Source: Candidatus Hydrogenedentales bacterium | Lineage (GTDB): Bacteria; Hydrogenedentota; Hydrogenedentia; Hydrogenedentales; GCA-2746185 | NCBI GenBank assembly: GCA_038916785.1 | Contig: JBCLBO010000001.1 | Location: forward strand, 1,676 to 65,675 | Direction of reading: 5' to 3' | DNA length: 64,000 nucleotides | In this document: piece after piece, positions 1 to 64,000 of the stretch | Layout of the letters: every line of letters starts with the position of its first letter | How positions within the stretch are numbered: position 1 is the first letter of the stretch | Translations under genes and position numbers: made by a program | The notes under the pieces: model-generated | What the model was told of the DNA's origin: nothing | Database searches by the model: none | Seen by the model: only the letters and a program-made list of their open reading frames with translations

Positions 1-11
1 ATGGCCGGATT

Positions 12-629
12 GTGCCGGCGCTGATGGCCTTTGGCATCGCGTCGCTTGGGATGTTGATCGGTGTGATCGCGACGATTTGCGCGTTGGTGATGTTTGTGCG
101 CGGCGGCGCGAACCTGCGCAGCGGCATGGCGCTGCTCGGCCTGCCTGGCGCGCTGGTGCTGGTGTACAGCATGGTGGGCGGGCGTGGCGCGCCGCCGATC
201 AACGACATCACGACGGACCGCGCGTATCCGCCGGCGTTTACGAAGGCGCAGGCGCTACCGGAGAACGCGGGGCGCGACCTGGGCTACCCCGAGGCGTTCA
301 AGGCGCAGGTGGAGAAGGCGTACCCGGACCTGCAGTCGCTGGGGATGAAGGCCAAGCGCGACGACGTGTTTGCCAAGGCGCTCGCGCTGGCGAAGGCGCA
401 ACCCGGATGGACGGTGACCACCAGCACGGTGACCGATAAGGAGTCGAGCATCGAGGGCTTCGCGGTCACGAAAATCTTTGGGTTCGTGGACGATTTCGTG
501 GTCCGTATCACCGACGCCGGCGAGGGTGGAGTGGCGGTGGATATGCGATCGAAGTCGCGCGACGGCAAGGGCGATCTCGGCGCGAATGCGGCGCGCATCC
601 GCGAGTTTCTGGAGAAGTTGCAGGCGTGA
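12..629 (+). CDS. DUF1499-family membrane-anchored protein (may be 5'-truncated by the window edge)
   Basis: 205-aa ORF with N-terminal hydrophobic helices. The C-terminal block FGFVDDFVVRI...VDMRSKSRDGKGDLGANAARIREFL matches my memory of the DUF1499 signature. The start at 12 is GTG, and there is no in-frame stop upstream within the window. Confidence 0.65.
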   Translation: MPALMAFGIASLGMLIGVIATICALVMFVRGGANLRSGMALLGLPGALVLVYSMVGGRGAPPINDITTDRAYPPAFTKAQALPENAGRDLGYPEAFKAQVEKAYPDLQSLGMKAKRDDVFAKALALAKAQPGWTVTTSTVTDKESSIEGFAVTKIFGFVDDFVVRITDAGEGGVAVDMRSKSRDGKGDLGANAARIREFLEKLQA

Positions 630-744
630 TTTCGTGATTTTTTGCCTCGGTCGGGCGAATCGCGTATGCTTCCGCGCCGAATGAGCCAGTGACGAACCCA
701 AGCCCCATCGCGTTTTTTCATTCGCGATGACGAAGGAGTGCGAC

Positions 745-1509
745 ATGATTTCCCGCAGTTTCCGGATTCTTCTGAGTTTGTTTCTGGCCGTCGCCGCGCC
801 GTGCGCGCTCGCGCAGGAGGCTGAGAAGCCCAAGGCCGATTCCGGCATGGACGACAAACAGAAGACGAGCTACGCGGTGGGTGCGCAGTTTGGCAAGGCG
901 ATTGCCGACGGCGCCGCCTTGATCGATGTGGATGCGATGACCGCCGGGATCAAGGACGCGATGGAAAAGAAGGACCTCAAGCTGACGGACGAGGAGATTG
1001 GGCCGCTGCTCCAAGCGTTGCAGAAACAGATGATGGAGAGCCGCTTCGGCGCGAACAAGAAGGAAGGCGAGGATTTCCTCGCGGCGAACGCGACGAAGGA
1101 AGGCGTGAAGACGCTGCCGAGCGGATTGCAGTACAAGGTGATCATCGAGGGCGCGGGCCGCGTGCCGACCGCGAATGACACCGTCGAGACGCACTACCGC
1201 GGTACGTTTCTCGATGGCAAAGAGTTCGACAGCTCCTACAAGCGCAACCAGCCCGCGCAGTTCCCCGTGACCAAAGTGATCGCCGGATGGACTGAAGCGT
1301 TGCAACTGATGAAAGAGGGATCGAAGTGGGAGCTGTATGTGCCGTATGCGCTGGCGTATGGCGAAGAGGGCCGGCCGTCGCAGATCCCGCCGTTCTCCAT
1401 GCTCACGTTCCAGGTCGAGCTGCTGAAAGTCGTCGATGCTGCGCCTGCGGGGCAGTCGGTCACGATTAAGCCGCCGGTCGCGCAGCCGAAGCCTGCCGCG
1501 CCGAAGTAA
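745..1509 (+). CDS. FKBP-type peptidyl-prolyl cis-trans isomerase (FkpA/Mip-like, secreted)
   Basis: Signal peptide MISRSFRILLSLFLAVAAPCALA. FKBP core reads GLQYKVIIEGAG...HYRGTFLDGKEFDSSY...VIAGWTEALQLMKEGSKWELYVPYALAYGE. ATG at 745 is preceded by GAAGGAG 7 nt upstream; the ORF track starts at 727. Confidence 0.9.
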   Translation: MISRSFRILLSLFLAVAAPCALAQEAEKPKADSGMDDKQKTSYAVGAQFGKAIADGAALIDVDAMTAGIKDAMEKKDLKLTDEEIGPLLQALQKQMMESRFGANKKEGEDFLAANATKEGVKTLPSGLQYKVIIEGAGRVPTANDTVETHYRGTFLDGKEFDSSYKRNQPAQFPVTKVIAGWTEALQLMKEGSKWELYVPYALAYGEEGRPSQIPPFSMLTFQVELLKVVDAAPAGQSVTIKPPVAQPKPAAPK

Positions 1510-1512
1510 GCC

Positions 1513-2619
1513 TCAGAGCAGTTTCAGGAATTTGTGGTTGGCCTTGGGAAAGGCCAGCGCCGCAAAATCTTTCGGGGCGACCCAGCGCAGTTCCGTGTGG
1601 GCGCGCGGCGTGGCCTTGCCTGAGCGGTGTTCGCAGCGGTAGACATGCAGCGACACGCGAAAATGCGAGTACGCGTGCTCGACCGTTGCGACGTGATCGC
1701 CGATCGTCACGCGGATGCCGAGCTCTTCGCGCAGTTCGCGGCGCAGCGCGGCCGGGTGCGTCTCGCCGGGTTTCACTTTGCCGCCGGGAAACTCCCAGAG
1801 CCCGCCGAGCAGTCCGCCCTGCGGGCGCTTCCCGAGTAGATAGCGGCCGTTCTTCTTGACGGCGGCGATGACGACTTCGTGATGCGGCACGGCGGGCTTG
1901 GGCCGGCGGACCGGCCGGGACCCGACGGTGCCTGCGGCGTGCGCGCGGCAGAAAGTCTGCACGGGGCAGACGAGACAGCGCGGCGCGCGCGGCGTGCATA
2001 TCTGCGCGCCGAGTTCCATCATGCCCTGGTTAAAGTCGCCGGGCGATGCGCCGCGAACGAGCGTGTCCATGAGGTCCCAGAGGCGCTGCACGACTTTGGG
2101 GTTGTCGATCGACTCGTCGAGATCGATGAGCCGCGCGAGTACGCGCTTGACGTTGCCGTCCAGCACCGGCGCGGCCTCGCCGAAGGCGATGCTCGCGATC
2201 GCGCCGGCGGTGTAGCGGCCGACGCCGGGCATGTCGAGCCACTCCGCGGCGGAGGCCGGCATGCGTCCCGCGCGATCGTGGACGATGCGGCGCGCGGCGG
2301 CATGCAGATGCCGCGCGCGGGCGTAGTAGCCCAGGCCTTCCCAGAGCTTGAGGACTTCGTCGAGATCGGCGGCGGCGAGCGCGCGGACGTCCGGGAAACG
2401 GTGCAACAATCGCTCTATATAGGGAGTGCCTTGGTCGACGCGCGTCTGCTGGAGGGCGATCTCGGCGATCCAGATCGCGTAGGGGTCCTTCGTGCCGCGC
2501 CAGGACACTGGGCGCGCCGCGCGGCGGAACCACTGGATGATCGCGCGGCGAAAGGCGGTGCGGTGCGCCGTCGATTGGATGTCAGCCGCGGACGGCTTCG
2601 CGCGTTTCTTGCGGGTCAC
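1513..2619 (-). CDS. mutY: A/G-specific adenine DNA glycosylase MutY
   Basis: HhH-GPD region (WEGLGYYARARHLH) and 4Fe-4S loop C-x6-C-x2-C-x5-C (CTPRAPRCLVCPVQTFC). C-terminal NUDIX-like domain (GGLWEFPGGKVKPGE). Confidence 0.92.
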   Translation of the reverse strand: MTRKKRAKPSAADIQSTAHRTAFRRAIIQWFRRAARPVSWRGTKDPYAIWIAEIALQQTRVDQGTPYIERLLHRFPDVRALAAADLDEVLKLWEGLGYYARARHLHAAARRIVHDRAGRMPASAAEWLDMPGVGRYTAGAIASIAFGEAAPVLDGNVKRVLARLIDLDESIDNPKVVQRLWDLMDTLVRGASPGDFNQGMMELGAQICTPRAPRCLVCPVQTFCRAHAAGTVGSRPVRRPKPAVPHHEVVIAAVKKNGRYLLGKRPQGGLLGGLWEFPGGKVKPGETHPAALRRELREELGIRVTIGDHVATVEHAYSHFRVSLHVYRCEHRSGKATPRAHTELRWVAPKDFAALAFPKANHKFLKLL

Positions 2620-4658
2620 TGCACCTGGACCTGAAACGCGCCGGAGGCGCCTTCTTTTTTCGGGCCTTTTATGGTCAGTGTTACCACGTAGTCGCCCGGC
2701 TTTTTGAACGTGTGCGCGGCGAGGGGCGCGCTCGACTTGGCGCCGTCGCCGAAGTCCCAGTGGACGGACTCTAGGGCGAGCGTGGGACGATAGGAGACGG
2801 AGTATCCTGCTATGTAGGGCGGCGCGAAGGAGACGGGGAGGCGCCCGACGGGGCTGCGGAGGACGTCGTTGACGTCGAAATTGACCACTTCTCCGGCGCG
2901 CAGGGTGAGATTGCGTAGCGGCGGGAGGACATCGACTGGTGCGTTGCCGACTAGGACATCGGCCACGGCGGTCATGGTGTCGCCGAGGCGTTTTGTGCTG
3001 CCGTAGGTGATGAGGACTGCGTCCGCCTCGTCGAGCGCGGAGATGTCCCTGGGGTATCCGAGGACGACGGCGACGATGCGCTTGCCGAGCCGCCGGAACG
3101 CGCGGATGAGCTTCTGCTGGCTGGAGGTTTCGAGGTCGCCGGAGATCACGCAGACGACGGTGCGATAGCTATCAGTCAATTTCACGATGCGATTGAGTTC
3201 AAAGTCCTCGATGCGCGGGGCCTGGCGCGCGTTGGGCATGGAGCGCTGGGCGATGGGTTTGATGTATTCCTCGAGGGCGATCTTGAGTTCTTCGGCCCCA
3301 TATACGGCGACGACGGCGATCGGCTGGGAGAGGTCCTTGCTCAGCGGCAATACATTCGAGTTGTTGCGGACGAGGGTGATCGCGCGCCGCTCGATCGCGA
3401 GGGGCTCGGTCAGTTTTTCCTGTTTCTTCCCGAATTTTTTCGCCGCGCCGGCCACGTCCTTGTCTTTCTGTGGCTCGGGCAGGGCTTTTTTATACTCGCG
3501 GACGCGCGTGAGCGCGCGCTCGATGAGCGCGTCGTCGAGCGCCCCCTTCTGGACGCCATTGACCACCGCCGCGATCGCCTTGGTGACGCCGGGCCCCGGC
3601 GTGCTCCAATAGAACATGTCGGCGCCGGCGAGGAGCGCCTCGACGACGGCCTCCTCGGGTTTGCCGAGCGCTTTGATTTCCGGGGCGTCCATTGGGCCGG
3701 CGATCACGAGGCCGTCGTAGCCGAGGACCTCGCCGCGCAGGTCGCTGATCACGATGGGAGAGAAACAGGCGGGCGTCGCGCCGTCGATCGTGGGGACGAG
3801 GGCGACGCCGACATTGAGCAGGCGCGTCCCGGCATTGACGACGCCGACGTAGGGCGCGAGGTCTCGGTTGCGCAGTTGGCTGCGCGGCGTGAGCAGAATG
3901 GCTGGACGGCCCGCGCCGCCGGGATAGCCGATGGGCATCCAGGCGAGGCCGCGCGACTTGAGGGCCTCGTCGAACTGCCGCGCGAGACCCGCGCAGACCT
4001 GCGGGTCTTCGCCGAAGGTGTTGAGCGGATTGCCTCCGTCGAGTCCAGCGGTACCCGAAAGCGCGAGCGAGGGGCCCAGATGAAAGTCAAAGCCCATCGA
4101 ATGCAGGTTGTCGGCCATCACTCCGAAGGCGCCCGCGGTGGCATCGGAGGGCCCGGCCGCGGCCAGGCTGAGCATCATCGGCACGCGCAATACCGTGCTG
4201 ACGCGCGCGTCGCCGGCAAACTTTTCCTGGGCGAAGAGATCGACTCCGATGATGAATGGGAGACCTTCGTGCGCCGCGCCGGAGAGCGGGCGCAGGGACC
4301 GGACATAGGCCGCGGTGGATTCGGCCGTGGTGACGCGCGGCAGCACGATGGCGCCGGGCGTCAGCGTCGCGAGCAACTGACGGTCCGCCGCGGCGGGCCC
4401 GTTCACGCCTTCGAGCGTGACCATCATGAGCTGCGAGACGCGCTTGAAAAGTATCGTCATCGGATCGGGCTGGGGCGGAGGCGGGGCGGCTTGTTCCGCG
4501 GCCTCGTCCGGCGCTGGCGGGCGCGGCGCGGCGCGCGCGGGATCGACGACGTCGCGCAGGCCCGGCGCGGGGGCTTGCTGCGCCCACGCGGACGCGGGGA
4601 ACAGCGCTGCTAGTGGAACGGAGGCGACGAGGATGCAACGTGAGACGGTCGATCGCAC
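2616..4658 (-). CDS. Secreted glycoside-hydrolase-family-3-like protein with C-terminal PKD domain
   Basis: Signal peptide (ASAWAQQ). Long collinear resemblance to the NagZ/GH3 N-terminal domain. C-terminal PKD signature WDFGDGAKSSAPLAAHTFKKPGDYVVTLTI. The 3' end overlaps the mutY start by 4 nt. Confidence 0.7.
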   Translation of the reverse strand: MRSTVSRCILVASVPLAALFPASAWAQQAPAPGLRDVVDPARAAPRPPAPDEAAEQAAPPPPQPDPMTILFKRVSQLMMVTLEGVNGPAAADRQLLATLTPGAIVLPRVTTAESTAAYVRSLRPLSGAAHEGLPFIIGVDLFAQEKFAGDARVSTVLRVPMMLSLAAAGPSDATAGAFGVMADNLHSMGFDFHLGPSLALSGTAGLDGGNPLNTFGEDPQVCAGLARQFDEALKSRGLAWMPIGYPGGAGRPAILLTPRSQLRNRDLAPYVGVVNAGTRLLNVGVALVPTIDGATPACFSPIVISDLRGEVLGYDGLVIAGPMDAPEIKALGKPEEAVVEALLAGADMFYWSTPGPGVTKAIAAVVNGVQKGALDDALIERALTRVREYKKALPEPQKDKDVAGAAKKFGKKQEKLTEPLAIERRAITLVRNNSNVLPLSKDLSQPIAVVAVYGAEELKIALEEYIKPIAQRSMPNARQAPRIEDFELNRIVKLTDSYRTVVCVISGDLETSSQQKLIRAFRRLGKRIVAVVLGYPRDISALDEADAVLITYGSTKRLGDTMTAVADVLVGNAPVDVLPPLRNLTLRAGEVVNFDVNDVLRSPVGRLPVSFAPPYIAGYSVSYRPTLALESVHWDFGDGAKSSAPLAAHTFKKPGDYVVTLTIKGPKKEGASGAFQVQVQ

Positions 4659-4867
4659 AGTCTTTAACTCCGCGTGATCGCCGATTGTAACACCTAACCA
4701 CGCGGGTCGGCGAACATGGAATGGTGTTGTGAGACGGACGGCTTGGTTTTGAACGGTTCATATGTGTCCTGATAGGATTTCCGGCAGTCAGCGCGAGTTC
4801 CGGCGCGGCCCGTGGTCGATTCGTTCCCCGTTTCCGGCCGGCGGCGCCATTACCGAGTGGAGCACTC

Positions 4868-5710
4868 ATGTCCAGCCAGGATTTACGATTCAGCGGTACG
4901 GAGAAGTATTACCTCGACCCGGAATTGGGCGCGATTGTGAACATCGCGTTGCAGATGGAGAAGCCGCTGCTGCTGACGGGCGAGGCGGGCACGGGCAAGA
5001 CGCAACTGGCGATTCAGGTGTCGAAGTCGCTGGGGATGCCGATCGAGATTTTGCGGTGCAAATCGACGATCAAGGGCGAGGAGGCGTGCTACACGCAGGA
5101 CACCGTGCTGCGCTTGAACGATGCGCGCTTTGGTTCGGGGGAGACCGGCCGGCAGGTGCAGAGTTTTTACGACTACGTCGTGTGGGGCCCGATCGGACGG
5201 GCGTTTCGCGCGGACGTCAAATGTGTGTTGTTGCTGGACGAAATCGACAAGACCGAGTCCGATGTGCAAGACAACATGCTGGATATTCTTGAGGACTTCG
5301 AGTTCACCATCCGCGAAGTGAACACGATTGTCAAGGCGACGAACATCCCGTTCATTGCGATCACGTCGAACGCGAAACGCGAGCTTTCCGATCCTTTCCT
5401 GCGCCGGTGCTATTGCCACCATATCGCGTTTCCGTCGCCGGACCAGATGCGGGAGATCATCCGGCTGCACTATCCGCAGACGAGCGGCAAGCTGATGGAA
5501 GCGGCCGTGAAGATTTTCTACGACCTGCGGCAGCGCGGCTTCGAGAAGCCTCCGGCGACGAGCGAGTTGCTGAACTGGATCGGCGCGCTGGAGAACATCG
5601 GCGTGATTCCGGAGCCGAAGAACCCGCCGCTGGTCGGCGTGCTGCTCAAGCGCGCGAGCGACATTCAGGCGTATCGCGGCGATGGCGAAGGGCCGAAGAG
5701 GTTCGCGTGA
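4868..5710 (+). CDS. MoxR-like AAA+ ATPase (AAA_5 type)
   Basis: Walker A LLLTGEAGTGKTQLA and Walker B VLLLDEIDK. Size and layout are typical of MoxR/CoxD-like ATPases. Confidence 0.85.
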   Translation: MSSQDLRFSGTEKYYLDPELGAIVNIALQMEKPLLLTGEAGTGKTQLAIQVSKSLGMPIEILRCKSTIKGEEACYTQDTVLRLNDARFGSGETGRQVQSFYDYVVWGPIGRAFRADVKCVLLLDEIDKTESDVQDNMLDILEDFEFTIREVNTIVKATNIPFIAITSNAKRELSDPFLRRCYCHHIAFPSPDQMREIIRLHYPQTSGKLMEAAVKIFYDLRQRGFEKPPATSELLNWIGALENIGVIPEPKNPPLVGVLLKRASDIQAYRGDGEGPKRFA

Positions 5711-6957
5711 TGCGGGCGGCGGAGGACACGAAAGAGGGCTACAACGCGCTGTTCGTGGACTTCTTTTACCTTGCGCGTGAGTACGGCGTGCCGGTGAACA
5801 CGAAGGACCTGCTGGAGCTGAACCGCGGGCTCGAGAAGGATCTCGTGCATACGCTCGACGACTTGTTCGTGCTGATGCGGCTGTGCTTTGTGCGGCGCGT
5901 CGAGCACATGGACCCCTACGAGCGGGCGTTTGCGAGCTATTTCTACGGCATCGAAATCCCGGCGGTGGAGGAGGGCGACCTCTCGCTGCTGCGGACGAAG
6001 GAATTCCGCGAGTGGCTCAATCGCGCGATCGAGAGCGGCGAATTGCCCGCGCGCGCGAAGTGGGACATGACGCCGGAAGAACTAATGAAGAAGTTCTGGG
6101 AGCGCCTGAAGGAGCAGACCAAGGAGCACCACGGCGGCAGCAAGTGGGTGGGCACGCAGGGGAACTCGCCGTTTGGGCATTCGGGGAACGCGGAGAACGG
6201 CGTGCGCGTGGGCGGGAAGCCGGGGGGCGGATCGGCGCTGAAGGTGATCGGCGACCGGCGCTATATTTCGTATGCCAATTCGACGAAGCTGCGCAACGAG
6301 AACTTGCGTCAGGCGCTGGAGTCGATGAAGCACTTGAAGAAGGCCGGCGCGGAGGTGAACCTGGATCTCGACGAGACGATCCGGCGGACGTGCAAGAACG
6401 GCGGCGAGATTGATCTGGTGTTCTCGCGCGAATTGCGCGACCGGATGAAACTGATGCTGCTGATCGACAACGGCGGCTACTCGATGACGCCGTATGTGAA
6501 TCTGACGCGGCTGTTGTTTGCGAAGATGCACGACCGCTTCGAGGACGTGAAGACCTACTATTTCCATAACACGATTTACGAGAAAGTCTGGGTGGATCAG
6601 CGGCGGATCCGCGGGATCAACGTGGAAAAGCTCTTGCAGGAGCGGCCGGACACCCGCATCGTGATCGTCGGCGATGCGACGATGGCGCCGGAGGAGTTGG
6701 TGTCGCCCTTTGGGTCGATCACCGGGTTCGATTTGCAGGACGCGCGCGCATCGATCTATTGGATGGAGCGCATCGCGGATCGGTTCAAGCACACGGTGTG
6801 GCTCAACCCCATTCCGCGCGAGCGCTGGGGCGGGAACTACGGCGCGTTTACGCTCAAAAAACTCCGCGAAGTCTTTCACATGGAAGACATGACGCTCGGC
6901 GGCGTGAAGGGCATGGTCCATAAGCTGAGCGACCGGACCGGCCGCGACGAGAACTAA
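5710..6957 (+). CDS. VWA-domain protein, CoxE-like partner of the MoxR ATPase
   Basis: ATG at 5710 overlaps the upstream stop (ATGA). C-terminal VWA-like block KLMLLIDNGGYSMTPY...RIVIVGDATMAP. The part of the ORF track upstream of 5710 (from 5407) lies inside the MoxR gene. Confidence 0.75.
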   Translation: MRAAEDTKEGYNALFVDFFYLAREYGVPVNTKDLLELNRGLEKDLVHTLDDLFVLMRLCFVRRVEHMDPYERAFASYFYGIEIPAVEEGDLSLLRTKEFREWLNRAIESGELPARAKWDMTPEELMKKFWERLKEQTKEHHGGSKWVGTQGNSPFGHSGNAENGVRVGGKPGGGSALKVIGDRRYISYANSTKLRNENLRQALESMKHLKKAGAEVNLDLDETIRRTCKNGGEIDLVFSRELRDRMKLMLLIDNGGYSMTPYVNLTRLLFAKMHDRFEDVKTYYFHNTIYEKVWVDQRRIRGINVEKLLQERPDTRIVIVGDATMAPEELVSPFGSITGFDLQDARASIYWMERIADRFKHTVWLNPIPRERWGGNYGAFTLKKLREVFHMEDMTLGGVKGMVHKLSDRTGRDEN

Positions 6958-6968
6958 GCGCTTCTAAA

Positions 6969-7030
6969 AATACCCGACGCCGGCCGCCATGAACCCGCAT
7001 GGGCGAGCCGCCCATGCTACGATCGTTTGG
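6969..7030. repeat. REP family A, extended 62-bp copy (core GCATGGGCG[A/G]GCCGCCCATGCTAC)
   Basis: A nearly identical 62-bp copy lies at 20642-20703 in the same orientation. Core-only copies in the opposite orientation lie at 45042-45065 and 46808-46831. Confidence 0.85.
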
Positions 7031-7057
7031 ATTTGTTACAGAGCTTAAGAAAGCGCG

Positions 7058-7100
7058 TCCGCCACGGTAGGGCGGTCATGACCCGCCCTACCGTGGCGGA
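7058..7100. repeat. REP family C palindrome (GGTAGGGCGGTCATGACCCGCCCTACC core)
   Basis: 43-bp near-perfect palindrome TCCGCCACGGTAGGGCGGTCATGACCCGCCCTACCGTGGCGGA. A second core copy lies at 40936-40963. Confidence 0.8.
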
Positions 7101-7385
7101 AGCGTTTCATTTCTACAAACTCCGGCGATGGCCGGTGGTTACTCGGAATGACAATTCGCGCGAGGTTCCCGGCGGGAATTGGAGATGTCTCGGCATTGGC
7201 GAAGGCAATTTGGATCCCGCCCGCTTTTGGACTTCGGTCGATTCGCCCGGCTAGCATGGCGCTTCGAGCGGGGCTGATCTCGACTCTAATCCTCCTGAAT
7301 CGCCTGAAATGAAACATTCTTCGGGTGACACGGGTTATACGACGGTATTCAAGTCCCGCTGCGCGCGGGCGGAAGCGCACGTCCC

Positions 7386-8819
7386 ATGAAGCAGTTCGAC
7401 GACGAGATTATTTCCGGCGGGACCTTCCGTTCGATTTGGAAAGTCGCGTGGCCGGTGATCGTGACGCAGCTTGTCGCTAACGTGCACGGCATCATCGACC
7501 AGGTGCTGGTCGGGCACAAGGATGGATTCGAGGGGCAGGCGGCGATCGGCGTCTCATGGCAACTGTTCCTGGTTGTGGTCGTCTTTCTATCGTCGCTGTT
7601 CCAGGGGATGAACATCCTGGTGGCGCAGTACGTGGGGCGCAAGGACTCCGCCGCGGTCAACCGAATCGCGTACCATACCTTTCTCGCGTGTGCGTATCTG
7701 TTGATCTTTATCGTCGCGCCCGCCGGTTATTTGCTCACGCCCCAGTTGCTGACGCTGGTCGATGTGTCCGAGGGCGTCCGGGTACACGCGCAGCCGTATC
7801 TGCGCGTATTATTTGTCATCAATGCTCCTTTGTTTTTTATGTTCTTGTTGGGCGGGGTGCTGCAGTCGAGTGGAAACATCAAGATCCCGCTCGTCCTCGG
7901 GCTTGCCACGGCGGTGACGCATGTCGCGCTCAGCTACGTGTTGATCAATGGCGTTGGCCCATTTCCGGAATTGGGCACGGTCGGCGCGGCGGTGGGTACG
8001 GTTCTGGGGCCGCTTCCCGCCGTCTGCGTGGGCGCGTGGCTTATTCTAAGCGGACGCACCTTCGTCGGCCCGCCGGATCGATACACGCTCATTCCCGATT
8101 GGACGATACTGCGGCGGAGCGCGGCCATCGGGATTCCGACGGGTATACAGGCCGTGCTGCTGAACGTGGGCGGCGCGGCGCTGATTTATTTTATCAACCA
8201 GTTGCCGGAGAGTGCGGCGGCGCTCGCGGCGTATAGCGTGTGCTACACGCAACTCTTCGCGATTGTGACCTTCGCAGGATTCGGTCTGCGCGCGGCGTGT
8301 GCGACGGTGATCGGGCAGAACATCGGCGCGGGGAAGCTGGCGCGCGGCGAGCGCGCCGTGTATCTGGGGGCGGGTATCGGGCTGGCGTGGGCGACGCTCT
8401 TCGGTGTGATTTTCTGGACACTGCCCGGGCCCTTGCTTTCGATGTTCGCGCTGAACGACAACCCGATGGTGGGCGAGGTCTCGCGCAGCTTACTTCAGTT
8501 CCTCACGTTCTCGAGCGTGTTTGTCGTGGTCATGCTCGCGTTTACCGGTGGCTTGCAGGGCGCGGGCGACACGCGCAATCCGATGTACATCGCGTTTGTG
8601 ACGCAGATTCTGATTCTGCTCGGGTTCTGCCTCGCGTTCCAGATGGCGGGCCGCCTGACGGCGCAGGTCATCTGGACGGCGATATTGATTAGCCACGGCA
8701 CGCGGCTGGTCTTGACGTACGCAGTCTTCAGCCGCGGCGGCTGGCGCAAAATCAAGGTTACGCTGGATTCGCCGCCGGTGGCACAAGGGGCGCCGCCGAT
8801 CGAAACGGTCGAACCCTAG
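7386..8819 (+). CDS. MATE family efflux transporter
   Basis: 477 aa with about 12 predicted TM helices. The N-terminus (WKVAWPVIVTQLVANVHGIIDQVLVGH) and overall pattern are typical of NorM/MatE proteins. Confidence 0.85.
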   Translation: MKQFDDEIISGGTFRSIWKVAWPVIVTQLVANVHGIIDQVLVGHKDGFEGQAAIGVSWQLFLVVVVFLSSLFQGMNILVAQYVGRKDSAAVNRIAYHTFLACAYLLIFIVAPAGYLLTPQLLTLVDVSEGVRVHAQPYLRVLFVINAPLFFMFLLGGVLQSSGNIKIPLVLGLATAVTHVALSYVLINGVGPFPELGTVGAAVGTVLGPLPAVCVGAWLILSGRTFVGPPDRYTLIPDWTILRRSAAIGIPTGIQAVLLNVGGAALIYFINQLPESAAALAAYSVCYTQLFAIVTFAGFGLRAACATVIGQNIGAGKLARGERAVYLGAGIGLAWATLFGVIFWTLPGPLLSMFALNDNPMVGEVSRSLLQFLTFSSVFVVVMLAFTGGLQGAGDTRNPMYIAFVTQILILLGFCLAFQMAGRLTAQVIWTAILISHGTRLVLTYAVFSRGGWRKIKVTLDSPPVAQGAPPIETVEP

Positions 8820-8877
8820 TCCCCCGGCAGGCCCGGTCGTCGACCCGGCTCCGCGCGCGCGTAGCCATGTCGGGTGC

Positions 8878-8976
8878 GTAGCATCGGCCTCTGGCCGATG
8901 GAGAATTTTCCGACAGCGCTGGCTTCTTGTGTGGAATCTCTTGGCTCATTCTTCATCGGCCGGAGGCCGATGCTAC
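8878..8976. repeat. REP family B doublet (REPIN-like): GTAGCATCGGCCTCTGGCCGATG ... CATCGGCCGGAGGCCGATGCTAC
   Basis: Two inverted GTAG-headed hairpins lie about 53 nt apart between the convergent MATE and gyrA genes. Related copies are at 47416-47439 and 43995-44025. The 33-bp stretch GGCTCATTCTTCATCGGCCGGAGGCCGA is shared with 43995-44025. Confidence 0.8.
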
Positions 8977-9000
8977 GACTGGGGCCGATGCCGCGGCGCG

Positions 9001-11469
9001 TTAGGCCTCGGGTTCGTCTGGGCCGGTGAGATCCTCTTCCTTTGAGCTGCCCACGGCGCGGGCGGCGGCGCTGACTTTGGCGCCTTCAGTGGGACTCATG
9101 AGCTTGACGCCTTGGGTGTTTCGGCCGATGGCGCGGATGTCCTTCACCGCCGAGCGGATCACGATGCCGTTGGTGGCGGCGAGCACCAGTTCGTCTCGGT
9201 CGTCCACCGTGAGCATGCCGATGACGTTTCCGTTGCGCTCCGTGGTTTTGATGTTGATGACGCCGGAGCCGCCGCGGTGTTGCAGCCGGTACTCGGAGAC
9301 GAGCGTGCGCTTTCCGTAGCCGTTTTCGGTGACGCTGAGAACGGTCATTTCGTCTTTCGCGAGCGAGACGCCGATGACGCGGTCGCCTTTTTCGAGGCGG
9401 ATGCCGATGACGCCGTGGGCCGTGCGTCCCATCGGGCGGACGTCGCTCTCGGGGAAGCGGATGGACATGCCGTGGTGCGTGGCGATGAGGATGTTGTCCT
9501 GGCCGGAGGTGAGCAAGACTGCGATGAGTTCGTCGCCTTTGTCGAGATCGATGGCGATGATGCCGACGTTGCGCGGGTTGCTGAACAGCTTGAGGTCGGT
9601 TTTTTTGATCGTGCCGAGCGTGGTGACCATGAGCACGAACAATTCGGCGTTTAGGTCGCGCACGGGCAGGAAGGCGGTGACGCGTTCCTCGCCTTTGAGG
9701 TCGAGCACATTGGCGATGCTTCGGCCGCGCGCCGTGCGGCTGGCTTTCGGGAGCTCATGCACTTTTCGCCAGTGGAGCCGGCCGGTGTTGGTGAAGAAGA
9801 GCATGTAGTCGTGCGTGGAGGCGATGAAGAGGTCTTGGACGAAGTCCTCTTCCTTCGTGTCCATGCCGGCGACGCCGCGTCCGCCGCGGCGCTGGCTGCG
9901 GTAGGTGCTCACCGGGAGGCGTTTGATGTAGCCGGAGTTGGACACGGTCACGACCATATCTTCTTCGGCGATGAGGTCTTCGACGGTGAATTCGTCCGTC
10001 TCGGAGAGGATTTCGGTCCGGCGGGCGTCGCCGTAGGTCTCGCGGATATGATCGACTTCGCGGCGGACTTCGGCGAGCATCGTCTTGCGGCCGGAGAGGA
10101 TGGTGCGCAGGAGCTCGATTTCCATGAGGATCTGTTTGTATTCCTCGTCGAGTTCCTTGCGCTCCAGCCCCGTGAGACGGCGCAGGCGCATGGCGAGAAT
10201 GGCGTTCGCCTGGACCTCGGAGAGCTTGAAGCGCTTCATCAATTTCTTTTGCGCGTCGTCGGTGTCGGAGGCTTTGCGGATGATCGCGATGACTTCGTCG
10301 ATGTTGTCGATGGCGATTTTGAGGCCTTCGAGGATGTGGGCGCGGTCCTCGGCGGCTTTGAGGTCGAATTTCGTGCGGCGCTCGACGATGACAATGCGGT
10401 GTTCGATGTAGTAATAGACGAGTTCGCGCAGCGAGAGCACGCGCGGCATGTTGTTCACCAGCGCGAGCATGATGATGCTGTGCGTTTCCTGCATCTGCGT
10501 GTGCTTGTAGAGCTGGTTCAGCACGACTTCGGGTTCGTCGCCCTTGCGGATTTCGATGACGATGCGCATGCCGTCTTTGTCGGACTCGTCGCGCAGATCG
10601 CTGATGCCTTCGATGGTCTTCGCGCGCGCGAGCTCGGCGATGGATTCGAGCAGGCGCGACTTGTTCACCTGGTAAGGGATTTCGGAGACGATGATGCGAT
10701 CGCGGCCGCCCTTGGGGTCGCTCTCGATGGCGGCGCGCGCACGCACGGCCAGGCGTCCGCGGCCGGTCTCGTAGGCCTCCCGCAGGCCGACCGTGCCGTA
10801 GATGATGCCGCCGGTGGGGAAGTCGGGGCCCTTGACGAATCGCATGAGGTCGCGCGAGGTGGCGTCGGGGTTTTCGATGAGATGGGTGATGGCGTCGCAG
10901 ACTTCGCGCAGGTTGTGCGGCGGGCAACTGGTGGCCATGCCGACGGCGATGCCGTAGGAGCCGTTGACGAGCAGGTTCGGAAAAGCGGCGGGGAGCAGGG
11001 CGGGTTCGAGGCGGCTACCGTCGTAATTCGGCCTCATGTCCACCGTGTTCTTGTCGATGTCGGCGAGAAGGTTGGCGGTGATGGCCTGCAACTTGGCTTC
11101 GGTGTATCGCATGGCCGCGGGGCTGTCGCCGTCGACGGAGCCGAAGTTACCCTGGCCTTGGATGAGGGGGTAGCGCATATTCCATTCTTGGGCCATGCGG
11201 ACGAGAGAGTCGTAGATCGCGCCGTCGCCGTGCGGGTGATACTTGCCCATCGTGTCGCCGACGATGAGCGCGGCCTTGCGGAAGGAGCGGCCGCTGGAGA
11301 GGCCGAGCTCGTTCATGGAGTAGAGGATGCGGCGGTGGACCGGCTTAAGGCCGTCGCGCACGTCGGGCAGCGCGCGGCTGACGATGACGCTCATGGAGTA
11401 GTCCATGAACGAGGTCTTCATTTCGTGTTCGAGGTCTCTGGAGACTATTTTTTCGTTTTCGGTGTACAT
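9001..11469 (-). CDS. gyrA: DNA gyrase subunit A
   Basis: 822 aa. N-terminus [31 protein letters not shown] and active-site Tyr motif [11 protein letters not shown]-terminal beta-pinwheel repeats are present. Confidence 0.97.
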
Positions 11470-11551
11470 GGCCCCTCTTGAATCCGTTTAGACCGGGGCG
11501 CTCTGCGCGTCCGGTGCCGCCCCATCAGCCGAAATTTTTTACGGCTTGCAG

Positions 11552-14435
<2,884 letters not shown>

Positions 14436-14458
14436 GAGGCAGCCTCGGATGAACGCCC

Positions 14459-14538
14459 GTAGGGGCGGCCCCCCGTGGCCGCCCTGCACATCGGCGCGCC
14501 CCGCACGTACGAGGGCGGCCACAGGGGGCCGCCCCTAC
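14459..14538. repeat. REP family D doublet (REPIN-like): GTAGGGGCGGCCCCCCGTGGCCGCCCT / inverted copy, 26-nt spacer
   Basis: The 27-nt arms at 14459-14485 and 14512-14538 are reverse complements apart from a 1-nt bulge in the C/G run. The same arms recur at 29089-29115 and 29255-29281. Confidence 0.85.
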
Positions 14539-14571
14539 GGTTGGCCGATTCGCGACTGGTCAGACGCCTCT

Positions 14572-15642
14572 TCATGACGGCGCGAGGCGACCGGCTTCGA
14601 TGACGAATTCGAGCGTGGGGCGCGACTCAGGGGCTACGCTTCGCGCGAGGTCGGTGGTGGTGATGAAGCACTGCGCGTCGGCGGGAATCGCGTCGAAGAG
14701 CTGCGTGGCGCGTTGCGCGTCGAGTTCGGCGAGGACCTCGTCCAGCATCAGGACCGGTAACTCGCCGGTGCGCGCGTGCGCGTGACCCATCTCGGCCAGC
14801 CGGAGCGCGAGCGCGGCGGATTTTTGCTGGCCCTGCGAGGCGTGGCTGCGCGCGGGGTTTCCGGCGACCGCGATCTCGATGTCGTCCCGGTGCGGGCCGT
14901 GCACGGTCATTTTGCGGCGGATGTCGGAGTCGCGCTTGGCGCGGAGGACATCGGCGAGTGTGCCCGCGGGACACTCCGGCGCGTAGGCCAGCGCGAGCGC
15001 TTCGCCGCCGGCGATATGTGCGTAGGCCTCGGCGGCAAGCCGGCACAGGTCGGCCACGAATGCCGCGCGGCCTACGATGACGACTTCGCCCTCGCGCGCG
15101 AGCTGCACGTCCCACACGTCGAGCAGTCCTGTGTCGGGCCGGGGCGCGCGGAGCAGTTCATTGCGCTGGCGGAGCACCTGGCGGTAATTCTGCAGCGCGG
15201 CGAGGTAGGCCGGTTCGAGTTGAGAGAGGGCCATGTCGAGAAATCGCCGGCGCAGGGCGGAGCCGCTTTTGATCAGCGCGATGTCTTCGGGTGCGAAGAG
15301 GACGACACCCACTTTGCCGAGCATGTCGCTGAGGCGTTTTTGCGCGACGCCGTTGATTTTGACGCGCTTCTGGCCCTTCCACCAATGCGTTTCGAGAATG
15401 ACCTCCCGCTGCGCGCGCTGGACGTCGATTCGGATGTGGAATTCCTCCGCGCCGGCCTGCGCCAGATCGCTCTCGATGGTCGTGCGGTGGCTTTTGGAGG
15501 TGGCCGCGAAGAGGATGGCTTCGAGCAGCGAGGTCTTTCCCTGCGCGTTGCGTCCGCGGACTAAGTTGATGCCGGGCCCGGGCTGGAGATCGATCTCGCG
15601 CAGGCAGCGGAAGGAGCGGCAATAGAAACGGGAAACGTGCAT
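14572..15642 (-). CDS. recF: DNA replication and repair protein RecF
   Basis: Walker A GRNAQGKTSLLEA, SMC-like signature SQGQQKSAALALRLA, and Walker B LPVLMLDEVLAELD. Confidence 0.93.
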   Translation of the reverse strand: MHVSRFYCRSFRCLREIDLQPGPGINLVRGRNAQGKTSLLEAILFAATSKSHRTTIESDLAQAGAEEFHIRIDVQRAQREVILETHWWKGQKRVKINGVAQKRLSDMLGKVGVVLFAPEDIALIKSGSALRRRFLDMALSQLEPAYLAALQNYRQVLRQRNELLRAPRPDTGLLDVWDVQLAREGEVVIVGRAAFVADLCRLAAEAYAHIAGGEALALAYAPECPAGTLADVLRAKRDSDIRRKMTVHGPHRDDIEIAVAGNPARSHASQGQQKSAALALRLAEMGHAHARTGELPVLMLDEVLAELDAQRATQLFDAIPADAQCFITTTDLARSVAPESRPTLEFVIEAGRLAPS

Positions 15643-15874
15643 GTCAATCTATTGGAGACCCTTCGTGACCCCACGGGTCGTAATCGTACTCGTACTCGGC
15701 ATCGTTATCGTAATCGGAGAACCGGCGAGAACCTTCGCGATCGAATCGGGGAAGGGCAGAACCCGACATGATTTACAGGAGTGACAAGATCGGTTCTCCC
15801 CATCGTGCCCATCCTGCCTAATTGCTCTTGAGCGTCGCGTCTCGGAGAACGCTTCGGTATTGGCGGGGATATTT

Positions 15875-16723
15875 CTACGCCGCGATGCCGATGAGTTCGT
15901 CAATGGACTCATGGCTCTGTGACAGGACCTCGACGGCCGCGGCGACCTGGTCGGGATCGAGTCCCGATTCTTCCCACATGCCGGGGTTGTCGGGGATGGC
16001 GGCGCCGTTGAGCGCCGGGAAGCCGGCCTGGTAGCACATCCAGTCTCCGGCGGCCACGAAGGCCGCTCGGCGGCGCTGCTGGGGCGTGGCGCATCGCGTG
16101 ACGTCGTGGTGGCCGCCGATCGCGGCGACGAGGTCCTCTTGTAGTTTCCACCGCGTGCCGAGCAGGGCGCCGAGTTCGGCATGGTCGACTCCGAGTTCGC
16201 GGTGCTCGATCACGTGCGCGGGGAACTTTCCCTCGATGACCTTGGCGGATATCCGCTCCCATTCGGCGGGCAGGTTTTGCTGCATGATGATCTTGCCCAC
16301 ATCGTGCAGGAGTCCATACATGAAGGCCTCGTTGGGGTCGGAAATCGCGGCGCCAGCACGATTGGAAAGGATGCGGCCGGCGGTGCCGCAGGCGACGGCA
16401 TGGCGCAGGAGCGAGGCCTCGCCGCCTTTGAAGGTTTCGAAGACGGAGGCGGTAAGGATGAGATTTCGGACAACCTTTATGCCGAGCAGCACAACGCCCC
16501 GCTCGACGGAATTGACCTTGTCGCGCAGGGAGTAGAACGCGGAATTCACGAGCCGGAGCGATTTGAAGGAGAGCGAGGGGTCCTGGGCGATGGCCTTGCC
16601 GACGTCTTGCAGGCTCGCGTTGGGGTCATCGAGCATTTGCATGATGCGCACGACGGTGGTGGGGAGGCTGGGCAGCGTGACGAGGTTGTCCAGTATCGAT
16701 TCGATTCTGGCGGACTTGTCCAT
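15875..16723 (-). CDS. HDOD domain signalling protein
   Basis: 282 aa. LPSLPTTVVRIMQMLDDPNASLQDVGKAIAQDPSLSFKSLRLVNSAFY...GLLHDVGKIIM is the typical HDOD layout. Confidence 0.85.
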   Translation of the reverse strand: MDKSARIESILDNLVTLPSLPTTVVRIMQMLDDPNASLQDVGKAIAQDPSLSFKSLRLVNSAFYSLRDKVNSVERGVVLLGIKVVRNLILTASVFETFKGGEASLLRHAVACGTAGRILSNRAGAAISDPNEAFMYGLLHDVGKIIMQQNLPAEWERISAKVIEGKFPAHVIEHRELGVDHAELGALLGTRWKLQEDLVAAIGGHHDVTRCATPQQRRRAAFVAAGDWMCYQAGFPALNGAAIPDNPGMWEESGLDPDQVAAAVEVLSQSHESIDELIGIAA

Positions 16724-16942
16724 TGCCGGCGATTCCCCCTTGCCGCGTCTACCGCGCTGCTGAGATCCGTGGTCGGCCCGGCATCGCGCACGATCGTGTG
16801 GCGAGGGGCCTGGTTCGGAGACGAGATTGCTTCGCTACCGCTCGCAATGACGGAGCTAGCGCCCGCACTGACGGGGCCACCGCTCGCACTGACGGGTCAG
16901 GCAGAGTTCTCGGAGAAGGCTTGGGGCTCGCACCGGGGGCGA

Positions 16943-17326
16943 TTAGAATAGATACTCCGGCTCGATCATGGGGTCGTATCCGACCTTCTCATCCTGGTCC
17001 CAGAATCCGAAAAACTCGTAGACGCCGATTCCGAAGCGCATGAAGAATTTTGTCGTGCCGACGACGGTGCCGTGGGCGATGACTTGGGTGAGCGGACGCC
17101 CCTGGCGAATACTGCGGTCCCACGCGAGGGGAATTTCGGCCCATCCGAAGAGGACATTCGAGAGGCCGCGTCCCATCTTTTCAAGGCGCTCCTGGAATTT
17201 GGTCGGATGGGGTACGCCCTGATCGGGATCGTAGCTTTGCGCGGCGGCGATGGGCGAGACGATCATGGAGGCGATTACGAGGAGCGCAATCAGCCGAAAC
17301 GATTTGACCGCCTGATACCGCCGCAT
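16943..17326 (-). CDS. Secreted small protein, TIGR04073-like (exosortase-system-associated family)
   Basis: Signal peptide MRRYQAVKSFRLIALLVIASMIVSPIAAA. Core GRGLSNVLFGWAEIPL...GTVVGTTKFFMRFGIGVYEFFGF...EPEY resembles my memory of TIGR04073. ATG at 17326 has GGAGG 7 nt upstream. Confidence 0.5.
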   Translation of the reverse strand: MRRYQAVKSFRLIALLVIASMIVSPIAAAQSYDPDQGVPHPTKFQERLEKMGRGLSNVLFGWAEIPLAWDRSIRQGRPLTQVIAHGTVVGTTKFFMRFGIGVYEFFGFWDQDEKVGYDPMIEPEYLF

Positions 17327-17667
17327 GAATGGACCTCCGTCAAGGGACTGCGAAGAACGCCCTGAAACGAAGGATAACATAGGGGGTGTGGGGTGTCAAA
17401 CCCTATCGCGCCAATATCTTAGAGCGAAGACGGACCGTCTTGTTGTTTCGAAACATGGCGTGGCGATTGAAAAACGTATCGGTGGATGGGGGTCGGGACA
17501 GGATCGCGAAAATAGCCAAGCCATTGTTCCGCAGCGTGTTACGAAATGGGCGATCCTTGGCACGGGCCTTGGCATTTGCTGGGCAGACAATTTGGATACA
17601 GACGCCGCCGAGCGGATCGCGATCGGTCCGCGCGGCGGTTTTTGTCTCACGCGGAGGCGTGGAGAGA

Positions 17668-18558
17668 TTAGTCGCGGAGCGGGACGTTTTTGCGGACGAC
17701 TCGGCCGTGTTCGCGCGTGAGGAGGGTGATCGAGTCGACGCCGTTGGCGACGAGGTAGTCGCGGGCGAGACCGATGTCTTTGCCCACTTGCGCGGGGCCG
17801 TGGCTGTCGTCGCCGAAACAGAAGGGGATGCCGCGCGCGTGCGCTTCGCGCACGAGCCAGGGGCGGGGATACGGAGAGCCGAGTCCCTTGCGGATGCCGG
17901 CGGTGTTCAGATCGAGGATGCCGTTGTGCGCGCGGACGACGTCGAGCGCGGCGAGCGCCGATTCGCGGACGGGGGGCGTCTCAACGGACTCGGGCGTGGG
18001 CGCGTTTCGGCGGACGAGATCGAAATGCGTGACGATCTCGGGGCGCAGCGCGCGGACCATCTCGGCAAGGTCGGAATAGTAGGCGATAGCGAGACGCTCG
18101 ACGCTCCCGGCGATCTCAACGGCCTTCGCATAGAGCGGCGGCGGGCCATCGATGGTCGTATCGAAGACGTGATGGACGGAACCGGCGATATATTCGAATC
18201 GGTATTTCTCGCGTAGCGCGAGCATGGTGTCGGCGTAGGACTCTTTCGGCACGGCCTCGGTCTCGAATCCGCGCAAGACGACCAGGCGCCCCTCGAATTC
18301 CTGCGAAAGTTCCGCAAGGTCGCGGGCGTAGTCGTCGAATTTCCGGTGCAGCGTGTCGAGGTCCCAGCCGAGCGCGCGCTCCTCGTCGTAGAGGTAGCGC
18401 TCGTGCGGGCGCGGGGCGTGCTCGGTGACGCCGAAGGTTTGGTAGCCGAACTCGGCCGCGGCTTCGAGGACTTCGCGCAACGTACCCACGGCGTGATCGC
18501 AGTACGTGCCGGAGTGTCCGCCGTGGAGCGAGACTTTCCAGGGTGTTGATTCTGGCAT
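17668..18558 (-). CDS. Histidinol-phosphatase, HisJ/PHP family
   Basis: N-terminus KVSLHGGHSGTYCDHAVGTLREVLEAAAEFGYQTFGVTEHAPR has the PHP metal-binding His pattern. ATG at 18558. The upstream 129 codons of the ORF track are R/P-rich and were rejected. Confidence 0.8.
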   Translation of the reverse strand: MPESTPWKVSLHGGHSGTYCDHAVGTLREVLEAAAEFGYQTFGVTEHAPRPHERYLYDEERALGWDLDTLHRKFDDYARDLAELSQEFEGRLVVLRGFETEAVPKESYADTMLALREKYRFEYIAGSVHHVFDTTIDGPPPLYAKAVEIAGSVERLAIAYYSDLAEMVRALRPEIVTHFDLVRRNAPTPESVETPPVRESALAALDVVRAHNGILDLNTAGIRKGLGSPYPRPWLVREAHARGIPFCFGDDSHGPAQVGKDIGLARDYLVANGVDSITLLTREHGRVVRKNVPLRD

Positions 18559-18681
18559 GGGGCGGGCGCACCTTTGATGACGGCGCACGTTAACAGAGCG
18601 GCGGTGGCGCGGACAAGCGGCCTTGCGCGGGGCGGGCCGCCGTGCGAGACTGTGCGGCACTGTAGGGAGGGAGTTCAGACT

Positions 18682-19548
18682 ATGCGGAACGTACTCATCG
18701 CACTCTTGGTCTCGGCGGGCGCATCGGCGCAGCTTACGGCGGGCCCGGTGGAGTTGGTGTCCGACAAGAACAATTTCTCGGAGGGCCCGCTGTGGCTTGG
18801 GGAGGGGAAGTGGATTTTTAGCGACATTCCGAAGAACGGGATTTTCGCCGCGGACGGATCGGTGTACCGGCAGCCGAGCAACGGCGCGAACGGACTGACG
18901 CTGGATCGGCAGGGGCGTCTGATCGCGTGCGAGAGTATGAAGCACCGGATCACGCGGACCGAGGCGGACGGCACGATCACGGTGCTGGCCGAGAGCTACG
19001 ACGACAAACCGCTCAATGGCACGAACGACGTCGTGGTTGGCGTGGACGGCACGATCTATTTCACCGACCCGACCGGGCCGAAGAAGGACGACGGGACTGG
19101 GCAGGGATTCAGCGGCGTGTACGCAATCGCGCCGGACGGTCCGAGCCTCACGCTGATTTCCGATGATCTGAAGTATCCGAACGGCATCTCGATGGCGCCC
19201 GACGGCAAGACGCTCTACGTGGGCGATTTTCTTGGCGGCTTCATTCGCGCGTATGACCTGTCCGCGGAGGGGAAGGCAAGCAACCCCCGCGTGTTCTGCG
19301 AGGTGAAGAATCCCGACGGATTCAAGGTGGACATGGCGGGGCGCGTGTGGTCGTCGTCGTCAAAAGGGATTCAGGTGTTTGGTGCGGATGGAAAATTCAT
19401 CGAGACCGTGGACTTTCTGGGGACGCCGACGAACTGCGCGTTTGGAGGCGCCGATGGGCGGACCCTGTTTATCACCGCGCGCAAGATGGTTTATACGGTG
19501 TTGGTGAAGGAGCCCGGCATCGTGCCCGCGGCGCAGGCGGCCCAGTAG
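18682..19548 (+). CDS. SMP-30/gluconolactonase/LRE-family beta-propeller protein (secreted)
   Basis: Signal peptide MRNVLIALLVSAGASA. Family motifs include EGPLW, NGANGLTLDRQGRLIACE, NGTNDVVV..DGTIYFTDP and PNGI..APDGKTLYV. ATG at 18682 follows GGAGGGAG. Confidence 0.85.
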   Translation: MRNVLIALLVSAGASAQLTAGPVELVSDKNNFSEGPLWLGEGKWIFSDIPKNGIFAADGSVYRQPSNGANGLTLDRQGRLIACESMKHRITRTEADGTITVLAESYDDKPLNGTNDVVVGVDGTIYFTDPTGPKKDDGTGQGFSGVYAIAPDGPSLTLISDDLKYPNGISMAPDGKTLYVGDFLGGFIRAYDLSAEGKASNPRVFCEVKNPDGFKVDMAGRVWSSSSKGIQVFGADGKFIETVDFLGTPTNCAFGGADGRTLFITARKMVYTVLVKEPGIVPAAQAAQ

Positions 19549-19666
19549 TGAATTGCAAAATGGCAGGCGTGGGCCTAGAATCCGGGCCTGCTGAATATGG
19601 CGCCCGGCGAGCATCGCGTGCGCGAAACCGCGGCGCACGAAGGCGCCGCGCACAGTCAGGGCATGG

Positions 19667-20572
19667 ATGACCCCAGTGGACTATCTGAATCAAGGCCCGT
19701 CCGAGGGCGGCAACTACGAGCACGCGTGGGCGGGCATCTATTTGTCCGCGCATCTCGTCTCGGACATTGGCAAGCGGCGCGAGCGGAACGAAGACTCGTG
19801 TCTGATGGCGGCGCCGAACGACATCGACCTGCTCGATAGTTGCGGGTTCCTCTTTGCCGTGGCCGACGGGATGGGCGGCGCGAGCGCGGGGGAGCGGGCG
19901 AGCCGGCTCGCGCTTGATACCTTCTCGGAGTCGTTCTACCGGGGCGCTCCGACGAACCTGCCCGAGCGGATGCGGATGTCGATTGAGGACGCGAACGCGA
20001 AGGTCTACCAGGCCTCCGAGAGCGATCCGGAGTTGCACGGCATGGGCACTACGCTGACGGCGATGACACTCGTGGGCGACGCGGCCTATGTTGGGCAGGT
20101 GGGGGACAGCCGGGTGTACTTGCAACGGCCCGACGCGCCGCTCGTGCAGTTGACCGAGGACCATTCGCTCGTGGCCGAGCAGTTGCGCGAGGGCCTGCTC
20201 AGCGCCGAGGAGGCGCGCAATCACGTGATGAAAAACCTGATCACGCGCGCGATTGGGATCAAGACTGAAGTGGAAGTGGATCTCTACGGCGTACAGGTGC
20301 AGAAGGGCGACACGCTGCTGCTGTGCTCCGACGGACTCTGCAACTTCGTCAGCGATCCCGACATCGCCAATTGCCTGCACGTGAAGACGCCGCGCGCCGC
20401 CGCGCGGCTGCTCGTGGGCAAGGCGCTCGAGGGCGGCGGGAACGACAACATCACCGTCGCGGTCATTCGCGTGACGGATTCTCCGCCGCGCCGGCCGCTC
20501 CAGTTGGGGTGCAGGCCCGTGGAAACCCCGCAGACGGGGTTCGTCACGCGGCTCAAGCGGTTGTTCGGGTAG
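19667..20572 (+). CDS. PP2C-family Ser/Thr protein phosphatase
   Basis: Motifs RERNEDS, FAVADGMGG, GMGTTLTA, VGDSRVY, LCSDGL and GGNDNITV are all present. Confidence 0.9.
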   Translation: MTPVDYLNQGPSEGGNYEHAWAGIYLSAHLVSDIGKRRERNEDSCLMAAPNDIDLLDSCGFLFAVADGMGGASAGERASRLALDTFSESFYRGAPTNLPERMRMSIEDANAKVYQASESDPELHGMGTTLTAMTLVGDAAYVGQVGDSRVYLQRPDAPLVQLTEDHSLVAEQLREGLLSAEEARNHVMKNLITRAIGIKTEVEVDLYGVQVQKGDTLLLCSDGLCNFVSDPDIANCLHVKTPRAAARLLVGKALEGGGNDNITVAVIRVTDSPPRRPLQLGCRPVETPQTGFVTRLKRLFG

Positions 20573-20641
20573 GGAGGACCTTAGTCCTCCGGCTCCGCGT
20601 GAGGACTATGATCTTTTCGATGACGAGTTAAAGCGTCTAAC

Positions 20642-20703
20642 AATACCCGACGCCGGCCGCCATGAACCCGCATGGGCGGGCCGCCCATGCTACGATCGTT
20701 GGG
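20642..20703. repeat. REP family A, extended 62-bp copy
   Basis: AATACCCGACGCCGGCCGCCATGAACCCGCATGGGCGGGCCGCCCATGCTACGATCGTTGGG matches 6969-7030 with about 2 mismatches. Confidence 0.85.
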
Positions 20704-20725
20704 AGTTGTTACAGGCCTTTGGTAT

Positions 20726-21502
20726 TTATGCCGGATCTTCGGCGGGCGCCGTGGCGGGTTCCGGAGCGACAGACTCCGGGGCCGGCTCCGGGGGCGCTGG
20801 TTCCGCGGATTCGGTTTTCGCTTTCGGCACGAAGGTGATCGAACCCTGCTCAAGTTTTACTGAATCGATCTGGCGGATGAGGGTGCGCGCGTCGGGGTCG
20901 TGGTCCCAGCGATCGGCAAAATCCTCGCCGCGCGTTTGCGTGAGATACCGCTCGGGGACGGCCTCGCCCTTGAAGGTGGCGGACTCGAGATAAATGTCCG
21001 GGTCGTCGTTGTTCAGCGAGACGTCAAAGGTCGCGGAGCCGTTGAAGTAGCGGCCGTGGAATCCGGGAAACCAGTCGAGCGCTACGCTCAATTTTCCAGT
21101 GACTCCGCCGTCTTCGATCACCAGGTACAGCAGTCCGCCGTAGATGTCTTTCAGGTCCGGGTGGTTTTGCAGGAGCGCGTTCAATTCCTGCTCGCTCAGC
21201 GTCAGGCTGGGCAGCGGTTTTGCGGCGCGCAGGTCGCGGGCGTATTCGTCCACGCGGGTGATGAGCGCCTGGATCTGGTCTGCCGGAATGTCGATCGTCG
21301 GCAGCTCGACTGGCGCGGTCTCGGTGTACTTCTCGCGGACCTCGCGCACGAAATTGCGTCCGACGATGAACGCGATCAAGCCGCCGATCAGCGCGAGCAC
21401 GACTAGCGTGACGCAGCCGTAGAGGAAGCAGTTCCCGCGGTCCTCGCGGAAACGCGGCAAGAGCGTTTGGAGCGGACGATTGTCGTTCATGTACGGCCTC
21501 AT
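20726..21502 (-). CDS. Hypothetical single-pass membrane protein with Pro/Ala/Glu-rich tail
   Basis: 258-aa ORF with one TM helix (FLYGCVTLVVLALIGGLIAFIV). No family recognised. Coding status is supported by length and by non-shadow-like composition. Confidence 0.5.
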   Translation of the reverse strand: MRPYMNDNRPLQTLLPRFREDRGNCFLYGCVTLVVLALIGGLIAFIVGRNFVREVREKYTETAPVELPTIDIPADQIQALITRVDEYARDLRAAKPLPSLTLSEQELNALLQNHPDLKDIYGGLLYLVIEDGGVTGKLSVALDWFPGFHGRYFNGSATFDVSLNNDDPDIYLESATFKGEAVPERYLTQTRGEDFADRWDHDPDARTLIRQIDSVKLEQGSITFVPKAKTESAEPAPPEPAPESVAPEPATAPAEDPA

Positions 21503-21715
21503 CGTTTTGACTCTCCCTCATGGTACATGGGTCTCGGCGTCAGGCCAATCTACCGCGCCGGGCGGAATTTATTCATGTCCTCAGCAGCCCGTTGAGGTCG
21601 CCAGAGTGGAAGAGCCGTCGCGGCTCTGCTGAAGCGGCGAGACGCCGCTTCCACTCTGGCGGCCCGATGACTTGAGAGCACAGGGTACGCCGCGTTGGAG
21701 TTTTTCAACGGGCTT

Positions 21716-22069
21716 TCAGCGGCGGCGCGGGCCGCGGCGGCGGCGGTGGTGGCGCTTTCGGCGGGAGGTGTTGCGGGCGGGGGGCTCGCCCGTCCCGGTG
21801 GCCATGCGCGCGCCGGCGTCGCCCACTTCGAAGACGGCGGCTTCGCCGGCGGCGTTGAAGTTTTCGCAGCGCGGGCACTGCGAGAGTTCCTCCGCTTGTT
21901 CGTCGAGGTAGGTGCAGCCGCAAAAGGTGCATTTCCAGAGAAACTGCTGGCCGAGGCGGCGTTGTGGCCGGCGCACGTTGATCTCGGTGTAGAGCCAGAT
22001 GCCGCCGGCGAGCAGGCCGAGCAGAATCGAGTACAGCGCGAGGGCCTGGGGCAGCTCGATGGTAATCAC
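21716..22069 (-). CDS. Small membrane protein with CxxC...CxxC zinc-ribbon and Arg-rich tail
   Basis: N-terminal TM helix (ALALYSILLGLLAGGIWLY), then CTFCGCTYLDEQAEELSQCPRCENF. The GTG start overlaps the tonB-like stop (GTGA), which implies operon membership. Confidence 0.5.
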   Translation of the reverse strand: MITIELPQALALYSILLGLLAGGIWLYTEINVRRPQRRLGQQFLWKCTFCGCTYLDEQAEELSQCPRCENFNAAGEAAVFEVGDAGARMATGTGEPPARNTSRRKRHHRRRRGPRRR

Positions 22070-22851
22070 GGCGCGTAGCTCCCCGCGCGCACGATGAACG
22101 TGCCCGATTGAAGCTCCGGGCCATCGCCGAGCAGCGGCTCGAAGCGGTAGCGCCCCAGCGCGTCACCGGCAGAGCGGACGATCTCGTTGGCGTTCGAGAG
22201 TACATTGAAACCGCCCACGACTCTGCCGTCGCGATCCACTTGGAACACCAGCGTGAGCGGTTCCGGCAACGCCTCGGGCGCAAGGCCCCAGAGCGCGTCG
22301 ATCGGCGCGACGACGAGGACCTTGCGATCCTTGGGCGGCGAGAGCCACTCGATGTAGGCCTCGAAACCCGGCGCGGGCCGGCTGACGGGTGTTGGAGGGG
22401 CGGGGCGATCCTCCGGCGGGCCAAAGGTGAGCCGGGAAAGGGTCTGGCCGAGAGAGCCGAATCGGCTTTCACGGCCGCTCGGTCCGTCGCCGGCCGCTCC
22501 GGCGAAGAACTCGTCGTAGCGCGAGCGAGTCTCGAGCGCCTCCTGTCTCATGCGCAACTGGTCCAACTTTTCGAACTTTAGCGCGGGCAGTTCAATCGCG
22601 GGTAAGAGATCGGGCGGATCGGCCGGCGCGGCGCCGGTGAAGTCCGGCCCGGCGAGGCTGAGGCGATCCGGGGGCGCGGGATCGGCGGCGGGCATGGGTG
22701 GCGTTTCGCGGATGACGACGCTGAAATATTCGACGTCTTTATGGGGGAACGAGAAGACGATTCGGAACAGGGTGACGGCGGAGACGTGTAGGAGCAGCGA
22801 GAGCACGAGCGCGCGCGCGAAAATGCGGTCGCTGCGGCGCCGCGCGATCAT
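22066..22851 (-). CDS. TonB-like energy transducer
   Basis: N-terminal anchor (ALVLSLLLHVSAVTLF), a Pro-rich linker, and a C-terminal block LVFQVDRDGRVVGGFNVLSNANEIVRSAGDALGRYRFEPL resembling the TonB_C domain. Lies directly downstream of exbB-exbD and overlaps exbD by 4 nt. Confidence 0.6.
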   Translation of the reverse strand: MIARRRSDRIFARALVLSLLLHVSAVTLFRIVFSFPHKDVEYFSVVIRETPPMPAADPAPPDRLSLAGPDFTGAAPADPPDLLPAIELPALKFEKLDQLRMRQEALETRSRYDEFFAGAAGDGPSGRESRFGSLGQTLSRLTFGPPEDRPAPPTPVSRPAPGFEAYIEWLSPPKDRKVLVVAPIDALWGLAPEALPEPLTLVFQVDRDGRVVGGFNVLSNANEIVRSAGDALGRYRFEPLLGDGPELQSGTFIVRAGSYAP

Positions 22852-23288
22852 TTCGGGTCGTCGAAGGGTTGCGCGCCGATGCCGAGGCGTTTGATGCCTA
22901 CACTGTTGGCGATGCCGAGCACTTCGACGAGGCGGGCGGTGTCGGTGCGGGCATCGGTGCGCACGAGGAGTTGCAACTCGGGGCGCTTGCGGACTTCATC
23001 GGAGAGACGCTGCGTCAATGTCTTGATCGAATCGATCTCCTCCGTGTCAATGTAGATTTTCCCCTTGCCGCCGGGGCCGTCGGCGCCGTAGGCGAGCGTG
23101 ACGGAGAGGTCCTTCTGTTCGAGTTCGGTGGCGCCTTCGGCCTTGGGCATTTCGATCTTGATGGAACTCTGCACGACGAAGGTGGACGAGAGCATGAAGA
23201 AGAGGAGCAGATTGAACACGACGTCGATCATCGGCGTGAGATTGATCTCGGAGCCGGAGCGTTTCTTTCGCCGCTTGCGGAATTTCAT
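22848..23288 (-). CDS. exbD: Biopolymer transport protein ExbD/TolR
   Basis: INLTPMIDVVFNLLLFFM is the TM signature. 146 aa. Confidence 0.9.
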   Translation of the reverse strand: MKFRKRRKKRSGSEINLTPMIDVVFNLLLFFMLSSTFVVQSSIKIEMPKAEGATELEQKDLSVTLAYGADGPGGKGKIYIDTEEIDSIKTLTQRLSDEVRKRPELQLLVRTDARTDTARLVEVLGIANSVGIKRLGIGAQPFDDPK

Positions 23289-23297
23289 GGCGGGTCC

Positions 23298-23942
23298 TCA
23301 GCCGGCGCCGCGGGCGCGGTCTTTGGTGAGGAGATCGACGAGTTCGGAGGAGCTGACTTCCATTTCGAGCACCATGTTTTCGACGCGGCCGACGTAGTAC
23401 TTGTGGACGACGATGGTGGGGATGGCGACGGCGAGGCCGGCGAAAGTGGTGATGAGGGCGTTGCCGATGCCCTCGGCGAGGTCGCTGGGGTTGACGAGGC
23501 CCTGCTTGTAGCGGATTTGTTCGAAGGCGAGGAGCATGCCCTGGACCGTGCCGAGCAGCCCGAGCAGCGGACCGATGCCGGCGCAGGTGTCCAATGCGGA
23601 GAGGTAGCGTTCGAGCCGCGGAATTTCGAGGTTGCCGGCGTCTTCCAGCGCCTCGCGGATGTCTTCCTTGGGCCGGTCGTGCTTGAGCAGGCCGGCGCGG
23701 AGGATTCGCGCGACGGGCACGTCGGTCTCGTCGCAGATTTCGATGGCCTCTTGCGGGCGGCCCTGGCGGAGCACGGTGCGCATAGTGTCCATCAATTCGC
23801 GCGTGTCGATGGTCGCGCGGCGCAACACGAAGAAGCGCTCGATGGCGATGGCCAGCGCGATGATGGAGGTGGCGAGGATGGGCCACATGAGCACGCCGCC
23901 CGCGCGGAACCACTCGTAGACGCTCAGAGAATGACTGGGCAC
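23298..23942 (-). CDS. exbB: MotA/TolQ/ExbB proton-channel protein
   Basis: Three TM helices with the GPLLGLLGTVQGML signature. 214 aa. Confidence 0.9.
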   Translation of the reverse strand: MPSHSLSVYEWFRAGGVLMWPILATSIIALAIAIERFFVLRRATIDTRELMDTMRTVLRQGRPQEAIEICDETDVPVARILRAGLLKHDRPKEDIREALEDAGNLEIPRLERYLSALDTCAGIGPLLGLLGTVQGMLLAFEQIRYKQGLVNPSDLAEGIGNALITTFAGLAVAIPTIVVHKYYVGRVENMVLEMEVSSSELVDLLTKDRARGAG

Positions 23943-23969
23943 GCGGCCTTCCCCCTGGGGTCGCCCGGC

Positions 23970-24869
23970 TTAGTGGGTGACCAGCGTGCCCAGGCCAGCC
24001 TGCGTGAAGATTTCGACGAGGAGGGCGTGCGGCACGCGCCCGTCAATTATATGAGTGCGGCGCACGCCGTAATCAAGTGCCTTGTGGCAGGCTTCAATCT
24101 TGGGGATCATGCCGCCGGCGATGACGCCGTGCTTGGTGAGTTCTTCGACTTCGGCGTAGCGCAGGTGGCGAATCAGGGAGCTTTCGTCGTTCACTTCGCG
24201 CAGTAGGCCGGGTTGATCGGTGAGGAAGATGAGTTTTTCCGCCGTGATGGCGGCGGCGATTTCGCCAGCGGCCGTGTCGGCGTTCACGTTCCAGGTGCGG
24301 CCTTCGGTGTCGGTGGCGATCGACGCGATGACGGGGATCATGTCGTTCGCGCAGAGGACCTGGATGATCTTGAAATGGACGGTGACGATCTCGCCGACGT
24401 TGCCGAGATCGACACCGTCTTCGCTGACGAGTTTGCGCGCGTGGAGCAGGTTGGCGTCTTTGCCGCAGAGGCCCACGGCCTCGCCGCCGGCTTTGTTGAT
24501 GAGGGCGACGATGTCCTTGTTCGTGCTGCCGGCGAGGACCATTTCGACGATGGCGATGGTGTCGTTGTCGGTGATGCGCAGTCCACCGTGGAATTTGGAC
24601 GGGATGTTCAGCCGCTGGAGCATGCGCGTGATTTCGGGGCCGCCGCCGTGCACGACGACCGGATTGATGCCGACGTATTTCATCAGCACGATGTCTTCGG
24701 CGGTGAGCCGGCGGATGGCGGGGTCTTCCATGGCCGCGCCGCCGTACTTGATGACGATGGTCTTGCCGGCGAACTCGCGGATGTACGGGAGTGCCTCGAC
24801 GAGGACGCCGGCCTTCTGGATGAAGGCCTTCATTTGCTTGGACGAGAGGGCGTCTGAGGATTCGCTCAT
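23970..24869 (-). CDS. argB: Acetylglutamate kinase
   Basis: VIKYGGAAM and VVVHGGGPEI motifs. 299 aa. Confidence 0.95.
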   Translation of the reverse strand: MSESSDALSSKQMKAFIQKAGVLVEALPYIREFAGKTIVIKYGGAAMEDPAIRRLTAEDIVLMKYVGINPVVVHGGGPEITRMLQRLNIPSKFHGGLRITDNDTIAIVEMVLAGSTNKDIVALINKAGGEAVGLCGKDANLLHARKLVSEDGVDLGNVGEIVTVHFKIIQVLCANDMIPVIASIATDTEGRTWNVNADTAAGEIAAAITAEKLIFLTDQPGLLREVNDESSLIRHLRYAEVEELTKHGVIAGGMIPKIEACHKALDYGVRRTHIIDGRVPHALLVEIFTQAGLGTLVTH

Positions 24870-26075
24870 TTAGGTCCGGTAGTCCGCGTTGATGCTGACG
24901 TAGTCGTGGCTGAGGTCCGAGGTCCAGAACACGGCGTCGCCCGGGCCGTCGCCGAGATTGACCGTGATGGTGAATTCCGGCTTGCGCATGACGGCGGCGG
25001 CGTCCTCCTCGGCGTAGGCCGCGCCGATCCCTGCCTTGCAGACTTGCACATCGCCCAGCCAGATGTCGAGTTCGCCGGGGTCGAAATCCACGCCGGCGTA
25101 GCCCGCCGCGCAGGCGATCCGGCCCCAGTTCGGGTCCTGACCGAAGAAGGCGGTCTTGCAGAGCATGGAATTGCCGATGGACCGCGCGACGGTTTTCGCG
25201 TCGCCGCCGGACTGCGCGCCGCGGACGAGAATTTCGACGACTTTCGTGACGCCCTCGCCGTCCTTGACGATCCAGAGCGCCATGTCTTTGCAGAGCTGCG
25301 CGAGCGCTTCGCCGAATTCCTCGCGCTCCTTCGAGCGCGCGCCGATGGCAGGCACGCCGCTGGCCCCGTTCGCCAGGATGAGCACCGTGTCGCTCGTGCT
25401 CATGTCGTTGTCGATGCCGATCCGGTTGAAGGACTGCTCGACCGCGTCGAAGAGCAGGCTGTGCAGCACCTCGGGCGCGAAGGCGGCGTCGGTGGTGAGG
25501 ACGCAGATCATCGTCGCCATGTTCGGCGAGATCATTCCCGCGCCCTTCGCGATCGCGCCGATGCGCACCGGCCGGCCGCCGAGCGTGATTTCAATCGCGC
25601 GTTCCTTCGCCGTTTTGTCCGTCGTCATGATCGCTTCGGCCGCGTCCGGGCCGCCATCCCGCGAGAGCGCGGCGGCGCAGCCGTCTACACCCTTCACAAT
25701 TCGATCCATCGGCAGCGGCACGCCGATGACGCCGGTGCTCAGGATGCAGACCTGGTCCGGCTCGATGCCGAGCTTGCCGCCGACGCGATTGGCCGTCGCG
25801 CGGACGTCGTCCATGCCGCGCTTGCCGGTGGCGGCGTTCGCATTGCCGCTGTTGGCGAAGACGGCGCGCGCGGCTTCGCGCAGGCACAGCGACTGGTTCC
25901 AGATGACCGGGGGAGACTTGAGGATGTTTCGCGTGAACATGCCGGCGACTTCGGCGACGCGATCGCTCAAGATGAGCCCGCAGTCGCGCTTCTTGGACGT
26001 GAGTTTGATCGATGCGTTCACGCCCGAGGCGGAGAAGCCTTGCGGCGCGCAGATTCCGCCGTGGACCTGATTCAT
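24870..26075 (-). CDS. argJ: Bifunctional glutamate N-acetyltransferase / amino-acid acetyltransferase ArgJ
   Basis: Starts MNQVHGGICAPQGF. Autoprocessing site PNMATMICVLTTDA. ATG at 26075 overlaps the argC stop (ATGA). Confidence 0.95.
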   Translation of the reverse strand: MNQVHGGICAPQGFSASGVNASIKLTSKKRDCGLILSDRVAEVAGMFTRNILKSPPVIWNQSLCLREAARAVFANSGNANAATGKRGMDDVRATANRVGGKLGIEPDQVCILSTGVIGVPLPMDRIVKGVDGCAAALSRDGGPDAAEAIMTTDKTAKERAIEITLGGRPVRIGAIAKGAGMISPNMATMICVLTTDAAFAPEVLHSLLFDAVEQSFNRIGIDNDMSTSDTVLILANGASGVPAIGARSKEREEFGEALAQLCKDMALWIVKDGEGVTKVVEILVRGAQSGGDAKTVARSIGNSMLCKTAFFGQDPNWGRIACAAGYAGVDFDPGELDIWLGDVQVCKAGIGAAYAEEDAAAVMRKPEFTITVNLGDGPGDAVFWTSDLSHDYVSINADYRT

Positions 26076-27085
26076 ACGGTCATCCCCCCGAAGAGGAGGC
26101 CGTCCGTCTCGGGGAGGCCGAACATCAGGTTCATGCACTGGATCGCCATGCCGGCTGTGCCGCCCATGAGGTTGTCCACGGCGCTGACGATAATAAGATT
26201 GCCCGTGCGCGCGTCGGGTATCCAGCCGAAATCGACGAAATTCGTCGCGCGCACGCTGGTGACTTCAGGGAAATTGCCTTCGCCGAGCACGCGCACGAAT
26301 GGCTCGTCCTTATATATGGAGTAGCAGGCGGCAAGATCAACTTTCGCGGTCGGGCGGACCGTGATCGTGCTGAGGATGCCGCGCGTATACGGACCGACGT
26401 GCGGCGTGAATTGCACCTGGAATCCGCCGCCGAGCTCCTGTTCGATCTCGGGCGTGTGCCGGTGGCTGGTGACGCCGTAGGCCCAGACGTTCTCGTTCAT
26501 CTCGGGGAAGTGGAAGTGTTGCTTCATGCCCCGGCCCGCGCCGGAGACGCCCGAGACAGAATCGATCACGACGGGGACGGAAGGCTTGGCGAGTTTGAGG
26601 AGCGGGAGTAGCGGCACGAGCGCGCTGATCGGATAGCAGCCGGGCCCCGCGACGAGGTTGGCTTTCTTGATTTGCTCGCGGTAAGCCGGCACGAGGCCGT
26701 ATATGCTTTCCTTGAGCAGCGCGGGGGCCGTGTGCTCGACCTTGTAGGTCGCCTTCCACTGCGCGGGGTCCTTGAGCCGGAAGTCCGGGCCAATGTCGAT
26801 GACCCGCGCGCCCGCCGCGCGAAGGGCGGCGACCACGGGCATGCTCTCCGTGCCAGGCGCGCCGACGAAGACCACGTCGCACTTCTTCGCGAGTGCGGGA
26901 GCGTCGAAGGTCTCGAGCACGACGTCGCTGAGCTTGCCAAAGCCGGGCACGGCGTCGGTCAGCGGCTGGCCGGCGGCGGTCGTCGAGGCGGCGGCCACCA
27001 GTTTGGCCTGCGGATGGGCGCAGAGCAGGCGCAGCAGTTCGCGCCCGCCGTACCCCGTCACGCCGACAATGCCTACACGTATCAC
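26072..27085 (-). CDS. argC: N-acetyl-gamma-glutamyl-phosphate reductase
   Basis: IRVGIVGVTGYGGRELLRLL Rossmann N-terminus and active-site GPGCYPIS. The likely start is GTG at 27085; the ORF track starts at 27169. Confidence 0.92.
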   Translation of the reverse strand: MIRVGIVGVTGYGGRELLRLLCAHPQAKLVAAASTTAAGQPLTDAVPGFGKLSDVVLETFDAPALAKKCDVVFVGAPGTESMPVVAALRAAGARVIDIGPDFRLKDPAQWKATYKVEHTAPALLKESIYGLVPAYREQIKKANLVAGPGCYPISALVPLLPLLKLAKPSVPVVIDSVSGVSGAGRGMKQHFHFPEMNENVWAYGVTSHRHTPEIEQELGGGFQVQFTPHVGPYTRGILSTITVRPTAKVDLAACYSIYKDEPFVRVLGEGNFPEVTSVRATNFVDFGWIPDARTGNLIIVSAVDNLMGGTAGMAIQCMNLMFGLPETDGLLFGGMTV

Positions 27086-27251
27086 GTCTGGACTCCGTGG
27101 GAAGGCGCGGATTATAGCGACCGTTTTCCGATTCGTGCAAACCCTTCGGGTTACAAGTGGGGAGCCCATGCGTACTTAATCGCCGATCCCAAGTTTCAGA
27201 CTTCTTGATCTCCGCAACTGTTGATCTGGGTTTTGTGCCCCGGTAGGGGCA

Positions 27252-27664
27252 CTTGATAGTAGCCCGGCACTTCAGTGCCGGGTTTGAAGGAACCTAATAC
27301 TTGAAGTCCCGTAGGGACGGCTGAAGGGGCAAATCATGTTTTCAGCCGTCCCTCCGGGACTCAGTCTTTCCATCTGTCGTCGAAACCCGGCGTTGAAGGG
27401 CGTGTTGCCCAAACGATCCGACTTGCCTGGAGAGACGTGACAGGCCTCTTTGGACTGCGGCAGCGATAGCTGCCGCTTTACTGAGCCCAGCGGAGCTGGG
27501 CGTCGTCGCGCCGGAATCCCCGTTTTTTGTGTGCACTGCGCCGGAGCAAGCTCCCGGCGCGAAAGCGGCAGCTATCGCTGCCGCAGTCCAAAGAAGTCCG
27601 AGTCGTTGAATTTCCGCGCCGTAGGTTTGGGCAACACGCCCTGAAACGCCGGGCTACTATCAAG
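27252..27664. repeat. Nested inverted-repeat / multi-hairpin block (MITE- or REP-cluster-like)
   Basis: The outer perfect 17-bp IR is CTTGATAGTAGCCCGGC (27252-27268) paired with 27648-27664. A middle IR pairs roughly 27386-27414 with 27625-27653. The inner 32-bp IR pairs 27447-27479 with 27562-27593, and each of its arms is itself a hairpin (GCGGCAGCGATAGCTGCCGC). Confidence 0.85.
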
Positions 27665-27778
27665 CTGTCCCTCCGGGACGCAAACCCAAGCCGATCTTCA
27701 GGCTTTCCGGTGTTTTCGGAACAAAGATTTTTTTCGGGGCGCATTGCGTGGCATCCGTCGCGCGCGTAGTCTACTTGT

Positions 27779-29092
27779 ATGAGCCAGGATTTATTCGAAC
27801 ATTCGGCGGCGGCCCGGCTGCGCAAGGAGGCGCCGCTGCCGCGCCGGGTTGCGCCGCGGACCTTGGATGAGATCGCGGGGCAAGAGCATATCCTTGGGCC
27901 GGGAAGGTTGCTGCGGCGGGCGATCGAGGCGGATCGGATCACGTCGATCATTCTGTTCGGGCCGCCGGGATCGGGAAAGACTGCCCTGGCGCGGCTGATC
28001 GCGATGCGCACGAAGGCGGCGTTTGAGAATCTGAACGCCGTGACGAGCGGCGTGAAGGACGTGCGCGAGGTGATCGAGCGCGCAAAGCAGCGGCGCGTGC
28101 AGGACGGGCGGCGGACGATCCTGTTCGTGGACGAGATTCACCGCTTCAACCGTTCGCAGCAGGACGCGCTACTGCCGGATGTCGAAAACGGAAACATCAT
28201 TCTGATCGGCGCGACTACGGAGAACCCATTCTTCTCGATCGTGTCGCCGCTGCTGTCGCGATCGCAGTTGTTTGAGTTCAAGCAGCTCAGCGAAGAGGCC
28301 GTGCAGGGGTTATTGCGCCGCGCGCTGACGCACCCCGAGCGCGGGTTGGACGAACTTCAGGTCGAAGTGGACGATGCGGCGATCGAACACATTGCGCGGT
28401 ACTCCGAAGGCGACGCGCGGCGGGCGCTGAACGCGCTCGAGATCGCGATGCTCACGACGCCGCCGCAGGACGGGCGCATCCGCATCACGGCGCAGATCGC
28501 GGCGGAATCCATCCAGAAGAAAATCATGCACTACGACGGGACCGGCGACGAGCACTACGACGCGGCCTCGGCCTTCATCAAGAGTATGCGCGGGTCGAAC
28601 CCGGACTCTGCCCTGTATTGGATGGCGCGGATGATGGAGGCGGGCGACGAGCCGCGGTTCATCGCGCGGCGCATGTGTATCTTCGCGTCGGAGGACGTGG
28701 GCAATGCGGACCCGATGGGCCTGGTGCTGGCGACGAGCGCGGCGCAGGCCTGCGAATTCATCGGTATGCCCGAGGCCCGGATCATCCTCGCGCACGCGGC
28801 GACCTATCTGGCGTCCGCGCCGAAGAGCAACGCGAGCTACCTGGCGATCGAGCAGGCGCTGGAGGACGTGAAGGCGAAAAAGACCATCGCCGTGCCGAGT
28901 CATTTGCGCGACGGCGGATCGCGCGGCCAGGAAATCGGCCGCGGGATCGGGTATCAGTATCCCCACGATTTCGCGGGCGGCTTCGTCGCGCAAGAGTACG
29001 GCGTGCCGCTGGGGACCTATTATCAGCCGACCGATCATGGCAAGGAGGCCGAGATTAAACAGCGCCTCGACGGATTAAAACGCGACACGTAG
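27779..29092 (+). CDS. rarA: Replication-associated recombination protein A (RarA/MgsA)
   Basis: Walker A GPPGSGKTALA, Walker B ILFVDEIHRFN, and C-terminal MgsA block YWMARMMEAGDEPRFIARRM. Confidence 0.93.
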   Translation: MSQDLFEHSAAARLRKEAPLPRRVAPRTLDEIAGQEHILGPGRLLRRAIEADRITSIILFGPPGSGKTALARLIAMRTKAAFENLNAVTSGVKDVREVIERAKQRRVQDGRRTILFVDEIHRFNRSQQDALLPDVENGNIILIGATTENPFFSIVSPLLSRSQLFEFKQLSEEAVQGLLRRALTHPERGLDELQVEVDDAAIEHIARYSEGDARRALNALEIAMLTTPPQDGRIRITAQIAAESIQKKIMHYDGTGDEHYDAASAFIKSMRGSNPDSALYWMARMMEAGDEPRFIARRMCIFASEDVGNADPMGLVLATSAAQACEFIGMPEARIILAHAATYLASAPKSNASYLAIEQALEDVKAKKTIAVPSHLRDGGSRGQEIGRGIGYQYPHDFAGGFVAQEYGVPLGTYYQPTDHGKEAEIKQRLDGLKRDT

Positions 29093-29281
29093 GGGCGGCC
29101 CCCCGTGGCCGCCCTCGGGTTCGTTGCGTGATGAGTGATCGCGGGTGGGCATAGGGCGGCCGCCCTCGGGTTCGTTGCGTGATGCGTGATCGCGGGTGGG
29201 CACAGGGCGGCGACCCTCGGGTTCGTTGCGTGATGAGTGATCGCGGGTGGGCATAGGGCGGCCACGGGGGGCCGCCCCTAC
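29089..29281. repeat. REP family D doublet whose spacer is expanded by 3 tandem ~51-bp units
   Basis: The arms at 29089-29115 and 29255-29281 carry the same sequence as at 14459-14538. The interior holds units of GCCCTCGGGTTCGTTGCGTGATG[A/C]GTGATCGCGGGTGGGCA[T/C]AGGGCGGC starting at 29111, 29162 and 29212. The rarA stop codon lies inside the left arm. Confidence 0.85.
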
Positions 29282-29376
29282 AGTTGGTTTCGGGCGCGAT
29301 TTCACTTGGCGTGGTAAACTTTAGGTGCAGAGTTTGACGTGTTCCTGGCCGGGGGACGGCCGGGTATTACGGGGGA

Positions 29377-30864
29377 ATGGGGACGGTGAAGGAGCCATCC
29401 GGCGCCGAGCGGCGCACTGCGGAGCGCATCCAGACGCACCACCATGTGGTGTTCTCGGAGTCGCGCGCGCTGGGCCCGCTGCGGACGGGCGTCGCGTCCG
29501 ATCGATCGAGCGGTGGATTGCGCATCATCACGCCGCATCCGGAGCCCCTGGGTACGACGCTGCTGATCGAACTGCGGACTTCCGCGAACTCGAGTTCGGT
29601 GCTACTGCTCGAGGGCCGCGTGGTCCACATCACGCCCGCGGAGAAGGGCCAGCACGCGATGGGCATTCGCCTGATCCAGCCGACGCTTCGGCCCGGCGCG
29701 GCCTTGCCGGTGCGCCAAGGGCGTGCGGCAGCGCCGACGATGGCGGCGTCCGTGCGAGTCTCGCCGCGCCCCGTGGCCGCGCCGATGGGCATGGCGCCGG
29801 ACTTGGAGATGACGGAGGCGGTCACGTTTCGCCGGATCGAGGACGGCGGCCGGCCGGGATCGTGGGTGGCGCTACTCGCGATTCTCGCACTCGTCGTCAT
29901 TTTGATTTTGTTGATCGTCGAAGCGATGCGCGAACGCGAGCGCGTCGGTTGGATCGGCCTGCTGGAGCGTTTCCATTTGGACGGGCTTTTCGCGAAGAGC
30001 GCGCCGGAATCCGAGGGGCCGGGATCGGGCGCAGCATCGGAATCGAAAACGTCAATGGACACAGAGACTACGCCTGGGGACACGCAGGCGCCCGTTGGCG
30101 CGCGCGGCGAGTTGCAGCCGCACCGGGTGACGGGTGTCGCGCCTGCGGTGGGCGCGCCGGAGTTGCTCGATGCGTTTAGCGGCGCGGCGACGTTCGCCGG
30201 CGCGCCGCCGGAATTGCGCGGGAGCGCGCCTCTCTCCGCGTCCGGATTCGCGGCGATGCTCGCGTACGCCGATCGCGCCGCGGCGCGAGGTGAGACGAGC
30301 CTGGCGCGCGCCGTCGTGCGCCGCGCGATGGCTAGATCGGATGGAGTGCCTGCGGCGTGGGTGGAACTCGGCGCGGAATACCGTGGCACCCTTGAATTGG
30401 GCGGCGAGATCGCGCCGGCGTATCCCTTGAGTGAAGAGATTGGATTCGACGCGGCTGGTCCCCCGGAGGGCATGCCCACGGATGTGCGGATCGAAGTCGA
30501 CACGAGCGATCATCTGATGCGCGTGTGGCGCAGCGACCAGGCGCTCGCGGAATTTCCGGTCGGGCTTGGGCGCGACGGCGCGACTCCGCACGGGGAATTT
30601 CGCATCGGGTCGAAGGCGCGCCGGCCGGATTGGTATCACGGCGGCCGCGTGGTGCCTGCGGGCGATCCCGGCAACCCGATCGGCGAGCAGTGGCTGGGCC
30701 TGGCACGGGACGGCGCGCGTACGGGCATCGGCATCCACCCAACGGAGCATCCGTCGTCCATCGGCGCGGACCAGAGCCTGGGTTGCGTGCGGATGCGGCC
30801 GGAAGATGCCGAGGCGCTGTACCGGCTCGTGCCGCTCGGCGCGAGGGTCACCATCCATCCCTGA
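29377..30864 (+). CDS. PilZ domain - TM helix - L,D-transpeptidase (YkuD) fusion protein
   Basis: The N-terminus has PilZ c-di-GMP motifs RxxxR (RRTAER) and DxSxxG (DRSSGG). TM helix WVALLAILALVVILILLIV. The C-terminus reads GIGIHPTEHPSSIGADQSLGCVRMRPEDAEALY, giving the YkuD His plus the SxGC(V/I)R(M/L) catalytic Cys. Confidence 0.75.
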   Translation: MGTVKEPSGAERRTAERIQTHHHVVFSESRALGPLRTGVASDRSSGGLRIITPHPEPLGTTLLIELRTSANSSSVLLLEGRVVHITPAEKGQHAMGIRLIQPTLRPGAALPVRQGRAAAPTMAASVRVSPRPVAAPMGMAPDLEMTEAVTFRRIEDGGRPGSWVALLAILALVVILILLIVEAMRERERVGWIGLLERFHLDGLFAKSAPESEGPGSGAASESKTSMDTETTPGDTQAPVGARGELQPHRVTGVAPAVGAPELLDAFSGAATFAGAPPELRGSAPLSASGFAAMLAYADRAAARGETSLARAVVRRAMARSDGVPAAWVELGAEYRGTLELGGEIAPAYPLSEEIGFDAAGPPEGMPTDVRIEVDTSDHLMRVWRSDQALAEFPVGLGRDGATPHGEFRIGSKARRPDWYHGGRVVPAGDPGNPIGEQWLGLARDGARTGIGIHPTEHPSSIGADQSLGCVRMRPEDAEALYRLVPLGARVTIHP

Positions 30865-31065
30865 ATTATCTTGCAAGCCGTTCGGAGGGTAGCTGTCTAC
30901 TGGATGAGCCGCGGGTTGTTCGATTCGTTGCTCGTGTTACCGGGGGGGAGATTCTTCGCTACCGCTCAGAATGACAAAGGTTTTTTCTTCTTGTTTGAAC
31001 TGAAGTGCCTAGGAAGAAGATCCAAAGAGTTGTGACCGTTGCCGGGGCAGGCATAGCATAGGGCC

Positions 31066-32640
31066 ATGCGCACAAACCTGAAGCGCTTCGCCGATGCCGT
31101 CCGCCGCGCGCAGCGCTTCGCCATGCACGACATCTGGCAGATCGGCACTCCGGGCGAGGAGCTCCCGCGCGGATTCATCATCAAGCAAATCCGCGTGGCG
31201 ATTTTGCTCGGCAGCAAGCTGCTCGATGGCATGCACATGGTCCGCGCGGCGTCGCTCACCTTCGCTACGCTGCTCTCGATCGTGCCACTCTTGGCGCTGC
31301 TGTTTTTTGTGATTCAGCGGCTCGACCTCGGCGAGCAGGTCTACGGTTACATTGAAAACCGGGTGGAGTCCGTCGCTGAACTCGTTGCGCCGCGCCCGGC
31401 GCAGCCGCCGGCGCCGGGAGTGGATATCTCCGCCACGCCGCTGCCCTTGGCGCCGCAGGTGGAACCGGCGCCGGAGGGCCCGCTGGCGCCGGAAGACACG
31501 GGCAGCACACGGCTACAACGAGACATCGTCGCCGCGTTGTTCCAGGGGGTCACCCGGCCGGGGGAGGAAATGAAGGACCCGGTGGACGGCATCTCGTCCA
31601 CCGCGGACACGATCGCGAAGTTGGCGAACGACGCGGCGGCGAATTCGACCGCGCTCACGGTGTCTGGCGTCATCTTGGTATTGACGACCGTTTTCGGCCT
31701 GATGCGCAACGTCGAGAACGTGTTCAACCGCATCTGGGGCGTGCGCCGCCGCCGCGCGTGGTACCGCACCTTCGCCGACTATTTCCTCATCATGGTGCTG
31801 CTGCCCTTCGTCGTCGCCGCGGTGATGGGCGTGCTGGCCGCATTGCAGAGCGAGTCGGTGTCACGCGCGGTGGGGCCCTTCGCCTTTGTGCTCGGGCTTG
31901 GGCAGTACGTGTTGGTGGTTGTCGTGTTCACCTCGCTGTATCGCTTCGTGCCGAACACGACGGTACGGTTTCGTTACGCGCTGCTCGCCGGTGTGATCGC
32001 GGGGACGCTTTGGGTGGGGCTGTCCTGGGGCTATGTGCAATTTCAGTTCGGCCTCACGCGCTACGCCGTCGTCCTCTCGGCATTCGCGCAATTCCCGATG
32101 TTGTTGATGTGGATATACCTGAGTTGGGCGATTGTGCTTTTGGGATGCGAAGTCGCTTATGCGTATCAACACGAAAGGACCTTCGCGTTGGAACGCTTCG
32201 CCGACGAAGCCAGCTACGCCTATCGCGAGGCCGTCGGTCTGCGCGCCATGGTCGAAATCGGCCGCCGTTTTTCCGAAGGCCGGCCCGGGTTCACCGCGGA
32301 GGTGGCCTCCGCAGAGTGGAATGTTCCGCTTCGCCTATTGAATGACGTGCTCGACGCGCTCGCGCGCGGCGGTCTGCTCGCCGTGCGTTTGGCGGAGCCG
32401 CCGGAATATCAACCCGCGCGGCCGCTCGACAAGATTGCGGCGGGCGATATCGTGCATGTGTTGCGTCAGGACGGAACCGATCCTTCGCGATTCTTGTCGG
32501 ACGGCCGGTGCCGGAAACTCTTCGACGAGCTTGGCCGCACGGACCGCGCGTTCGCAGGCGCAACGCTCGCCGATCTCGTCGAAGGATACGTGCAATCGCT
32601 CAGCGCGCCGGCCGCGAGCCGTCCTTCCGTCAATGCCTGA
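31066..32640 (+). CDS. YihY/BrkB-family membrane protein with C-terminal winged-helix-like domain
   Basis: RAASLTFATLLSIVPLLALLF and RRRAWYRTFADYFLIMVLLPF are typical of the YihY family. There are about 6 TM helices. The soluble tail is Rrf2-like (WNVPLRLLNDVLDALARGGLL). Confidence 0.85.
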   Translation: MRTNLKRFADAVRRAQRFAMHDIWQIGTPGEELPRGFIIKQIRVAILLGSKLLDGMHMVRAASLTFATLLSIVPLLALLFFVIQRLDLGEQVYGYIENRVESVAELVAPRPAQPPAPGVDISATPLPLAPQVEPAPEGPLAPEDTGSTRLQRDIVAALFQGVTRPGEEMKDPVDGISSTADTIAKLANDAAANSTALTVSGVILVLTTVFGLMRNVENVFNRIWGVRRRRAWYRTFADYFLIMVLLPFVVAAVMGVLAALQSESVSRAVGPFAFVLGLGQYVLVVVVFTSLYRFVPNTTVRFRYALLAGVIAGTLWVGLSWGYVQFQFGLTRYAVVLSAFAQFPMLLMWIYLSWAIVLLGCEVAYAYQHERTFALERFADEASYAYREAVGLRAMVEIGRRFSEGRPGFTAEVASAEWNVPLRLLNDVLDALARGGLLAVRLAEPPEYQPARPLDKIAAGDIVHVLRQDGTDPSRFLSDGRCRKLFDELGRTDRAFAGATLADLVEGYVQSLSAPAASRPSVNA

Positions 32641-34798
32641 TCCCCGCAGCGAAGCCGCCCTCCCCGGCACCGAGCCGGTCACCGTCGAAGGGGTGCTCGA
32701 TAAAATCGTCTTCGAGAGCGCGGACTCGGGTTTCTTCGTGGGCCGCCTGCGCGAGGCCGGCACGAACGAGCTTATTACCTTCGTCGGCAACGTGATGGCG
32801 GTGTCGCCCGGCGAGACGATTCGCCTGCGCGGACATTGGGTGAACGACAAGAAGTTTGGCCGCCAGTTGCGCACGGAGTCGTGGGAGACACTGCGGCCGA
32901 ATTCGCTTGAAGGCATCGAGAAGTATTTGGGATCGGGCCTGATCAAAGGCATCGGCCCGACCTATGCCAAGAGAATTATCGAAGCCTTCGGGGTGGACGC
33001 GCTGGTGATTATCGACGAACACCCCGAGCGCGTGCTCGAGGTGCCGGGCATCGGCCGCAAGCGCGCCGATCAAATCAAGCAGGCCTGGGCCGAGCAGAAG
33101 AGCGTCCGCGCGATCATGGTCTTCCTGCAAGGCCACGGCATCAGCACCGGCCAGGCGGCGAAAATATACAAGCGCTACGGCGACGGCGCGGTGGCGGTGC
33201 TGCGCGAGAACCCGTATAGGCTCGCCGAGGACATCGCGGGGATCGGGTTCGCCGGCGCGGACAAGGTGGCCGAGAGCCTCGGCGTCGAGAAGACCTCGCC
33301 GCAGCGGCTCCAGGCGGGACTGATCTTCGCGCTGCAGGACGCGGCGGGCGAGGGCCACGTCTGCGTGCCGGAGGACCGGCTGATCGCGGCGGCCGCGGAA
33401 CTGCTCGGCGTGGACGCGAAGCTGTTGCCCGACGCTGTCCGCGCGCTGGAGAGTCAACGGCAACTGGCGCGGCAGGGGAGCGACTGTTACCTCTCGGCGC
33501 TGCACATCGCGGAGGCCGGCTGCGCGCACCACGTCAAGCGGCTGCTCGCGGCGCGGAAGGTGCCCGTCTCGATCGACATCGAAAAAGCGATCGCGTGGGT
33601 CGAGAAACAGCAGGGCATCCAGCTCTCCGTGGAACAAGCCGAATCGCTGCGCATGGCCGCGCACGCGCCGATGTTGGTCATCACGGGCGGGCCCGGCACC
33701 GGCAAGACGACGCTGGTGCGCGGGCTCATTGGCATCTTCGAGGCGAAGGGGCTCTCCGTGCTGCTCGCCGCGCCGACGGGCCGCGCCGCCAAGCGCATGG
33801 AATCGGCGACCGGCCGCCCCTCGAGCACGATCCACCGTCTGCTCGAATTCAGTCCGCGCACGGGCAGCTTCGTCCGCACGGAATATGACCCCCTGCGCGC
33901 CGAGATGATCGTGATCGACGAGACTTCGATGGTGGATGTCGGCCTTTTGCATAGCTTGTTACGCGCGCTGCCGAGCGACTGCCGCTTGGTGCTCGTGGGC
34001 GACGTGGACCAGTTGCCGTCGGTCGGCCCGGGCAATGTACTGCTGGACATCATCGCGTCGAACGTTGTGCCGACGGTGCGCCTGCGCACCGTGTTCCGGC
34101 AAGCGGCTGAGAGCGGCATCATTCGCAACGCCCACCGCATCAATCGCGGCGAGAACCCGGAATTCAACGCGGACGACTTTTTCTTCGTCGAGCGGCCCGA
34201 GGCCGAGCGCGCCGTGGGGACGGTCGTCGAATTGGTCACCTCGCGCATCCCGCGCAAGTTTGGCCTCGACCCGATGCGAGACATCCAGGTCCTCTCTCCC
34301 ATGCACCGCGGGCCAGTGGGCGTGGCGAACCTAAACCAGGCGCTGCAGGCCGCGCTCAACCCGCAGGGCGCGGTCACCCCGCGCCGCGGTTTCCGGATTG
34401 GTGATCGCGTCATCCAGCAGCGCAACAACTACGCCCTCGACGTGTTCAACGGCGACATGGGCCGCATCGAATCCGTGGACGACGACGCGCAGACCTATAC
34501 CATCGTCTTCGACGGCCGGCCGGTGATCTACGGCTTCGAAGAACTCGACGATCTCACGCTGGCCTATGCGATCACGGTCCACAAGTCCCAGGGGAGCGAA
34601 TACCCCGCGATCGTCATGCCGCTGGTCGCGCAGCATTTCATGCTGCTCCAGCGCAATGTGCTCTACACCGGCGTCACCCGCGCGAAGAAACTCGTCGTGC
34701 TCGTCGGCGACCCCAAGGCGCTACGGCGCGCGCTGCACAACACCGAAGTCACGCGCCGCCACACCCGCCTCGCCGAGCGCCTGCGCAACGAGATTTGA
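32633..34798 (+). CDS. recD2: RecD2-type ATP-dependent DNA helicase (RecD/TraA family)
   Basis: N-terminal OB-like VEGVLDKIVFESADSGFFVGRL, HhH region, Walker A ITGGPGTGKTT, LVLVGDVDQLPSVGPG, and C-terminal AYAITVHKSQGSEYP. ATG at 32633 lies just upstream of the yihY stop. Confidence 0.9.
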   Translation: MPDPRSEAALPGTEPVTVEGVLDKIVFESADSGFFVGRLREAGTNELITFVGNVMAVSPGETIRLRGHWVNDKKFGRQLRTESWETLRPNSLEGIEKYLGSGLIKGIGPTYAKRIIEAFGVDALVIIDEHPERVLEVPGIGRKRADQIKQAWAEQKSVRAIMVFLQGHGISTGQAAKIYKRYGDGAVAVLRENPYRLAEDIAGIGFAGADKVAESLGVEKTSPQRLQAGLIFALQDAAGEGHVCVPEDRLIAAAAELLGVDAKLLPDAVRALESQRQLARQGSDCYLSALHIAEAGCAHHVKRLLAARKVPVSIDIEKAIAWVEKQQGIQLSVEQAESLRMAAHAPMLVITGGPGTGKTTLVRGLIGIFEAKGLSVLLAAPTGRAAKRMESATGRPSSTIHRLLEFSPRTGSFVRTEYDPLRAEMIVIDETSMVDVGLLHSLLRALPSDCRLVLVGDVDQLPSVGPGNVLLDIIASNVVPTVRLRTVFRQAAESGIIRNAHRINRGENPEFNADDFFFVERPEAERAVGTVVELVTSRIPRKFGLDPMRDIQVLSPMHRGPVGVANLNQALQAALNPQGAVTPRRGFRIGDRVIQQRNNYALDVFNGDMGRIESVDDDAQTYTIVFDGRPVIYGFEELDDLTLAYAITVHKSQGSEYPAIVMPLVAQHFMLLQRNVLYTGVTRAKKLVVLVGDPKALRRALHNTEVTRRHTRLAERLRNEI

Positions 34799-34804
34799 CA
34801 GTGT

Positions 34805-34912
34805 TTTTTAATAGTTTTTTAATAGGGACAGCCACCTATTTATTGACACACCCATTCATTCATAAATAGGTGGCTGTCCCTATTTAATCCCTATTTAATC
34901 CCCATTTAATCC
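34805..34912. repeat. AT-rich palindromic element, family E (hairpin flanked by 11-bp tandem repeats); possible terminator of recD2
   Basis: Perfect 22-bp arms AATAGGGACAGCCACCTATTTA (34821-34842) and TAAATAGGTGGCTGTCCCTATT (34863-34884) enclose a 20-nt loop. The element is preceded by 2x TTTTTTAATAG and followed by about 3x CTATTTAATCC. A third half-copy lies at 36727-36752. Confidence 0.8.
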
Positions 34913-34981
34913 GAAAAAACCTCCGCGACTCATTTCCTCCGCGTGAGCCGGGCTGCCACTTTTCCCGCCCCGCCGGGTATC

Positions 34982-35884
34982 ATGGGCCCAAATCCGACCC
35001 GGAGAATCCGCCCCGTGCTGAAGTCGATCGATCGAATCCAAATCGCAACGCCCAACGCCGGCGAGGCCTCCAAAGGCTGGATCGCCCTGCTCGGCGCGCA
35101 ACCCCACTCCACCGATACCGTTGGCGCGCTCAGCGCCACTCGCACCACACTGCGCCTCGGCCGCGTCGAGATCGAGCTCCTCGAACCCGACGGCGCCGGC
35201 CCGATCGACGCCGCTCTGAAAAAGCGCGGCCGCGCGCATCTCTTCGCCGCCGGCGCGTCCACCCCCGACGTGTCGCGAACCGTCGCGCATCTCCGCACAC
35301 AAGGAATCGAAGTCGCGCTCGAAAACGGGCAAGCCCATCTCAACGCCGCCAAGGCGCTCGGCGTAGATTTCCCGCTAGTCCTCAGCCCCGCCGCGGATCG
35401 CCCGAGCATCGGCGCGATCGATTTTCTCTACGAAGTCACCCTACTCGCGCACGACGCGCCGGGCGTCTCAGCGCGTCTAGCAAAACTCTTCACGCTGAAC
35501 GACTCCAATTTCGTGCCGATCTCCTCCGATCACTTCGACTACTCCGGCATACTCACGCTCTTCTCCCGCGACGATCTCCACCGCTTCGAGGTCATCTGCC
35601 CGCGCTCGAACCAATCCACCATGGGCCGATTCCTCGAGCGTCAGGGCGAAGCGTTCTACATGTGCTTCGCCGAATCGCGCGACATGCTCGGCATCGAGCA
35701 ACGCGCGAAGGCCGCCGGCGCAGGCATCACCGCCGATCGCCCCGCGGGCCGCCGCGCCGACCAGCCGGCAGACCAGATGTGGTTGCACCCGCCCGCGCTC
35801 GGCGGTGTTATGCTGGGCCTCTCCCGGCCGACGATGGCCTGGAAATGGTCCGGCCACCCCGAACGCGTGCGAGGTGTCGAATGA
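34982..35884 (+). CDS. VOC (glyoxalase/bleomycin-resistance/dioxygenase) superfamily protein, two-domain
   Basis: LKSIDRIQIATPNAGEASKGWIALLGA...RVEIELLEPDGAGPID is VOC-like. A second repeat includes FEVICPRSNQSTMGRFLERQGEAFYM. The start is uncertain: ATG at 34982 or GTG at 35015. Confidence 0.6.
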   Translation: MGPNPTRRIRPVLKSIDRIQIATPNAGEASKGWIALLGAQPHSTDTVGALSATRTTLRLGRVEIELLEPDGAGPIDAALKKRGRAHLFAAGASTPDVSRTVAHLRTQGIEVALENGQAHLNAAKALGVDFPLVLSPAADRPSIGAIDFLYEVTLLAHDAPGVSARLAKLFTLNDSNFVPISSDHFDYSGILTLFSRDDLHRFEVICPRSNQSTMGRFLERQGEAFYMCFAESRDMLGIEQRAKAAGAGITADRPAGRRADQPADQMWLHPPALGGVMLGLSRPTMAWKWSGHPERVRGVE

Positions 35885-36672
35885 GCGAAAACGATCTGGT
35901 GCTAGTCGAAGACCGGGACCGCGTCCGCATCCTCACGCTGAACCGTCCCAAGCAACTCAACGCCTTTAACGACGCGCTCTACGACGCCCTCGCCGCCGCC
36001 CTGCGCGCCGCGTCTGCACACCCGCGCGTCACCGTCGCCGTCATCACCGGCAGCGGCCGCGCCTTCTCCGCCGGCCAGGACCTCGCCGAACTCGCCCAGC
36101 GCCCGCGCTACACCGACAACGCCCCGCACGGATTCCAACCCTTCATGGACGTGCTGCAATCCTTCCCCAAACCCCTCATCGCCGCCGTCAACGGACTCGG
36201 CATCGGCATCGGCGCCACCATGCTGCTCCACTGCGACCTCGTGCTCATCGCCGAGAGCGCCAAACTCCGCGCCCCCTTCGTCAGCCTCGGCATCTCCACC
36301 GAAGCCGGCAGCTCCTACCTCTTCCCCGCCACCATCGGCTGGGCCAACACCGCCCACCTCCTCTACACCGGCAACTGGCTCACCGCCGCAGACGCCGTCC
36401 GACTAGGCCTAGCCTGGCGCGCCATCCCCGACGATCAACTCGCCGCCGAGACCCAACAACTAGCCCAGCAAATCGCCGCCAACCCCGTCACCTCCCTAGT
36501 CGCCACCAAAAAACTCCTACTCGGCGCCCGCCTAAACCAAATCCGAGCCGCCCGCGACCTCGAAAACGAAATCATTTCCCACCTCGCCGGCGGCCCCGCC
36601 AACAAAGAAGCCATCGCAGCATTCCTCGAAAAACGCCCGCCCGATTTCTCGCATGTGGTGCACAACCTCTAA
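35881..36672 (+). CDS. Enoyl-CoA hydratase/isomerase (crotonase) family protein
   Basis: VRILTLNRPKQLNAFN and ITGSGRAFSAGQDL are present, with oxyanion-hole context. ATG at 35881 overlaps the upstream stop (ATGA). Confidence 0.9.
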   Translation: MSENDLVLVEDRDRVRILTLNRPKQLNAFNDALYDALAAALRAASAHPRVTVAVITGSGRAFSAGQDLAELAQRPRYTDNAPHGFQPFMDVLQSFPKPLIAAVNGLGIGIGATMLLHCDLVLIAESAKLRAPFVSLGISTEAGSSYLFPATIGWANTAHLLYTGNWLTAADAVRLGLAWRAIPDDQLAAETQQLAQQIAANPVTSLVATKKLLLGARLNQIRAARDLENEIISHLAGGPANKEAIAAFLEKRPPDFSHVVHNL

Positions 36673-36726
36673 AGGAATCTGGCGTTCGTTCAAAACGTTG
36701 GTGCTCGGTGAAAATGGATAGATAGA

Positions 36727-36752
36727 AAATGGTGGCTGTCCCTATTAAATCC
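36727..36752. repeat. Family E half-element (AAATGGTGGCTGTCCCTATTAAATCC)
   Basis: Matches the right arm and flank of the 34863-34890 element. It sits 15 bp from the truncated 3' end of the integrase fragment. Confidence 0.7.
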
Positions 36753-36767
36753 ATGGAGGGATTGAGT

Positions 36768-36974
36768 TCACGCAGAGATGCGGACGGTTGGGTCGAGGCT
36801 CATCGCGTCCGTGGCGTGGCGCTCGTAGTTACGCTGGGTTCGGGCGTTGGGGATGTTGGCGAGCCACTCGACGGCCGCCGACACATAGGAGAGACGCCGG
36901 AACTGCTCCGCGGTCAACAGAGTTCCCGACGAACGGGTTAGAGAGGTGGAGGGGGTTTTGGTGTGTTCCTTCAT
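36768..36974 (-). pseudogene. Truncated tyrosine recombinase/integrase (N-terminal ~68 codons only)
   Basis: LLTAEQFRRLSYVSAAVEWLANIPNARTQRNYERHATD resembles the conserved N-terminus (..EWFANI.N..TRRAY..D) of a site-specific integrase family as I remember it. No catalytic domain follows, because only about 95 bp remain before the neighbouring core gene. Confidence 0.5.
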
Positions 36975-37142
36975 AGAGTCAGTTACCTCTGATAAAATAC
37001 ATCATCAAGGGTAATTGGGCGGGGATCATTGCGTCTGGAAACGTCGTAAGTGGACGGGAAAGCCTGAGAGGCTAAACGCTGCAATTTGTGCATGAAGCAG
37101 AATCTGCATGTAGGCTATCATCAGTTCGGAGGAATTTTGGAT

Positions 37143-39176
37143 ATGGGCAAGGTCGCAGCACACTCACCGGCAGACTTAGACGCTCGGATCAAGCGCATTT
37201 ACGATCACCTTTATGCGAACGCATCGGTGCGAACTCCCGCCGGGATTGCCGCAGAAGTCGGGAAACTTATTCGTACTGCGGCGTTCATGGAAGGCGGGGC
37301 GGGGGTTTTCCCAGCTTTTACCATGGCACCGGATGTTCGGAGCGGGCTCTTGAAGGGAGAGGCGGCAGTAACGCGAAGATTTGCGTCGGACCTGCGAAAC
37401 CGTTTCGCAGAAATGAAGGCGGAATGGAAGCTCTACAACGACGCGCCGCTGCTGTTGTCTGATGCCGATATAGCTTGGTGCTGCGCTCAGCTCGAGGGGG
37501 TCACCGTGTCTGCCGGTAATCGGGATGTCTTTGGCGATGCCGTTGAGATATTCCGAACGAGTTGGGCGAAGCAGAGTTCGGGCCAATTCTTTACGGACTC
37601 GCGCGTCACGCATCTGGCGATGATCCTACTCCAGTTTGACCCTTTTGCCGGGGACGATCTTGTCGACATTTGTTGCGGAACCGGTGGCTTTCTTCTGGCG
37701 GGTGTGGACTACATTTCTCAACTTGCGGAGAAGCGTTTTCCGACGGAGAAACGCGAACAGTCAGTTGCCGATATCGCCCTTAGGCTCCTTCGCGGACAGG
37801 AGATTGATCCTGAAATCTGTGAGATTGCGAACGCGTCGCTCGCGTGTCGTTTGGGTCATCCCACTGCGCGATTGGTCCAGCGCGGCGATTCTTTACTGCC
37901 TTCATCTTTCACTATGGCTTCGGAAAATGTTCTTATCGAGGGGACGCATCGCTGTGCAGCTTCAAATCCACCCTTTGGAACGAAGATCACAGTCAAGAGT
38001 CACGAGATACTTAGAAACTACGATCTGGCTAAACAAGGGAGTGCGCACGTACGGCCACGCGCGCCGGATATATTGCTTCTGGAGCGGAACATTCGAATGC
38101 TAAAACCCGGCGAAGGCCGACTGGCGATAGTCTTACCGTATCAGATTTTATCTGGCCCGCAGACGCGCTACATTCGGGAGTGGCTTCTTCAGCGCACGCA
38201 TATCGAGGCAGTGGTCGACCTTCCGGCCGAAACTTTTCAGCCTCACACGGGAACTAAAACGTCGCTTCTAGTGGTTCGGCGGCGGGCAAAGCCTATACAG
38301 AATCCAATCGTCAGTGAGTCCGGATCAATGTTGTTTATGTCGACTCCAAAGTGGATTGGGCATGATCGGCGAGGGCATCCGACGTACCGTCGCGACCCTG
38401 ACGGACGGCCGACCGCGGCCGTACTTTCAGATATTGAAGATGTCGGTAGGGCGTTTGAGGCGTTTACCGCTGGCAGCAACCCGACCAGCATCCACAGCGA
38501 TAGTTTCACGATCAAATTAGCTCAGGTCAGCGCAGATCCAGACTTACGTCTCAATGCTCGTTACTATCGTGAAAGGAAGGCCAGCACGCGCAACGGAAGG
38601 GCTCGGGGCAAATGGAAGACTCTACGGCTGGGCGACGCGTGCGAGCGCATATTTTTCCCTGGGCGGTTCAAGCGCAATTATGTCGAACCCAGCGATTCCG
38701 CGGTGCCATTTCTAGGCGGATCCAACATTTCAGAGTTATTCGCTCAAACGAATAAGTGGATTAGTAAGGATGATCCGCGTCTACCGGATTATATAGTTCG
38801 TGAAGGCTGGTTGCTTGTGACTAGAAGTGGGACAACCGGGATCGTATCGTCTGTGCCTCCAGCGTGGGATGGGGTGGCAATGTCTGAACACGTGATTCGA
38901 ATCGTCCCTCGGTTAAATGTTATTTCGCCAGCATGGATCCAAGCCTACTTACGGTCAACGGTCGGACAACGCGCGCTTTCGCGCGGTGTTTTTGGTTCAG
39001 TTATAGACGAGATCACTCCCGCATTCATCGCTGATCTCGAGGTGCCTGTTCCAAATGACAAGGACTTGTTCGCCCGTATTGTAAATGCGGTGGAACAGGC
39101 TGAAGAAAGTCGTCAAGCCTCCATAAAGAATTTACGCACCGCGATTTCCGAGATTGAAAGCCTGTTGGGCCACTAG
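37143..39176 (+). CDS. N6-adenine DNA methyltransferase fused to a type-I-S-like target recognition domain (M-S fusion)
   Basis: Motif I DLVDICCGTGGFLLAG and motif IV AASNPPFGTK. The C-terminal ~240 aa resemble one HsdS TRD plus a conserved helix (WKTLRLGDACERIF...GWLLVTRSGTTGIV...LFARIVNAVEQAEESRQASIKNL). ATG at 37143 has GGAGG 10 nt upstream. Alternative starts are at 37086 and 37092. Confidence 0.85.
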   Translation: MGKVAAHSPADLDARIKRIYDHLYANASVRTPAGIAAEVGKLIRTAAFMEGGAGVFPAFTMAPDVRSGLLKGEAAVTRRFASDLRNRFAEMKAEWKLYNDAPLLLSDADIAWCCAQLEGVTVSAGNRDVFGDAVEIFRTSWAKQSSGQFFTDSRVTHLAMILLQFDPFAGDDLVDICCGTGGFLLAGVDYISQLAEKRFPTEKREQSVADIALRLLRGQEIDPEICEIANASLACRLGHPTARLVQRGDSLLPSSFTMASENVLIEGTHRCAASNPPFGTKITVKSHEILRNYDLAKQGSAHVRPRAPDILLLERNIRMLKPGEGRLAIVLPYQILSGPQTRYIREWLLQRTHIEAVVDLPAETFQPHTGTKTSLLVVRRRAKPIQNPIVSESGSMLFMSTPKWIGHDRRGHPTYRRDPDGRPTAAVLSDIEDVGRAFEAFTAGSNPTSIHSDSFTIKLAQVSADPDLRLNARYYRERKASTRNGRARGKWKTLRLGDACERIFFPGRFKRNYVEPSDSAVPFLGGSNISELFAQTNKWISKDDPRLPDYIVREGWLLVTRSGTTGIVSSVPPAWDGVAMSEHVIRIVPRLNVISPAWIQAYLRSTVGQRALSRGVFGSVIDEITPAFIADLEVPVPNDKDLFARIVNAVEQAEESRQASIKNLRTAISEIESLLGH

Positions 39177-39196
39177 GACCCTCTATGCCAATTCAT

Positions 39197-39904
39197 TTAC
39201 AAACGACCGTGGCGCGATAGAATGCCTCGGATAAGCTGGAGAAGCTCATCGATCGTGTTATTGCCCTGAAGGTCGTTACTCAATTTTAGTATGAGTGATG
39301 TGTTTTCAGGGACGTGTCGGCCTTTCCGGTCGAGTGGCACCATGTGGCCCGACGTGATGATCCTTGGGTTCTCGATTACTTGCTTCAAGGAGACCTCTAT
39401 TCGCTGAATCGGATCTCTAAATGTTCCCGGTTTGATCTCGTGCCCTACAAGCCATATCAGATGTTTGGATACATGGTCGGGAGTAGTCGGGGCGTCGGTC
39501 ATCGATAAGGTCTGAAATATGTACTTGATGGCCACTAATGTTCCATCAATTCTGTTCGCATAAAACTTATGTTCTTTAGGTAATTCCCAGCGGTTAATCC
39601 GATTTCCGTCTTTGCCATCTTGCGGCCGGCCCGGGACTCTACTCGATGTCGGTTTCCACGGCGCAGATCTCGGTCCAGCATCGTTGAACTTTGTCAGGAG
39701 AGCCTTAACCGAATCCTCGCTGAAACCATCGCGACGTATGAGCGCCCTGAACAGAAATTTCGCTGCCGCGTAGAGAGTTATAACGTCGTTTTCCGAGATT
39801 TTTCGTTGCGCCGCAGAGCATCTAATTACATCCGCGGATCGGGCTGCGATCTCAGCGCCGAAGTCTTCGCTTTGGCTTCCTTCTGTCTTGGTGCGTCGCG
39901 GCAA
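39197..39904 (-). CDS. Candidate restriction endonuclease (hypothetical; possible beta-beta-alpha-Me/HNH-like C-terminus)
   Basis: 235-aa lower-GC ORF lying immediately (1 nt) downstream of the controller HTH gene and convergent with the methylase. The C-terminal SGHMVPLDRKGRHVPENTSLILKLSNDLQGN is loosely HNH-like. The function is inferred from context only. Confidence 0.4.
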   Translation of the reverse strand: MPRRTKTEGSQSEDFGAEIAARSADVIRCSAAQRKISENDVITLYAAAKFLFRALIRRDGFSEDSVKALLTKFNDAGPRSAPWKPTSSRVPGRPQDGKDGNRINRWELPKEHKFYANRIDGTLVAIKYIFQTLSMTDAPTTPDHVSKHLIWLVGHEIKPGTFRDPIQRIEVSLKQVIENPRIITSGHMVPLDRKGRHVPENTSLILKLSNDLQGNNTIDELLQLIRGILSRHGRL

Positions 39905-39905
39905 T

Positions 39906-40148
39906 TTAGTTTGAATCCTTTGACGCCTTCAACAGTTCGCTTACATCGACCCGCAACGCGCTCGCTAAACTGGTCAGTGTACTGAGTGTGACATTGACCA
40001 TGCCTGCCTCAATTTTTTGCACGTGACGTGTGTGGAGATCGCTTAATTCCGCAAGTTGCTCTTGGGTAATTCGCGCGTGAAACCGAAGCCGCCGAAGATT
40101 TGCGGCAACACGCTGACGGATGTAGCTGACGGAGTTCCTACTTCCCAC
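39906..40148 (-). CDS. XRE-family HTH protein, probable R-M controller (C) protein
   Basis: 80 aa. The sequence ITQEQLAELSDLHTRHVQKIEAGMVNVTLSTLTSLASAL is a canonical HTH_3 motif. GTG start at 40148. Located directly upstream of the candidate nuclease. Confidence 0.8.
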   Translation of the reverse strand: MGSRNSVSYIRQRVAANLRRLRFHARITQEQLAELSDLHTRHVQKIEAGMVNVTLSTLTSLASALRVDVSELLKASKDSN

Positions 40149-40183
40149 GCGCTAATTAGAACCTAACGGAGAGACGCACAACC

Positions 40184-40199
40184 ACGCCATATATGGCGT
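40184..40199. promoter_or_regulatory. Perfect 16-bp palindrome ACGCCATATATGGCGT, candidate C-box/operator
   Basis: Lies 36-51 nt upstream of the controller gene start on the transcribed side. It is AT-centred within GC-rich DNA. Confidence 0.35.
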
Positions 40200-40275
40200 A
40201 ACGTTTGGACATTCGCCTACCGCGCCTGCGACTGCCACGCCGAGCGACTGAGATTCGCCCGACGCGCCGTCCGCG

Positions 40276-40785
40276 CTACTCTTCCGGCACGCCCATGTGC
40301 TCCCAGAGATACTGGACGTGATACATGTCCAAATGCCCAAAGAGTTCATTACAAACGTTCAGCAGTTTCGGGACCGCGTACGCGTATTGGCTCCGCTTCA
40401 CCGCCATGCTCACGCTGAGCGCGGAGCGCCGGTTCTGCGCACTCACGACCGCCTTCGCCGGATCGACCCGGCGATGCGCCGGTAGCTTCTTGTCCGCACG
40501 TCCCGCGATGAACCGGAGGACCGCTTCCTCAACGCGCGATTTCGCCGGGACGCCCGGCAGCAGATCCTTCAGCGTCAGCGTCGCCGCGACGGGATCGAAA
40601 ATCAGGTTGAACCGGCGATCCAGCAGCCACGTAAATCGGAACTCGGTCTTCCCGCCGCGCAGCGCGCGCTCCTCAAACTCGCGCAACACGCCCCGAGTCG
40701 CATACGCCAGCAATCGCTCACGAACGACCAACGTGTGCCGTTCCGGCACACCCACCCTTGTTTCGCGCTTCGCCATCGCCGCCAA
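40276..40785 (-). CDS. Hypothetical protein (169 aa)
   Basis: Clean ORF with balanced composition. No family recognised. Confidence 0.5.
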   Translation of the reverse strand: MAAMAKRETRVGVPERHTLVVRERLLAYATRGVLREFEERALRGGKTEFRFTWLLDRRFNLIFDPVAATLTLKDLLPGVPAKSRVEEAVLRFIAGRADKKLPAHRRVDPAKAVVSAQNRRSALSVSMAVKRSQYAYAVPKLLNVCNELFGHLDMYHVQYLWEHMGVPEE

Positions 40786-40935
40786 CTCTGGTCTCGCACC
40801 CAGAAAAAGTGGAAGCGGCGTCCCGCCGCTTCGTCCCTACCTCGCGCCCAGTCTCCCGAGTGCAACAACTCATCACACTATATAGGGACACACGCGAAGA
40901 CAGGAATCAGAGGATACCGGCTCTACCCAAAACAA

Positions 40936-40963
40936 GGTAGGGCGGGTCATGACCCGCCCCACC
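40936..40963. repeat. REP family C copy (GGTAGGGCGGGTCATGACCCGCCCCACC)
   Basis: Matches the core of 7058-7100. Confidence 0.75.
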
Positions 40964-41034
40964 AAAATCGCAAAGCAAGAATCCCTAACGGGAACTATCG
41001 GAGTTCACCACTGTGCATCGGTGGACAATTGGCT

Positions 41035-42984
41035 CTAATGGTTATACGCCATCACGCCCGGCTCGACCTTGCCCAGCATTCCCGGCGGGAAGTCGCGCTC
41101 GATCCAAAATTCCTTCTTCGCCTGGCAATTGATCACGCAAGGCTTGCGGTCGTTCACGGCCACCTGCCAGCAGCGTTCGAGCGCCGGCGTGAACTGTTCC
41201 GGCGCGGTGACGTATTCGCCATAACCGCCCAGCGCCTCGGCCACCTTGTCGTAGCGCAGGTTTTCCTGAAACAGGTGCATGTGCCCAGCGCGCGGCATCC
41301 GCGAATAGCCCGCCCAAGTGCCCCACGCGTTGTTGTTGTACACAATCACGATGGCAGGGATTTTGTACTTCGCCATCGTCTCGATCTCGAACGCGGAATA
41401 TCCAAAGCCCGCGTCGCCCGTGATCCCGATCACCGGCCCGCCCTGATACGCCTTCTGCGCGCCCACGCCGAGGTCCGTCGCCACGCCCACGCCCAGCGTA
41501 TAGCCGACATCCGGCCCAATCGATCCGTACTGGTACGCGCCGTTGCAGATTTGCCCCGGCCGGAATGCGCGCAGGCGCCGCCGCGTGTAGCGGCCAATCC
41601 CGAATCCGCCCGACGCCACCGTCGTCTGGTCCGGCGGCAGCTTGCCCTTGTACAAAAAGTTCGCAAGCTCGGTTGCGATCACCGCCGGATGCACCGCGTC
41701 GGTGTAGCCCTTACCCAGAGCATAGTGCTCGTCATTCTCCTTCTCGAAGGCGTCGCGCGCCGCGGCCACCTCGGCCACCCACGCATCGTGCTTCATCGCC
41801 GGGCACTTGTCCGCCAGCGCCTCGAGCGCGGCCTTCTCGCAACTGATAATGCCCACGTCGATCGGAATGTTTCGCCCGATGTCCCGGCCCTCCGGCTCGA
41901 TGCGGACGTACTTACAATTGATGTCGAAGGGATACTCGCCGAGCCCCGGCATACAATACTGCCCGACGAAAATCGCAAGATCGACGCTGAACATCGCCGT
42001 GGGCGCCGTGCTCGCCGAGAGCGGGTGCGCGTCCGAGAAATGCCCGCGCATCGGGCCCGAATCCGCCACGGGAATCTGCGCCTTCTCGGCAAAGGTCTTC
42101 AACGCGTCCCAGGCCTTGCTGTAAAACACGCCCGTGCTCGCGATGATCAGCGGGCGCTGCGCCTGCTTGATCAAGTCCAGCACGCGATCGATATCCTTCG
42201 GGTCCGGGTGCGGCCGCGAGTCTGTCCGATACTTGTCGCGGCCCCAATACGCGTCGAGGTCGGTCGCGCTCTCGATCGCGGATTCGCGGCCCGTCGCCTC
42301 ACTCACAAAGTCGAGGTGCACCGGCCCCGGCACACCCGTCTTCAACTGCCGAAACGCGTATCCCGCGTACTCATGCACGCGCTCCTTCGTCACGATGCGC
42401 TTGCCGTATTTCTTGATGCCCTCCGTCAGCGGCTGCTGGTAGCCGCGCTGGATGCCGCGCTCCGTGTCATCGCCGCGCAGCGTCATGTTGCTCGCCAGCA
42501 CCAGCAGCGGCGTGCGGCACGCATTCGCCGCCGCGATCGCGCAAATCATGTTCGTGAAGCCGGGGCCCTCCGTCCCCGAGGTCGCCGCCACCTCCCCCGT
42601 CACCCGGATGAACGCATCCGCCGCCGAGCACATCGGCCCCTCGCCGCGCCCGCCGTAACTCGGAATGCCCGCGTTCGCCAGCGCGCTCACAATCTCGTAA
42701 TTGCCGGGGCAGCAGAACAGCGCCGAGAGGCCCTCCTCCTTGCACACCTGCGCGAAGATGTCGCCGCCCGTCGCCGGGAACGCGAACGCTTTCACGGGAG
42801 CCGCGGTGATCTCCTCGAAGGTCTTCGGCCGCGCGATCGCGCGCCCCGGAGCGTCCGGAGTGGCGGCCTTGGCCGCGCCGCCTGCAAAGGCCGCTGCGCC
42901 CGCGCCCAGCGCGGCAGTCTTCATAAAGTCGCGCCGGCTTTCGTTCGGCACCTTGGGTGGTCTCCCGCTGCGTCGTTCGCTCAT
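41035..42984 (-). CDS. Thiamine-pyrophosphate-dependent enzyme (acetolactate-synthase/pyruvate-oxidase-like fold) with twin-arginine signal peptide
   Basis: The N-terminus [25 protein letters not shown] is a canonical Tat motif (S-R-R-x-F-x-K) followed by an h-region. TPP N-domain [33 protein letters not shown]-binding motif [11 protein letters not shown]...[10 protein letters not shown]. Confidence 0.85.
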
Positions 42985-43029
42985 CGCCCGTGTCCTCCGA
43001 AACGCCCATGCGTTCTATCGCCGCCACGC

Positions 43030-43773
43030 CTACTTCTTCTTCTCAAAGCTCCGTAAATAATTCACCACATGCCAAGTCTTCTCATCGTCAAGCTGATCCT
43101 TGAACGGCTTCATATCGTACTCCGTGCCGTTCTTGATAATCAGGAACAAATTACCGTCCTTGTTCCCATACTTCCACTCGCCATCCGTCAGGTCGCTCGG
43201 GTGCGTGCTGAGAAACTCCCGCATCTCCGTATCGCCCTTCCCGTTCGCGCCATGGCACACCACGCAAGCCCGCACATAATACTGCTTGCCCAGCGCGACG
43301 GATTCCGGCGAATAGGGAATCGGGTTGGAGGGAGCCTCCTCCGCGGCCGCCGCCGTTGCACCGTCAGCCGCCGCGCCCGTCGAGAACGTGCGAATGTAAT
43401 TCACGATATGCCAGATACGGTCGTCCGGAACCTTGTCCGAAAAAGGCTGCATCCCGTTCTGACCGCCGTCCTTGATTACACTAAAAATCTCGCCGTCACT
43501 CGCGCCGTACTTCCACTCAGCGTCCATGAACGAAGCCGGCGGCACATCCAAATTCTCCGTCATGTCCGTCTTGCCCGAACCGTCCGCCGCATGGCACGTG
43601 ATGCAGTAGCGGCCATAAGCCATTTGCCCCTGCTTGATCGACTGCTCATTCGCTTCAACCGGATTCCTCAGCTCTTCAGAGGCCGCATGGGTCCCCGGCT
43701 GCCGCGGTTCAGCCCCAGCCAAGCCCGCCACAATGCAACAAGCCGTCACTATATATAAGGAGAAATACTGCAT
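43030..43773 (-). CDS. Diheme c-type cytochrome (secreted)
   Basis: Two CxxCH sites (CITCHAADGSG and CVVCHGANGKG), each with a downstream Met-containing class-I pattern (GMQPF and MKPF). The signal or lipoprotein-like N-terminus is MQYFSLYIVTACCIVAGLAGA. ATG at 43773. The longer ORF-track N-terminus was rejected. Confidence 0.8.
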   Translation of the reverse strand: MQYFSLYIVTACCIVAGLAGAEPRQPGTHAASEELRNPVEANEQSIKQGQMAYGRYCITCHAADGSGKTDMTENLDVPPASFMDAEWKYGASDGEIFSVIKDGGQNGMQPFSDKVPDDRIWHIVNYIRTFSTGAAADGATAAAAEEAPSNPIPYSPESVALGKQYYVRACVVCHGANGKGDTEMREFLSTHPSDLTDGEWKYGNKDGNLFLIIKNGTEYDMKPFKDQLDDEKTWHVVNYLRSFEKKK

Positions 43774-44134
43774 GGAGCCCAAACAACCTCCCAACAATCC
43801 ACCCAAAAACTCGACGCGACACGATAGCCCGGCATTCAATGTAGTATCAAGACCTTCCCCTGGGAGGATTAAACAGCCTGTTGCGGTACCTGTAGGCGTC
43901 AACTCCTCGACGCCAATTCCACCTTCCTTGTCATTCTGAGTTCCCCACCGGCCTTTGACCGGAGTCTGTGGAGAGAAAAACACGTCCTTCGGTGGCGTCG
44001 GCCTCCGGCCGATGAAGAATGAGCCGAAATCTCCGTTTCCCGCCGAGTATCGGTCCTCATACCTCAAAGCCAGGCCGCCCCCCACGGGCTGGAAGCCCGC
44101 GCCACCAAAACCCTCCGAACCGTTGCGCGGCAAC

Positions 44135-45007
44135 TTATTCATGTTTGTCAACACCCAGAATACTCTCGTAACCCCGCGCGGCATTGCGATACAACATTGT
44201 GTACCCACTCGTCCGCAACCGCGCATTCGAACATCTTCGGTTATGCGCCGCCCGTCCTCGCATCTGTGGTTCGTCCGAGAATGGGGGAGGAGCCACCCCT
44301 ATCCGCTCGGCAATCCATTCCACCAACGCATTGTACTCCTGCGGTTCGTCGTCCACCCCAACATACACGCGCGCGGGCTGCGCCAGTCTCATCACGTGCA
44401 TCAGCGCGCCAACAATGTCGTCGCGATGAATCAGATTCATGTACCGGGTTCTGTTGCGTTCCCGCCGCCCCTCGCCGCGCCGCACGCGATCGATCAACCC
44501 CGACCGCCCCGGACCATAAATCCCGCCCAACCGCAGCGCGACCGTCTCAAACGGACCCGCCGCGAGGATCGCTTCCGCCTCCAACAACCGCTTCCCGCTG
44601 AACGAGTCCGGCTCCGCCGGCGAATCCTCGTCCACCCAACTCCCATCCGTCTGCGCATACACCGCCGTCGACGACGTGAAAATCACACGCCGAGGCGGCG
44701 CGGAGAGCTCGCCAATCGCGGCCAACAAATTCCGGAGCCCATCCACATACGCCGCGCGATACGCCTCGTCCGTATGCGCCGAGGATCCCGCCGTGTAGAA
44801 CACCGTATCGAAGGGCCCCGGAAGATCGCGCAACGTCTCCGCGCGCGAGAGATCCGCCCTCACCCCGCGAATCGACGGCGGCAGCGACGCAACGTCCCGC
44901 CGCAATCCGTAGACCCTACAACCTTCAGCCGCAAGCCGCTCGCCCAGCGCAGTCCCGACATACCCGCAACCAACGATGAGAATGCGTGAATCCCGACCTA
45001 AATTCAT
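44135..45007 (-). CDS. NAD-dependent epimerase/dehydratase (SDR) family protein
   Basis: RILIVGCGYVGTALGERL is a Rossmann motif, and the layout is that of an extended SDR. ATG at 45007. The ORF-track extension covers a REP. Confidence 0.85.
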   Translation of the reverse strand: MNLGRDSRILIVGCGYVGTALGERLAAEGCRVYGLRRDVASLPPSIRGVRADLSRAETLRDLPGPFDTVFYTAGSSAHTDEAYRAAYVDGLRNLLAAIGELSAPPRRVIFTSSTAVYAQTDGSWVDEDSPAEPDSFSGKRLLEAEAILAAGPFETVALRLGGIYGPGRSGLIDRVRRGEGRRERNRTRYMNLIHRDDIVGALMHVMRLAQPARVYVGVDDEPQEYNALVEWIAERIGVAPPPFSDEPQMRGRAAHNRRCSNARLRTSGYTMLYRNAARGYESILGVDKHE

Positions 45008-45152
45008 CGAGTAAAACCCCCGAGCAAGGCGCCCAACCTCCGTAGCATGGGCGGCCCGCCCATGCGGATCCACGGAGACCGCCCAGGGTTGTGCCAAACG
45101 CTCTGCATCGCCCAACGCAAAAGAGCGACCCGCCAATACTCACCTTCTGCCA

Positions 45153-45803
45153 TCAGTTCGCGGGCGGAGGAACGCGGTTCGGCTCAGCCTGGTTCTCCGC
45201 GCTCGGCGCCGAAGGGTCCGGCGCGAAATGGCGTTCCGGGATTCCTTGCGGCGGCTCGCTCGTCTCCACGGGCGGCGCAGACGGATTTCGATTCTTCATC
45301 TCATCCAGCGGACGATACTCGCGCGACCCGCGATCGCGCTCGGGTCCTCCCGGTCGCGGCGGCCCACCCGAACGGTACTTAAACGCACGCTCGCGCGCCC
45401 GCTTCCAAGTCTCTTCCCATTTCTTTTGCTGGTCGGGAGTCAGCACGCGCGCCACTTGGTCGTGAAAATCGCGGAAAAAAGCGTGCGCCTGCGCGCGATG
45501 CTGCCCGCGCACCTCATCGAGTTCTTCCCGCGCGTCCTTGAAAATCTTGCCCAGCTCCGACTTCTGGTCCTTCGTCAGCTTGAGGTCCTTCTCCATGCGC
45601 GAGAGGATGCGATTGGAAAACATGTCCGGCCGGCGGCGCATCTCGTCCGCATACCGGCGGATGCCCACCACCGTCAGCCCGCTCCCGATCACCATGCCCG
45701 ACACCAGCACCACGGTGCCGAGCGCGACCGTCTTCATCCACGAGCGGCGCGGCATCTGCAGCGGGCCTTGGGCGGCCGGCGATGGGAGGGGAGTGTCAGC
45801 CAT
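45153..45803 (-). CDS. Periplasmic Spy/CpxP-like (LTXXQ-motif) protein with membrane anchor
   Basis: TM or signal segment WMKTVALGTVVLVSGMVIGSGL. Two LTxxQ motifs (LTKDQKSEL and LTPDQQKKW). Last gene of the ECF sigma operon. Confidence 0.6.
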   Translation of the reverse strand: MADTPLPSPAAQGPLQMPRRSWMKTVALGTVVLVSGMVIGSGLTVVGIRRYADEMRRRPDMFSNRILSRMEKDLKLTKDQKSELGKIFKDAREELDEVRGQHRAQAHAFFRDFHDQVARVLTPDQQKKWEETWKRARERAFKYRSGGPPRPGGPERDRGSREYRPLDEMKNRNPSAPPVETSEPPQGIPERHFAPDPSAPSAENQAEPNRVPPPAN

Positions 45804-45806
45804 GCG

Positions 45807-46082
45807 TCAGATGACGGAAGCGTCCGCTTCCGCCAGGAACTCCGTCAACGGATCGAGCGCGCCACTCACATACGGCATGGAAATCATCGCAACCACCACC
45901 GCCGCCGCCAGCGCCCCGGCCGCGAGCCAATACATCGGACGCTCAGACGCGCTCTCGCCCTGCGGCGCGCGCAACCGGCGCAGCACCGCCGCCGTCACAT
46001 CCACACGCGGCGCCGCCTCCATGCGCGCGCGGGCCGCGATCGCCGCGATCCGCCCGTCGAACCCGCCCTCATCCTCGCTCAT
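45807..46082 (-). CDS. Putative anti-sigma factor (single-pass membrane)
   Basis: Overlaps the 3' end of the sigma gene. Has a C-terminal TM helix (YWLAAGALAAAVVVAMISM). The call rests on position. Confidence 0.55.
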   Translation of the reverse strand: MSEDEGGFDGRIAAIAARARMEAAPRVDVTAAVLRRLRAPQGESASERPMYWLAAGALAAAVVVAMISMPYVSGALDPLTEFLAEADASVI

Positions 46083-46662
46083 ATCCCGCCTCCTCCAGCA
46101 GCGCACGCAATCGCTTGCGCGCGCGAAACGCCCTCACCTTCGCCAGCGTCCGGGTCCAACCCATCCGCTCCGCGATCCCCTTCATGTCCAACTCTTCAAA
46201 ATAATGCAACGTCAGCACCAGCCGATCCTCCGGCGGCAACTGCGCCAATATCCGGTGAAACCACGCCGCGGCCTCCGCCGGCGCCGGATCCGCCGGCAGC
46301 GCGACATCAATCCGCGGCTCCCGCGCCAGCGCTTCTTCCTTGCGCCGATCGCGCGCCTTCAATTTCCAGTGCCGATACCCGACCCGCGTCGCGATCCGCC
46401 GAAGCCAATGCAACAACGGCGACTGCCCGCGAAACTTCGCCAAGCCGAGATAGCACTCGACGAAGGCCTCCTGCACCAACTCCTCGACCACCACCGCGTC
46501 GCGCGAAAAGCGCCACATCTGCGCCGCGATCAAACCCTGATACCGCGCCACGATGCGCGCATACGCGTGCTCATCGCCGCGCAAACTCGCCTCGACATCG
46601 CGGCGATCCTCACCGCTGACCGGGCCCGTCACCGCCTCGGCCTCCAAGGCTCGCGTCCGCAT
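46069..46662 (-). CDS. ECF-type RNA polymerase sigma-70 factor
   Basis: Region 2 (YARIVARYQGLIAAQMWRFSRDAVVVEELVQEAFVECY) and region 4 (LPPEDRLVLTLHYFEELDMKGIAERMGWTRTLAKVRAFRARKRL). Confidence 0.9.
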   Translation of the reverse strand: MRTRALEAEAVTGPVSGEDRRDVEASLRGDEHAYARIVARYQGLIAAQMWRFSRDAVVVEELVQEAFVECYLGLAKFRGQSPLLHWLRRIATRVGYRHWKLKARDRRKEEALAREPRIDVALPADPAPAEAAAWFHRILAQLPPEDRLVLTLHYFEELDMKGIAERMGWTRTLAKVRAFRARKRLRALLEEAGYERG

Positions 46663-47008
46663 ACTCTGTGCGAATAGTGAACAAAACCCAAGAATCGGTT
46701 ACAAAACACAACACGAAATTCCTCCTAACACCCTGTGATTCAATAGGTTAGCAGGGCCTATGACCAATTACAATCAACCCAAAATCCATCTGCCTCCAGA
46801 CTTCTTCGTAGCATGGGCGGCCCGCCCATGCAGGCCCACGATCGAACCCAAAAACGCCTCCCGGAAAGACCCCGTTATCCCGTCCACCGGATGCATTTGA
46901 TCACTTCTTCGTTCTCTTCGTTTCCTTCCGTAAAGATTTTTGGGTGTACGATAGCGCCCAACGAACCCAACGAACCCAACGAACCGCGGCCACCCCACGA
47001 GGATTCCC

Positions 47009-47410
47009 ATGAACAAACTACCCGTCATCGCCGCAAGAATCCTCCTGGGCCTGCCGCTCGTAGTCTTCGGCCTAAACGGTTTCCTCGGCGTCATCCCCGT
47101 CCCCAAAACGACCCCTGAAGGCGAAGCCTTCCTCCGCGCACTCATCGACTCCGGCTACATGTTCCCATTCTGGAAAGGCACCGAAGTCATCTGCGGCCTC
47201 GCAATTCTCACCGGACTCTACCTGCCGCTCGCCCTCGTCATCATCACACCCGTCATGCTCAACATCATCGCATTCAACCTCTGGCTCGAACCCAACCCCT
47301 CCGTCATGGGTCTCGTAGCCCTGATGTCCGCCGCGCTCGCCTATCTCACCGCAAAAAATTGGCACGTCTATCGCCCCATGCTCGCCATCCGCCCGAACAA
47401 ATCCACCTGA
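47009..47410 (+). CDS. DoxX-like small membrane protein
   Basis: 133 aa with 4 TM helices. The N-terminus ARILLGLPLVVFGLNGF resembles DoxX-family proteins. Confidence 0.55.
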   Translation: MNKLPVIAARILLGLPLVVFGLNGFLGVIPVPKTTPEGEAFLRALIDSGYMFPFWKGTEVICGLAILTGLYLPLALVIITPVMLNIIAFNLWLEPNPSVMGLVALMSAALAYLTAKNWHVYRPMLAIRPNKST

Positions 47411-47415
47411 GGTTC

Positions 47416-47439
47416 GTAGCATCGGCCTCCGGCCGATGC
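47416..47439. repeat. REP family B copy (GTAGCATCGGCCTCCGGCCGATGC)
   Basis: GTAG head followed by a 9-bp stem hairpin. Same family as 8878-8976. Confidence 0.8.
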
Positions 47440-47689
47440 AGCGCGCACCCGGCGCGTTGCATTTTCATCGAATATTTCCCACTTCACACATATTTCCTCA
47501 ACCGTCGTCTGCTGAATCTCCCTTGTTCCGGTAATAACATACTTGACGCATCAATGCAACGAGATAGCAAGATAGAGAGTCTTTAAGTAGGGGAATCACA
47601 ATCGGGCCGTAATGTTCAGCTTTGGCACACTTGCGGAATAATTTGGGCGCACTTGAATTCCACACAGAGCGGCGTCTAAATTGTCAGGC

Positions 47690-47722
47690 AAAGTGATACA
47701 AAAGTGATACAAAAGTGATACA
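47690..47722. promoter_or_regulatory. Three perfect tandem 11-bp repeats AAAGTGATACA (candidate operator/iterons)
   Basis: Units lie at 47690-47700, 47701-47711 and 47712-47722, about 120 nt upstream of the SD-supported start of the Panacea gene. Confidence 0.4.
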
Positions 47723-47842
47723 ATGTACTACAGACGAAGTCTACCGGCATTTAGACCGGAGACGATGGAGACGTGGGCCATGACCAGCTTAACACGGTCG
47801 CAGGGGGCGGCTGGGGTCTTGGGTGAACCGGAGGCAGGGGTA

Positions 47843-48565
47843 ATGTCTACGCATGGACGAGGTGTGTCTGATTCAGGGGCTTGTTTTGATCGCCTTCGTA
47901 ATTTAATATTGTATGTGGCTCGCCAGAGCGAGGGGGACGAGCGGTTTGGTAGTACGAAGCTAAACAAAGAATTGTTCTACGTTGATTTTACTTCGTACAT
48001 CCGAACGGGGAAATCTGTAACGGGGGCTGAATATCGGCGTATCGAGCGCGGGCCTGCACCAACAGCCATGAAGCCTGTTCTTGATGCAATGGTGAGAGAG
48101 CAAGAGCTTGCTCTTGAATCGCGCGGATATTTTGGCTTTGGTCAGAAAGTACCTAGGGCGTTACGCGAGCCCGACACCTCTCTTTTTGCCGCGGATGAAT
48201 TGGCGCTTGTCCATGAGATTTTGGATCGGTTCCATCTCTTCAATGGCAAGCAGATTAGTAAACAGGCGTATCAGGATTTTGGTTTAAGTGACTACAGCGA
48301 GGGTGAAACGCTTCCGTATGAAATCGCCCTCGTTAGCAATGACGGATTTACTGAAAGAGAGATAAGACAGGCCCAAGCATTCGAGGATGAGTTGGTTGCT
48401 AATGATCGCGCTGGACGACCAAAATCGGCGTTGGGAGATCATAGAGTCGCACTTTTTTCGCGAATGTGTGCACAAGCATTGCGGCATCCACGACGAACGT
48501 ACCGATCAATACTTTCTGGACGGCGTGAAAAACAGGCTCGCGCACAATCCCTACATAGGGTTTAA
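47843..48565 (+). CDS. Panacea (DUF4065, SocA-like) domain antitoxin candidate
   Basis: FDRLRNLILYVARQSEGDERFGSTKLNKELFYVDFTSYIRTGKSVTGAEYRRIERGPAP matches my memory of the DUF4065 core. ATG at 47843 has GGAGG 9 nt upstream; the ORF track starts at 47723. The last ~59 codons are Arg-rich and overlap the next ORF. Confidence 0.7.
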   Translation: MSTHGRGVSDSGACFDRLRNLILYVARQSEGDERFGSTKLNKELFYVDFTSYIRTGKSVTGAEYRRIERGPAPTAMKPVLDAMVREQELALESRGYFGFGQKVPRALREPDTSLFAADELALVHEILDRFHLFNGKQISKQAYQDFGLSDYSEGETLPYEIALVSNDGFTEREIRQAQAFEDELVANDRAGRPKSALGDHRVALFSRMCAQALRHPRRTYRSILSGRREKQARAQSLHRV

Positions 48566-48722
48566 GTATCCACACTGGAAAACACGACTACTACGAACCA
48601 ATAGGGAGTCCGCCGGATGGCTCATGCCAATGGTCGTTCAGTATCAAATCGTGGACGACAAAAAGCGCATCGTGGAATTGATGAACTTGTTCCCGGCGAG
48701 CAAGAGCATGGGAATGCCTTAG
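48402..48722 (+). CDS. Candidate toxin partner (RelE/ParE-like pattern, unverified)
   Basis: WEIIESHFFRECV...RLAHNPYIGFKYPHWKTRLLRTN...VVQYQIVDDKKRIVELMNLF has a strand/helix pattern and a C-terminal vvYxIvDdxxxIxIlxi-type ending reminiscent of RelE/ParE toxins. The start is ATG at 48387 or 48402. Confidence 0.4.
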   Translation: MIALDDQNRRWEIIESHFFRECVHKHCGIHDERTDQYFLDGVKNRLAHNPYIGFKYPHWKTRLLRTNRESAGWLMPMVVQYQIVDDKKRIVELMNLFPASKSMGMP

Positions 48723-48865
48723 AGCGTTTCAAAAGCCTAGCTTCAAGGCTTATTACCGTCCCTAAGCGCGAGATTGACGAACAGGTGCGCAAGAAGAAGC
48801 GCCCGAAGAAAGCCTGACTACTTCTTCTTTCGCTTCGGCCCTCGCCCTGTAGACCGATCCACTAT

Positions 48866-49819
48866 TCAGATCGTCTGCGCTTCGCCCGTAAGTTTCTTGT
48901 AGGTCAGGCGCTTTCCAACTACGCCGCGAAGCGTGCCCTTGAACCGCTCGGAATCCGAGAGATCGCGATTGTTGTAGCGGTAGCTCTGTTCATCCAGGTA
49001 GCGAAACAGATGGAACGGCTCAACGCTGATATACGTACCTTTCAATCCGCGCTTGAGCAAGCTCCAAAAGTTTTCCATCGTGTTCGTGTGAATCTTTCCG
49101 TTGACGTAGGCTTTCGCATGGTCGATGGTCTTGTGAATGTATTCATCCCGCAGCGATTCATAGCTCGGTAGCGCATCCGTGTAGATCGTTGATCCGGCCT
49201 CGACATATTTGCGAACGCGCGGGTCAAGGTTCTTGCGTTGGATATTTTGGATTACTTCGGTGCGGACTTCTCCGGCGCGCTCGACAACGCCCATGACAAC
49301 AATCTTGCCAAATGAGCCGGTGTTCTTGCTCTTGCCCTTCTTGAACTTCGCAGCACGGCGCTTGGGGGACATGAACCGGGCCTTGCCGCCAATCAAGGTT
49401 TCGTCTACTTCCACTTCGCCGGAGAGTTTCGTAAACGTGCCGGTCTGCATCGCAAGGCGAATCCGATGGAGCATGAACCATGCTGACTTCTGAGTGATAC
49501 CCAAGTCCCGCGCCATTTCGTAAGAGCTAACCCCGTTACGGCAGTTGGAAATCATCCAGAATGCGACCATCCACTTATCAAGGCCGACGTGCGAATCCTC
49601 GAAGATCGTACCGTGGCGGACTGTAAACTGCTTCCGGCAGACCTTGCACTGGAACTTGGAGCGGGACTTGATGAACCCGATCTCGGTGGAGCCACAGTCA
49701 ACGCAGACCGGGCCATCGGGCCAGCGAAGGTCTACGATGTAATCATGGGTCACTTCGGGGTTTGAAAAGAACAGGATTGCGTCCCTAAGTGTCTTTGGCT
49801 CCGTGCCTTGCGTGTCCAT
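48866..49819 (-). CDS. IS1595-family transposase (zinc-ribbon + DDE)
   Basis: N-terminal zinc ribbon CVDCGSTEIGFIKSRSKFQCKVCRKQFTVRHGTIFEDS, HTH-like GVSSYEMARDLGITQKSAWFMLHRIR, and DDE region EVDETLIGG...YTDALPSYESL...ENFWSLLKRGLKGTY. Confidence 0.9.
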   Translation of the reverse strand: MDTQGTEPKTLRDAILFFSNPEVTHDYIVDLRWPDGPVCVDCGSTEIGFIKSRSKFQCKVCRKQFTVRHGTIFEDSHVGLDKWMVAFWMISNCRNGVSSYEMARDLGITQKSAWFMLHRIRLAMQTGTFTKLSGEVEVDETLIGGKARFMSPKRRAAKFKKGKSKNTGSFGKIVVMGVVERAGEVRTEVIQNIQRKNLDPRVRKYVEAGSTIYTDALPSYESLRDEYIHKTIDHAKAYVNGKIHTNTMENFWSLLKRGLKGTYISVEPFHLFRYLDEQSYRYNNRDLSDSERFKGTLRGVVGKRLTYKKLTGEAQTI

Positions 49820-50164
49820 TTGGCTAGCTCCTAGTCTTGAACTAGCCCCATTCTATCAGATAATTTATGATGTGTCAAGTATATTATCGCCCTTGTTCCG
49901 CGCCGCGCCAGTTCGGAGTTCCGCGTTCACGCGGCCGCTCTTCGCCGGAATGCCGCCTAAAGGCCGAACTCCGAACGCCGCGCGGCGGCTTCCCGCCGCC
50001 GACCCCTTGTTCCGCACCCGCCAAATACCCTGATTCCCCGACTTCGTCCACTGTGTCCACTGCGTCCACTTCGCCAAAAGCAGTGCAACAATCCGAACGT
50101 ATAGATAAGGACACTGAGGGAAACTGGAGGGAATTACCGCCGCAGGCACGCCACGATGAGAAAT

Positions 50165-51019
50165 CTACTCAAAGTCCAGACTACTCCGCTTCGGCGGCTC
50201 CGGTGCACCGGGGATCGGTTCGGAAAATTGCCGCACCAGTCCCTCCAGCGCGCCAAAGCGCACGAGGCGGAATCGCTCCGCGTATCGGTCCTCGCCGAGT
50301 TGATACAGCGAAGCCGTCTCCCGCGCCTGCTCCTTGAGGAAACGATCGAGCACCGGGCGCACGCCGTTCTTCATCGCGTCCTCCACGAGTTGCATCCGGC
50401 GGCCATAGGTCTCCAGGTGCATGCGGAATTGGTTCATCGCATTGCGCATCGCCGTCTGGTGCGCGGCAAGCGCGTCGATCTTCTTCTCGATGAACTCGGT
50501 GACGTCTTCGGCGTGGTTGGCGTGCGGCAGCGTCCGCCCGTAATACCACTTCTCACAGACCGCGTGCGGCTTGAGCCCGACCTCGATGTGTTCCGGGTGG
50601 TGCAGATCGAATTGCGCCACCCAGAAAGCCTCGGCGACCGCCCGCGCGACCACGATGTGGTCCATGTTGTCCTCGCCGACGCCGTCCGGGTCGAAGCTGA
50701 ACACCGCGTAAGGACGGTATTTGCGGATCAGAAACACCATCCGCTTGCGCATCTCGACATGCGAGAACTTCGACAGCGTGTCCGTCTGGTAATCGAGCTC
50801 CACGATCTCGGCCACGCCCAGGACCTTCGCCGCGGCGCGCAGCTCGTGATAATTGCGGATCGTCGACTCCGCCAGCTCAAGCCCGACCGAGTCCGTCGCG
50901 TCATCCGTCACGCGCACAACCACGACGCGCCAGCCTTCCGCCGCGAACTTCGCAATCGTCCCGCCGCAGAACGCTGTCGCGTCATCCGCATGAGGACTAA
51001 TCACCAAAGCCGTATGCAC
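50165..51019 (-). CDS. PIG-L/LmbE-family deacetylase
   Basis: LVISPHADDATAFCGGTIAKFAAEGWRVVVVRVTDD is the PIG-L zinc-binding signature. GTG start. Confidence 0.85.
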   Translation of the reverse strand: MHTALVISPHADDATAFCGGTIAKFAAEGWRVVVVRVTDDATDSVGLELAESTIRNYHELRAAAKVLGVAEIVELDYQTDTLSKFSHVEMRKRMVFLIRKYRPYAVFSFDPDGVGEDNMDHIVVARAVAEAFWVAQFDLHHPEHIEVGLKPHAVCEKWYYGRTLPHANHAEDVTEFIEKKIDALAAHQTAMRNAMNQFRMHLETYGRRMQLVEDAMKNGVRPVLDRFLKEQARETASLYQLGEDRYAERFRLVRFGALEGLVRQFSEPIPGAPEPPKRSSLDFE

Positions 51020-51254
51020 GGTTCGTCCCCCTCTACGAGGAGCATAACGGCGGAGGATGATTCAGACAAGATCACCACACCAGTGAAAGAGCGGTTAGAC
51101 AGGATTTACACGATTTACGAGATGAACGAATCTTAAAGATACCGTCCGACACCGCATTCAGCCCATGACCAAAATGCGCGCCGGCGCCATGCGTTTGCAC
51201 GGGGCTATTGTAGGAACCTATAGTCGGCCCGTCTACGAAGCTGCGGAGGCGCAA

Positions 51255-51728
51255 ATGGGCGTGAGGCGGGAACGATCCCCCATCGCCGCGCTGGTCGAGT
51301 CCAGCGGCACGGACCAGATCATTGAAAAGGCCACGCGTCTCTTCGCCGAACACGGCTATCACGGCGTAACGACGCGGCATATCGCGGTCGCGACAGGACT
51401 GAACGCCGCGACCATACAGCGCCACGTCGGCACGAAGCGCCACCTGTACCGAACGGTGGTCGAGCGGCTATACCGCGAGGATCGCGCCCTCATCGAGGCC
51501 TGGCCGGCCCGGCTGCCGTCTGTGATGGTCGACAACGTGGCCGGCGCGCGCGATGTAGTCAGGCGTCTACTCGATCGAGTTTTTCAGCGCATCGTCGCCG
51601 GCCCCATGTCGGAGACGCAATTCCGGACGAATCCAATGGCTCCCGACAACCTTGCGCGTATCCGGTTGTTTGTCCTTGAGTATCTGTTCCGGATGCTAGG
51701 ATTGGAGTCGGAGAGCAACGCTAAGTAG
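51255..51728 (+). CDS. TetR/AcrR-family transcriptional regulator
   Basis: HTH sequence IIEKATRLFAEHGYHGVTTRHIAVATGLNAATIQRHVGTKRHLY. ATG at 51255 has GGAGG 6 nt upstream; the ORF track starts at 51165. Confidence 0.85.
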   Translation: MGVRRERSPIAALVESSGTDQIIEKATRLFAEHGYHGVTTRHIAVATGLNAATIQRHVGTKRHLYRTVVERLYREDRALIEAWPARLPSVMVDNVAGARDVVRRLLDRVFQRIVAGPMSETQFRTNPMAPDNLARIRLFVLEYLFRMLGLESESNAK

Positions 51729-51783
51729 ATCATGGGCGCGTTGGATTTAGAACTGGGCTCGGTGATCCCGGAGCAAGGGACGA

Positions 51784-52389
51784 TCAAGGACCTTCTCTTC
51801 GACGCGCGGCATACAGGCCAAAATCCGCCACCGTCTTCCCCAACGCGAACAACACCGCCGCGCTGCGCGCCGGGAGATCGGCGGAAAGCAGCGCCGCCGC
51901 AAGGATGATCGGCGCCTGCACCGGCAGCACACGCGCATACGGCAACAGCATCGCCTGCATCGACGACACCAGCGCCGCCTCACGCCGCAAAAAGTCCACG
52001 CGGAACGCAACCACATGCGCGACGATAAGCGCCAACGCCGGAATCCAAACCACCAGCCAGAAAATCGGTTCGACAGTCCAACGGCTACCCAGGATCGACG
52101 ACATAATCGCGCCATACGCGACACAGGCCGTACCGTAGTGCGCGACGAAAAAAATGCCCTGGTACCCGCGCGACTTCCCCAACGCGCCCGGACGCCGCGC
52201 GAAGCGTATCTGGAATAGCGCGACGACGCCGACTGCGGCCAATTCAATCCAGTACAGGCGAAACAACTCGCCCAAGCCCCACCCTGCGGCGCCCGCGGTG
52301 GCCAGCGCGATAAGATTCGCAAGGAGGATCGCGATCAGAGGAAGAGTTGATGCGATCGTCATTCGGTGCACTTCCGATCCTGCCGTCAA
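51784..52389 (-). CDS. Hypothetical polytopic membrane protein
   Basis: 201 aa with about 5-6 hydrophobic helices. No confident family. The start is uncertain. Confidence 0.5.
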   Translation of the reverse strand: MTAGSEVHRMTIASTLPLIAILLANLIALATAGAAGWGLGELFRLYWIELAAVGVVALFQIRFARRPGALGKSRGYQGIFFVAHYGTACVAYGAIMSSILGSRWTVEPIFWLVVWIPALALIVAHVVAFRVDFLRREAALVSSMQAMLLPYARVLPVQAPIILAAALLSADLPARSAAVLFALGKTVADFGLYAARRREGP

Positions 52390-52481
52390 TTTCTTGAAGC
52401 TCTACGGTATCAAAACGTACTCTCGTGGCTCCCGCGGGGCGTTCCGGGGCGTTCGCAGGCGCGGCGGAGGGCGAGCAAGCA

Positions 52482-53375
52482 ATGAAGTTTAAGCTGGGGG
52501 GCATCCTGCCCGCGATTCTGACCCCGTTCAAGCGCGGCGGCAACGAGATCGATTTCGACAAGGCCGCCGCATGGGCCGAAGAGCTGGCCCGCGCTGGCGT
52601 CCACGGCATCTTCATGGCCGGCTCGAGCGGCGAGGGTCTGCTCATGTCAATCGAAGAGCGCAAGCAACTCGCCTGCGTGCTCATGGACGCCGTCGGCCGC
52701 CAGATCAAACTCGTCGTGCAGACCGGATGCCTCGACGTGCTCCGCACCATCGATCTCACCCGGCACGCCCTCGAGATCGGCGCGCACGCGGCCAGCGTCT
52801 ACACGCCCGGCTTCTATCGGTACGACGACGACGCGCTCTACGGCCACTTCGCGCTCGTCGCCAAGGCCGTCCCCGAAATGCCCCTGCTCCTCTACAACAT
52901 CCCGCGCTACACCGGGAACTCCCTCTCGCCGCAGGTGATATTCCGCCTCGCCAACGATTTCAAATCCATCGTCGGCATGAAAGACAGCAGCGGCGACATC
53001 GGCCACCTCAGCCGCGTAATCGCCGGCGCGCCGAAGGGGTTCATCGTCATCAACGGCGCCGACGAATTTTGCTACCAGGCCTACCTGACCGGCGCCGCGG
53101 GATCCGTGGCGCTCACAGCAAACGTCGTGCCGGGCCTCTTCCTCTCCATCTATGAGGACGTGAAAAAAGGCAAACTCGATCAGGCCCTCTCAACGCAGCA
53201 GCGTCTGAACGACATCATCGAAGTCCTCGGCGGCGGTGCGAAAATCTCGACCTACAAAGAGGCCGTGCGCCTGCTCGGACACGACACCGGCCACGTCCGC
53301 CCGCCGCAACGCGAACTCCGCGCAGACGAGAAGCGCGCGCTACGCCTGGCGATGAAGCGAATTGGGCTGCTCTAA
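52482..53375 (+). CDS. Dihydrodipicolinate synthase/N-acetylneuraminate lyase family (DapA-like) protein
   Basis: ILPAILTPF, GIFMAGSSGEG, LYNIPRYTG and the Schiff-base Lys context VGMKDSSGD. ATG at 52482. Confidence 0.88.
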   Translation: MKFKLGGILPAILTPFKRGGNEIDFDKAAAWAEELARAGVHGIFMAGSSGEGLLMSIEERKQLACVLMDAVGRQIKLVVQTGCLDVLRTIDLTRHALEIGAHAASVYTPGFYRYDDDALYGHFALVAKAVPEMPLLLYNIPRYTGNSLSPQVIFRLANDFKSIVGMKDSSGDIGHLSRVIAGAPKGFIVINGADEFCYQAYLTGAAGSVALTANVVPGLFLSIYEDVKKGKLDQALSTQQRLNDIIEVLGGGAKISTYKEAVRLLGHDTGHVRPPQRELRADEKRALRLAMKRIGLL

Positions 53376-53527
53376 CTACAACTTCCGCCCGCCTTGCGGA
53401 CGGCCGGCCCAGTGCACCAGAATAGGCTAGAACTCCGCGGACGCTACGGTCTGCGTGACGCCCATCTCACGCCGCGCAAGGGGGATCGATTACCGCCTAC
53501 GACAGCATACGCCGTCTCGTCGAGCAC

Positions 53528-55552
53528 GTGCTCGCGCTCGACGACGAAGGGCTCGCCACGCTCGGAATCCAGGACGCGGCCCTTTGCCAGGTCTGGTGGG
53601 CAAACGGCGGCGCCGGCAATGATCCACCCGCCGGCATCGACACCCTGGCCGCGCGCATTCAGCGCTGGCTGGCGCTGGCCGATCGCCCGGAGCGAAAGTC
53701 CGAGGGCCGCCGCAGTCAGACGGTCCTGCGCGAACTGATCGATCGCCTCGAAGCCGGCGAGGTGGACAAGATGGCCCGCGATGAACTCGACCTGCTCGAG
53801 GCCGTCTACGGACTCTCCCAAGCCGCACAGAACCCCGAAACCTTCGCGCGCGTTCGCCGCGCTATCGCGCGGCGCCGCGCGCGCATCGCTGCGCGCCGCG
53901 CAAGCTCGCACGCCGTCATCGGCATGCCCGCGCTCACCGCCCGGTTCCTCGTCGTACGCGCGAGCGACATCCTGGTTGCGCCCCCGCGCGAAGTGCGCGT
54001 CATTGCCGGCGTCGAGCTGCCCTCGCGCGGCCCGGTCATGGTGCACAACGGCCACGTCCGCGTGCTCGGCGATGTCCCCCAAGGCACGACGCTTGTCGTC
54101 GAGGACGGCGCCTGCGTCGTCGACGGCTACGTCATCGGTAGGGTCGCCGTAAGCGGGAATTGCGAAGTCTTGGAAAATGTGTCAGGCGTCGTCATCAGTC
54201 GAAACGGCGACGTCCGGGCGAGAAACATTGTCGACGGCGCCTTCGTCGTCGCCAAGCGCGGCTGGGTCCATTGCAAGCGCGCCGCCGGCGCAAAACTCGT
54301 GTTCGCCGGGAACACCATTCGCGTCGCGGAGCGGTGTTCCCGCAGCCGGTTCTTCGCGCCTACGGTAAGCGTCGGCGGAAGTGTCGAGGCTGGAGAGCTT
54401 CACGTGTCCCGGCGAATAGAGGCGTCCGTATTTCGGAGCGCGCCCGACACGGCGCTTACGGTTGTGTTTCGCCGCAGCCTGTCATGCAAAGACTACGGCG
54501 AAGATCCCGGAGCGGTTATGACGACGAAACTCACGCGGGCCCTGCGATGCCGCGCGGAATTAGAGCGGGTGCGCCAGCGACTGAGCCTCGCGATCGGCGA
54601 GGCCGAGAATGCCGCGGAGACCGTGCTCACGTATGTCCTGGCCGGGGTCGTTGGCCAGGTCTCGGGGGAAGTGATGGCCGCGCAGCGCCGGCTCGATGTG
54701 CTCAATCGGGTGCTCATCGGCCTGCGCACGCTGTACGCCGTCGCGGAGACGAAGGTGGACACGGGGGAGGGCGACGAACTGGTTGCGGAGGACTCCGCGT
54801 CCGAGGGCGAGTTCCTCGATCAGTTGGATTCCGAAATCAATCAGATGATGTCGGAACAACCCGCCGATGCCTCGCTGAAAACGTCGTACGACGATGTGGT
54901 CCAGTCGCGCCAGCGCATGCGAAACACAGCCGGCAACCGACGGTTGATACGTGCGGCGCTGTCCGACATCTCCGAGAAACTCGCGCGTTGGCGCGATGAA
55001 TTCGAGCAACTGAAAAGAGACGTGCGAGAGGGGCGGGCAAAAATTCGCCAGTCCATGCAGGCCGCGGGTTTCTTCCAGGACCCCGGCGAAGCGCACTCCC
55101 GCGTCCTCGCGTTGCAGCGCCTGATCCAACGCGCCGCCACGCACGATCAGAACGACGGAATTCGCAAGCGGCTCGATGCGCCCTTCGCCACACTCCTCCT
55201 GCGGACGATCGAAAAGCGCCTCGCGGTCAGCCGAAAATACAAGGACGACGCGGCCCGCCTTCAGAAGCAGTTCGACGAGCTCCGGGATTACGTCTGGACC
55301 AACTTCCAGTTGCGAATCGACTCGGGCGACTCCTCCGACCGACGCATCGTCATGGAGGGGCGGTTCGAGACGAGTGTGCGGATGCTCTCCGATCCGGACT
55401 TTCTCTCGCTGCCGCCCGGCGAGGTGCCGCGCGGCGGCGCGCGCCTGGCCATCCCCTCGGGCGACCAGCGCGCGCGCTACGTCTGCGTCGACGGCCAGAT
55501 CGCCGAGGAGATCATCGAAGAGCCGGTCGAACCCGCATTGGCGGCGCTCTGA
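53528..55552 (+). CDS. Large beta-helix + coiled-coil protein, FapA/DUF342-like
   Basis: The central region has a repetitive G/V pattern (VLGDVPQGTTLVVEDGACVVDGYVIGRVAVSGNCEVLENVSGVVISRNGDVRARNIVDG...). A long helical region follows, then a C-terminal short beta segment. The family assignment is tentative. GTG start. Confidence 0.5.
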   Translation: MLALDDEGLATLGIQDAALCQVWWANGGAGNDPPAGIDTLAARIQRWLALADRPERKSEGRRSQTVLRELIDRLEAGEVDKMARDELDLLEAVYGLSQAAQNPETFARVRRAIARRRARIAARRASSHAVIGMPALTARFLVVRASDILVAPPREVRVIAGVELPSRGPVMVHNGHVRVLGDVPQGTTLVVEDGACVVDGYVIGRVAVSGNCEVLENVSGVVISRNGDVRARNIVDGAFVVAKRGWVHCKRAAGAKLVFAGNTIRVAERCSRSRFFAPTVSVGGSVEAGELHVSRRIEASVFRSAPDTALTVVFRRSLSCKDYGEDPGAVMTTKLTRALRCRAELERVRQRLSLAIGEAENAAETVLTYVLAGVVGQVSGEVMAAQRRLDVLNRVLIGLRTLYAVAETKVDTGEGDELVAEDSASEGEFLDQLDSEINQMMSEQPADASLKTSYDDVVQSRQRMRNTAGNRRLIRAALSDISEKLARWRDEFEQLKRDVREGRAKIRQSMQAAGFFQDPGEAHSRVLALQRLIQRAATHDQNDGIRKRLDAPFATLLLRTIEKRLAVSRKYKDDAARLQKQFDELRDYVWTNFQLRIDSGDSSDRRIVMEGRFETSVRMLSDPDFLSLPPGEVPRGGARLAIPSGDQRARYVCVDGQIAEEIIEEPVEPALAAL

Positions 55553-55640
55553 GTCCTCAGACGCGGTCCCGCTTGGAATTGGGGAACTTTCACCCGTAAA
55601 ATCGGGTTTTCTCTTAATCGGAAGATGGGATCGACAATCA

Positions 55641-58600
55641 ATGAAGCCGAAAATTTCATGGGCGAGAATCGGAATCGTCGCGGCCGCCGCCGGCGCAGCC
55701 GCGCTCGCGGCCAGCCTCGCCACGCTCGAGCGCGCAGACGCGCACACTCGCATCACCACCGGCGTCACGTGGAGCGAGTACATCCGCCCCATCTTCATCC
55801 AGAAGTGCATGCCCTGCCACCATCCCGGAGGACTCGCGCCGGACTACGTCAACCTGACCACCTACGGCACCGACACCGTGCCTGGCGCGCGCGCATGGGC
55901 CGCGCAGATCGAAGACGAGATCATGCTCGGCCGCATGCCCCCGTGGAACGCGGACGAGCGCTTCGGAAATTTCTCCAACTCGCGCAGCCTGACCAAGGAC
56001 GAAAAAGACCTCGTCATATCCTGGATTCGAGGCGGCGGCCCACAGGGACCCTTGCGCAATCTGCCGCCGCCCGAAGAATTCGCCCGTCCCGAATGGACCT
56101 TCGGCCAACCGGACGTCGTCGTCGGGCTCCCGCAGGGCCACGTCGTCCCCGCGGACCAGCGATTCGATGCCGCCGAGGCCACCCTCGCCGTGCCGATCGA
56201 GCAGGACACCTTCATCACCGGTTACGAATTCCTCGCCGGCGATCCACAAAATGTCTCGCGCGTCACCGCCTGGCTCCACGACCCCGATGGCTTCGATCCG
56301 CAGCCCATCGAGATGGAAGTCACCTCCGGGTACGACCCCTACGCGCCCGTTACCGAGCGCGAGAAGACCCACCTGCGCCCGATGCCCCGCGGACCGCACT
56401 TCCTGGGCCAGTGGGTCAAAGGCGACGGCCCGGTGCTCTTTCCGGAGACCGCAGGCCGAAAGCTTTACGCCGGCTCGAGTATCCAGCTCCGCGTCGAATT
56501 CGTCCGCCCCGACGGGGCCGATTGGACCAAGGAAATCCGCGATAACACCCGCCTCGGGCTCTTCCTAGGCGCGCCGAACGAAGAATTCGATCTGCTCGTC
56601 GAATCCAGACTTATCGAGTCCAATCCGTTTACCGTGCTTGCAGGCGCGAAGGAACAGCACCGGATCGAATACACCCTGGAGGAAAACGTACATCTGCTCG
56701 GAATCGAGCCCCACCTCGGCCCCGTCGCCACTCAGATGAAAATCGAACTCTTCTATCCCGACGGCATGGCGCGCACAATCGTCTGGGTCTCGCATTACCA
56801 ACAGCGATGGGCCACCAGTTATCACTTCGCCGCGCCCGTCGCCGCCCCCAAGGGCACGCGCGTCGTCATTTCGGGGACCTTCGACAACACGAAGGACAAC
56901 GCCAACAATCCGAACGATCCCCCGGTGGACGTGAAGACCGGCCCCGGCTACCTCGATGAGCGTCTATACGCCTATTTGCACTACCAGCTCGACGACCACC
57001 TCAAATTGCAGCCGGTCGCCGTCACCAAAGTAGCGCCGGAGGGCGGCGGCATGCTCGGCGGACTCGGCGGAGACATTCTCACGGCCGCAGGCGCCGGCCG
57101 CAGCGTCCAGGAGACCACCGCACAGGTGGCCGAATCGCTCGAATCCTCCACCGCGCCCGAGCGCGTCCGCATCGCGTCGAATGGTTACCACCAGGTGCAA
57201 GGGATGATGCGCCGGCCGGGGGCCTTCTCCTTGTACGTATACGACGACCGCATGGAGCCGATCGATCCGCGAAACTTCGCGGGCGAGTTGCTGCTCGACG
57301 GCGGCGCGCGCACCGTGCCCCTCGCGCGCTACACGCCGGGCGACGATTTCCTCTCCGCCTGGTTGGACCCGAGTTTTCCGCAGTCCTTCGTAGCCAAACT
57401 TCAGATGGGTGGCGTCGAGGAAACGTTCGACTTCGCTTTCGCGGCCCCCTCGCCTGAAGTGACCGGCGCCGATCCTGGGACCAAAGCCGCATTCATCCAG
57501 CCGCCCCACGGCGGATGGCTCGAGAGCATCGAGGGCACGAGCTACCAGGTCGAAGCGGCCCTTCCGGACAACGGCGATCTACGGTTCTATTTTTACGGCC
57601 CCGGCATGAAACCTGTCGACCCGCGAAATTTCCGCGGCGAGATCGAGATTGTGCCGGACGCGCAACAATCCTCGATTAAATCCGTCATTCGCCTCGCTCA
57701 ACCCTCGCCGCGCGCGGAATATCTAGCGGCCAAGGTCTCGCCCGAACTTCCGCTGAAAGTCCGCGCATCGTTCGCCGTGGGCAATGGGCGCCGCGACTTT
57801 GAATTCGCGTTCGATGAGAAATCCGAAGCGCCCTGGGACGCCGCCGCGGACGCGTCCCCCGCGCAGCCGGTCATTCTCGGGCCGCACGGCAGTCCCGAAC
57901 TCTATCCCTCGGCCAACGGCTTCCATTTCATCGAGGCCGCGCTCCCGCGCCCCGGCGAATTGAGGCTTTACTTCTACGACGCGTGGAAAAATCCTGTGGA
58001 TCCTGGACTCTTCACCGGCGAAATCGAATTGAACGGCGTCAAGCAGCCGCTCGTGCGTCCAGTCCCGGGCGACGAATTCCTCGCCGCCTTCCACCCGCCG
58101 CAGACGCCGCTCGAGGTCAACGCGAGCCTGTGGATTGGCGGCAAGGAAGAAAAATTCAGGTTTCGGTTTAGCGACGTCACCCTCGATCCCGCCCAGCAGC
58201 GAGACATGGCGATCGCGCATATGAATCACACGCCACTCCACGGCGGGCAGTTCTTCATGGCGGACAACCTGTTCCACCACGTCGAAGGCACCCTGCCCGC
58301 CCCCGGCGAATTCCGGATGTACTTCTATGACGATTTCAGACGCCCCATCGACCCGAGAAATTTCTCCGGCTCCGCGCGCATCGAGCACCTCGACGAAAAC
58401 TCCGGTGACGTGACGGAGGAAATTTTCCCCCTCGAACTGCTCCGCCCCGGCGACGGATTTCTCACGGCCAAGATTCCCGCGTCCATGCCGGCCACCTTGT
58501 ACGCGTCCGCAACGCTCGGTGATGTCGACAAACGCTTCGACTTCCAATTCAACCAGGTGACCGTCGACACCGGCGGGCCCAAGCAGATGCCCGGTATGTC

Positions 58601-58988
58601 CGGCATGGCCGCCGGCCCGGGTGCCCCGGCGCAACACACACACATCCGGCCGCCCTTCGTCATTCCGGCGACCTTGAATGAAATCCTCGCCGCGATCGAT
58701 GCCAAGCAGGAAGACCTGCGCCAGCGGATCGCCGCGCAAGACTGGTACACCCTGTATCAGCCCGCGCTGGATATCTCCGATCTCGTCGGCGCGCTTGCGA
58801 AACTGGATGCAGGGGTCGATCCGCGCCAGAAGGGCCGGCTAAAGATCATGCTCGGCGCCGTGAACCGCTCCGTGAATAAGATGGACCGCGCCGGGGACAC
58901 CGCCGATACGCCCCGGATTCAATCCGCCTTCGACGAACTCGCCGGAAACCTGCGCGAAATCCACGCGATGTTCCCCGCCAAAAAGTGA
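55641..58988 (+). CDS. Secreted 1115-aa multidomain protein with four regions: a heme-c domain, a ligand-less PHM/DBH-like domain, 4 tandem ~95-115-aa modules, and a helical C-terminal domain
   Basis: Signal peptide MKPKISWARIGIVAAAAGAAALAASLA. Heme site CMPCHH. MPPW and SWIRGG motifs are shared with the 59714 gene. ATG at 55641. The ORF-track N-terminus (55176-55640) overlaps the upstream gene and is S/R-rich. Confidence 0.8.
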   Translation: MKPKISWARIGIVAAAAGAAALAASLATLERADAHTRITTGVTWSEYIRPIFIQKCMPCHHPGGLAPDYVNLTTYGTDTVPGARAWAAQIEDEIMLGRMPPWNADERFGNFSNSRSLTKDEKDLVISWIRGGGPQGPLRNLPPPEEFARPEWTFGQPDVVVGLPQGHVVPADQRFDAAEATLAVPIEQDTFITGYEFLAGDPQNVSRVTAWLHDPDGFDPQPIEMEVTSGYDPYAPVTEREKTHLRPMPRGPHFLGQWVKGDGPVLFPETAGRKLYAGSSIQLRVEFVRPDGADWTKEIRDNTRLGLFLGAPNEEFDLLVESRLIESNPFTVLAGAKEQHRIEYTLEENVHLLGIEPHLGPVATQMKIELFYPDGMARTIVWVSHYQQRWATSYHFAAPVAAPKGTRVVISGTFDNTKDNANNPNDPPVDVKTGPGYLDERLYAYLHYQLDDHLKLQPVAVTKVAPEGGGMLGGLGGDILTAAGAGRSVQETTAQVAESLESSTAPERVRIASNGYHQVQGMMRRPGAFSLYVYDDRMEPIDPRNFAGELLLDGGARTVPLARYTPGDDFLSAWLDPSFPQSFVAKLQMGGVEETFDFAFAAPSPEVTGADPGTKAAFIQPPHGGWLESIEGTSYQVEAALPDNGDLRFYFYGPGMKPVDPRNFRGEIEIVPDAQQSSIKSVIRLAQPSPRAEYLAAKVSPELPLKVRASFAVGNGRRDFEFAFDEKSEAPWDAAADASPAQPVILGPHGSPELYPSANGFHFIEAALPRPGELRLYFYDAWKNPVDPGLFTGEIELNGVKQPLVRPVPGDEFLAAFHPPQTPLEVNASLWIGGKEEKFRFRFSDVTLDPAQQRDMAIAHMNHTPLHGGQFFMADNLFHHVEGTLPAPGEFRMYFYDDFRRPIDPRNFSGSARIEHLDENSGDVTEEIFPLELLRPGDGFLTAKIPASMPATLYASATLGDVDKRFDFQFNQVTVDTGGPKQMPGMSGMAAGPGAPAQHTHIRPPFVIPATLNEILAAIDAKQEDLRQRIAAQDWYTLYQPALDISDLVGALAKLDAGVDPRQKGRLKIMLGAVNRSVNKMDRAGDTADTPRIQSAFDELAGNLREIHAMFPAKK

Positions 58989-59138
58989 CCCCGGCCGCTA
59001 TTTATGGCCGCCGTCGGGAACTCGACCGCGTCGTCCGGTGTTTTATCCACTACAGGCCGCCATCTACTCGTGGGGCGTGTCTTTTGTAAGTCTATAGCGT
59101 GAGGCGGGTTATGGGATTGCCCGGCGCCGGTGTCCGGC

Positions 59139-59167
59139 TTGACGCTTGGCCCGCGATTCCGTATCAT
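59139..59167 (+). promoter_or_regulatory. Candidate sigma-70-type promoter (TTGACG - 17 nt - TATCAT)
   Basis: -35 TTGACG at 59139-59144 and -10 TATCAT at 59162-59167, about 70 nt upstream of the 59240 start. Confidence 0.35.
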
Positions 59168-59239
59168 TGGGCCTCGCGCTCGTGTAGGTACAGTGCGCAA
59201 GTTCAACGGCGGCCCGCCCGGCCGATTCTGGGAGGAAAC

Positions 59240-59635
59240 ATGAAGCGTAAGTTCTCGGTGTTGTGTGCATCTGCGGTAGTGGCGGTCTTGGCGGGCGCGT
59301 GGGTGTACGCGCAGGACGCGGCGCCCAAAGGCGAGAAAGGCATCATCATCGGCGACCTCGTGGAGATCGGCACCTTCGCCATGCAGGGAAATACGCCCGA
59401 ACTCGTCGCCGCGCACAAGGCGCGGATCGAACTAGGGTTCCCCGTTGGCATCGTGGAAGAAGAGACCGGCGACGTGTGGGTCTGCGTGTACCGCAACAAC
59501 GCCCCGGCGTCGCATTTGGAACTCGCGAACAAGCACGTCGCCGAATATGTCGGCAAGAAAGTCACCGTCCAAGGTCTGAAGTACAAGGCCAAGGGTGTCA
59601 ACGTTATTCGGATGAGCGTGATCAGCGAATATTGA
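59240..59635 (+). CDS. Small secreted protein (131 aa), unknown function
   Basis: Signal peptide MKRKFSVLCASAVVAVLAGAWVYA. GGAGG lies 5-6 nt upstream of the ATG at 59240. No family recognised. Confidence 0.6.
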   Translation: MKRKFSVLCASAVVAVLAGAWVYAQDAAPKGEKGIIIGDLVEIGTFAMQGNTPELVAAHKARIELGFPVGIVEEETGDVWVCVYRNNAPASHLELANKHVAEYVGKKVTVQGLKYKAKGVNVIRMSVISEY

Positions 59636-59713
59636 TCCGCTTGAAATACCATTAAGGGCACGAGGCGCCGGCAACGGCGTAAACGCGATCGGAATTCAAA
59701 CGGGAGAATAATT

Positions 59714-60967
59714 ATGCATCAAGCACCGAGACTAGCCGCGCTGTGGGTCGCGTTGGCGGGCGCATCCTTCGCGGGCGCGGCGAGCGCGGAAATCACGTTC
59801 AACAAAGACGTGCTTCCGATCCTGCAACAAAACTGCCAGACCTGCCACCGCCCCTCGGGGACCAATCTCTCCGGCATGGTGGCCCCGATGTCGCTCATGA
59901 CCTACGAGGAAGTCCGCCCGTGGGCAAAGGCGATGGTCAAGGCCGTAAATGAGAAAGTAATGCCGCCCTGGGACGCGGCCGAACACTTCAACGGCGTCTT
60001 CAGTAACGAGCGCACGCTCACCGCGGGCGAAATCGCCATCCTGAACGACTGGATCAACCAAGGCGCCAAGCGCGGCAATCCGCAGGACGCCCCCGCGCCG
60101 ATTCACTTCGCCGACACCGGCTGGAACTTCGGCAACCCCGACCTCGTCGTGGACTTCCCGGAACCCTTCTTTGTGAAGGATGAGGTCCAGGATCTCTACG
60201 AGAACATCACCACGAAGCTCACCGCGGCGCAGCTTCCGGCCGATCGCTGGATCCGCAGCGTCGAATTCAAACCGGGTAGCGATGTCGTGCATCATATTAT
60301 CGGCCACGCCTCCACCGGCGGCGCCGCAGGCGATACGAGCCGCGGCATGATCGGCGGCAATGCGCCGGGCGCGGACCAGGCGCAGTGGGACGATGGCTTT
60401 GGAATGTTGCTAAAGAAGGACTCCGCCATCACCTTCGCCCTGCACTACCACAAGGAAGCTGGCCCGGGCACCGGCAAATGGGACAGCTCGCAGATCGGCC
60501 TCCAGTTCCACCCGGAGGGATCGAAGGTGACGCACCCGGTCACGACCTACCCGATCGGGCACGGCGGCTTCGAAATTCCGCCGAACCACGCGCACTGGAA
60601 AGTCGGTGCGTCGCACACCTTCGATGAAGACACACTCTTGCTCAATATGCTGCCGCACATGCACCTGCGCGGCGCGGCGGCCAAGTACACCGCGTACTAT
60701 CCCGACGGCGCTACGGAACTCCTTCTCGACGTGCCGCAGTGGGACTTCAATTGGCAGACGGGCTACAACTACAAGGTCCATAAGAACTTGCCCGCGGGTA
60801 CGCGCATCGAGATGGAGTTCTGGTTCAATAACTCGGCGGAGCGCGGCGAGGCGGCCGGTTTCAATTCGAACGAGGCAATCCGCTTCGGCGGCCCGACCAC
60901 GGACGAAATGGACCTCGCATGGATCACCGTGGCCCCGAAGAAAGAACAAGAGATTCCCGGCGACTAA
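59714..60967 (+). CDS. Secreted heme-c domain fused to PHM/DBH-like (copper type II ascorbate-dependent monooxygenase fold) domain with full Cu-ligand set
   Basis: Signal peptide. Heme site CQTCH. The candidate CuH set is VVHHIIGH plus ALHYH. The candidate CuM set is PHMHLRG plus GGPTTDEMDLAWI, which compares with the GGTSSDEMC motif I recall from PHM. GGGAG lies 7 nt upstream of the ATG. Confidence 0.8.
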   Translation: MHQAPRLAALWVALAGASFAGAASAEITFNKDVLPILQQNCQTCHRPSGTNLSGMVAPMSLMTYEEVRPWAKAMVKAVNEKVMPPWDAAEHFNGVFSNERTLTAGEIAILNDWINQGAKRGNPQDAPAPIHFADTGWNFGNPDLVVDFPEPFFVKDEVQDLYENITTKLTAAQLPADRWIRSVEFKPGSDVVHHIIGHASTGGAAGDTSRGMIGGNAPGADQAQWDDGFGMLLKKDSAITFALHYHKEAGPGTGKWDSSQIGLQFHPEGSKVTHPVTTYPIGHGGFEIPPNHAHWKVGASHTFDEDTLLLNMLPHMHLRGAAAKYTAYYPDGATELLLDVPQWDFNWQTGYNYKVHKNLPAGTRIEMEFWFNNSAERGEAAGFNSNEAIRFGGPTTDEMDLAWITVAPKKEQEIPGD

Positions 60968-61070
60968 TACGGGTCGTGTATAGTTGAGGAAGTGGAGAGG
61001 GGTTCGGCCAGTACCGGGTCCCTCCCGATGGTCTTATCGGGTGCTGCGGCCCTGAGAAAGGTGAAGAACC

Positions 61071-62132
61071 ATGTACGCGCGAATTCAAGGGTGGAAATGG
61101 GCGGTGCTGGGCGTGGCAGCGCTAGGCGCGGCCTGGATGCCGGCGGCCCGCGCCGAAGCCCCAGTGCCCTCGAAGCTGGACACCTCCGAGGCCCGCGACT
61201 TCCTGGGCAAGTGGATCGTCGCCATCGACATGATGGGCCGCAAGATGGATCTCGGCCTCACGGCCGTTGACCTCGAGGGTAAACTCGGAGCGACCATCGA
61301 CTCCGAGCAGATGCCCGAGCCGCTGGCGATCGACGACATCTCGATCGACGAACGCGGGCGCCTGGTGCTCAAGTATCCGATGAAGTTCGGCCAGCAGGAA
61401 TTCAAAGTCACCGTCACCGCCGAAGTCGCCGCCGAAGGCCTCGAAGGCACCTTCGCCGAAGATAGCGGCCTCTTCAGCGCACCCTTCACCGCCGCACTCG
61501 CCACCGGCGACGACGCCGAGATCCGCGAGACCCGCAGCCGCAACCGGCGCAACGCCTCGAATTCCGTGCGTCTGCGATTCGGCGAAGAAAAAGTCAATAT
61601 CAATTTCCACCCGCTCGCGACCAGTTCCGAGGACTACAAGCGCCTGCAAGCAATCAAGGATGGCGAAATTTTCGAGTTCGTCGGCGGTCGCGCAACAAAG
61701 CTGATGACCGACGTGAACATGAAGTTCGCGCAGGCCGTCGTGAAAAAGGAAAACGCCGCGCCGAACTATCCCGGCGTCTACAGCCTGTGGATGCGAAAAA
61801 CGGCCGAGGGCTGGGACCTGATTTTCAACAACGAGTCCGACGTCTGGGGAACGATGCACAATCCGGACGCGGACGCCGCGACGATAAAGATCGAGTCCGG
61901 CGCCGCAACTGCGGCCTCCGACACATTCAAAGTCGAACTCGAACAAACCGCGAACGGCGGCGTCCTGCGCCTGGTGTGGGGCGATAAGCAATGGTCCGCG
62001 CCCTTCGAGGTCGAAGGCTTCGTCGCGCCGCCTGCGCCGCCGCCAGCGGCAGCACCGGCGGCTGCGCCCACCGCGCCCACCGCACCCGCTGCGCCCACCG
62101 CACCCGCTGCGGCCCCTGCCCCGGCTGGCTAA
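61071..62132 (+). CDS. Secreted protein with C-terminal DUF2911-like domain and Ala/Pro-rich tail
   Basis: Signal peptide ...AAWMPAARA. The C-terminal half (VRLRFGEEKVNINFHPL...GVYSLWMRKTAEGWDLIFNNESDVWG...FKVELEQTANGGVLRLVWGDKQWSAPFEV) resembles my memory of DUF2911. The tail is PAPPPAAAPAAAPTAPTAP. Confidence 0.6.
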   Translation: MYARIQGWKWAVLGVAALGAAWMPAARAEAPVPSKLDTSEARDFLGKWIVAIDMMGRKMDLGLTAVDLEGKLGATIDSEQMPEPLAIDDISIDERGRLVLKYPMKFGQQEFKVTVTAEVAAEGLEGTFAEDSGLFSAPFTAALATGDDAEIRETRSRNRRNASNSVRLRFGEEKVNINFHPLATSSEDYKRLQAIKDGEIFEFVGGRATKLMTDVNMKFAQAVVKKENAAPNYPGVYSLWMRKTAEGWDLIFNNESDVWGTMHNPDADAATIKIESGAATAASDTFKVELEQTANGGVLRLVWGDKQWSAPFEVEGFVAPPAPPPAAAPAAAPTAPTAPAAPTAPAAAPAPAG

Positions 62133-62194
62133 GGGAGTCTGAACGGAGCATACCGGGCCGATCGAAGGTCCAACCCAGTGAAATTGAAGGACGA

Positions 62195-62224
62195 GCCGGA
62201 GCGCATCCGGCCCGTTCTTTTTTT
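62195..62224 (+). terminator. Rho-independent terminator after the 61071 gene
   Basis: Stem GCCGGA/TCCGGC with loop GCGCA, followed by CCGTTCTTTTTTT. Confidence 0.6.
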
Positions 62225-62232
62225 GGCGAGGC

Positions 62233-63096
62233 TCAGGGCTTCGGTTGGGCGGGCGCGGGGGCCGCGTCGCCCTCTTTGGGCTGCTCTTCCCACCAGTTGT
62301 CGTCCGCGTAGCTGCGCTTTTCCTCGAGCTGCGCCGCGTACCACGCGTCGAAGGATTCCTGGATCTCGACGGTCACGAAGCCGCGCATCGTGTAGTGGTT
62401 GATGCCGCAGAGCTGTGCGCAGACGATTTCGAAGTCCCGGTCGGGTTTGCCGGTGCGCGCACGGAATTCCTCCGTGCTCATCGTCGGGCGGAATGACACC
62501 GGCACGCGCATGCCGGGGATCGCGTCCTGTTTCACGCGGAACTCCGGCAGGAAGAAACCGTGGATGACGTCCTTGGAGCCGAGTGAAATTTGCGTCATCC
62601 GCCCGAGCGGCAGGTGGAGCTGGTTGAGCGTGGTGATGTCGTCCGCGGAGGCCGGGTCGTTGTTGTCGAGGCCGAGCGGATTGAGCGCGTCGTCGATCAG
62701 CGCGGGGTCGGTGCGGCCATAGGCGCCGTCCGGCCCTGGGTAGTGTACGTTCCACTGGAATTGCTGCCCAGTGACGCGGACGATGAAAGGATTCTCGCGC
62801 GATGCGTCCGGTGCGGCGACGATTTCGTTGTGCCAGAAGGGCAGCGAGAATCCGGCGAGCAGCAGGCCCTCGGCGATGGCCATTAGCGCGACCAGGAGAT
62901 AGGGCAGGCGCGTGCGCAGGCCGTGATAGTCCGCGCGCGCGTGGCGCGAGCGCCGGAACCGCAGCAGCGCGGCCGCGAGCCATGCGCCCCAGCCGAGGAA
63001 GGCCGCGACCATCACCACATGGATGATGAGAATGAAGTGGTCGATCTGCGCGCCGTGCTCCGAGGCGATCAGCGGGAACCCGAGCCACCGGTTCAT
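62233..63096 (-). CDS. Heme-copper (cytochrome c) oxidase subunit II
   Basis: Two N-terminal TM helices and cupredoxin motifs DVIHGFFLPEFRVKQDAIPG. The CuA site is CAQLCGINHYTM (CxxxCGxxHxxM). The ATG overlaps the subunit I stop (ATGA). Confidence 0.9.
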   Translation of the reverse strand: MNRWLGFPLIASEHGAQIDHFILIIHVVMVAAFLGWGAWLAAALLRFRRSRHARADYHGLRTRLPYLLVALMAIAEGLLLAGFSLPFWHNEIVAAPDASRENPFIVRVTGQQFQWNVHYPGPDGAYGRTDPALIDDALNPLGLDNNDPASADDITTLNQLHLPLGRMTQISLGSKDVIHGFFLPEFRVKQDAIPGMRVPVSFRPTMSTEEFRARTGKPDRDFEIVCAQLCGINHYTMRGFVTVEIQESFDAWYAAQLEEKRSYADDNWWEEQPKEGDAAPAPAQPKP

Positions 63097-64000
63097 GCCG
63101 CGTCCCCCTCGGGCTCGGCCTGCGGGCTGAAGTCGCGCGCGGCGCCGGGTACGCTGTATTCATACGGCCCGCGGAACACGGCTGGCACGGTCTCAAAATT
63201 ACCGCGCGCCACCGGCGGCGAGGGCGCGGTCCATTCGAGCGTCGTCGCGTCCCAGGGATTGCGCTCCGTGCGTTTGCCGAAGAACGCGCTCCACGCGAGG
63301 TTGACGAGGAAAAAAATCTGCACCGCGCCGAGCGCGAAGGCGGAGAGCGACATGATCTCGTTCAAGACCGCCACATCCTGCACATACGCGTAGGTCGCTC
63401 CACCGTCATACAGGCGGCGCGACACGCCGTGGAATCCCTGCAACAGCATTGGGAAGAAAATCCCGTTCATGCAGAGAAGAGTCGGCCAGAAGTGCAGATG
63501 GCCAAGCACGGTATTCATGCGGCGCCCGGTGATTTTTGGGAACCAGTGGCAGATTCCGCCGAAGATGGCGAAGAGCGTGCCCGGCGCGACGATGTAGTGG
63601 AAGTGCCCGACGACGTAGTACGTGTCGTGCAGGTACACGTCCGAGATCGCGAGGCCGAGCGGCAGGCCCGTGAGCCCGCCGATGCCGAACATCGGCAGGA
63701 AGGCGATCGCGTAAAGCATCGGCAGCGGAAACCGAATCGCGCCGCCCCATAGCGAAGCGACCAGGATCGTCAGAAGCATCACAGAGGGGATCGAAATGGC
63801 CATCGTGGTGATTTCGAAGAAGGCGTTGATCGTCGTGCCCATCCCCGTGAGGTACATGTGATGCGCCCAGACGACGAAGGAAAAAAACCCGACCGCGAGG
63901 ACCGCCGCAACCGCGCCGCGATAGCCCCAGATCGGCCGGCGCGTGTTGTTCGCGATGATCTCGGCGACGATCCCCACCGCCGGCAGCACGAGCACATAGA
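63093..64000 (-). CDS. Heme-copper oxidase subunit I (C-terminal ~300 codons; 5' part lies beyond the window end)
   Basis: WAHHMYLTGMGTTINAFFEITTMAISIPS, YLHDTYYVVGHFHYIV and NPWDATTLEWTAPSPP are present. The reading frame is open to position 64000. Confidence 0.93.
   Translation of the reverse strand, partial: YVLVLPAVGIVAEIIANNTRRPIWGYRGAVAAVLAVGFFSFVVWAHHMYLTGMGTTINAFFEITTMAISIPSVMLLTILVASLWGGAIRFPLPMLYAIAFLPMFGIGGLTGLPLGLAISDVYLHDTYYVVGHFHYIVAPGTLFAIFGGICHWFPKITGRRMNTVLGHLHFWPTLLCMNGIFFPMLLQGFHGVSRRLYDGGATYAYVQDVAVLNEIMSLSAFALGAVQIFFLVNLAWSAFFGKRTERNPWDATTLEWTAPSPPVARGNFETVPAVFRGPYEYSVPGAARDFSPQAEPEGDAA

Follow-up and report, generated by a model that had tools for sequence, protein, structure and literature searches.

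Four consecutive genes (g1 to g4) lie on the + strand of the window, which is the whole 64,000-nucleotide stretch of DNA from a Candidatus Hydrogenedentales bacterium analyzed here (Table 1). All four ORFs that the initial annotation had described as encoding signal-peptide proteins are present at the coordinates it gave, and each translation opens with a basic n-region and a hydrophobic core, followed by an AxA-type cleavage site, predicted between ADA and H in g1, VYA and Q in g2, ASA and E in g3, and ARA and E in g4.

Table 1. Features of the g1 to g4 cluster, in positions of the window.
Feature	Position	Strand	Description
g1	55641..58988	+	1115 aa, predicted secreted copper-less paralog; ORF list
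g1 heme c attachment motif CMPCH	55806..55820	+	residues 56-60, read from translation
g1 degenerate PHM-like double beta-sandwich core	56088..56990	+	residues ~150-450; BLASTP, MAFFT, hmmalign
g1 four tandem repeats	57171..58553	+	~110 aa each; 57171-57467, 57501-57818, 57885-58208, 58209-58553
g1 C-terminal helical domain	58638..58985	+	residues ~1000-1115; conserved HxHxRPP, DRAGDxAD
Promoter-like site in g1-g2 gap	59139..59167	+	TTGACG-17-TATCAT, 10/12 positions, consensus match only
g2	59240..59635	+	131 aa, predicted secreted; ORF list
g3	59714..60967	+	417 aa, predicted secreted cytochrome c - PHM/DBH-like two-copper protein; ORF list
g3 mono-heme cytochrome c domain	59789..60088	+	residues ~26-125
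g3 CQTCH	59834-59848	+	C41, C44, H45
g3 MPPW	59960-59971	+	M83 to W86
g3 CuH-type domain	60116..60523	+	residues ~135-270; PHM alignment, fold match
g3 H193 and H194 (CuH)	60290-60295	+	aligned to PHM TVHHMLLF
g3 H244 (CuH)	60443-60445	+	aligned to PHM QVHYG
g3 CuM-type domain	60524..60943	+	residues ~271-410; PHM alignment
g3 H315-x-H317 (CuM)	60656-60664	+	aligned to PHM VHTHHLGK
g3 M399 (CuM)	60908-60910	+	aligned to PHM SSDEMC
g4	61071..62132	+	353 aa, predicted secreted two-domain beta protein; ORF list
Intrinsic-terminator-like hairpin with T-run	62195..62224	both strands	between g4 and convergent COX2 gene

The terminator previously placed after g4 is confirmed, with a stem at 62195-62211 followed by the T-run, and the hairpin, which also scores on the - strand, is a bidirectional element sited between convergent genes. 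These neighbors are, as first proposed, heme-copper oxidase genes, which encode a CuA-type COX2 (E 5e-8) and a COX1 (E 5e-63), and the organism therefore has an aerobic cytochrome c chain. A GGAGG ribosome-binding site precedes the ATG of g2. Between g1 and g2 lies a 251-bp gap with a promoter-like site, so that the cluster may be made up of two transcription units.

The N-terminal portion of g3 is a mono-heme cytochrome c domain, in which M83 is the likely axial heme ligand. In the family alignment of full-length domains, C41, C44, and H45, together with the MPPW motif (M83-W86), are conserved in all 120 diverse relatives. The cytochrome Pfam matches are sub-threshold in g3, and exceed the threshold in one relative, P0121 (37 bits), while PSCyt1 and DUF3347, which had been put forward as candidate families, were not detected by Pfam in these proteins.

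The AlphaFold2 model of g3 (pLDDT 78, pTM 0.75) predicts the fold of peptidylglycine alpha-hydroxylating monooxygenase (PHM) and dopamine beta-monooxygenase (DBH), animal enzymes of peptide-hormone amidation and noradrenaline synthesis, respectively, as the initial annotation had anticipated. In Foldseek, PHM and DBH account for all of the 31 best PDB matches of this model (E 5e-11 to 9e-9, probability 1.00, target TM ~0.6), chain B of DBH (PDB 4ZEL) being the best of them (E 5.2e-11), and the two-domain beta-sandwich is common to PHM, the catalytic core of PAM (PDB 1PHM, 1OPM; E ~1e-10, target TM ~0.6). The Pfam evidence for the Cu2_monooxygen and Cu2_monoox_C families is mixed. By itself, g3 gives no Cu2_monoox match and reaches no Pfam threshold for the copper domains, and the full-length family profile did not find PHM in the PDB, but such matches occur among 33 close relatives (PF03712 in 28, PF01082 in 12), sub-threshold wherever scores are listed, and in 76 longer relatives, at E<=1e-4, Cu2_monoox_C is found in 19 and Cu2_monooxygen in five. 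A copper-domain profile built from 15 diverse relatives and run against the PDB sequences matched both PHM (E 8e-10) and DBH (E 7e-7).

This same profile aligns the six candidate ligands of g3 (HH, H, HxH, and M) with those of PHM, in the same order, including the HxHxxG and DEM motifs. When conservation was counted over the 120 diverse full-length domains of the family HMM alignment, H193, H194, H244, H315, and H317 were retained in 119, and M399, together with the adjacent E398, in all 120, which supports the proposed pattern of a CuH (His3) and a CuM (His2Met) site. All the motifs reported at the outset (CQTCH, MPPW, DWINQGA, VVHHIIGH, ALHYH, PHMHLRG, and TTDEMD) occur in g3 and show little or no variation across the family, although in the HYH portion of ALHYH, H244 is the sole conserved ligand position, with H246 being replaced by Thr in 58 of the 120 relatives. 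The fusion of an N-terminal mono-heme cytochrome c to a core with the PHM/DBH fold is thus supported by the alignments and the predicted structure.

The likeness to the eukaryotic enzymes is limited in other respects. The identity with PHM is only 14-18%, with g3 falling below every Pfam gathering threshold, and g3 lacks the disulfides of PHM, as there are no cysteines outside its CXXCH. The residues R240, N316, and Y318 of PHM, which we take to be the substrate anchors in the 1OPM structure, correspond to L313, L401, and W403 of g3 in the profile alignment, and homology therefore cannot provide the substrate of g3. PHM uses soluble ascorbate, whereas g3 is a bacterial, predicted periplasmic protein with a fused cytochrome c in its place. 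Judging by sequence, the copper sites would be the same as those of dopamine beta-monooxygenase, tyramine beta-monooxygenase, and MOXD1, although DBH has an N-terminal DOMON and a C-terminal dimerization domain where g3 has a c-type heme domain, and nothing in g3 points to a phenylethylamine substrate.

When clustered at 50% identity, the g3-type family yields 17,860 clusters or more, and its members have public names such as “hypothetical”, “cytochrome c”, or “redoxin” only. No characterized member was found in the literature, including the relatives fused to AhpC/TSA, and this very large bacterial family, which has no family name, is apparently unstudied. While g3 is the minimal two-module form, an additional N-terminal thioredoxin-fold domain (AhpC/TSA) of ~200 aa is found in 39 of the 76 longer relatives, one of which, from a Pirellulales MAG, is named “redoxin domain-containing protein”. 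These proteins match the g3 family profile from end to end (E ~1e-80 to 1e-175), with identical heme and copper motifs. Other fused modules found in some relatives include CBM48, SGNH, alpha/beta-hydrolase or esterase, and EF-hand, with Lipocalin_5 in one longer relative, and in one MAG at least seven contigs carry g3 paralogs.

The paralogy of g1 and g3 is upheld by BLASTP (E=6e-26, 25% identity across ~390 residues). After its signal peptide, g1 has a heme c domain, a PHM-like core that is degenerate, four repeats, which match one another in tblastn (E 9e-18, 8e-17, and 5e-13), and a helical C-terminal domain. The g3 ligands H193, H194, H244, H317, and M399 are replaced in g1 by S, R, E, G, and R, respectively, and H315 is the only one retained, as H358. 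The loss of the copper sites and the retention of the heme motif, as originally read from g1, hold for the whole of a conserved paralog subfamily, as seen in 39 of its members. The CXXCH is found in 37 of these sequences and the MPPW is retained, while the copper positions are occupied by R (33/39), E (26/39), or G (24/39), and the Met is absent. The last repeat bears a His/Met motif, HMxHxPxHGGQFFMAxNxxHHxEG, conserved in 48 homologs, and in relatives the C-terminal module is also present after HMBD (PF19335) heavy-metal-binding domains, which are found in some g1 relatives with E-values down to 6e-14.

The g2 protein matched nothing in Pfam or NCBIfam and nothing meaningful in the PDB, and its alignment contains no conserved His, Cys, or Met. 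The g4 protein (AF2 model pLDDT 85) consists of a small N-terminal beta-barrel (~46-143), with a weak, domain-level resemblance to FABP/lipocalin barrels, a C-terminal DUF2911 domain (~164-314), and a Pro/Ala-rich tail. The suggested DUF2911 assignment was borne out by a match to PF11138 above the cut-off (E 2.7e-11). In a survey of 79 loci, g4 adjoins g3-type genes in 29, g2 lies directly upstream of such genes in 10, and the g2-g3-g4 trio is found in 10, while DUF2911 is fused to the core itself in three relatives, P0128, P0131, and P0135 (E 1e-38, 5e-37, and 5e-17). The expected co-location thus applies to g3-g4 and the trio, but the full four-gene order was recovered in only three loci (L001, L003, and L004), which are close relatives. 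The neighborhoods of the g3-type genes are otherwise mixed, including VOC/glyoxalase genes (in the Acidobacteria), a two-component system, esterases, and PQQ dehydrogenases, which follow g3-g4 in approximately seven loci, and no common pathway emerges from them. Known PQQ dehydrogenases pass electrons to c-type cytochromes.

We favor, with a probability of roughly 0.6, the reading of g3 as a periplasmic PHM/DBH-like redox enzyme with heme-fed hydroxylation, in which g1, g2, and g4 act as accessories. From the sequence, we infer a metal content of one heme and two coppers, the latter held in two beta-sandwich domains at a His3 site (CuH: H193, H194, and H244) and a His2Met site (CuM: H315, H317, and M399). 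In the likeliest mechanism, the heme would be reduced either by the cytochrome c pool of the periplasm or respiratory chain or by a dehydrogenase close by, and its electrons would pass to CuH and on to CuM, where O2 would be activated and a C-H bond of the bound substrate hydroxylated, with the fused cytochrome replacing the ascorbate of the eukaryotic enzymes. The g4 protein would be a physical partner of g3, probably a substrate-binding or substrate-presenting subunit, and g2 may be an additional small partner in the source lineage. The g1 subfamily would represent old paralogs that retained the heme and the fold and lost the coppers. As they gained His/Met-rich repeats and have relatives with heavy-metal-binding domains, g1 is less likely to be an enzyme than an accessory that handles metal or shuttles electrons.

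The heme/two-copper chain may instead serve a small-molecule oxidase or reductase without hydroxylating any organic substrate, through the reduction of O2 as an electron sink, the turnover of peroxide or superoxide, nitrite or hydroxylamine chemistry, or the oxidation of Cu(I). The AhpC/TSA (peroxiredoxin/thioredoxin-fold) fusions favor such a role, although the CxxC is missing from 14 of the 15 redoxin domains sampled, and it is also consistent with the binding of nitrite, azide, and CO at copper in PHM crystals (according to PDB entry titles), the fused cytochrome c of some copper nitrite reductases, and the lack of any evident organic-substrate pathway in the neighborhoods. Even so, it is unlikely, given that the exact ligand set of the monooxygenases (His3 and His2Met), along with their E-M pair, is found in essentially all the relatives, and that the partners and fusions (DUF2911, the lipocalin-like barrel, CBM48, and esterase/SGNH) are binding-type rather than redox modules, so that an organic or polymeric substrate fits better.

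A role in copper homeostasis or cuproenzyme assembly, such as the metallation of the CuA/CuB oxidase, with g3 and g1 as chaperones and not catalysts, is highly improbable. It would account for the COX1/COX2 genes convergent immediately downstream, here and likewise in L001, L002, L003, and L071, for the HMBD domains and conserved His/Met motif of the g1 relatives, and for the location of the g1-like genes of the Acidobacteria near CusB/CzcB-type RND adaptors and ribosomal protein S14/L31 genes. However, the oxidase is adjacent in only these four of the 79 loci, all closely related, so that a specific tie to the heme-copper oxidase, initially raised as a possibility, is not supported, and the genes are convergent, and not co-transcribed. 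In addition, the many g3 paralogs per genome fit substrate diversification, and the scanned proteins gave no match to Sco, PCuAC, CopC, or Cox11. It is even less probable that the four genes are neighbors by chance or lineage-specific synteny, with g1 especially having no functional tie to the others. For g2-g3-g4, chance is ruled out by the trio, the g3-g4 pairs, and the three DUF2911 fusions. In the case of g1, the restriction of the four-gene order to three loci, the location of the Acidobacteria homologs elsewhere in the genome, and the gap with its promoter-like site are consistent with chance, but the orthologs in L003 and L004, at just 49% identity to g1, still lie beside g2-g3, and g1 and g3 have the heme domain and fold in common.

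The heme-to-copper electron supply proposed for g3 has analogs in other systems. In the LPMOs that work with the cytochrome domain of cellobiose dehydrogenase, and in the cytochrome c-fused copper nitrite reductases, heme feeds single electrons to an extracytoplasmic copper site. The logic of g3 may be analogous, but these proteins are not homologs: the histidine brace of the LPMOs and the type 1/type 2 copper of the nitrite reductases belong to folds and copper sites unrelated to those of g3, and the heme of the CDH/LPMO system is on a separate protein, whereas that of g3 is fused. According to a review (PMC12164859), the plant BURP-domain peptide cyclases extend PHM-like His2Met copper chemistry beyond the classical animal enzymes. 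Unlike g3, these cyclases lack a heme domain and take as substrates the core peptides fused to them, and they are absent among the best 50 structural matches listed for the g3 model. Within the g3 family itself, the AhpC/TSA domain that roughly half of the longer members carry may speak for peroxide or thiol chemistry rather than hydroxylation.

The 417-aa protein of the gene cluster (g3) is homologous to the animal copper monooxygenases PHM and DBH, as established by three independent lines of evidence, that is, structure, the Pfam matches of its relatives, and the comparison of a profile with the sequences of the PDB. The AlphaFold2 model of g3, which was built on 33 relatives (pLDDT 78, pTM 0.75), has the two-domain beta-sandwich fold of the catalytic core of the PHM/DBM class, and PHM and DBH account for each of its 31 best matches in the PDB (E 5e-11 to 9e-9, probability 1.00), with approximately 285 aligned columns and a target TM of about 0.6. 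This bears out the PHM/DBH-like fold that had been proposed in the initial annotation, which was made from the sequence alone. The next matches in the PDB are unrelated jelly-roll capsid proteins, with E>1e-5 and a TM of 0.19.

The Pfam and NCBIfam scans of g3 itself recovered only sub-threshold cytochrome c matches, and no copper-domain match at E<=1, nor was any copper-domain match found in g1 or g2, the two genes that precede g3 in the cluster. The search for Cu2_monooxygen (PF01082) and Cu2_monoox_C (PF03712), which the initial annotation had suggested, was thus negative for g3, but positive in its relatives. In 33 close relatives, PF03712 was found in 28 (best E 7.8e-6) and PF01082 in 12 (8.3e-5), while in the 76 longer and more distant relatives, at E<=1e-4, they were found in 19 and five proteins, respectively, the best E values among the relatives being 7.8e-6 and 2.5e-8. 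In the relatives with listed bit scores, the copper-domain matches are below the cut-off (e.g., 18.6-19.6 vs. 23 bits). The full-length profile of the g3 family (A1) did not find PHM among the PDB sequences; the profile of the copper domain alone (A2), based on 15 diverse representatives, recovered both PHM (E 8e-10) and DBH (E 7e-7). DUF3347 and PSCyt1, two further domains suggested for g1 and g3, were detected in neither protein.

In the alignment of profile A2, the family motif vvHHvl falls on TVHHMLLF of PHM (ligands H107 and H108), evHYh on QVHYG (H172), PHmHlrGk on VHTHHLGK (H242 and H244), and ttdEM on SSDEMC (M314), so that all six copper ligands correspond one to one. In PHM, the first three of these histidines form the CuH (His3) site, and H242, H244, and M314 the CuM (His2Met) site. 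By alignment, the His-His pair and third His of the CuH site are H193, H194, and H244 of g3, and the H-x-H and Met of the CuM site are H315, H317, and M399. Conservation was assessed in 120 full-length domains, each from a different 50%-identity cluster, in which C41, C44, H45, M83-P-P-W86, E398, and M399 are present in all 120 (the second proline in 119), and H193, H194, H244, H315, and H317 in 119. Of the two histidines of the HYH motif, only H244 is conserved, H246 being replaced by Thr in 58 of the 120 domains, which identifies H244 as the third CuH ligand. The N-terminal part of g3 has the features of a class I-type c cytochrome, with a CXXCH motif (C41-Q-T-C44-H45), M83 within MPPW, and a signal peptide, and M83 would be the axial ligand of the haem. 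In the cytochrome models of Pfam, g3 remains sub-threshold (16-18 bits vs. 21-27), while one relative (P0121) exceeds the threshold, at 37 bits. The homology of g3 and the integrity of its sites are near certain.

The two-copper monooxygenases of the PHM/DBM type are known from textbooks as eukaryotic enzymes that take part in the synthesis of peptide hormones and catecholamines. These copper type II ascorbate-dependent monooxygenases contain two uncoupled coppers approximately 11 A apart, and catalyze an ascorbate-driven, O2-dependent hydroxylation. While g3 is similar to this class in its architecture and ligand set, it falls below the Pfam gathering thresholds for both PF01082 and PF03712, and is thus a distant sister group, rather than a curated member of the class. 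In addition, R240, N316, and Y318 of PHM, the residues that bind peptidylglycine (PHM-substrate structure 1OPM), are replaced in g3 by L313, L401, and W403 in the A2 alignment. The absence of these peptide-anchoring residues indicates that g3 is not a peptidylglycine enzyme in disguise. The only cysteines of g3 are C41 and C44 of the haem motif, so that the conserved intradomain disulfides of PHM are also absent. The family to which g3 belongs is a separate sister family of bacterial proteins, very large in size, and its defining feature is a c-type haem domain that is obligatory at the N-terminus. A review of the PHM-type enzymes published in 2025 includes only PHM, DBM, TBM, and the plant BURP cyclases, with no bacterial member (PMC12164859). 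The literature search returned no account of a bacterial cytochrome-fused PHM-like protein, although this absence is no proof that none exists.

A word-indexed search recovered more than 3,700 relatives of g3, many from Hydrogenedentota MAGs, and most of them either unnamed or named as a "mono/diheme cytochrome c family protein". The exhaustive search of 1.84 billion cluster representatives with the family profile matched 17,860 clusters at E<=1e-3, of which 11,260 also pass E<=1e-10, and 3,285 pass E<=1e-30. In these bacterial clusters (at least 17,860), the six-ligand site is always joined to a c-type cytochrome, with the centres in the order cytochrome c, CuH, and CuM. The only names of the family members in the source databases are "hypothetical protein", "cytochrome c", or "redoxin domain-containing protein". 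In many representatives, the N-terminus is extended by an AhpC/TSA domain of the thioredoxin fold, approximately 200 aa long (39 of the 76 longer members), and other relatives carry CBM48, SGNH/GDSL, alpha/beta-hydrolase, EF-hand, lipocalin, or DUF2911 modules.

The four open reading frames of the cluster were confirmed as initially annotated, and the translations of all four have a typical Sec signal, in which basic residues are followed by a hydrophobic core and an AxA-type site. The gap between g1 and g2 is 251 bp long and contains a promoter-like site, while those between g2 and g3, and between g3 and g4, are 78 bp and 103 bp, respectively. The terminator proposed at the end of the cluster is also present, as a G+C-rich hairpin followed by a T-run. 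This hairpin scores on the opposite strand as well, and thus serves both g4 and the convergent gene of a CuA-type COX2 (PF00116, E 5e-8), which is accompanied by COX1 (PF00115, E 5e-63). The Rfam and tRNA scans of the cluster region and the whole window returned no match.

Coordinates of the genes of the cluster and of associated features in the window
Feature	Position	Strand	Length	Remarks
g1, copper-less paralog of g3	55641-58988	+	1115 aa	ORF; start 55641 backed by orthologs
g2, small secreted protein	59240-59635	+	131 aa	ORF; GGAGG ribosome-binding site
g3, cytochrome c and PHM/DBH-like protein	59714-60967	+	417 aa	ORF
g4, DUF2911 protein	61071-62132	+	353 aa	ORF
Terminator hairpin	62195-62211			G+C-rich, followed by a T-run
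Short motif of g1 (residues 895-922)	58323-58406		28 residues	NCBIfam NF049938 match
Protein upstream of g1	53528-55552	+	674 aa	cytoplasmic

The neighborhoods of the g3-type genes were surveyed in 79 loci from GTDB species genomes of the Hydrogenedentota, MAGs labelled as Nitrospirales or Rhodothermaeota, the Sumerlaeota, and the Acidobacteriota (Thermoanaerobaculia, Multivorans, and Holophagales). The grouping of the four genes was recovered in part. A g4-type gene adjoins the g3-type gene in 29 of the 79 loci, being on the same strand and just downstream in 28 of the 29, and g2 lies directly 5' of the g3-type gene in 10 loci, all of which also have g4, but full orthologs of g1 are found only in L001 (74% identity), L003, and L004 (49%), with the order g1-g2-g3-g4 in all three. 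The strongest evidence of the linkage of g3 and g4 is their natural fusion, given that three relatives (P0128, P0131, and P0135) have a cytochrome c-PHM-like core fused to a C-terminal g4-type DUF2911 domain, which the HMM of the g4 family matches at E 1e-38, 5e-37, and 5e-17, respectively. Tandem copies of g3 paralogs are common, and single MAGs may contain many (on at least seven contigs in one Hydrogenedentota MAG).

The g4 protein exceeds the gathering threshold of DUF2911 (PF11138) in residues 234-311 (43.9 bits vs. 27, E 2.7e-11), and this domain is present in 32 of the 33 g4 homologs found. Every invariant residue of g4 is either aromatic or one of Gly, Asn, and Asp (NYPGVYSLW...W.L.FN...D.WGT), and no His, Cys, or Met is conserved, which points to binding, rather than to a metal or redox role. 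The model of g4 (pLDDT 85) consists of two beta domains, and the whole chain has no significant match in the PDB (best E 5e-3). One of these domains weakly resembles the FABP/lipocalin/Cap15 barrels in the PDB (probability ~0.98-1.00), although, at E>=0.06, this is a lead, rather than a finding. The g4 profile has no match in the PDB, and no solved relative of DUF2911 was found. The small secreted protein g2, which is retained in 10 loci, has no conserved metal ligands, and no relatives of known function or fusion partners were detected. Its only PDB matches, to designed "Pizza" propellers, are spurious.

In the Acidobacteria, one or two secreted two-domain proteins of the VOC/glyoxalase fold (PF00903, E 5e-19) are encoded directly 5' of the g3 homolog in 22 loci. 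These proteins, distinct from both g2 and g4, are a partner specific to this lineage, and are possibly a clue to aromatic or catechol-type substrates. A divergent RND pump is found further upstream of the VOC/glyoxalase genes in the loci of the Acidobacteriota (L039-L078). A PQQ dehydrogenase (PF01011, E 1e-184) follows g3-g4 in approximately seven loci, mostly in the Hydrogenedentota and their relatives. The other neighbors in the operons include a sensor kinase with a sigma-54 regulator, an esterase, a TPP enzyme, a Vgb-lyase-like propeller, and PSCyt/DUF1501 proteins, and no pathway in common emerged from the scan of these further neighbors. COX1 is convergent downstream in only four of the 79 loci, all from close relatives, and given this, together with the convergent orientation of the genes, the link to the heme-copper oxidase suggested initially was set aside as weak. 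Apart from this link, the interpretation in the initial annotation is supported.

The similarity of the g1 protein to g3 (E 6e-26) extends across the haem domain and the two sandwich domains, and g1 had been described as having kept its haem and lost its copper sites, which is confirmed by the presence of CMPCH and MPPW, and by S, R, E, H358, G, and R at the ligand positions. In 39 long homologs from the Acidobacteria and Hydrogenedentes, the haem motifs are retained and the Met is absent, with common substitutions of H194 by R (33/39), H244 by E (26/39), and H317 by G (24/39). The motifs and substitutions common to these 39 homologs argue that g1 is not a decaying copy. The core of g1 is followed by four repeats, each of approximately 110 aa, which match one another at E 9e-18 to 5e-13, and by a helical C-terminal domain, which forms a single module with the last repeat, retained in 48 homologs, with the motifs HMDHxPxHGGQFFMAxNxYHHxEG, YDDfKxPxDPRNF, HsHxRpP, and DRAGDxAD. 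No Pfam match to the Cys-rich, YxCPMH-type HMBD domain (PF19335) was found in the g1 of the window. In the region of the four repeats, the L003 and L004 orthologs have Cys-rich motifs of the YWCPMRG type, and HMBD (E down to 6e-14) precedes the g1-type module in these orthologs and in several other relatives, being present in P0312, P0333, P0348, P0351, and P0355. Proteins composed of HMBD and the g1-type module alone also exist. Given this association in its relatives, g1 is read as a haem-bearing accessory protein that lacks copper sites; its repeats are probably metal-binding, and it may load copper into g3, shuttle electrons, or play some other role.

The g1 sequence also includes a 28-residue stretch (YFYDDFRRPIDPRNF) that has an unexpectedly strong match (34 bits, E 1.9e-8) to NF049938, the NCBIfam model of the ScoD enoyl-ACP glycyltransferase, and a weak one to the FcoT family of Pfam. 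This short motif recurs in all four g1 repeats. In two Acidobacteria genomes, copper-less g1-like genes are found 3' of a phosphoribosyltransferase gene, at positions 8001-10208 of L080 (P0318) and 8001-10268 of L081 (P0309), near the genes of ribosomal protein S14 or L31 and of an M20 peptidase, and near those of an RND pump whose adaptor is CusB/CzcB-like. Extra copies of L31 and S14 are typical of zinc-limitation regulons, which hints at a role in metal supply.

The preferred reading, with a probability of approximately 0.6, is that g3 would act in the periplasm as a monooxygenase, with the fused cytochrome c taking the place of ascorbate, and g4 serving as the substrate-binding partner. 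The electrons would pass from the haem to CuH, and then to CuM, where the activation of O2 and the hydroxylation of the C-H bond would take place. The catalytic chemistry itself, as proposed from sequence, has roughly even odds. The main rival, in which g3 is a non-hydroxylating oxidase or reductase, appears unlikely; the frequent AhpC/TSA fusions of its relatives would fit a role of this type, but in a sample of 15 of these domains (P0121-P0266), CxxC is absent in 14 and the PxxxTxxC peroxiredoxin motif in all 15, so that the thioredoxin fold may be redox-inactive there.

A role of the cluster in copper homeostasis or oxidase assembly, which is suggested mostly by the relatives of g1, and by the weakly conserved convergent oxidase, is very improbable, and so is the chance adjacency of the genes, being excluded for g2-g3-g4, although not fully for g1. 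Beyond the monooxygenase reading of g3 itself, there is somewhat less than an even chance that bacteria of several phyla, those seen here being the Hydrogenedentota, Acidobacteriota, Sumerlaeota, and Planctomycetota, share a very large and unrecognised class of haem-copper monooxygenases that act in the periplasm. Members of this class would draw electrons straight from the respiratory cytochrome c pool or periplasmic PQQ dehydrogenases, and would hydroxylate C-H bonds in substrates outside the cytoplasm, with DUF2911/lipocalin-like partners presenting these substrates to them. The class would be an ascorbate-free bacterial counterpart of PHM/DBM, accompanied by a conserved paralog that lacks copper, a "pseudo-enzyme" for the handling of metal or electrons.

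If active, the g3-type proteins would show PHM/DBM chemistry without ascorbate, based on the electrons of a built-in haem, and would provide a simple soluble system for the study of the long-debated transfer of electrons from CuH to CuM. They would also add extracytoplasmic enzymes of a new, C-H oxidising class to poorly known, uncultured phyla that degrade organic matter. The conserved copper-less paralog and the DUF2911 partner, in turn, place two domains of unknown function in a functional context for the first time.

The labels of the genomes closest to that of the window conflict, with L001 (79% identity to g3) being assigned to the Nitrospirales, L002 (89%) to the Rhodothermaeota, and L003 (67%) to the Hydrogenedentota, and some of these MAG labels are probably wrong. 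The 674-aa protein encoded upstream of g1 has a weak FapA-like beta-solenoid match (E 0.012) and a long, coiled-coil-like C-terminal half, and is retained in this place only in L001 (63% identity). Within positions 1-50000 of the window, the GC skew is positive to approximately 34 kb and turns negative between 34 and 48 kb, with low-GC stretches at 38-40 kb (0.52) and 48-50 kb (0.53), in comparison with ~0.63 elsewhere, a pattern that could reflect either a switch in gene-strand bias or inserted DNA.
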